Origin: Halocafeteria seosinensis
Taxonomy: Eukaryota
NCBI GenBank assembly: GCA_001687465.1
Contig: LVLI01001242.1
Location: 1 to 32,061 of the forward strand
Direction of reading: 5' to 3'
DNA: 32,061 nucleotides
The number at the start of each line of letters is the position of its first letter. Positions within the stretch are counted from its first letter, which is position 1. The notes under the pieces were generated by a model, which ran no database searches, was not told the origin of the DNA, and saw only the letters and a program-made list of their open reading frames with translations. Below are positions 1-32,061 of the stretch, in pieces. The translations under genes were made by a program, and so were the position numbers.

Positions 1-273
1 AAGTGTTGTTCCCGACGCAACAGTTGTGACCAATGACAAGCCTCCACCTGACGCGGGAGGGGGCTCCCCAGAAATTCCGTCCACCTCATTTTCGTCATCA
101 TAGCCCAGATTAAAGTACATCTCCTGCTCGAGATCGAAGAAGGTGCAGCTACCCAGGTCTTTCTGAAGCCATGATGCCGGTTCCCACGTCCGTGCAGCCT
201 CTGGGTAGCCCTTCCAGTGGACGAGGATCCGCTTGTCGTGGAGCCTGAAGTCGATAAACTTTTCGACTTCGTC
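1..273 (-). CDS. Chromodomain-containing protein, partial (runs off the window start; 5' end unresolved)
   Basis: Not in the ORF track. Manual minus-strand translation from 273 gives DEVEKFIDFRLHDKRILVHWKGYPEAARTWEPASWLQKDL..., matching the chromodomain pattern (VEK...LV.WKGY....TWEP). The frame is open to base 1. An in-frame TAG at 312-310 implies an upstream exon or a relic. Confidence 0.7.
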
Positions 274-705
274 TACCGTGTGCGTAGCTCTAGGCGGCCG
301 GCCAGTCCACTAAGGATGGGAGTCCAGCTGCAGCTGGGAATGCTTTGGGGAAGGTATAGCAAATACAAATATAATTGGTACTGTAACGATCGCACGTATA
401 CTCTACTAAGCGTGTCCACTCTTTGCAGGAGTATCCGAGGATTCCTTATAACATTACCTTGTGGGGATGGCTGTTTCCAGCAATCCCAACGGGATCCGCC
501 GACACTGAACTTCACAGTCAGTAAAACAACGTTCTCTAAGTACACATGCAGCGTACTCTATAAAGTGTTGACCGATTGAGTGTGATGATGCATTCCGAAG
601 TTTCGCCTGTGTAGGCCACCTTCGTGTGGGATAACTCATACAAGCAGAAGCAGCAGCAGCAAGCCTGTTCCCGGAGGAGAGTCACACATATAGCACATCG
701 GCATA

Positions 706-1646
706 ATGGCCTCTTCCTCTTTTGAATTAAGTACCGTAAGGTTTTCTCTGGCTTCATATCGACTGCATGCCTGTTTTAGCAAGTGAGTGGTGCTATGCAG
801 ATCCGTATTTCGGTTAGCTTAGCCCCGGCATACATTGGCCGAGTGCGGCTAGGGGTGGAGGAAGTCCTCCATGAGTACTTGATGAAGTATGTACCTTCCT
901 AATGACATGCGCCAATTAAGGGCGAGAGAATTGATTGAATGGGTGCGGATGCAGATATAGGAGCGACATTGATGGAGTCATGCTCACATACCATGGCTTC
1001 AAACTACCCCGAGGCTACGACTCTGCGACTGTGATGGAAAACTCGCCATTCTTCCATTTCAAAGTAGATGTCAAAGTAAGGGCAAAATATTTAAATTATT
1101 GAGTTTATACAGATCGTACACTGAGCGAGATTTTATTGCATCGCCTAGCAGTCCTTGCTGTTTCGACCCCGCATCGGATCCATCTTGACAGGAGTTGTCA
1201 ACAAATGCAGCTCAGCGCATGTAGGGATGCTGGTGTGTGGACTCTTTAATGCATCGATACATGCAGAGTGTTTCAAAGATACACACCAGTTTGATAGTGC
1301 AACTCAGTCGTGGAAACCTTTAGATACCGATGGCCAGACGATCGCTGTGAATAGTCAAGTGTCCTTCAAGGTGACTGAGCTGCACACCTCTAGCGGTATT
1401 ATCGCACTGCAAGGTATTCCAGCAACCGAAGCTAGCGAGCGAGAGCAGGAACGTCTTGATAAAGGAAAGGAACAAAGTAAAAAACACAAAAAGAATGTGG
1501 GTAAAAAAAGATCGCGGGAGAGTGAAGGTCCTCAAGAGGATGAGGAAGGAGAGTCTATGACAACACCAAAGGAGGAAAAACGCCACAAGAAGGATAAGAA
1601 ACACAGCAAGAGTCACAAGAAGAAAAAGTCTAAAGTGAAAGAATGA
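706..1646 (+). CDS. RPA43: DNA-directed RNA polymerase I subunit RPA43 (Rpb7-like, SHS2+OB fold); 4 exons 706-735, 801-886, 955-1075, 1152-1646
   Basis: Splicing three GT-AG introns (65, 68, 76 nt) keeps frame: MASSSFELST-IRISVSLAPAYIG...LMKYRSDIDGVMLTY...ENSPFFHFKVDVK-SLLFRPRIGSILTGVVNKCSSAHVGMLVCGLFNASI. The protein ends in the Lys-rich tail typical of RPA43. Confidence 0.9.
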
Positions 1647-2184
1647 AGTTTAGCTGCGAGAATAGTGCAAATCTGGATGGTGTTTAGAAACAAGCAGCCG
1701 TTGCAGAAACTGTATACCGAGATTCCCAATCTGGAATCCGAATCACATACCTAGGTACACTTCAATCTAATTCGAGTGCATGTTTCTGTCGCAGTAAAAT
1801 GTAGCAGGATGAGCAGTGCTATGCTACAATTGTAACAGATGTTAGTGTTCGTTTCCCGCCGGGTCGGTGTTTCACACTGACGTACAGTGGCTGAAAGCAC
1901 ACTACGTCCAAGTTATTATAAGGCCCCGAAGGAGACTTGGAAGCGGATTCGAGACTCCATGTCTCTGCGACTGTACGATTCAGCAAGACGAGTAGAACGT
2001 CCTCGAACATGGATTTAACATCCACAGTCTTGGAAAGCAATGGTTTACTGCCCTCTATGAACACTATTTAACAGAATAGTGACAATTTTTGCTGAACAGT
2101 GTAATAGCACAGAATTTTTTTCCCGAATACCGCTGTAGGGTAGTGTAATCGTATGACCACTTTCCGCTTCCTTTTGTAACCATA

Positions 2185-2209
2185 TATGGTATGGTATGGT
2201 ATGGTATGG
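2185..2209. repeat. (TATGG)5 microsatellite
   Basis: Five perfect copies read directly in intergenic sequence. Confidence 0.95.
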
Positions 2210-2401
2210 TTCAGTTGACTCCCGGCGGCGGGGTAATCTATTCGTTAGTCTATTCTGTAACTTCGCGCGTGTATTGTAGGCATGGTATTTCCTCTCCCCT
2301 TCCTGCACATACACTCTGACTGAGAGTGTAGAGTACCGTATATGTGGTAAGCAATACGGAGGGATCGGTCAGAGTGCGAGACCAGCAGGGTCGCTTGTGT
2401 T

Positions 2402-3882
2402 ATGCAGAGCTCCCGTCGGGAGATGCATCCCTACCGAACTCTGTCCACGGAATTGCAAAGGTCGGGCAACCTCACCATAATGAACGGCAGCTCGGGACGT
2501 CGTTGGTGCTGTGAGAGGAGGAATCAGCTCGACCAAGAAGCGAGTCGAGGTGCCGGATGCTGCACTCCAAAGTTCGCAATGAAGCATTCAGTACGTTCAT
2601 CGACGGTATTGTTTCCGGCTAGTATGGTTCACGGCGGCCACACGTGCATGCAGATACACATTGGGTTCTTGGGACCGATCCAACAGATCATCTTCTGCTT
2701 CGTGGCGGCAGCCGGTAAGTGGTGGTGAACTCGAATTGACTTGTGCACCACTTAGTGTGTATGAATGGAATGCGGACGGGCAGTGGTGATTACCGGGTAT
2801 ACTTGGAATGGAATTCGGTTTGATAACAGCAATCTGCGATGGGGTTGGATGATGAACTATTTGACCCTGTGGAATGAACTGATGCAAGCACTCTACTGGA
2901 GCTATTCACTTGTCGTAGCTTGCTTCATCTACAAGGATATGAAGGTGACTGAAGGAGACACATTTGACCAGCATGTATCACCGTCAAGGTCCTCAGCCAA
3001 TAAGGCACTTGGAGTGAACGAGCATGACTTCATCGATGAAGATGCAATCCGCGGCAGCGAACATGTGTCGGAAATGCAGGACTACCAGACACGAGCAGCG
3101 TTTGCATCGTTCGGGCGAGAAACATCCCATGACGCGCAATCGGAAGGAAGCGTTGCCAAGACGCTCATACCTGGATCCAGTAGGGAAAATAAATGCAAGG
3201 CTGCCTGTGCACGGATATGGTGCTCGACATGTGCCTTGTGGCCTCACGGAAACTGCTTAACAGACTCGTCCTTTCGACAGTTTAAGAGGCGCCGGATTGG
3301 ACCAACCACCGCCTCCTTAATGGTGCATAGAGACAGGTGGTTTACTTTGGTATCTACTATGGGTAGCTTTGTCGCCATTATATACTGGGTAGCACTGTTC
3401 CCCCATAAAGACCCCCCTAATTTTATGACCCATGGCAGGATTATCAGCGATTCACTTACTCTGCTGCATCATGGATTTACTGCTCTAGTAGCCTGGATCG
3501 ACATATTTTGTATAAGACATCGATACCCTGAGCAGCCTCTGTGGACACTTCTTCTTAGCCTAGGCTTTGGTGCGGCTTATCTGGGCTGGAACATGTAAGC
3601 AACCGTCGCTCAGCTAAACCTCGCCACATGGCATTATGTATCCTTTTAGTTTGCAGATTGTGTCATCACTTTAATCAGCATTGGACATACTCTACTTTAC
3701 AAGGCGGCCTCTCTATCGGTCAAGCCATAGGTCTCTACGCTGGTCTATTTCTTGTACTGTTCATTTTGCATATTGCTGTATACTTTATTGTATGCTCTTA
3801 CTGGAGGAAAATTTCTTCATTGACTGCGGTTGAATTTCAGCGACAAAAGTTCCTCAAACTCAGTAATGAGCGAAATTCATAG
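2402..3882 (+). CDS. FAR-17a/AIG1/ADTRP-family multi-pass membrane protein (putative Thr-His lipid hydrolase); start uncertain (2402, 2480 or 2579)
   Basis: Introns at ~2591-2653, 2715-2783 and 3595-3656 join the ORF-track pieces in frame. Motifs: NYLTLWNELMQ (catalytic Thr motif), LLHHGFTALVAWID (His motif) and AYLGWN..C...NQHWTY, plus several hydrophobic segments. Confidence 0.75.
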
Positions 3883-4282
3883 CAGGACTGTTTCTTGCAA
3901 GGAAATGTTTACGCACAGCAGGGGACTACATTTGGTGAGATAGACAAACACACATCCAAGGACGCTGTATTTAAAAGAGCCACAACCTAGTGACCATAGA
4001 CATTTACAAAAGACCAGCTTCGTGACAAGACATGAAACGAGCGACTGCTTCGTTGTCCTGGGCAGTAGAAGACTGTAAACGTAGTACAGCATATACACGA
4101 GGAAAACCTAATGTCTTATTCCAATAATGCCCACAATTTCGTGGCGCCATAGTATCCAGCCGCATTCATTTCAAGCTTTTGCCCATATACCATAAAGTTT
4201 GAAGTTTACAATATACATATAAAGCACGACGTTGTCGCTACTACATTAGTCATAGACAGCGTTGTAAGGCCTGTCAGTGACC

Positions 4283-5871
4283 TTAAACAGCGGGGTTCAT
4301 CAATTTCTTGAACTCGTCATACATTACGAGCACGATAGCTCCACCTGTTCCACGTAAAATGTTGGAGAATGCACCTTTGAAAAAGGCTGAGGGACCTTCA
4401 TTCTTCAAGAGTTTGACGAAGCAGTCCAACGTATTCTTGTACTGCCTTCCTTCCTTCTCTTGACCAGACATCATCATCATACGACGACGTACCGTGTCGA
4501 ACGGGTACGAAATTACACCAGAGACACTGGTGACGGCCTGTGCAACAGCCCATGAGGCAAATACGTTAGCCTTCTTCGGGTCTTCAAAGATCAATCCTTT
4601 GGCGGTATCGTAACCACCGAAGAATGCGGCACGGTAGACAATAATACCGCCTAGGGAAACACCAAACCCTTGGTAGAGACCGCTGATACCGTCGGTTTTG
4701 GCAATTTTCTTGATACAGTCGGTTAACCCGCTGAATTCACGGGAAGCAGCGTCTTTTCCTACATCGGCACCGAGACGAGTTCTGGCAAAGTCAAGAGGGT
4801 ACACAAAGAGGAGAGAAGTACCACCAGCGGCACCGCCAGACAACAAGTTGCCGAAGAAGAATCTCCATTGTTGAGTTTTGCTGTCGACTCCTCCGAGAAA
4901 GATTCGCTTGTACGAATCCTTGAAGGCGAAGTTTAAGGCCTGGGTCGGGAAGTACCGGATAACGTTAGCGGTGTTTCCTCTCCAGAAAGATAGGAACCCT
5001 TGTTGCTGAGGAACCTTCTTGATGCAATCCATAATACCTGTGTAGCGTTCAGATTCCGGGATATTCTTGTTTGATGCTTGTACTTGCAGCAACAATTTAA
5101 TGCGCTCAATGGGGGCCACTACGGTTTTGGAAATACCTCCAGCGATACCGCCAGCAGCCAAATCCTGCAGTCAGTCAAATCAAATAAAATGTAAGGTCAA
5201 AATGAGAACGAGCCAAAGAGGAGAAAGGTTTAACGATAATACGGACTAGGAGTCACACTCCTTTCCGGGACATAAGCCTCCATCACTCAGATGCGAGCAA
5301 ACGAACTAGGTTCAACCAGTCTTTGGCGTATTGCAGACAAGGGCAAGAAGCATAACTTCCTTGTCATGAGCAAAGGGAGGAGAATACGACGGTCGGAACC
5401 GGATTTTTTGACCCCGTTTTTCCCGCCGGGAAACTAAATCCTCTTTTTCGTGCTATACACGCCTATCAACAGTACCGTGTTTCCATTCCAAAGACAAACC
5501 ACAGTTCCAGCTTCCCAATCATGGGATGGGTCTTGAAAACAGAGCACTCTAGTGCATCCAATTTTTGAGACTTGTGTCCGCAGGAGGTGGGATATGACAT
5601 GGCGTCACGGGATCAGCTCCTAGGGAGCCTCAAGGGGGACAAAAAACAACAAAAAGACTAGGGGTGTGGGTTCAAGCTGGTGGTTTTCACAGCGCTTCCC
5701 TGCCCTTCATACACACCATCAGTCTTTTGTCTCTTTGATCGCCATACCAATAGATCGGTTCGAGTGGGATTAGACCCCGGAATCCGCTTATGAGGGATGC
5801 ACGAGAATGTATTTTCCGGGAAGTCTTACCTTGAGGAAGTTGGCGACGTTGAATTGCTTTCCGTCAGACAT
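4283..5871 (-). CDS. ANT: Mitochondrial ADP/ATP carrier (SLC25 family); exons 5871-5830 and 5164-4283
   Basis: Contains the signature RRRMMM, plus [23 protein letters not shown] and [10 protein letters not shown]. Exon 1 ([14 protein letters not shown], then GTAAGA) splices in phase 0 to [16 protein letters not shown] across a 665-nt intron. Confidence 0.97.
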
Positions 5872-6122
5872 GATTGATGCTTAGTGAATATTGTAACTAC
5901 ACTCCACAAATAAATGAAGATATATGTGCTTGTTGGATTGCGGACAGGACACAGACTCGACAACAGACCAAAGCAAATCGTTTTCTATCAACTGGCTTCC
6001 TCGTTGACCTGCTGCACCTACGACGCCAAAATCCCGTCTTCGCAGGAAACACGACAATCTTTCCTACTATCTGTAACTTCAAGTTGTCTTGCTTCTCAAA
6101 GCTCATCCGGGGGTGTGTTTGG

Positions 6123-6350
6123 TCAAAGGAGCGGTGGCATCAACGTGACTGACAATTTGGCCATCATCAGCTTGCGAAGGTTCCCAATCTCCCTTGTTCC
6201 CCAGCGGGAGCCCGGTGGTTTCCTGGCAATTCTCTTGAGGTGGTACTCGATCGCGTCTTTCCCGAAGCCGCCGGTCGTCTCGATCGCGAACAGGATAATT
6301 TCCGTGTGGTGGACCTCAGGTGTCCGTACTTTGTCCGCTTCTGCCGCGAT
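6123..6350 (-). mobile_element. Relic of an RLE-type (CRE/NeSL-like) non-LTR retrotransposon C-terminus, frameshifted
   Basis: One frame reads QKRTKYGHL (KxxKY motif, ~6343-6317). An adjacent frame continues IILFAIETTGGFGKDAIEYHLKRIA...LRKLMMAKLSVTL, matching the F..ET.G..G..A...L and ..LSV.L pattern at the end of restriction-like endonuclease domains. Confidence 0.65.
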
Positions 6351-6988
6351 GGTGTGGTGTTGAGCTGCTTTTGGCACTGACAGCACTGTATTGTATTGTG
6401 CCTGGCACCTGCACATGGCAGTTGAAGTGTTAGAAGTGCGTAGGGCTTAAGCGGCAGTACCAGGTAGGTATATCTGTGATAAATGTTGTATGCAATATCA
6501 CAACTTGTTTAATGTTACCATGGTACTGCCTATATACATTCGAGCATCAGACAATCCAAAGTTTGTCTCCGGTTCTGCACTGCAGGCGTGCTCTGTTTTG
6601 CCACTATAGGTCGTTCCCACAAGGCATACGCTTATCTTCAGACATGCGAAAGCACTTGAGTACACAGGACTACTCCTGCTTCGTTTGTATCGGGCCCATG
6701 ACCTTGTTGACAAAGTCGCAGAACGATTTTTCATCAATATACGCAGGTCGTTGTTGGCAAAGCATGTAAAACGTCACTCGAACTTCAGCGGATCCAGGGA
6801 GAGGGAAAATAGTGTCCAATGTTGGTGCCAATGTTTGTGGTAAGCTCCCAACCAAACCCAATCCTTCCTGCGCTATTTGAAACAAGGTAGTATGCCGAGC
6901 GGCACTACGGATTGGCACAATCTGGGTACATACTTCGCTCAGTGCTTCGCCACATGCTTCCAACGACGGTTCAATTTGACAGGTGGCC

Positions 6989-7058
6989 GACGATTGCTGT
7001 GTGCACATACGAGAGGGAATATCAGACGATTGCTGTGTGCACATACGAGAGGGAATAT
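6989..7058. repeat. Tandem duplication, 34-bp identical units with 36-bp period
   Basis: GACGATTGCTGTGTGCACATACGAGAGGGAATAT at 6989-7022 and 7025-7058. Confidence 0.95.
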
Positions 7059-7319
7059 TGAGCACTTCACCTCGCTGCATATTTCAAATAGAAGTACCTC
7101 GCTGGCACGATGTCCTCGATCTTCCACATCAGCCATCTGTCCCTCTTGGGAATTCTGTTCAGCTGAACCGTGGTGTGCACTTGAAACAAACTTCCTCTCT
7201 CTGTTACTCTCTTCTCTTATATTAGCAGTCATGCAGGAGCAAGCACCAGGACAAAGGCAACCTAGGTCTCACTTCGCGGCGAAGTTTTGCTCCCAATTTC
7301 ACCGTTGGCGAACTGGCGG

Positions 7320-7528
7320 GACCATTCACAGCGATGGTCTGGCCAGTGGTATCAAACGGTTTTCGCCACTGAGTTGCACGATCAAACTGGTGCGTATCTT
7401 TGAAACACTCAGCATGTATCGATGCATTAAAGCGTCCGTACATCAGCGCTGAGCTACATCTGTTGACAACCCATGCGTCAAGCTAGATCCGAAGCGCGGT
7501 CAAAATAGCAAGGACTGCTAGGATTGCA
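7320..7528 (-). pseudogene. Inverted, degraded partial copy of RPA43 (end of intron 3 plus start of exon 4)
   Basis: Aligns by eye to ~1137-1357 (FNASIHAECFKDTHQFDxATQ..KP.DT.GQTIAVN). It keeps the intronic CCTAGCAG acceptor, and has a CGA>TGA stop and a small deletion. Confidence 0.9.
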
Positions 7529-7559
7529 GGTGCAGGTGCACAACCGAAGAAACAGCAGG

Positions 7560-10500
7560 TTATTCATCATAGCTTGTGCGTGTAGTGATAGAAACATTGA
7601 GATATTCTTGAGGAGAATAGCAGGCCGATGGGAGATCCCCTTCGTACGCAGTTCTGTCATGCCATCGCAGTTGCTCGACAGATTTCTTAATGTCAGACGC
7701 GGGATCATTTCCGCTGCTACGGCGGCGGTCTGAGGCTCCATAATATTGCATCTCTGGAGACTTCTTGCTTCGATGGTTTCTTCCTTGTGAATCCCCGTTG
7801 CCAGAAGAAACGTTATCGCTCAAGGACGACGCTGTAAAGAATGTTTCTGGAGACGAGTTGTCCGCTGTTACAATGTAACTCTTTGCTGGAGTGGGGCCAG
7901 AAGAGGATTCACGGGTAAAGGGTACCTCCGGGTCAGAGTACTTCGAGTATGCGTGAGTGCCCCGGGTGGACACCGGCACTCGGTCGGAATGGAGCCTATA
8001 TCGCCGGGAGACTGGAGCGTGCATTTCCGATGAATGTTCGCTTCCAGTAGGCGGTATTATTGTCGTTCGCCCTTGGTCTTCTTCTCGCCTAATACATTCT
8101 AAATCCTTGCGTTCCACATCGACCGGGGATGAGGTACTCGGCTTTTCGGCTGCATCGGGAGAGTTATCGGATTGCGACAGACGCTGATAGCTGATGCGAG
8201 GGTGTGTTCGCTCACCTTCTCCCTTCTTCGAAACATCTCTGGACGCAGTCTCTTCCGTGATAGCCGTCTTAGTTGCACCGTAACGCGTTGTTACATACTC
8301 AGAATTAACTATTTCCGAACAATTTTGCGAAACGTTTTGATGCGCACCGCGCGTGGGGCTACTCCTGGCTGTTTTGGTAACATAGTCAGCGATCCCAGCG
8401 CTATGAGTTGAGAGGCGCAAGTACCCCTCAGCAAGAGCGTTAGAATGGCCTCCTATGCTGCTCTCGTCCGAGCTGCTCTCCGTGAACGATTCATCGGTTT
8501 TGAAAGAGACGTTATGTCGAGCCTTCAGCCCCGTGTGCGTAGGGGCGGTTAAGGCTTTAGCATCTCTCTGACTTCGGACAACCGGACGGTGGTACTGGTT
8601 AGCCAGAGTTTCTCCACTGGCCTGAGAATATTCGCCCGAGAGCTCGTTATCAGGATTACCCTGGGGTGTCCGTTCCTTGTCATGATGTAAGATTGAACTT
8701 CGTTCAGCATCACGCCCTTCGATGAAAAGAGCAAGGCCACTATCTCTGTCGGGAGACAACTTGTGACCAGAAGATCGCTTGGTAACAGGGGTGCTCCGGG
8801 GTGCTTTTTCTGATTGATGAGCATTAGCTGCTTGCTCAGTGGTATCCCGTTCAACCGCACTTCGCATCGTCTCAGAAGAGCCTCGCGGTGCTTGACGTCG
8901 TTCACGATTGCCGGTGAAGTCAGTGACCGCACATTCACCCCTCCCCACTTCGCGATCCATATCATTTCTGTCTCCATGACACTGGCGTTGCCACATGTGC
9001 TGTTGCTGCTCTGATCTGTTTGCGCCCCCAGTTGAGAGGTTCCCTCCTATTTTTATCTTACGTGGGCTTGCGGCTGAAATACTGTCCCTTGTGTTACATT
9101 GTGCGGGTGACTGTTTCTTCTCGATGGCTTTCTCGGCGTGTTGTGTAGGAGGACGAGATTTGGACGAGACGCTGGCAGTAGCTGCAGCTGGTGGGGGATG
9201 TTTACTCTCAGTGGCTTCGCCAGACGTCGAGGGTGATGCAGAATGTGGTTGTAACTCCTGGCGGTTAAATGTTTCATGCGCCACCCCGCAGGGCATAGCG
9301 AGAGTTATTTGGTCGATTTGACCTTTCAGCTCGTCTATTTGCTCTTCCAGTCCTTCCTTCATTTCCTTCATTTCGCTTCTTGAGAGCGTCTCATATCCAG
9401 TGCCGCGCGGCTCTGAAATGGCGTACTGTCTCAGTACTTCGTATTCTGATGACATTTCTTCTTGAATCCCCTTCACTTGCTGTTTCAGATCATCGAGCTC
9501 TGATCTTGGAGCCACTCTCGCGCGAAATTCATCAAACTGGGCATACAAGGCATGCAAACTACGAAGTACGATGCAATTTTTCGCAGTCAGGAGACTTACT
9601 TGATCTTTATGTACCAAGTTGTCGCGGAAGCTAGAGAGTCCATCCCTGGAAATATCGGCTAAGTCAGTTTTCCGCGTTCTGTGTCTTTCTCAGTGACAAC
9701 ACAAAGATAGAATGGTTTGGTTTGATGTAGACTGCCACCAGACTGGCTTACCGTTGCTCCAAAGAATGTTCCAGCTTTGCCAACCGAGTACCAAGCTGGT
9801 CCAATTCGGTCTTTGTGACGAAATTGCGCTGAGTTTTCGCATTCATCACAAGCAAAAGTACCAATATCCACCCATTGATAGTGAATGAACATCAAAGTTT
9901 ACTTACGTGAGAGGCATTGGATGCCTCCTGTGACGATTCTACTTGCTGTATCCGCGACTCCAAGTTTCCCAAATGTGCACTCAACGAATCAACACGAGAT
10001 CGAATTTTAGCTTTGTTTTCCTTCCCATGCAACGCCTTTGCAACAGATGCTTTGACCGCCTTCCCATTAAGCTGCTCTCTAATGTCCTCTAAATCGTCTT
10101 TCGACGCCAGTTCTTGCGTTCGCTTTTCAAGGATTTCTTCAAGCACTCGGAAATGTTCATTCCCCGAGTTCTCCAAATAAGCTTGAAAATCGTGCAACTC
10201 TGAAATCCGATTCTCCAAATAATCTAATCTCCTAGACATGGAAGATATCGAGTACTGCAGCTGCGCGCAGGAAGCTCCTACCTCCCCACTATCGCTTCTT
10301 GCCGTGTGTAGAGTTTCCACCTTCCTAAACATTGTCCTCATCATCTTCTTCAGCGATGGAAATTCCTTCTCCATCAGTTCCCGGCATTCGACAAATAGTG
10401 CTTTGGACGTACCCGCGGAGTTACGGACGTCCTCTAACCGCCTCAGTACATGCTGCGAGCTGCCTGTGCGCTGATTGAGTGAGGTAATTCGTTCTTCATT

Positions 10501-11213
10501 AGTCTGAAGTTCGTGCTCCAATTCTGCAGACGGCCGCAGAGTAGTCATATAGGCGATGTAGGGAAACGAGAAAGGCACACACGCAAAAGCGAAATTCTGC
10601 AAGACATGACGAACCTTCGACCCGGCGCGCTAGTTTCATAAGATGGTCATCATTGCGGAAAAGGTGTTTTGAAGTTTCCTGCAACAGCTGCGAGACCTCC
10701 CATTGTTGGCCCTCAACGTCAAAGACAGTGTTTCCTCCGATCGAGTGAGCACCCTGAGCCAGTGAACCCAACGTTTGCTCTTGGTTGTGTTGCCTGGATT
10801 CCAAGACATGCAGTTTATCCCATAATTTGAATTGGGACGTCTGCTGAGCTTCCAACGCTTGCAATATTTCTTTGAAAGTGAATCTCACGACACTCTGCAC
10901 GACAATGGATACATACAACCAACTATTACATTGTAGTAAACCTGATACCCTCGGGGATGTCTTTGTTTTTGGTACTCACTTGTATATTGATCCAGTCCTG
11001 GGTGCCTTGGAGTAGATCCCGCTGATCCTCTCGAGGCCAATATTGACCACCCCTTTTGCTTTGCGCAGGGGTGGACATCATTAACTGGCGCTCCTGTGCA
11101 TCCTCACGTGTCTCTTCCCCTTCTCCTGTCCGGCCATGTTCGACTGTCGTATCGTTATCATTGTCGTGCGAGGTGGATAGCTCAGTTTCCGGCCTGCGAC
11201 GGCGTCTTTCCAT
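7560..11213 (-). CDS. Large hypothetical protein, N-terminal coiled-coil and long Ser-rich disordered C-terminus; exons ~11213-10980, 10895-10616, 10524-9907, 9828-9752, 9630-7560
   Basis: Four ORF-track segments plus one small exon (RNFVTKTELDQLGTRLAKLEHSLEQR) join through GT-AG introns with consistent phase. Heptad-like Leu/Glu-rich stretches are present. Confidence 0.75.
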
Positions 11214-11525
11214 CTCATTCGCCCACCGACGTTGTCATGTGCCGATTGTAGACAGACCTATTGGGTTGTAAGGAGCGTGCAGGTACGTTTTCGTACAATA
11301 CAATCCAGATACAAATACTGCGTGCGTAAAATCAGTGTTGCTTAAAAGCCATTGTCTTGGCTGTGAAGCTGCCAGGACCATCTAGACCGAGGATTTTATA
11401 GAGTAAGTGTTGTACAAGTACAGTACAGAAGGAACCCGACGACTATTTTTTTTTGGGGGTTCTCAGTTCCTTCTTTTACCGAGTGCAGTATATGTATGTG
11501 CGTAGGGTAGAGTACAAGGAACAAG

Positions 11526-12543
11526 ATGGCCGGGGAGGATGATCCTGAATTGGCCAAGTTCTTCGAGGAGATCGAGCAGACCGCCACACACTACCAACAG
11601 GACGAGGATGAAGGTGGCAAGGAACGTACTCAGACGGAGGCACAGCAGACGAAACCCGTGATGTACAGTGCCAGTGCTGTCGCGGCAAGTGCTCCCCCAC
11701 AGCGAAATCCATCGTCATCCGCCGGTGCGTCACCAGGACCTTCCATGCCTTACACCTCAGGAGGAGAATGGACGAGCAGTAGCTATGGGAATTCGGGTGT
11801 TGCTGCCATGGGGACAGGCGGTGGAATGCAGCAGCAGCAGCATCATTTTCAACATGGCAGTGGCGGCGGCGGAGGAGGAGGAGGACAAGCTCCGTACTCC
11901 AACTATCAATGGCAGCAAGGATCAGCTTCCACGTATCAACAACAACCGGGAGCTTCGGCCATGACAGCGGCATCTCCTTATCAACGGCAACAGGCACAGC
12001 CAAAAAGTGGAAAGAAGCATGTGCGTGTAGCTGGAGGACAGCTGTGGGTGGATCCCACTCTTGAGGAATGGCCAGAAAGTAAGAAGCAACAGTTCTTTTG
12101 AATGCATTCATAGTGTTTCCATGGAATATGATATTATGCAGATGATTTTCGTTTGTTTGTGGGAGATATAGGCAATGAGTGCTCGGATGAAGTATTGGCA
12201 AAGTCATTTCAAAAGTGAGTGTTCTACGAATGACTAGTGCATGCAACTGTTTGAAGATAAAGCGGGGATGCATTTGTCATAAAACAGATTCCCTTCATTT
12301 ACGAAAGCCAAGGTGGTTATGGATAAGAAAACTGGAAAAACGAAAGGATATGGCTTTGTTAGTTTTCTAGACGCGATGGATGCTGTCAAAGCTATGCGTG
12401 AAGTGAACGGCAAATACATAGGAAACAGACCATGTAAGATTAAGAAAAGCCGATGGAAAGAGAGGGAATTGGCCAATAACAAAACTGTTAGAAAAGAACA
12501 AAAGATGCTTGTCCAGCTCAACAAGACAGCAAAGAAAAAGTAG
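11526..12543 (+). CDS. RBM42: RNA-binding protein RBM42-like (single C-terminal RRM, tri-snRNP associated); introns ~12079-12141 and ~12214-12288
   Basis: Spliced sequence RVAGGQLWVDPTLEEWPE-NDFRLFVGDIGNECSDEVLAKSFQK-FPSFTKAKVVMDKKTGKTKGYGFVSF...GKYIGNRPCKIKKSRWKER is the characteristic RBM42 sequence. Confidence 0.93.
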
Positions 12544-12672
12544 CCATGTAGTGTGTCAGTCGTGCCAAAACCTTGTGTGGGTAAATTTAGTATTTCCCCA
12601 CAGGTTAATCGAGTTTCAATACGTAACTGGAAAATCATTACGGATACAGGGAGAAACAAAAGTACTCGATTC

Positions 12673-13072
12673 TTAGTGGTCTGGGGAGACTTGTATCTTG
12701 TTCACAGATGCACTGGGCTGCAACATATTTGTCGTCACCTGAACTTTGTTGACCCAAAGCCACAGAAGTTGCAGATGCTCGAGGCTAGATACTGAATACA
12801 AACAGATAAAACAATCCCCATTAGCAATCTTCTGAATTATCAAAAAGTAGTTCGGGGTGTACTTAGTACCTGCTGTAACCGTGAGAACCAACTAAAGTTG
12901 TAGTCGCCATAGACAAGCTATACCATGCCATGCCGTCGTCAATTTGAGTTCCAACGTAGCGTGAGTCGAAAATGCCGGGATGGAATGAAGCCACTGATGA
13001 ATGTCCCAAAGAACTGCTACTGCACAGAGTGGTTTCTTTGCATTTTGTTGAACCGTCTTGTGGTAGTATCAC
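12673..13072 (-). pseudogene. Possible decayed Ras/Rho-like small GTPase fragment
   Basis: Across two frames: KETTLC...FHPGIFDSRYVGTQIDDG (resembles Y.PTVFDNY...V.VDG), then TAG...GDCFICLYSVSSLEHLQLLWLWVNKV (resembles D.FIL.YS....S...L..W). G1, G3 and G4 motifs are broken. Confidence 0.3.
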
Positions 13073-13224
13073 CCAAGCACTGCAGCGGGCAGGAAGGCTC
13101 GCTTGCTACAATGTCCACGGGGAATCTGGTGGATGTGCCCGTCTTTAATTCAGTCTCTGAACTCTTACGTGTGCAATCGGTGGTAAGCTACCACTAGTCT
13201 ACACGCCATCTCTGATGTGTGTCA

Positions 13225-13226
<2 letters not shown>

Positions 13227-13258
<32 letters not shown>
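13227..13258. repeat. (GT)16 microsatellite
   Basis: Read directly. Confidence 0.95.
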
Positions 13259-13261
<3 letters not shown>

Positions 13262-13461
13262 GCGAGCCATGTCTTCAACCTCACTTCTACAGTAGAAGTT
13301 CTACCCGGGTTGGTTTGCAAATTGCACTGCATCCGAATGATTCAATCAGACGCTCTCTGGCTCAGTGTTGTCCTTATAAGCGCGAATTTCGCTGCTGAGG
13401 GGAAGGAGGATCGTTGCTCGTCTTGTGTGTGCATGTTAAAGTAGAGGAGACATGAGCAGGG

Positions 13462-15567
13462 ATGGCGTCGTCTTCATTTGCACGAGGGAAGCTCGATAAA
13501 CGCCGTGTCCACCCTCATCTACAGCGCACTCAGCCGGAGGAGGAAGCGGGAGCGCCGCCGCCGTCCTCGTCATCGTACGAGCTGTATTGCCCCCAACCCC
13601 ATGGTGATGATGGAAGACAGACGTATGGCTTGGAGGTGCGCATTTCCTCGCAAACGTATAATCAGAACCGACGCGGCGTGCGCTTGCGTTCCGGAATCAC
13701 GGCACGCACGGGACAGAGGTCTCTCTTTCGGGGGAAATCTACCCTCCACATCAACAAATGGTCGGATGAATCCCTGACGAAACTGTGGACGCAGTACGTT
13801 GGATCTGCGCGAGAAGCCATTCAGTGCGCTTTGGTGTGCAAAACATGGGCCTCGGCCATCTTTGACCATGATCTGCTGTGGCAAAGACTGTATGCCCAGC
13901 AGTACCTGAAATTGAGGCGGGGAATCCGAGGAGCATGGGAGGAAGACACAGAAGATGCTCGACTACTTCTGTCGAGTTTACCGGCGTTCACAAGGGCGGA
14001 TGATGCCACACTTAGTGTGCCACATCGCCAGGATAACCTCGAATGGGATGCTGATCGACCGATTCCCCTCTTTGGGCAAACTCTGGTCGGAGAGCACGTT
14101 GTTAGTGGCACCAAAGTACCTGGCTCCAGCCACAGAAAAGAGAGTGATGATGTTGAAATGGATACGCAGACGTCGTTTAGACTGTGTCGATGGTATTCGG
14201 CCACATTATCTTTGATTCATTGTATCTGTGGAGTACAGATCGACATTGTTGCACCGATTAGATTTTCTTCCACACCCGCGCGTTTAGAGAGTGATACTGT
14301 GGGGTTTCACCATTCTCCGGTTGATCTTTACCCAGGGATCATTGCTGATTTTCGACGACTCGAATCGGAAGACGACCATCAAGAGGATGAACAAAGGACT
14401 CCATTTGAAAACTTGGGTTCTTCACTGAGGGTCGCTCGGATGATCAAGCACCTATATTCTCACGTGGGCGAAGAAGATGATCACTTGAAAGTAACACGGC
14501 ATTCAGCGGAAAGAAGCTACTCATTTCAACGGAGCCCAGTAGTCTTGCGTGATGATCCTGATGTGCTTCTCATTGGATGTAGCCACTCTGGCAAGGACAC
14601 AATAACGAGAGCTTCGACGTTAAAATGTCAAGCATGGAAAAATGAGGCCTGGCTATCAGAGAAGGACATGTCAAACCAGTGGCGGCATTTTCACCGCAGT
14701 GATTTTCATGGCGTGGCATGTACACTCGGTAATCGTTCCGGGAGCGCATCATTGCTGGTATCTGCTTATCAAGATACCAAGCATTTCGAAGGTAATATGG
14801 CCGTTATCGATTGTAAAGCGGATCATGGAATCGCACCGATCATTGAGGCAATCGATACAAATTTTACTTTTCTGATGGAATGGAAATTGGCTCATCTCCC
14901 CACTGTTATCCTCGCCAACAAGCAAGACTCGAAAAAACGCATTACTCCTCTCCAGTTGGCATTTCTGTGGGGATGGAGAGCACATGTGCTACTCGACAAG
15001 AAACTGAAGAAGTTCGACAGCAGCCCCAATCTGATTCAGAAACGAAAATCATTAGTGGAATTGATATTGAGGTGGCATAGCGTCAGCGGCTCCATGTCAT
15101 TGATAGGCTTCGGATTGGACTATGCAGTTTGTCATTTTAAAGATATGCGGGTTGCCCAGTTCGACTGGTCTTGGCCCACAGAAAAACGTGAAGAGCTTTT
15201 CAATGTCTATAATCTGTTTAATGCAAAGTATCGCCAACGACTCCACCGGTTCACGGAAGTTGTTTCATTTTTCGGCAACAAACACAGTAAGTCACCGAGC
15301 GCTCCATACGAAGAGGATGCCCGGGATAACCAAGCGTATGCGGAGGAGATCTCATCGGAAACATCATCGGTGTCTTCTGACGAGATTGACGAAGATCGCT
15401 TCCGTGATCGATCCTGGCACAACCGCTACAGAGGCCTGCGTGGCGTACACTGGGAACTGCATGGTTGGGGTGTTTCTCGACCTCCCCGATCATTTGATGA
15501 GAGTACGTTTCTGGATGATGAGACGTACGGTCCTTTACGGGGTTTATTGGTAATGGATGAACGGTAG
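13462..15567 (+). CDS. F-box-like protein with a degenerate Arf-like small GTPase domain
   Basis: 701-aa ORF. F-box-like segment INKWSDESLTKLWTQYV...ALVCKTWASAIFDHDLLWQRLY (~13745-13895). P-loop-like VLLIGCSHSGKDT (~14563-14601). Arf-type G4 LPTVILANKQD (~14895-14928). Confidence 0.6.
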   Translation: MASSSFARGKLDKRRVHPHLQRTQPEEEAGAPPPSSSSYELYCPQPHGDDGRQTYGLEVRISSQTYNQNRRGVRLRSGITARTGQRSLFRGKSTLHINKWSDESLTKLWTQYVGSAREAIQCALVCKTWASAIFDHDLLWQRLYAQQYLKLRRGIRGAWEEDTEDARLLLSSLPAFTRADDATLSVPHRQDNLEWDADRPIPLFGQTLVGEHVVSGTKVPGSSHRKESDDVEMDTQTSFRLCRWYSATLSLIHCICGVQIDIVAPIRFSSTPARLESDTVGFHHSPVDLYPGIIADFRRLESEDDHQEDEQRTPFENLGSSLRVARMIKHLYSHVGEEDDHLKVTRHSAERSYSFQRSPVVLRDDPDVLLIGCSHSGKDTITRASTLKCQAWKNEAWLSEKDMSNQWRHFHRSDFHGVACTLGNRSGSASLLVSAYQDTKHFEGNMAVIDCKADHGIAPIIEAIDTNFTFLMEWKLAHLPTVILANKQDSKKRITPLQLAFLWGWRAHVLLDKKLKKFDSSPNLIQKRKSLVELILRWHSVSGSMSLIGFGLDYAVCHFKDMRVAQFDWSWPTEKREELFNVYNLFNAKYRQRLHRFTEVVSFFGNKHSKSPSAPYEEDARDNQAYAEEISSETSSVSSDEIDEDRFRDRSWHNRYRGLRGVHWELHGWGVSRPPRSFDESTFLDDETYGPLRGLLVMDER

Positions 15568-16088
15568 GTAGCCCACGATAGTATTTATGATTACTTTCAA
15601 GTTGATCGTGATGGATGTCGGGATGACCTTGAAGTCAACCCCGCAGTACACACAGCGATCAGCTAATCCTTCCTTAACGTACGGTCTTGGATAGGAGGTG
15701 AGCATCTCAGAGAGTCCTATGCTGTTAGCATGGAACAGATTGAGTATGGGTAACACAAGGCCCCCTCCGAGCAAAAACGGATCACGGAAGTAACAGAGCA
15801 TCGTCAGACTTAGGACGTCGCTGGTTCTGTGTTGACGGATCTTGGCGTCAGCACCCAGAATGGATCCGTCCCGTTAAAGTGCAACATATTTGCCCTACTG
15901 TTCCGTCTATGAGTGGAATAAAGAATTCGGGGCATTAAAACAATCGCATGCTTCCAGGTGTTCAGAGAATACAATGAAATACTTGGATAAATAGTGTTTA
16001 ATACTATCACATAAATAAATGTGTTTTTACAAGGCTGGGGTAACTGTGCTCCAATAGGGTCTGTCAATGCCCGAGAGGAACAAAATAT

Positions 16089-17252
16089 TTATTCCTCTTG
16101 TTCAACATCCAAACAAGCCCTATTCAACACATCAATCAATCGCAGCTGTCTCGTCTTTCGTTGCGAACGGAACTTGGCTGTGGCGGCAAGTTCATATCCT
16201 TTCTCACGACGGTACTCTTCAGCGAGTTCATGTGCTGTCTCAAGAAGCTTGGCACCCTGTATTGCTCTGTTTTGCATATGTTCGTTCAAGTCCCGTACGA
16301 CGGTAGTTTTAACTCGAACTCGCTTTGGGTTTTCTTGGGATTTGGATGGAGTTACTCGTCCTCTATGAGCATGATATACCATCGCTGAGGTACTAGGGGC
16401 GCCCCATTCAAGGATGTATATCGTGCGCTGATGCCCAACCTCTACCTCCGGGTTGGAACTGTAATATGTTCGCATGAAATCATCTGCTCCAGAGCCATTG
16501 GACAAGGCCTCCTGCACAGTTTTCTCGAAGGATTTACGCACTTCCGCTGGCACTTCGTCGTTCGATTGGGTTTGGCTGGGCTCCTCTCGTCCTGCGTGTG
16601 GTGATTTCTTCCGCTGGCGATCAAAGGCCACTATCGAATTGAAGTGTCTCTTTACGGCGCCAGTTGAGGTCTTTGTTGTCCAAACATTCAGAGGGAATCC
16701 AGAATCTGGGTCGAAGACGATAAACGTCCGCGTGCCGCTGTCTTCGTCCTCCTCCTCGTGCTCTTCTCGAGTGCCTTGTGCACGACTTGACGTGGCTGCC
16801 TTCTCCAGGACAACTTCATCTCCTTCATCGTAGACCTCTTCCCCCATTTTTCGCAGTACATAATACAAATGCGGGTTAATGTCCTCCGCTGAGCTGTCCG
16901 TGCTGGTAGTTTGAGCCTTCTTTCTCTGTTTCTGTCCTTTAGCGGACGAGCTACTACCCTTTCCCTCTGTTCCAGAGGGTCCTCTGTTCTTCCTGCTGGC
17001 TTCCGTTGTGCGTCTGCTCCTTGTATGGGCCTTGGTGGAGTCCTCCTCCGAGGAATCCGTCTCCTCCTCACTGGTTTCGTCCTCACGCTGTCTTTTCTTA
17101 TGCTTTACACCATCCTCAGAGGAAGAAGCACTCCGTCTATCTCTGCTACCAGGGGTTTTGATGGCACTCTTGTTAGTTGTGGTGTCGCTCATGGCGTCAA
17201 TGGCCGCGGATGCTGTCGCTGAGGCGGTCCGGGAAGGCCGACGATACGACAT
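16089..17252 (-). CDS. Hypothetical protein, charged low-complexity N-terminal half
   Basis: 387-aa ATG-initiated ORF; no family recognised. Confidence 0.7.
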   Translation of the reverse strand: MSYRRPSRTASATASAAIDAMSDTTTNKSAIKTPGSRDRRSASSSEDGVKHKKRQREDETSEEETDSSEEDSTKAHTRSRRTTEASRKNRGPSGTEGKGSSSSAKGQKQRKKAQTTSTDSSAEDINPHLYYVLRKMGEEVYDEGDEVVLEKAATSSRAQGTREEHEEEDEDSGTRTFIVFDPDSGFPLNVWTTKTSTGAVKRHFNSIVAFDRQRKKSPHAGREEPSQTQSNDEVPAEVRKSFEKTVQEALSNGSGADDFMRTYYSSNPEVEVGHQRTIYILEWGAPSTSAMVYHAHRGRVTPSKSQENPKRVRVKTTVVRDLNEHMQNRAIQGAKLLETAHELAEEYRREKGYELAATAKFRSQRKTRQLRLIDVLNRACLDVEQEE

Positions 17253-17811
17253 GATGCTAACAAGTACAGTAGCTAGCCTTGGTTAAACCAACCATCCACA
17301 CCAAGTCAATGTGCTTTTCCTTCTTCTTTGATATCGCTTGAAACTAGAGGATGCAACACACGTATATCCCCAATTCGTTGGGTTCTTGGGCCTATGAATG
17401 CTTGTACATATGTATTGGCTTGTGAACTCGACACCAAATAAGAACTGGTAACTTTTAAGTACCGAGGAACATGCCGATGCGTGGATCGTATATTAGGAGC
17501 TGGCTTTTTTACTTGATCATTCATGAATTGGATAGCAGTTCCAGACAGAGATTGGTTCATATAGTCACCCTGAATTTGCCACTGGACAGGTAGGGGTATG
17601 GTACTGTACGTGTGACTTCCAATACAGTACCGGTGGGGACAAACTGTAACTTCCCATTTGCAGCGGTATACAGCCTCGCTTGCTGTACAGGAAATGAGCC
17701 CCCATTACCTGCCATTCATTCACTGGGCACAGCGCTAGAAGGCAGTCCTTTGTTTGTTCTGCTTTTTCGAGGTGACAAAGTGGGCATGTACAGTACCCAA
17801 GTATCGGTATG

Positions 17812-17847
17812 GGGCTTCACGAGGAGAGTGGGCTTCACGAGGAGAGT
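17812..17847. repeat. 18-bp tandem duplication GGGCTTCACGAGGAGAGT x2
   Basis: Read directly in intergenic DNA. Confidence 0.9.
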
Positions 17848-18185
17848 CAGCTTCCGTTTAGGTGAGCGGCAGCCACAAATAGCAGGCTTACCGAAGATAC
17901 ATCTGTTGCGGAATTGCTACTCTAGTATCAAGGAAGGATGCATTCGAGCGAAAAGAACCATAAGGATTATAGCGAGGAGGACGGTCTGAAAGTCGACAAC
18001 GTGGCACGCTCATACTGTATATTTCACGCGGATCGTGTGCATGGTGGAGGTACAATTCTCCAAAATAACCGCATGTGGTGAAGTGCTGGTGTACAGTGTA
18101 CCGCGTGTAAGGACTACTTGAGCCGCAACGAAATTAAATGTAGTGGTAGCCGTTGCAAAAACCGGAACGTGTGAATAGAACGGAA

Positions 18186-20348
18186 TTAGAAGGAGGGTCT
18201 CCTCTGCGGGAATTCCTTTTTGCTGTGCTCCCGTCTCATTACTCGGCTTCTGCTGCGGGAGCCGGGCTTAGCTTCTCGGGAGATGCTCCTCCGCGATGCT
18301 TGCTTTGTCTTCGCAAATTTTAGCTGATCTGCATGTCCGGGTGCGCTCCTAGCGGTAAACCTACTTGACGCTGACGACTGTGGCCTCGGTGAACTTCTTG
18401 GCCGTGTTAGGCTTGGCGACTTCTTCGTACGAGTATGTTTGCCACGCACTCGTCGAGAACTGCTGGAGGAAACAGCAGAGGCTGAGTCTGTGTCGGAAGA
18501 AAACGGATTTGGGGTGTATGATCTTGGAACCAGAACAGGATTTCGTGAAGTCTGGTTCGACTTTAAGCCTAGTTCTATGTCAGAGTCGTAGAGTCTCTGC
18601 TTTTCCGCATGTGTTCGTCTCCTTTTCCACAAATAGATGCCGAAGAGTAATGCGACTAAGAGCACAGCGGTGAGACTTGTTCCAACTGCTACACCACTAG
18701 CGGTACCACCACCCGTATTTCCAGCCGCTGTGCCTCCTCCACTATCTCCTCCTTCAGAAACGCTTGGCGCAATGGTAGGCATCGATGATGGGCTCAGTAC
18801 GCTGCGTGTACTGGCAGACGAAGACGCAGTTGGGGAAATGGGGGTTGTCGGAGCAGTAGTAACAGAACGAGCAGCTGCTGAAGAAGGGGACGGAGTCAGC
18901 GACGAAGCTCTGGGAGAAGCTGAAACGCTCCCAGTGAGGCCGCTTGCACTGGGCGTGGTACGAGAGGGAGACGAAGGACTCACCACAGCTGTTACGGAGG
19001 GAGTCGGTTTTAGTTGAAATCGCAAAACCGGAAAAGACTCGTCGTATTGGATGGCCCAAATTGCTTCGGACCAACGACGTGCGCCTTCGAACTCATACAG
19101 ATGTCCTTTTATTGAGTCAAGGTTGTCTGAGTTACCTTCATTCACGGTCAAGAGCTCAGCATTGAAGCCAGCAATATCCCAAGTTCCATTAGCCGGATAA
19201 ACAGAGTATTTCACTTCAACTGCATCTGGAACGAAAAAAGATTCCGATGAATTAACAACGCTCCCGAAAATCCCACCTACACCCCACGCTGCCGAGGAAA
19301 CAGGTCCCGTGGAGTAGGCGTTTTCAACAGTAACCGTCGCTTGGATCCACCCAGCCAGCCATCCTACAATTCCTCCAGACCAATTCCCATTTAACTCTCC
19401 CCGAGAGTATACATTGGCAAGGTGCACATGTCCATGAAAATTTCCGGTTGCTCTGCCGCATATTCCCCCTGTCTCATTGGCATTAAGATTGCCCAACGAG
19501 AAACTCTCTGATATGTATACTTCACCAGAAAGGAGACCTGTGCTTTGGCCAGTAATACCACCACTGTGTGGTCCATTCAAGTGACCCTCTGAGTAACATT
19601 GGTAAATGTTCACGGTTCCGTTCTGGTTACCAGCGGCCCAGCCAACGATTCCCCCTGCCTCCAGGCCATCGATATTACCAGTGGAGTGGCACTGAGTAAT
19701 GTTAACTTCGCCCACCTCGTATGCTAATCTTGAACCAGCGATGCCCCCCGAGCTGATCCCCTTTATCCTCCCCGATGAAGAAGAATTAGTTATGTCCGCT
19801 TGGCCTCCGAATTGGGCAGTTTTAAACCCACAAATTCCGCCACCCCCCTTGTCCGTGGAAGTATCTCCACCGATGACTCCAGACGACGAGCATGAGTCAA
19901 CCTTAAAGAACCGTTGACCTGGGCGAACTATGAATCCTCCAGTTTCGCTAGTAGCTCCACCCAACGTATGGACACACACAATCTTTGGAGCTTCGGTAAT
20001 TGACTCGATACCGGAATCGTTTATGGCAAACAGGCCGTGGAACGGCTTGGCATCGGTGAGTTCAAATGCATGCCCATATCCATCAAACGTCTCTCCGATT
20101 TCCAGCGAAACAAAATCCTCCTCCTTCCAAGAACGAGTGCATGATTGGATAAACAACTTCCTCGAAGCATCGTATACCAAGCACTCTTCCTCCCCGGTGA
20201 TAATCGCTGAGCGCCGGTCATCAGCAAGTGCTGCAATTGCAAACCAAGCCAGCAATATGCTGGTAAGCAAACCGTACAGTGCCCTCTTTGCCACGCGTAG
20301 GGCTGAGGTGCCAGTAACTTTGTCCTGTCGATGGTCAAACATTGCCAT
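18186..20348 (-). CDS. Type I surface protein: signal/anchor, one GLUG-like (GG[I/L]xG) repeat domain, Ser/Thr/Pro stalk, TM helix, basic Ser/Arg-rich cytoplasmic tail
   Basis: Likely ATG at 20348 (MAMFDH...). Hydrophobic ALYGLLTSILLAWFAIAALA is followed by ~8 repeats of the type S.G.I.G...GGI.G...G.V.I..(C/S)YS. TM segment LTAVLLVALLFGIYLW is followed by KRRR. No intron in the ORF. Confidence 0.8.
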   Translation of the reverse strand: MAMFDHRQDKVTGTSALRVAKRALYGLLTSILLAWFAIAALADDRRSAIITGEEECLVYDASRKLFIQSCTRSWKEEDFVSLEIGETFDGYGHAFELTDAKPFHGLFAINDSGIESITEAPKIVCVHTLGGATSETGGFIVRPGQRFFKVDSCSSSGVIGGDTSTDKGGGGICGFKTAQFGGQADITNSSSSGRIKGISSGGIAGSRLAYEVGEVNITQCHSTGNIDGLEAGGIVGWAAGNQNGTVNIYQCYSEGHLNGPHSGGITGQSTGLLSGEVYISESFSLGNLNANETGGICGRATGNFHGHVHLANVYSRGELNGNWSGGIVGWLAGWIQATVTVENAYSTGPVSSAAWGVGGIFGSVVNSSESFFVPDAVEVKYSVYPANGTWDIAGFNAELLTVNEGNSDNLDSIKGHLYEFEGARRWSEAIWAIQYDESFPVLRFQLKPTPSVTAVVSPSSPSRTTPSASGLTGSVSASPRASSLTPSPSSAAARSVTTAPTTPISPTASSSASTRSVLSPSSMPTIAPSVSEGGDSGGGTAAGNTGGGTASGVAVGTSLTAVLLVALLFGIYLWKRRRTHAEKQRLYDSDIELGLKSNQTSRNPVLVPRSYTPNPFSSDTDSASAVSSSSSRRVRGKHTRTKKSPSLTRPRSSPRPQSSASSRFTARSAPGHADQLKFAKTKQASRRSISREAKPGSRSRSRVMRREHSKKEFPQRRPSF

Positions 20349-21247
20349 TTTGTTCCGTTGAACGTTCCGCCAAAGCCCGACTTGGTTACGCACTTCCAAA
20401 AATACAAGAGAATACCAGAGAAGCTTCTTTTCGAAACAACACGAGCAAGTTGATCGCGAGTGCAAAATACCTTATTGCATAGGCAAAATATGTAGACAAA
20501 ACACGCCAATTCATCCGACCTGCCGTAGGAAACCTGGTGTTCTTCGAATAACAGGTTGAAGCAGCCTGAAGGACGCAAGTGTTGTCCAGCCTGTACTGCA
20601 CTGCCCTTTCGGCTGGGATCCGACTCAAGCTTCGGAGCATCGGAGCGCCAGCCACTTAGTCACACACAAAGCACTAGATTTGGATTGTACGTATTCGATA
20701 ACCACTGCGTTTATTTTTTCGGAACCTGAATTGGTCGCGCGAAATAAAAGCTTGTACAGTATTCGCTACTGTACCGGCTCTTGGACCAGTCTGGTGGAAG
20801 AACGGTGATCTATTAGTCTGGTATTCAAGCCTAGGTATGTATAGTGGTGCAAGGGAATCTTAACAAGCAACCTTTATTCATGTGCATTCTTGGTTTGTAC
20901 GATATGTGCATTGTGCTCCCCCAGTTGAAGACCTAAAGTCGTGGAGAACATCCCGACAGAAAAAGTCCAGCGTACTCGTCCATCAACTCCGTTCCGGGCT
21001 TCAACGTCCGTCCTCCTTCCAAAGTGTTCTGCGTTGTTCAAATACTACGCGTGCATGTTGCGGTTTCTTACCCTAACCGGTACTCACTGTTCGTGCAGAG
21101 TGCACGTGGATATCAAACCAGATGATCCCAATCTAATCGCTGACATTGTGTGATGCTGAAATGATATCGCAAAAAGCCAATACGCTGCTCGGTGCGACGG
21201 CTCTCTATCCACCGAATAGTCCAGAGACTACCAAAAAGCATACGCAG

Positions 21248-24200
21248 ATGACAGTACTGAAAAGGTCTCTCTTTGCTTTTGTCCTAGTAGCGTCGGTCGT
21301 GACGCGCGTGCTTGGAAAGGATCTCCGGCCAGCAATCGTTCAGGACTCGGTAGACTGTATTGACTATCTTCCGGCGGAGCAGCTGTTCCGACAAGTATGC
21401 CACATCAATTGGCACCGAAGCTTTTCTGAAAGCGATTTTATAATGCTCCTCAAGTGGGACAAGTATGATGGAAATGGATTCAATATTTATTTGGATCATA
21501 TGAACAAGTTTAGAGGAGTCTTCAAAGTCAACGAAACTGGCATCGATTCGTTAGGGAATGCTCCGCACATAATGCGCGTGCACACAATACGAGGGAAGAC
21601 CTCAGAGAGTGGGGGTTTCATCGTGCAGCATACTCAAGCCTACTTCTGCGTTACACTGTGTAGTAGCACTGGGACCGTGAGTGGTGGTACAGGCTCCGGA
21701 AATGACGGTGGCGGGGGAATTGCGGGCGCCCGTGCTGGGGAAAATGGTCATATCAGAATCGAATATTCTTTCTCGACTGGAAAGATAGAAGGATCTCGAG
21801 CTGGCGGAATTGCGGGAACCAAGGTGGCGAATTCAGGTTTGGCGCAAATTTCGAGTTGCTTTTCAGATGGCAACATACAAGGAAAATCGAGTGGTGGTAT
21901 CGTTGGCTCCAGCGCAGGAGAGACAAATGGTATTGTCAATATTACGAAGTCTTACTCGACTGGAAATATATGCGGGGGCGGAACTGGTGGCATACTAGGA
22001 AAGACCGCTGCATCAAGCGGGGGCCAAGTTTATGTTAGTCAATGCTTCTCTAAGGGTGATATCATCGGAGATGCAGCTGGAGGTGTCTCCGGGGAAGAAG
22101 GGGGATACGGTGGTATCCTCCACATTATAGACTCGTATTCCCACGGAATGTTGACAGGAAACGTTTCGGGAGGGATTGCTGGCGGTGCAGCGGGAAGCGA
22201 TGGAGGCTGTGTAGTCATAATCAACTCGTACTCAAGTGGTGGAGCGGGAAAAGTAGACATTGAAACTGGTGGTATTTTGGGGAGCGTAGGCGGTGCGAGT
22301 CCTATCTCACCTCAATACGTTGCAGCGCGATTTTCAGTGTACCCTGAGAATACTACAGCGATAGCCGGACGAGGAATCTCCTTGATCGATGTAAACGAGG
22401 GAAACGCCCAGCACTTGGAGGATATAAGGGGGCGCCTATATTTCTTCAACGGTACTCAACGCTGGTCAGGTAGTATCTGGGTCGTTCGTTCTTTCGAAGA
22501 ATACCCCATATTACGTTTCCAGCAAAGTCCTTTCCCACACCCGACCCCCTCGGGCACCCCCACAACTACTCCGAGCACCAGTAGTTCAAGCACCGGCACT
22601 CCAACGATTACTGGTACTCGTTCTGCTACTCACAGCGTAACTTCCTCGCAGACAGTGTCGCCCACTAACACAGCTTCGGCTTGTCCGACCGGCAGCCCTT
22701 CTTCAACTCCTTCCAAGAGTGCTTCAATAACCTCAAGCCCCAGTTGTACACGGGCCGCCTCTCCAAGTCCTCGCATTCCGGTTGACTTACGGGAACCAAT
22801 CATAAAAGGGGAAGAGCCTTGTCTAGAGTACAGCCACAAGGAATCCTTGTTTACACAATCGTGTAATATTGTTTGGAGCAAGCTATACGATGAAAGACAT
22901 TTTATTTCTCTGAGGAAGGGTGAGACCTTCGACGGCAGGAACCACTCCATTGATTTTGCAGATGTTGGGAGGTATGAGGGTTTATTCAGAATTAATGACA
23001 GTGGTATTGGGGATATATCGAAAGCCCCACTGATCCATCGTGTCCATACGTTGAAGGGACAGACCAATAACGCTGGAGGTTTTATTGTCCAATCCAGACA
23101 ACGCTTCTTCGAAGTCGATTCGTGCACTGTATCCGGAATAATCAACGGAGGCTCTGACGGAATTCAAGGAGGTGGAGGCATTTGTGGCGCCGAATGTGGA
23201 GCAGTGGGTGGAGACGTTCGAGTGAGGGGATGCAATTCGTTCGGAACTATACGTGGTGCTAACTCTGGAGGAATCGCCGGCTCCAGGCTTGCCATGAATG
23301 GATCGGCTACTATTTCTGAATGCGGCTCCACGGGAAACATAGCGGGGGAAAACGCAGGAGGTGTTACCGGGGCGAAATTGGGGCTAACAAATGGCTTTGC
23401 TACTATCAGCAACTGCTTCTCTTCCGGAACAATTACGGGATCCAAAGCTGGAGGTATCACCGGCTATACAACCGGCGATAGTTGCTCACATGCTACAATT
23501 TTCCGCTGCTACTCTACTGGAGATGTAATCGGTGCTGGCAGTGGAGGTATCACCGGTAAGGGTACAGCTACAGGACAGGGATTTGTGAACATATCCCAGT
23601 GCTTTTCCGTCGGTATTATCGGAGGTAGAGGGAGTGGAGGCATTTGTGGCGAAACGTGCGGAGACTTCCGTGGTAACGTTAGCATATCTAACTCTTATTC
23701 CCGTGGTGTTCTTCGAAACAACAAGACCGGTGGCATTACAGGGTGGAATTGCGGATATGACACGGGAACCGTTAGCATCACGGAAACGTATTCCAGCGGC
23801 TTTGTGGCACCGGAAGCTCGCATTGCTGGTGGGATATTGGGAAGCGTGTCCTCTCATGCTCACTTCCCCCCTAAATGGGTCAGCATTGCCTATTCTGTGT
23901 ATTCCAATACCACATCAGGAATTGCCGCACGGCACAAACGTGAGATATCAAAAGCGGTAGGGAATTCTAATGATCTTAGTGAGATCAGGGGAAATCTGTA
24001 CCACTGGAATGGAAGTGAAGTTTGGAACCCGTTGATATGGACTGTTCCAGACGGCCACTCATATCCTATTCTGCGCTTCCAACAATCTTCTTCGCCGTCT
24101 ATGGAGCCGAGCACTCCTGCGACGGTAACTTCGCCGCCAGAGAGAACCCCGACGTCAGCTACTTCACCATCTATGGGTCCTACGGCGACACGTTCGCCAG

Positions 24201-24466
24201 AGAGAACTTCGACACTCTCTGCCACAAGTTCCCCCAGTGCTACCGCGTCACACTCTCCANNNAAACATGGGATGAATTCAACTCCGGTTCCAACAGGAGC
24301 CATAGCAGGAGCAGTGGTAGGTGGTGCTCTACTACTACTGATTCTTGGAGCATATGGTTACAGTCGCCGCCGTCGGCGACGTCGTTTAGAGACAGAATCG
24401 TCCGAGTACACGTCCACGTATTACGAGAAGCTATTGGACGGTAGTGGCGCACACAATGTTGTATAA
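21248..24466 (+). CDS. Type I surface protein with two tandem GLUG-like domains, two Ser/Thr/Pro stalks, TM helix and short Tyr-containing tail
   Basis: Signal peptide MTVLKRSLFAFVLVASVVTRVLG. Two modules each start DLRxxI...C and end W...YPILRFQQS. TM segment AIAGAVVGGALLLLILGAYGY is followed by RRRRRR. An NNN gap at 24260-24262 falls in the second stalk. Confidence 0.8.
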   Translation: MTVLKRSLFAFVLVASVVTRVLGKDLRPAIVQDSVDCIDYLPAEQLFRQVCHINWHRSFSESDFIMLLKWDKYDGNGFNIYLDHMNKFRGVFKVNETGIDSLGNAPHIMRVHTIRGKTSESGGFIVQHTQAYFCVTLCSSTGTVSGGTGSGNDGGGGIAGARAGENGHIRIEYSFSTGKIEGSRAGGIAGTKVANSGLAQISSCFSDGNIQGKSSGGIVGSSAGETNGIVNITKSYSTGNICGGGTGGILGKTAASSGGQVYVSQCFSKGDIIGDAAGGVSGEEGGYGGILHIIDSYSHGMLTGNVSGGIAGGAAGSDGGCVVIINSYSSGGAGKVDIETGGILGSVGGASPISPQYVAARFSVYPENTTAIAGRGISLIDVNEGNAQHLEDIRGRLYFFNGTQRWSGSIWVVRSFEEYPILRFQQSPFPHPTPSGTPTTTPSTSSSSTGTPTITGTRSATHSVTSSQTVSPTNTASACPTGSPSSTPSKSASITSSPSCTRAASPSPRIPVDLREPIIKGEEPCLEYSHKESLFTQSCNIVWSKLYDERHFISLRKGETFDGRNHSIDFADVGRYEGLFRINDSGIGDISKAPLIHRVHTLKGQTNNAGGFIVQSRQRFFEVDSCTVSGIINGGSDGIQGGGGICGAECGAVGGDVRVRGCNSFGTIRGANSGGIAGSRLAMNGSATISECGSTGNIAGENAGGVTGAKLGLTNGFATISNCFSSGTITGSKAGGITGYTTGDSCSHATIFRCYSTGDVIGAGSGGITGKGTATGQGFVNISQCFSVGIIGGRGSGGICGETCGDFRGNVSISNSYSRGVLRNNKTGGITGWNCGYDTGTVSITETYSSGFVAPEARIAGGILGSVSSHAHFPPKWVSIAYSVYSNTTSGIAARHKREISKAVGNSNDLSEIRGNLYHWNGSEVWNPLIWTVPDGHSYPILRFQQSSSPSMEPSTPATVTSPPERTPTSATSPSMGPTATRSPERTSTLSATSSPSATASHSPXKHGMNSTPVPTGAIAGAVVGGALLLLILGAYGYSRRRRRRRLETESSEYTSTYYEKLLDGSGAHNVV

Positions 24467-24625
24467 ATAAACGTTTGTTGCTCTCTTTCCGTACATTATG
24501 CTTGCGTGTGTGGTGCTCAAACGTACTTAGAGCTTCTGACTTGTGGCAGGTTCCGTTGGGCGCAAACCGGGAACGACCGTGACGTACAATCTATGTGCTG
24601 TGATGAAACGTAGATGTAGGATAAA

Positions 24626-26752
24626 TCACCGTGCTGCAAACAATTCTTGTATTTCCTCCAGGGTCTTGCCCTTAGTTTCAGGGAGACGGAAAAACAAGAA
24701 CACACCGCCAAGGAAGGCGATGCCGGCGTAAACGCAAAAGGAACCGAAAGGAGTGATGGTGGTAGCAAGACTCAGGAATGTCATGGATACCAACAGATTA
24801 AATACCCAATTTACCGTCGTAGCAACAGAAACGGCAACTGCACGGACCTGATTCGGGTAAATCTCACTGTTGATAGTCCAGGGCATGGCTCTGTACAAAA
24901 ACATGTGATCAACGTTGCGTCGCCCTTCAGTAGGTGAAGATTGAAGGATCACTTACGCAAGTCCTGGAGCAAACCATATCAAATATAAAACCAGTGCTGC
25001 TAACGCTCCCCATCCCAGATCCTGCTGGAGCTGACCGGGACAATGGCTAAATCCCCATACTGAATTCGTTGGACCATCGCCTGGCTCCTTATTGGCACCG
25101 TCCCTATCTCCTTTCAAACAATACCCTGAAGTTCTATTGCCAAAGAAACCACAGTCGTCTTGAAGAACGCAATCCATGCACTTCGCAAACTTTTGACAAG
25201 CGCGACTTTCTGGGAAGCCATCAGGTGGCGAAATTATCATGGCAGAGTGTTGTCGTTTGAAGTAAAAGACTACACCAAGAAGAATTAGCGACACAGTAAC
25301 ACCCGCAATAGACGCCAGAGTCAGCCTACGGCGTCCTCTGCGAAGAATATCGCGTCAACGCTTAATCAGGTAGACGCATGTGTACGCCCAATACTTACTG
25401 CGTTTCAACGAATCGAAGTCCAAGACCGCTAAATGAGAAGTTCGCGAACGCAACCACCGCCGTCAACCAGATAGCAGTTCGGCTTTCAAAGCCAGCATTG
25501 TGGAGAATTGTACCTGAGTAATACATTACCGTGTTGATTCCAGCACTTTGCTGGAGTAGCTGCAGTGTACACCCTACGATAAACGCCCGGCGAATAGCAG
25601 GAGTCTTGAAGATTAATTTCCATGTGTCGAGACACCTGCCGAATTTAGTGCACATGCCATTCTTCTCATATCTGGCTCCGGAACCTCTTCGGTTTTCCTC
25701 GTAGATAGCATCTTGTATTTCTTTCAGTTCCTTGTCAATCGCGTAGGTAGTGGTATTTGCTCCTTGGTGTTCAATCTCATCCACGTTCTTCGGACCGCTT
25801 TTGTTGCCTTCCGAGTCGGAGGACAACAAGGCTGCCGAACGTTCGGTTTTCGTGGACTCAGTCGTATTGCTCGTTCGATCCTCTGTACTTTCTTCCAAAG
25901 TAATATCCCGAGTATCGTAGGAGGCTGTAGAACTGCCCGCGCTGCTCGCGTCGGTGGATTCTGGTGTTCCACGGAGCGTTTCCAATGCCTTGCGAGCTTG
26001 TTCAAACTTTCCCTGTGCAACAAGGTACCTAGGTGACTCCGGAAGCCCCCAAAGCCCAAAAAATTGCAACAATGCTGGAACTCCTCCCAAGCCCAGCATG
26101 TACCTCCATCCATCACCTCTCCCGGAGAACGCACCGTCTACAAGGGCAGCCAAGAACTGTCCCCCCGTGATGAAAAATGTGTTAACTGTTACCAGTCTAC
26201 CACGGTATCTCGAAGGAGCCATCTCTGCGATGTACATGGGAACAATCATCGAAGCTTGACCGATGGCCAAGCCCACAATTAGGCGACCTGCAAGCAGTTG
26301 GAACAAGGATTGAGCAATCCCCATTAAAACCGCACCTCCGACAAAGATGACGGAGGCCAGCATGACCACCAGCTTTCGGCCGATGCGGTCGCTAATACAT
26401 CCTGAAAAAAGAGCCCCTATCATGGCACCAAACACAGTAATGCTGACGATTGCTTCCTTTTCAAGGTCCGTCAACGAAAAGTAGGAGTCGATGGATAGTA
26501 AAGCTCCCGAAATAACACCCTGTAAAATACACGCATGAATGATCATGAGTGTCAGTGACCACTGTTCGCTTTATGGTACTGCACATTGTGCGGTAAGCAA
26601 CTTACAGTATCGTAACCAAAGAGGAGACCTCCAATGGCTCCTACGGCGGTAACATAGATAATGTACCATTGTTGCCGTGTGTGCGTCTTTTTGTAGAGCT
26701 CGTATTCCTCGTATTCACTGTGAATTCCTTTGGACGAGGAAATTTGCTTCAT
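24626..26752 (-). CDS. MFS sugar porter, H+/myo-inositol transporter type (HMIT/SLC2A13, plant INT); exons 26752-26606, 26519-25399, 25337-24957, 24890-24626
   Basis: Motifs GGLLFGYDTGVISGALL, DRIGRK, PMYIAEMAP, LPESPRYL, QQSAGINTVMYYS, MPWTINSEIYP and LPETKGKTLEEI. The Cys-rich loop (CQKFAKCMDCVLQDDCGF..GYCL..CP) is typical of HMIT/INT. Three in-phase introns. Confidence 0.92.
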
Positions 26753-27245
26753 GTCGTTCGTGTTACTTTTTGTCCGTTCAAGTAAGGGATGCTCTCAGAG
26801 CTTGCTACCACCACACCGGTAGGCGCTTGCTTCGATCAGGAATTCACACGGTTCTCCCAGCAAGTGCAAGGTGAAACGATGGCACGAATTCGAGCGATAT
26901 GTACCGTACCGACTAGCGAATGTGTCAATACGCAGTCTGCAACTTGCATTACTGCTCTTAGCCCCCTCTACATTCTCCCTGTTTGAACTCGCGGTGCAGG
27001 AGAGGATGACGTCATCTGGCTTCTTTCTGTCTCGCTCTCGCTTCAAGCGACGGCCACTTCCTGGTTCTGGAACTTCTGGCCCACCTCGAGTCGGGAGTCG
27101 CCCGGTCATCTTCACAAAGTACGGTAATCGTGCTGCACAACCTGTCATGGAGTAAATGAAAGGATTGCTAACTGTTAATATAATAGCCAAATAAGGGACG
27201 AGAAAGTCAAAGGCTCATTTTGTCTGTACGTACGCTATCTATAGA

Positions 27246-28763
27246 ATGCTCCGTTCCGCTAGGAGATTGTTGGTGGGGAGTCTCCGACTCCCAACATGCT
27301 CCATACACGCAACGAAATGCTCTTTGTCCGTCGGTGTGCAACAAGCGACACCGAGGACGCTATGTATTCGATTTCAGAGCAATGAAGCCGGAGATGGAGG
27401 GGAGCAACAGCGTCAAATGGACCCTGAAAAACTGGTGGAGGACTTGAAAAAGACGGTGTCTGATCGCGAATCTCAAATGATGGAAGACTTTAAGTCGTCA
27501 GCACGCCCCGAAGAAGCATGGATGATGCATTTCTATCAACACAGGAATATGGACTATACGCTCCCAGCTATCAGGAGGATGACTGATTCAGATACGATTC
27601 GGACTAACGCCCCTGTTTTGTCCCGGGTGATCTTTTTCCTTGCACGCACACTCGAGACTGCCTCAGCGACCGCCTTGGCTGGAACGGCAATGCAATTACC
27701 CCTGATAAGTCGTCTTGACGCATTGGACATCCTAGCCACCCTGCATCAGGTCAACTCGCGGGAAGCCAACAACGTCTTTTCTCGATTGGCGGAACACGTA
27801 TATGGAATGGACAACGCTGATGCCAAACGAGTAGTAGAGAGCATAAAGGAATCTCCCATCCAATCTGTCAAGGATTGGCCGGCGTTGCATTTGGCGTATG
27901 CTGCCCAAGCCGCGGCACGAGAAAACAACATGGGGGTATCGGAAATGCCCTCCTTGGGATACTCTCGCACAGATTGCATTGATGATCCGGATTCTTTGCT
28001 AACTGATAATTCGTCGACTCTTTTTGACTACTGCAATCTAACTCAGCAACACCGATTTCATCATAGAAGTGAATATGAAAAGCAGAAGGAAAAAGACATC
28101 GAGACATTGAGGAAAGAAAGTGAAACGTCCAGAGATACACCGGCCACGGGTGGGAACTACCCTTTGACTCTGCCAGCACCAGGCGGTATACTTCCAGCCG
28201 CACATGATTATTCATTGACGATTTCGGCTTGCCAACTGGAAACACTATGGGCTTGCTACTACTCGACGGGTGATGACGCGTTTCTCAGACGTGTTATTGA
28301 TATGGCGTTGCCATGGGCCAATTGGGCAAACCACGAGGGAAGCATTGCCTTTATCACGGATCTGAATACACCTTTTCCAGACAGCATCCGAAAGTCAATA
28401 GAGGACTCGTCAGACCCTCTTCTCTCGAATTTGAATGCAACAGTTTCACGTCTGTGCTGCTGGTCTTTGGTGCAGAACAGCAAAGCTCATGAAGGTTGGT
28501 GCTTTCTTCCTTTGTAAACGCTTTCGTATATCTGTCTGTAGATACTCCTGGCTGTCCTTTTTCCTGCAGCGGTATTCCGGTTGATGGCTGAAGAGTGTAC
28601 CAAGCTCGGGGATATGTGCGTAGATCCTATATATGCTGTCAAAATGCACGAGGATGCACACCTGAAACATGAGAAAATGACTCTGTACCCTGCCCTGCTC
28701 CATCTAATGTCTCGAGCCGCTGGCGAACGTTTGATGGACAATGCCGAGGACCAGACAAACTGA
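27246..28763 (+). CDS. Hypothetical protein with probable mitochondrial presequence; intron 28495-28569
   Basis: Arg/Ser/Leu-rich, acid-free N-terminus (MLRSARRLLVGSLRLP...IRFQS). GAAG|GTTGGT...CTGCAG|CG joins the 423-aa ORF to the 28581-28763 frame. Confidence 0.75.
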
Positions 28764-29427
28764 ATCATAGTTTGGGGAAGGGGGACCGAAAGGACCGGAC
28801 TGTAGTATTGACGCTCGTACCTAAAGGCATCCCAGTGGAGGTGGAATACATACTACACTGTTATCAATTTATGTTTATGACCGCACAACGTTGCATATTC
28901 CACGTAGGTACCCTCACGGGCTGCACATCGAGTAGTGGAACAGTGTACCATGTAATACTGCATACCGTGCAGTCGGTTATTGATTCCATACCATAAAGTC
29001 ATATGATTCATATGGGACGCCCCGCAACCTCCGATATGGATGGGTGCCCTAACCGGTCCCGAATGGTATTACAGTACTTGCCTCATCATGCCTCATCCTT
29101 CTGGACACTTCCATTTTTCCCCTTGTTGCTGCAGAATGAACCGGACCACTAAATCGCGCTGGGAAAACTCCAAGAGCACGACAGAACTGGTCTTTAATCT
29201 GAATGGACATCCACTACTGTAAGTGCTTGGTTAACACCAGGCACGAAACCAATCAACAGGTTCTGCGAAGGTAAGATTGCTATGGCTAATTCACTCTTCA
29301 TACTCGACGCTAACTTGATGTCCAAGCAGGAGGTTTGCGTCGTCGTGAACCAACAGTACAGTAATCAATAGGGAAGAGAACGCCCACATCCGTCCTGACT
29401 GGGCGTTGCGAAAACCAGCTTTCCATA

Positions 29428-29859
29428 ATGGATGTTTCTGTACCCCAGCAACCCAGAAAACGACTCACCGCACATATAAGGTTAGTCAGTTCATGTCTAC
29501 AGGTGGTGCCTCCTGAGCCACGATGGTGGCAAGACATTCGGTGGGTTGAAGAAGACTGCTTTTACACAGTGATAGCGACTCCTGTGGACATACTCAAATG
29601 CAACTGTGCCGATAGCTACAAGGGGAATGACTGCAAGCATCAAAAACTGGTAAGGGAGTTCGATCCCACGCTCCTCAGCTTGGGATCAAGTGAGTCCGAG
29701 ACAGCGACCCACGATGTTCTCATGGACACATCATGTGTTCCCTCACGGCGCATGTCAGCAAGGCTGCAGGAAACAGCGGGCCCGTCGCTGCTTAACACGG
29801 GCGCATACCGCTCCTCGTTAAGAGGATGTGGTCAACTCCCCGGCCGGTGGGCTATCTGA
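29428..29859 (+). pseudogene. SWIM zinc-finger ORF fragment (possible MULE-like transposase relic)
   Basis: FYTVIATPVDILKCNCADSYKGNDCKHQKLV fits the SWIM CxC-x(n)-CxH pattern preceded by Y.V. Flanking frames are interrupted and no transposase core is visible. Confidence 0.55.
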
Positions 29860-29995
29860 AGGCAGACCGAGACGTACCAAATCCAAATGTACGTTTTTGG
29901 ATGGGTCGCTCGAAAGAAGACGTGTTACATTGGTACCAAGGACAATTAGGGAGGTATGAAACCATGGAAGAGAATCAGAGAATATATAATACTAT

Positions 29996-30084
29996 AGGAA
30001 AAATGGTGAATTTTTGATGCAATGACTTTTCGCTACGCTCAAAGCCAAACATCAAAAACGCTGACGCTATTCACCATTTTTCCT
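29996..30084. repeat. Terminal inverted repeat / nested hairpin
   Basis: AGGAAAAATGGTGAAT (29996-30011) is the exact reverse complement of 30069-30084. Inner stem TTTTGATG (30012-30019) pairs with CATCAAAA (30050-30057). Confidence 0.92.
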
Positions 30085-30094
30085 TTCTCCATAT

Positions 30095-30165
30095 AAAGTG
30101 TAATTTTAAAGTGTAATTTTCAAAAGTGTAATTTTCAAAAGTGAAATTTTCAAAAGTGTAATTTT
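30095..30165. repeat. Tandem array of five 13-15-bp units (CA)AAAGTGTAATTTT
   Basis: Units start at 30095, 30108, 30121, 30136 and 30151, with degenerate copies following. Confidence 0.92.
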
Positions 30166-30249
30166 AAAATTATAAAGTTAAATTTTAAGATTTTGATTTA
30201 TATAAATTTTGAAGTGTAAAAAAAATTCACCATTTTTCAAAAGTGGACA

Positions 30250-30285
30250 AAATCTTATATNAAATCTTATNTNAAATCTTATGTT
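30250..30285. repeat. Three 12-bp tandem units AAATCTTATNTN
   Basis: Read directly; ambiguous N bases fall at the variable positions. Confidence 0.85.
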
Positions 30286-30408
30286 GAAACTTTTATAATT
30301 TAATTCTATATATTTTATTAAAATCTCTTTAAGTAGAAATTTTTATAAANCGATTTATNAAAATTACTTATTTTTTAACTTAGAGATAATTTAACATATA
30401 TATTTATA

Positions 30409-30717
30409 ATGAAAATAGAAAAGATTGTTAAAGGACTTGAAGAAACTTCAACATTAACAATAAACGAGTTTGTAGATGCTTGTAAACAAGGAGATATAGA
30501 TACACTTAAGAATAACTGTATACCCTTTTATTTACTTCGTAATGAAAAAGTAAAAGAAAGAGTTTGTCATATAATTTGTTCTCTTGAACAAACAGAAGTC
30601 TATAGAGTTTTATCACATAGAATATCAAGTGTATGGAAATCTAGATGTTATGAATTATTAAATAGTCTAGATTATCAAGAAACATTAAAGGAGTTCAAAG
30701 AGATTGATAATAATTAA
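30409..30717 (+). CDS. Viral-element hypothetical protein (102 aa), weak ankyrin-like motif
   Basis: ATG ORF in AT-rich DNA preceded by the shared motif. FVDACKQGDIDTLK loosely resembles one ankyrin repeat. Confidence 0.7.
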   Translation: MKIEKIVKGLEETSTLTINEFVDACKQGDIDTLKNNCIPFYLLRNEKVKERVCHIICSLEQTEVYRVLSHRISSVWKSRCYELLNSLDYQETLKEFKEIDNN

Positions 30718-30726
30718 TATAATTTA

Positions 30727-30766
30727 AACTTAAAGAATTTTTTCTTTTATATAGATATAAGAAAAA
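30727..30766 (+). promoter_or_regulatory. Conserved upstream motif of the element's genes (representative copy; others at ~30377, 31112, 31391, 31838)
   Basis: AACTTAAAGA-WTTTTTCTT-(TA-rich)-TATAAGAAAA-ATG or variants precede all five ORFs at 30-38 nt spacing. Confidence 0.7.
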
Positions 30767-31105
30767 ATGATAGTTAAAGGATATATAATAATTCATCGCA
30801 CTGGTTTTAGAATAGGGATAAAAACACCTTACAATATAGGAGAAATTAGAAGAGATACGGTTGACTTTCCTAAAAAATTTGGATGTTGTAGAACGTTAGA
30901 ACAACGAGAAAAATTTGAAAAGCGTAGAAAAGAAAGTTTAGAGAAATATATTAATTTTGTTACTGAAACTATTTATGATGAATTTTTAACGGATGAGAAA
31001 GAACCGACAATTAATGAATTACAAATTTTAAATAATCTTAATCAAGATATTGTTCTTGATTCTCCGTTAAAAGAAATAACTAAATATATTGAACCTATTT
31101 ATTGA
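30767..31105 (+). CDS. Viral-element hypothetical protein (112 aa)
   Basis: ATG ORF preceded by the shared motif; no family recognised. Confidence 0.75.
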   Translation: MIVKGYIIIHRTGFRIGIKTPYNIGEIRRDTVDFPKKFGCCRTLEQREKFEKRRKESLEKYINFVTETIYDEFLTDEKEPTINELQILNNLNQDIVLDSPLKEITKYIEPIY

Positions 31106-31149
31106 AATTAAAGCTTAAAGAAATTTTTCTTGTATATAATTATAAGAAA

Positions 31150-31377
31150 ATGGAACAAATAAACGTCAAGATACAAGAACTAGAAGAATTACTAAACAAT
31201 CAATTTCAAAATGATTTTAATATTCTTGATTCTGTTGATACTCAAACATATGGAAACATTACAGACAAGCTATTTACGCTTTGGATTTCAACGGACAACA
31301 TTAAAGGTTTTATTGATAAATATCAAAAATTTAGTGATATAATTAATCAAGGTAGTTTACCATATACGGATGATTAA
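31150..31377 (+). CDS. Viral-element hypothetical protein (75 aa, MEQINVKIQELEELL...)
   Basis: The ATG at 31150 follows the shared motif, so it is preferred over the TTG at 31102 in the ORF track. Confidence 0.7.
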   Translation: MEQINVKIQELEELLNNQFQNDFNILDSVDTQTYGNITDKLFTLWISTDNIKGFIDKYQKFSDIINQGSLPYTDD

Positions 31378-31425
31378 TATAATTTTATTTAACTTAAGAA
31401 AATCTTTTAGTTAAATATATATAGA

Positions 31426-31845
31426 ATGAATTTTTCCCCTGAAGATAAAAAATTTGGAGATACTAAAGAAGATGAATATCAAGACGCAATTAGCAAATTT
31501 ATTGGTAAACCAATTATTAAGACAAAATATAAATTTTGTTACTATGATTACTTCACCGAAGATAACAAGACCCGCATTGAACTAAAAACTCGTAGAAACT
31601 CTTATAATGCGTATGATAAAACGGTTATAGGTTTAAGTAAAATAATTAATTGTAGTAAGAACCCTGAGAAAGAGCATCTCTTAGTTTTTGGGTTTACTGA
31701 TGGGTTGTTTTATATTTGGTATGACTCATCTAAGTTCAACGACTTTGAGATTGAGGAAAGAATAGTTAGAACTTACCTAAATAATGGTCAAGGACATTTA
31801 GTTAAAAATATAAAGATACCAGTTTCAGAATTAACTAGATTATAG
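31426..31845 (+). CDS. PD-(D/E)XK restriction-endonuclease-fold protein (139 aa)
   Basis: G..KE...(helix)...YYDYF.......IELKTRR has the E...D...ExK catalytic layout, followed by HLLVFGFTDGLFYI. It resembles small nucleases of phages and virophages/PLVs. Confidence 0.75.
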   Translation: MNFSPEDKKFGDTKEDEYQDAISKFIGKPIIKTKYKFCYYDYFTEDNKTRIELKTRRNSYNAYDKTVIGLSKIINCSKNPEKEHLLVFGFTDGLFYIWYDSSKFNDFEIEERIVRTYLNNGQGHLVKNIKIPVSELTRL

Positions 31846-31874
31846 AATTTTTCTTTTAAGTATATATAAGAAAA

Positions 31875-32061
31875 ATGAAATATAGTTATTGTTTCTTTAA
31901 AGAACGTTATTATAAAGCAAATAGTAATAATAATCATTACGAGTGTTATGTTAATGGTAATATTCACTGTATTTTAAGTTATTGTGAAGAATCTCAAAAG
32001 CTTAATCTTATGCGTTATAGCTTGGGTATTTTAGGGCACTCAGTTAATCCAACTACACAGT
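31875..32061 (+). CDS. Viral-element hypothetical protein, partial (MKYSYCFFKERYYKANSNNNHYECYVNG...)
   Basis: Not in the ORF track. ATG at 31875 follows the shared motif and the frame is open to the window end. Confidence 0.7.
   Translation, partial: MKYSYCFFKERYYKANSNNNHYECYVNGNIHCILSYCEESQKLNLMRYSLGILGHSVNPTTQ

Follow-up and report, generated by a model that had tools for sequence, protein, structure and literature searches.

The right-hand part of this contig raises the question of what kind of DNA has been joined to the chromosome of Halocafeteria seosinensis, and by what route. The window, that is, the whole stretch of 32,061 nucleotides that was analyzed, changes from a G + C content of 48.9% (positions 1-29976) to 24.2% (29977-32061); the change point is best placed at 29980, and its plausible range is 29924-30094. 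The initial annotation read this boundary as the left terminus of a virophage or Polinton-like virus (PLV) integrated in the host genome, and the sharp switch from intron-bearing host DNA that it described was recovered here. The host side has the character of a compact eukaryotic genome, with ADP/ATP-carrier-like, sugar transporter, RPA43, F-box, and AIG1-like genes. Its introns (59-86 nt) were skipped in the contigs of runs X2-X4 and kept in those of run X1, and for this reason we take X1 to be DNA and X2-X4 to be RNA; the kinds of all four runs are listed as unknown, and none is listed as RNA. X2-X4 represent one sample from the same study, and X1 is possibly the source of the window itself.

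Beyond the switch, five plus-strand ORFs starting with ATG were found, which are small, co-oriented, and intronless, as had been claimed. They are separated by gaps of 29-49 nt and occupy 89% of 30409-32061; in 200 resampled controls, the coverage averaged 2% and never exceeded 20%. Their GC3 is 0.12-0.24 vs 0.46-0.53 in four host ORFs. Tested for as a feature in its own right, a low-GC, intron-free, gene-dense island in a protist chromosome is present. A foreign element, densely packed with genes and inserted in a multicopy host repeat, thus begins at 29982-29984 and occupies the rest of the window. The features of the locus are collected in Table 1.

Table 1. Coordinates of the host repeat, the junction, and the element features in the window.
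Feature	Position	Strand	Detail or basis
Multicopy host repeat hosting the insertion	29117..29983	.	Other copies spliced; possibly a decayed transposase gene
AT dinucleotide common to uninterrupted target and element end; true junction	29982..29983	.	Loose ends of contigs: behind 29983 in X1-X4, before 29982 in X2-X4
Element end (non-coding), probably within a terminal inverted repeat	29982..30408	.	Without ORF; outer ~110 bp common to many copies
Predicted subterminal hairpin	29996..30084	.	Perfect 16-bp arms 29996-30011 / 30069-30084 plus 9-bp inner stem
15-bp tandem repeat, 5.1 copies	30095..30169	.	Repeat search
Extra copy of hairpin arm	30221..30238	.	Inverted to 29998-30015, 18 nt, 100%
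Shared upstream motif, putative promoter	30379..31874	+	Gaps before ORF1-5
ORF1, 102 aa, without family	30409..30717	+	Profile scans
ORF2, 112 aa, without relative in public protein sets	30767..31105	+	Divergent copies in run X1 (contigs 2, 4)
ORF3, 75 aa, without convincing family	31150..31377	+	Profile scans
ORF4, 139 aa, PD-(D/E)XK nuclease, PDDEXK_14-related, predicted Hjc-like fold	31426..31845	+	Profile, alignment, model
ORF5, 62+ aa, without convincing family, truncated by window end	31875..32061	+	Profile scans

The junction was located by comparing the window with the contigs of the four runs. In X1, the contig of unique host DNA stops at 29146, and the summed contig depth, 123 in unique host DNA up to about 29117, ranges from ~600 to >200,000 over the host repeat. 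This repeat contains a GT..AG intron (29269-29327) that is skipped in X2-X4; a Mutator-like identity was considered for it and was supported by neither Pfam nor PDB. Two contigs per run, in all four runs, agree with the window as far as 29983 and differ beyond it (CTTTTGTCGAATGGCC), and these contigs represent the uninterrupted form of the target repeat. Conversely, two contigs of X2, one of X3, and two of X4 match the window from 29982 rightwards and carry different DNA to the left. The left-flank consensus in X2 and X4 reached an agreement of only 0.6 and looks like the X3 flank mixed with a second flank, which we take as evidence of two or more further insertion sites. Because copies of the host repeat diverge after 29983 and other element ends match from 29982, the element starts at 29982-29984 and shares an AT with its target.

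This position corrects several details of the earlier reading. A start at 29977 lies 5-7 bases too early, since AGAGAAT (29977-29983) is present in other copies of the host repeat. Polinton/Maverick elements begin with 5'-AG, and the AG at 29977 had been taken as such a terminus; it belongs to the host repeat, and the element end at 29982-29984 begins with AT, so that this Polinton/Maverick feature is lacking here. Likewise, the proposed target-site duplication AGAATC is host repeat sequence and cannot be such a duplication because it does not abut the element end. Polinton/Maverick and mavirus-like elements are marked by pPolB and by an rve integrase whose target-site duplications measure 5-6 bp.

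The first part of the element is non-coding, and the description of ~430 bp of structured DNA held up well: about 427 bp precede ORF1 and include the hairpin and the 15-bp tandem repeat. The predicted DNA fold of 29982-30100 has an energy of -22.6 kcal/mol (z -6.45), and none of 200 shuffled sequences was equally stable. An 18-nt inverted arm such as the extra copy listed in Table 1 arose by chance in 14 of 1000 resampled controls. No inverted partner of the element end lies within the window, which stops at 32061 on the side of the five ORFs, and Rfam gave no match in 28800-32061. Two pattern searches with the end yielded only rejected candidates. A 19-nt end pattern occurred in eight viral stretches that have only 19-27 nt and no protein in common with the element, and these were excluded as chance matches; an 18-nt pattern of the hairpin loop occurred in one CRESS-like genome (L089), which is not a relative.

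A single non-coding end recurs in many copies, attached to several flanks. The summed depth in X1, a quantity that does not equal copy number, is 3152 at 30020 (nine contigs, one variant) and falls to 75 in the bin 30104-30255. The end is ~25x deeper than unique DNA and the interior ~1-3x. The interior is covered by 69 X1 contigs, 28 of them with a likeness of at least 99% and 22 below 95%, and copies of ORF2 and ORF4 occur with different neighbors in X1 contigs as rearranged interior variants. The depth pattern fits tens of ends common to elements with varied interiors. X2 and X4 have no contig on 30360-32061 and are uninformative on expression. A soil run (X5) contained two contigs only, with one 197-nt piece that is 99% like ORF4, which is too little to name a habitat.

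The expectation of mostly unrecognizable genes was borne out for four of the five ORFs and not for ORF4. ORF2 had no relative among 1.84 billion representatives, neither ORF1 nor ORF2 matched anything in viral contigs, and no convincing family was found for ORF3 or ORF5 in Pfam, PHROGs, NCBIfam, or the fetched loci. An X1 contig of a divergent copy extends beyond the window end. No capsid, packaging ATPase, polymerase, or integrase is present among the five ORFs in the window.

All five ORFs are preceded by TATATA within 25 nt of the ATG, an arrangement seen in 0 of 20,000 shuffles of those upstream stretches. The hexamer occurs 11 times in the element and only once within a coding region. A second motif, CTTA(A/G)AG, lies ~30-38 nt before the ATG of four ORFs, and a divergent X1 copy has the same upstream motif behind ORF2 (loose end at 31062). 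The promoter pattern was derived from ORF1-5 themselves, so its match to four of five is no independent test; the figure relied on is the shuffle count of TATATA. We infer that this upstream motif is a promoter. TATATA has been termed an ASFV-like late promoter (PMC11788076). TCTA, the late motif of CroV and the motif of mavirus (PMC8547959), precedes none of the five ORFs, and AAAATTGA is absent.

ORF4 links the element to other genomes. Its match to Pfam PF24579 (PDDEXK_14) is weak (E 4.6e-4, 20.9 bits, below the cut-off of 25 bits), and that domain is borne by most of its profile relatives (best 120 of 256 matches). D41, E52, and K54 are invariant among 45 aligned sequences, and E15 is present in at least 90%. 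The structure model (pLDDT 90) best matches the Holliday junction resolvase Hjc of archaea (1gef and 2wcw; Z 9.9, rmsd 2.9-3.0 over 103-104 residues), followed by other PD-(D/E)XK nucleases, including restriction enzymes. The predicted folds are alike, whereas the sequence identity to Hjc is only 16%. The fold also matches proteins of tailed phages. With the aligned catalytic motif and the restriction-endonuclease-like fold of the model, ORF4 is classified as a predicted PD-(D/E)XK nuclease. In marine PLV clades, PDDEXK_14 belongs to the ten domains with the highest abundance (10.64898/2026.05.28.728513).

Relatives of ORF4 were found on short aquatic contigs. In total, 79 loci (57 from metagenomes and 22 from IMG/VR) were collected, which form 48 groups at 90% identity. 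The closest relatives, P0001 and P0003, are 64% identical and lie on contigs of 1557 and 912 bp; those that have gene context are 25-41% identical. In the ORF4 tree, ORF4 and P0001/P0003 form a branch of their own that joins neither virophages nor PLVs. The sole first IMG/VR match to ORF4 (L001, 27 aa) proved to be an unrelated bacteriophage and was excluded from the counts. None of 249 pattern matches in prokaryote genomes was confirmed as an ORF4 relative, 50,697 phage records contained none, and no relatives of the element were found in prokaryote genomes, phages, or plasmids.

The gene context of these relatives is viral. Virophages and PLVs (Polisuviricotina) are defined by a double jelly-roll major capsid protein, a penton, and an A32-like packaging ATPase, and virophages (Maveriviricetes) are told from PLVs by a virophage-type capsid and a cysteine protease; capsid and ATPase genes were detected only in loci of the ORF4 relatives. 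An A32-like ATPase, detected with a profile built from seven Pox_A32 matches, is present in 31 of the 79 loci. Among the 26 loci of at least 10 kb, 19 carry this ATPase or a virophage capsid; another three encode a protein of 550-590 aa, whose 581-aa representative was placed in Preplasmiviricota clusters at 0.98; and the remaining four hold only a putative capsid candidate of 434 aa. In a cluster of nine loci, the virophage capsid Pfams PF21915 and PF22031 were detected in all six members tested, and a Sputnik penton match was obtained in two of three tested neighbors. Three loci (L066, L067, and L088) have the ATPase and were not counted as having virophage capsids, as the profile is circular through the presence of L067 in its alignment (A5). 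The capsid candidates matched nothing in PDB by sequence or profile, their profile comparison with virophage capsids was not significant, and the structure model of the 581-aa candidate had a pLDDT of 33. A retroviral-type integrase gene (rve) occurs in L014 and a pPolB gene in L052. Nineteen related loci hold both the nuclease gene and a tyrosine-recombinase-like gene, and in 16 of them the two are no more than 121 bp apart; this recombinase-like family (A7) has no match in Pfam, NCBIfam, or PDB, and its label is a reading of conserved alignment residues only (invariant R, K, R, and Y).

These results point to one end of an endogenous virophage or PLV that belongs to a family of divergent copies in the genome, a reading to which we give a probability of about 80%. 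It is based on the capsid and ATPase context of the ORF4 relatives, the multicopy end with its several flanks, the uninterrupted target, the TATATA motif, and the composition and coding density; the original proposal is supported in this substance and loses its terminus, its AG argument, and its target-site duplication. The element has genes in common with known virophages and PLVs through the ORF4 family, that is, through one accessory gene of five.

Two properties of this gene bear on how firmly the element can be classified. The viral identity hangs on ORF4, an accessory gene, and PD-(D/E)XK nucleases are mobile.

The best of the alternatives, albeit an unlikely one, is a capsid-less satellite or derivative. 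This could be a linear giant-virus plasmid resembling a transpoviron, or a non-autonomous deletion copy, moved in trans, in which the ends and accessory genes of a virophage or PLV are retained. Transpovirons are ~7 kb long, encode a helicase but no capsid, and have terminal inverted repeats, a tandem repeat in the interior, small genes, and promoters of giant viruses, TATATA among them (PMC11788076), and the 15-bp repeat would be the counterpart of their tandem repeat here. The depth of the end (~25x that of unique DNA, with an interior of ~1-3x) would also suit such a derivative, and fragments that keep their terminal inverted repeats have been reported (10.64898/2026.07.28.741278). However, the ORF4 relatives that have context sit in genomes bearing capsids and ATPases, no such nuclease was found among the transpoviron genes described in PMC11788076, and the five ORFs are intact; many subtypes with a common end also explain the depth.

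The terminal part of a giant virus (Nucleocytoviricota) inserted in the host genome, or of a small relative such as a mriyavirus, would share the very low G + C content, the small unrecognized ORFs near the end, and the TATATA motif. The ORF4 fold weakly matches proteins of Klosneuvirus, Edafosvirus, and Hyperionvirus (E 0.002-0.004), and mriyaviruses encode a PDDEXK nuclease. We consider this origin very improbable, as no contig above 22 kb occurs among the best 120 of 256 profile matches of ORF4 (longest, 21,986 bp), the IMG/VR contigs carrying its relatives measure 4-28 kb, and tens of end copies with varied interiors suit small elements better; in a comparable genome, giant-virus blocks were reported to be absent (10.64898/2026.07.28.741278). 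Finally, an assembly chimera or contaminant, in which the host repeat would have been misjoined to AT-rich DNA from a virus, a bacterium, or an organelle, could be suspected from the position of the junction inside a repeat, five Ns within 30261-30359, the lack of a contig bridging 29983/29984 among the matches listed (X1-X4, 25000-30255), and window letters absent from the contigs listed (at 30020 for X1, and at 31860-32031), but it is highly doubtful because the join coincides exactly with other element ends and with the divergence point of the repeat copies, an overlap join would need more than two shared bases, element ends are attached to other flanks in three RNA-like runs, and relatives in prokaryotes, phages, and plasmids were not found. 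An error at this single join would leave the integration of the element family unaffected.

If the element is the end of a virophage or PLV, a linear genome of 15-30 kb would run past 32061 and would carry capsid, packaging ATPase, replication, and integrase genes as well as an inverted copy of the end. Integration at the shared AT would have been carried out by an integrase that the element itself encodes. Such an AT is expected with the short core of a tyrosine recombinase or with an AT target, while an rve integrase that makes a 5-6 bp duplication would require a coincidence of about 1 in 16. Target-site duplications accompany rve integrases and are mostly absent with tyrosine recombinases (PMC12220804), and the recombinase-like gene beside the nuclease gene in 16 of 19 related loci also speaks for the latter. 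Palindrome-ended elements, in turn, go with RVE integrases (10.64898/2026.07.28.741278), and because this holds for the Halocafeteria elements, the odds between a tyrosine-recombinase crossover or AT-target rule and an integrase of the retroviral type that duplicates 5-6 bp, in which case the AT would be fortuitous, are about even. The four long loci with only the 434-aa candidate speak against the tyrosine-recombinase step.

The hairpin and the 15-bp repeats at the end may serve as a putative origin or as binding sites of the integrase. A giant virus infecting the same cell would provide the transcription machinery that recognizes TATATA, and the genes of the element may be mostly silent until such an infection. 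ORF4, as a putative resolvase-like enzyme, could cut branched DNA in replication, recombination, or packaging. At its boldest, and with more against it than for it, the locus could represent an uncatalogued lineage of very AT-rich, hairpin-ended small DNA viruses that integrate at an AT dinucleotide by tyrosine-recombinase crossover, occur in this protist as tens of copies whose gene sets are shuffled, and use TATATA late promoters switched on by an unseen asfarvirus-like giant virus of the host.

Virophages integrated in protist genomes can protect their hosts from giant viruses, and where copies are intact and have a promoter in common, they point to the helper virus that they await. What the locus adds is an end and a target defined to the base, together with a candidate promoter motif and an integration rule that can be tested. 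Such insertions are common in protists, and one more end without capsid genes is a modest addition; the element may already be catalogued if the long-read genome of the host has been studied. No description of this particular end or motif was found in the literature searched, which is not proof of absence.

Comparison with known systems places the element among the endogenous viruses of protists. Protist genomes contain tens to thousands of virophages and PLVs of 14-40 kb that are fragmented in short-read assemblies (PMC10120064), as seen here. The EMALEs of Cafeteria burkhardae are similar in their low G + C content, their bounding terminal inverted repeats, their sites near host repeats (18 of 29), and their type-specific upstream motifs (PMC8547959). 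They differ in that most have target-site duplications of 3-5 bp and that type 4 uses TCTA, a motif found before none of the five ORFs here; mavirus genes had no match among the window ORFs. Integration without a true duplication, as in tyrosine-recombinase PLVs and Sputnik-like virophages (PMC12220804; PMC11296320), would fit the 2-bp AT, but no recombinase gene adjoins ORF4 in the window.

The closest comparison is with the host species, for which 41 PLVs and 36 virophages have been described, with 77 complete elements and 30 fragmentary ones listed (10.64898/2026.07.28.741278). The mean G + C content of those elements is 34-35%, compared with 24% over the 2 kb available here, a value that is also below the range of 29.7-52.7% in two bicosoecid studies. 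Their palindromes lie at the very ends beside target-site duplications, whereas the present hairpin starts 14 nt inside and no duplication is visible; the main text of that report makes no mention of a PD-(D/E)XK nuclease. The H. seosinensis elements have palindromes in their terminal inverted repeats and low expression, and they form AT-rich islands in a host genome of 47-48% G + C, close to the 48.9% of the host side of the window. As in the present element, many divergent subtypes occur per genome, often inserted in repeats, including MULE-rich loci (10.64898/2026.07.28.741278).

Analysis of the element end, the AT-rich insertion that probably represents the terminus of an endogenous virophage or Polinton-like virus (PLV), identified an imperfect AT-rich palindrome with internal Ns at 30287–30426, just upstream of ORF1, the first ORF of the element. 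The palindrome scored higher than all 500 resampled controls. Element ends (window 29982–30094) joined to other flanks were present in X2–X4, three RNA-like runs from one sample of the same study, and the variant that these ends carried at position 30020 mostly differed from the one dominant in the DNA-like run X1. Read-through transcription of host genes, at a small number of loci, possibly explains these ends. Separately, an 18-nt hairpin-loop stretch of the element end also occurred in L089 (2084–2101), the genome of a CRESS-like single-stranded DNA virus, probably by convergence or chance.

Other copies of the target repeat that received the element (29117–29983) were spliced. An ORF within the repeat, at 29428–29859, contained a CxC-x7-CxH motif, which we take to be SWIM-like. 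The repeat may be a decayed Mutator-like transposase, an identity that searches of Pfam and PDB did not support. Nested inside it was a short repeat (29734–29858) of extreme contig depth, exceeding 200,000 in X1 and ranging from 26,000 to 40,000 in X2–X4. A GT microsatellite followed the short repeat in 29 X1 contigs, and the Rfam search returned no match for it; it is possibly a SINE- or MITE-like element.

On the host side, two Gly/Ser-rich genes (table below) had Ser/Thr/Pro linkers and likely C-terminal membrane anchors, and the Pfam search assigned neither to a family. Part of the RPA43-like gene region was duplicated in inverted orientation (1144–1356 vs. 7320–7522; 87–88%), with copies approximately 6 kb apart.

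Gly/Ser-rich genes on the host side of the window
Feature	Position	Strand	Remark
Gly/Ser-rich gene 1	18186-20471	-	related to and divergently oriented from gene 2
Gly/Ser-rich gene 2	21137-24466	+	domain present twice

Among viral loci carrying relatives of ORF4, the PDDEXK_14-like nuclease gene lay no more than 121 bp from a tyrosine-recombinase-like gene of approximately 290 aa in 16 of the 19 loci holding both (range L010–L080). This pairing spanned different capsid types, and the two genes possibly form an integrase-resolvase module. In PLV-sized contigs (L020, L024, L025, L043, L046, L073, and L082), genes for DNA methylases and for the small subunit of ribonucleotide reductase lay close to the nuclease gene, and these contigs also encoded a conserved, unclassified protein of 426–438 aa. 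Genomes of 20–28 kb (L010, L012, L015, L035, L068, L069, L072, and L076) formed another group with a conserved capsid-like protein of 550–590 aa, whose gene was neighbored by two conserved genes of approximately 305 aa and one of approximately 600 aa. This capsid-like protein had no match in Pfam or PDB and was placed in Preplasmiviricota clusters.
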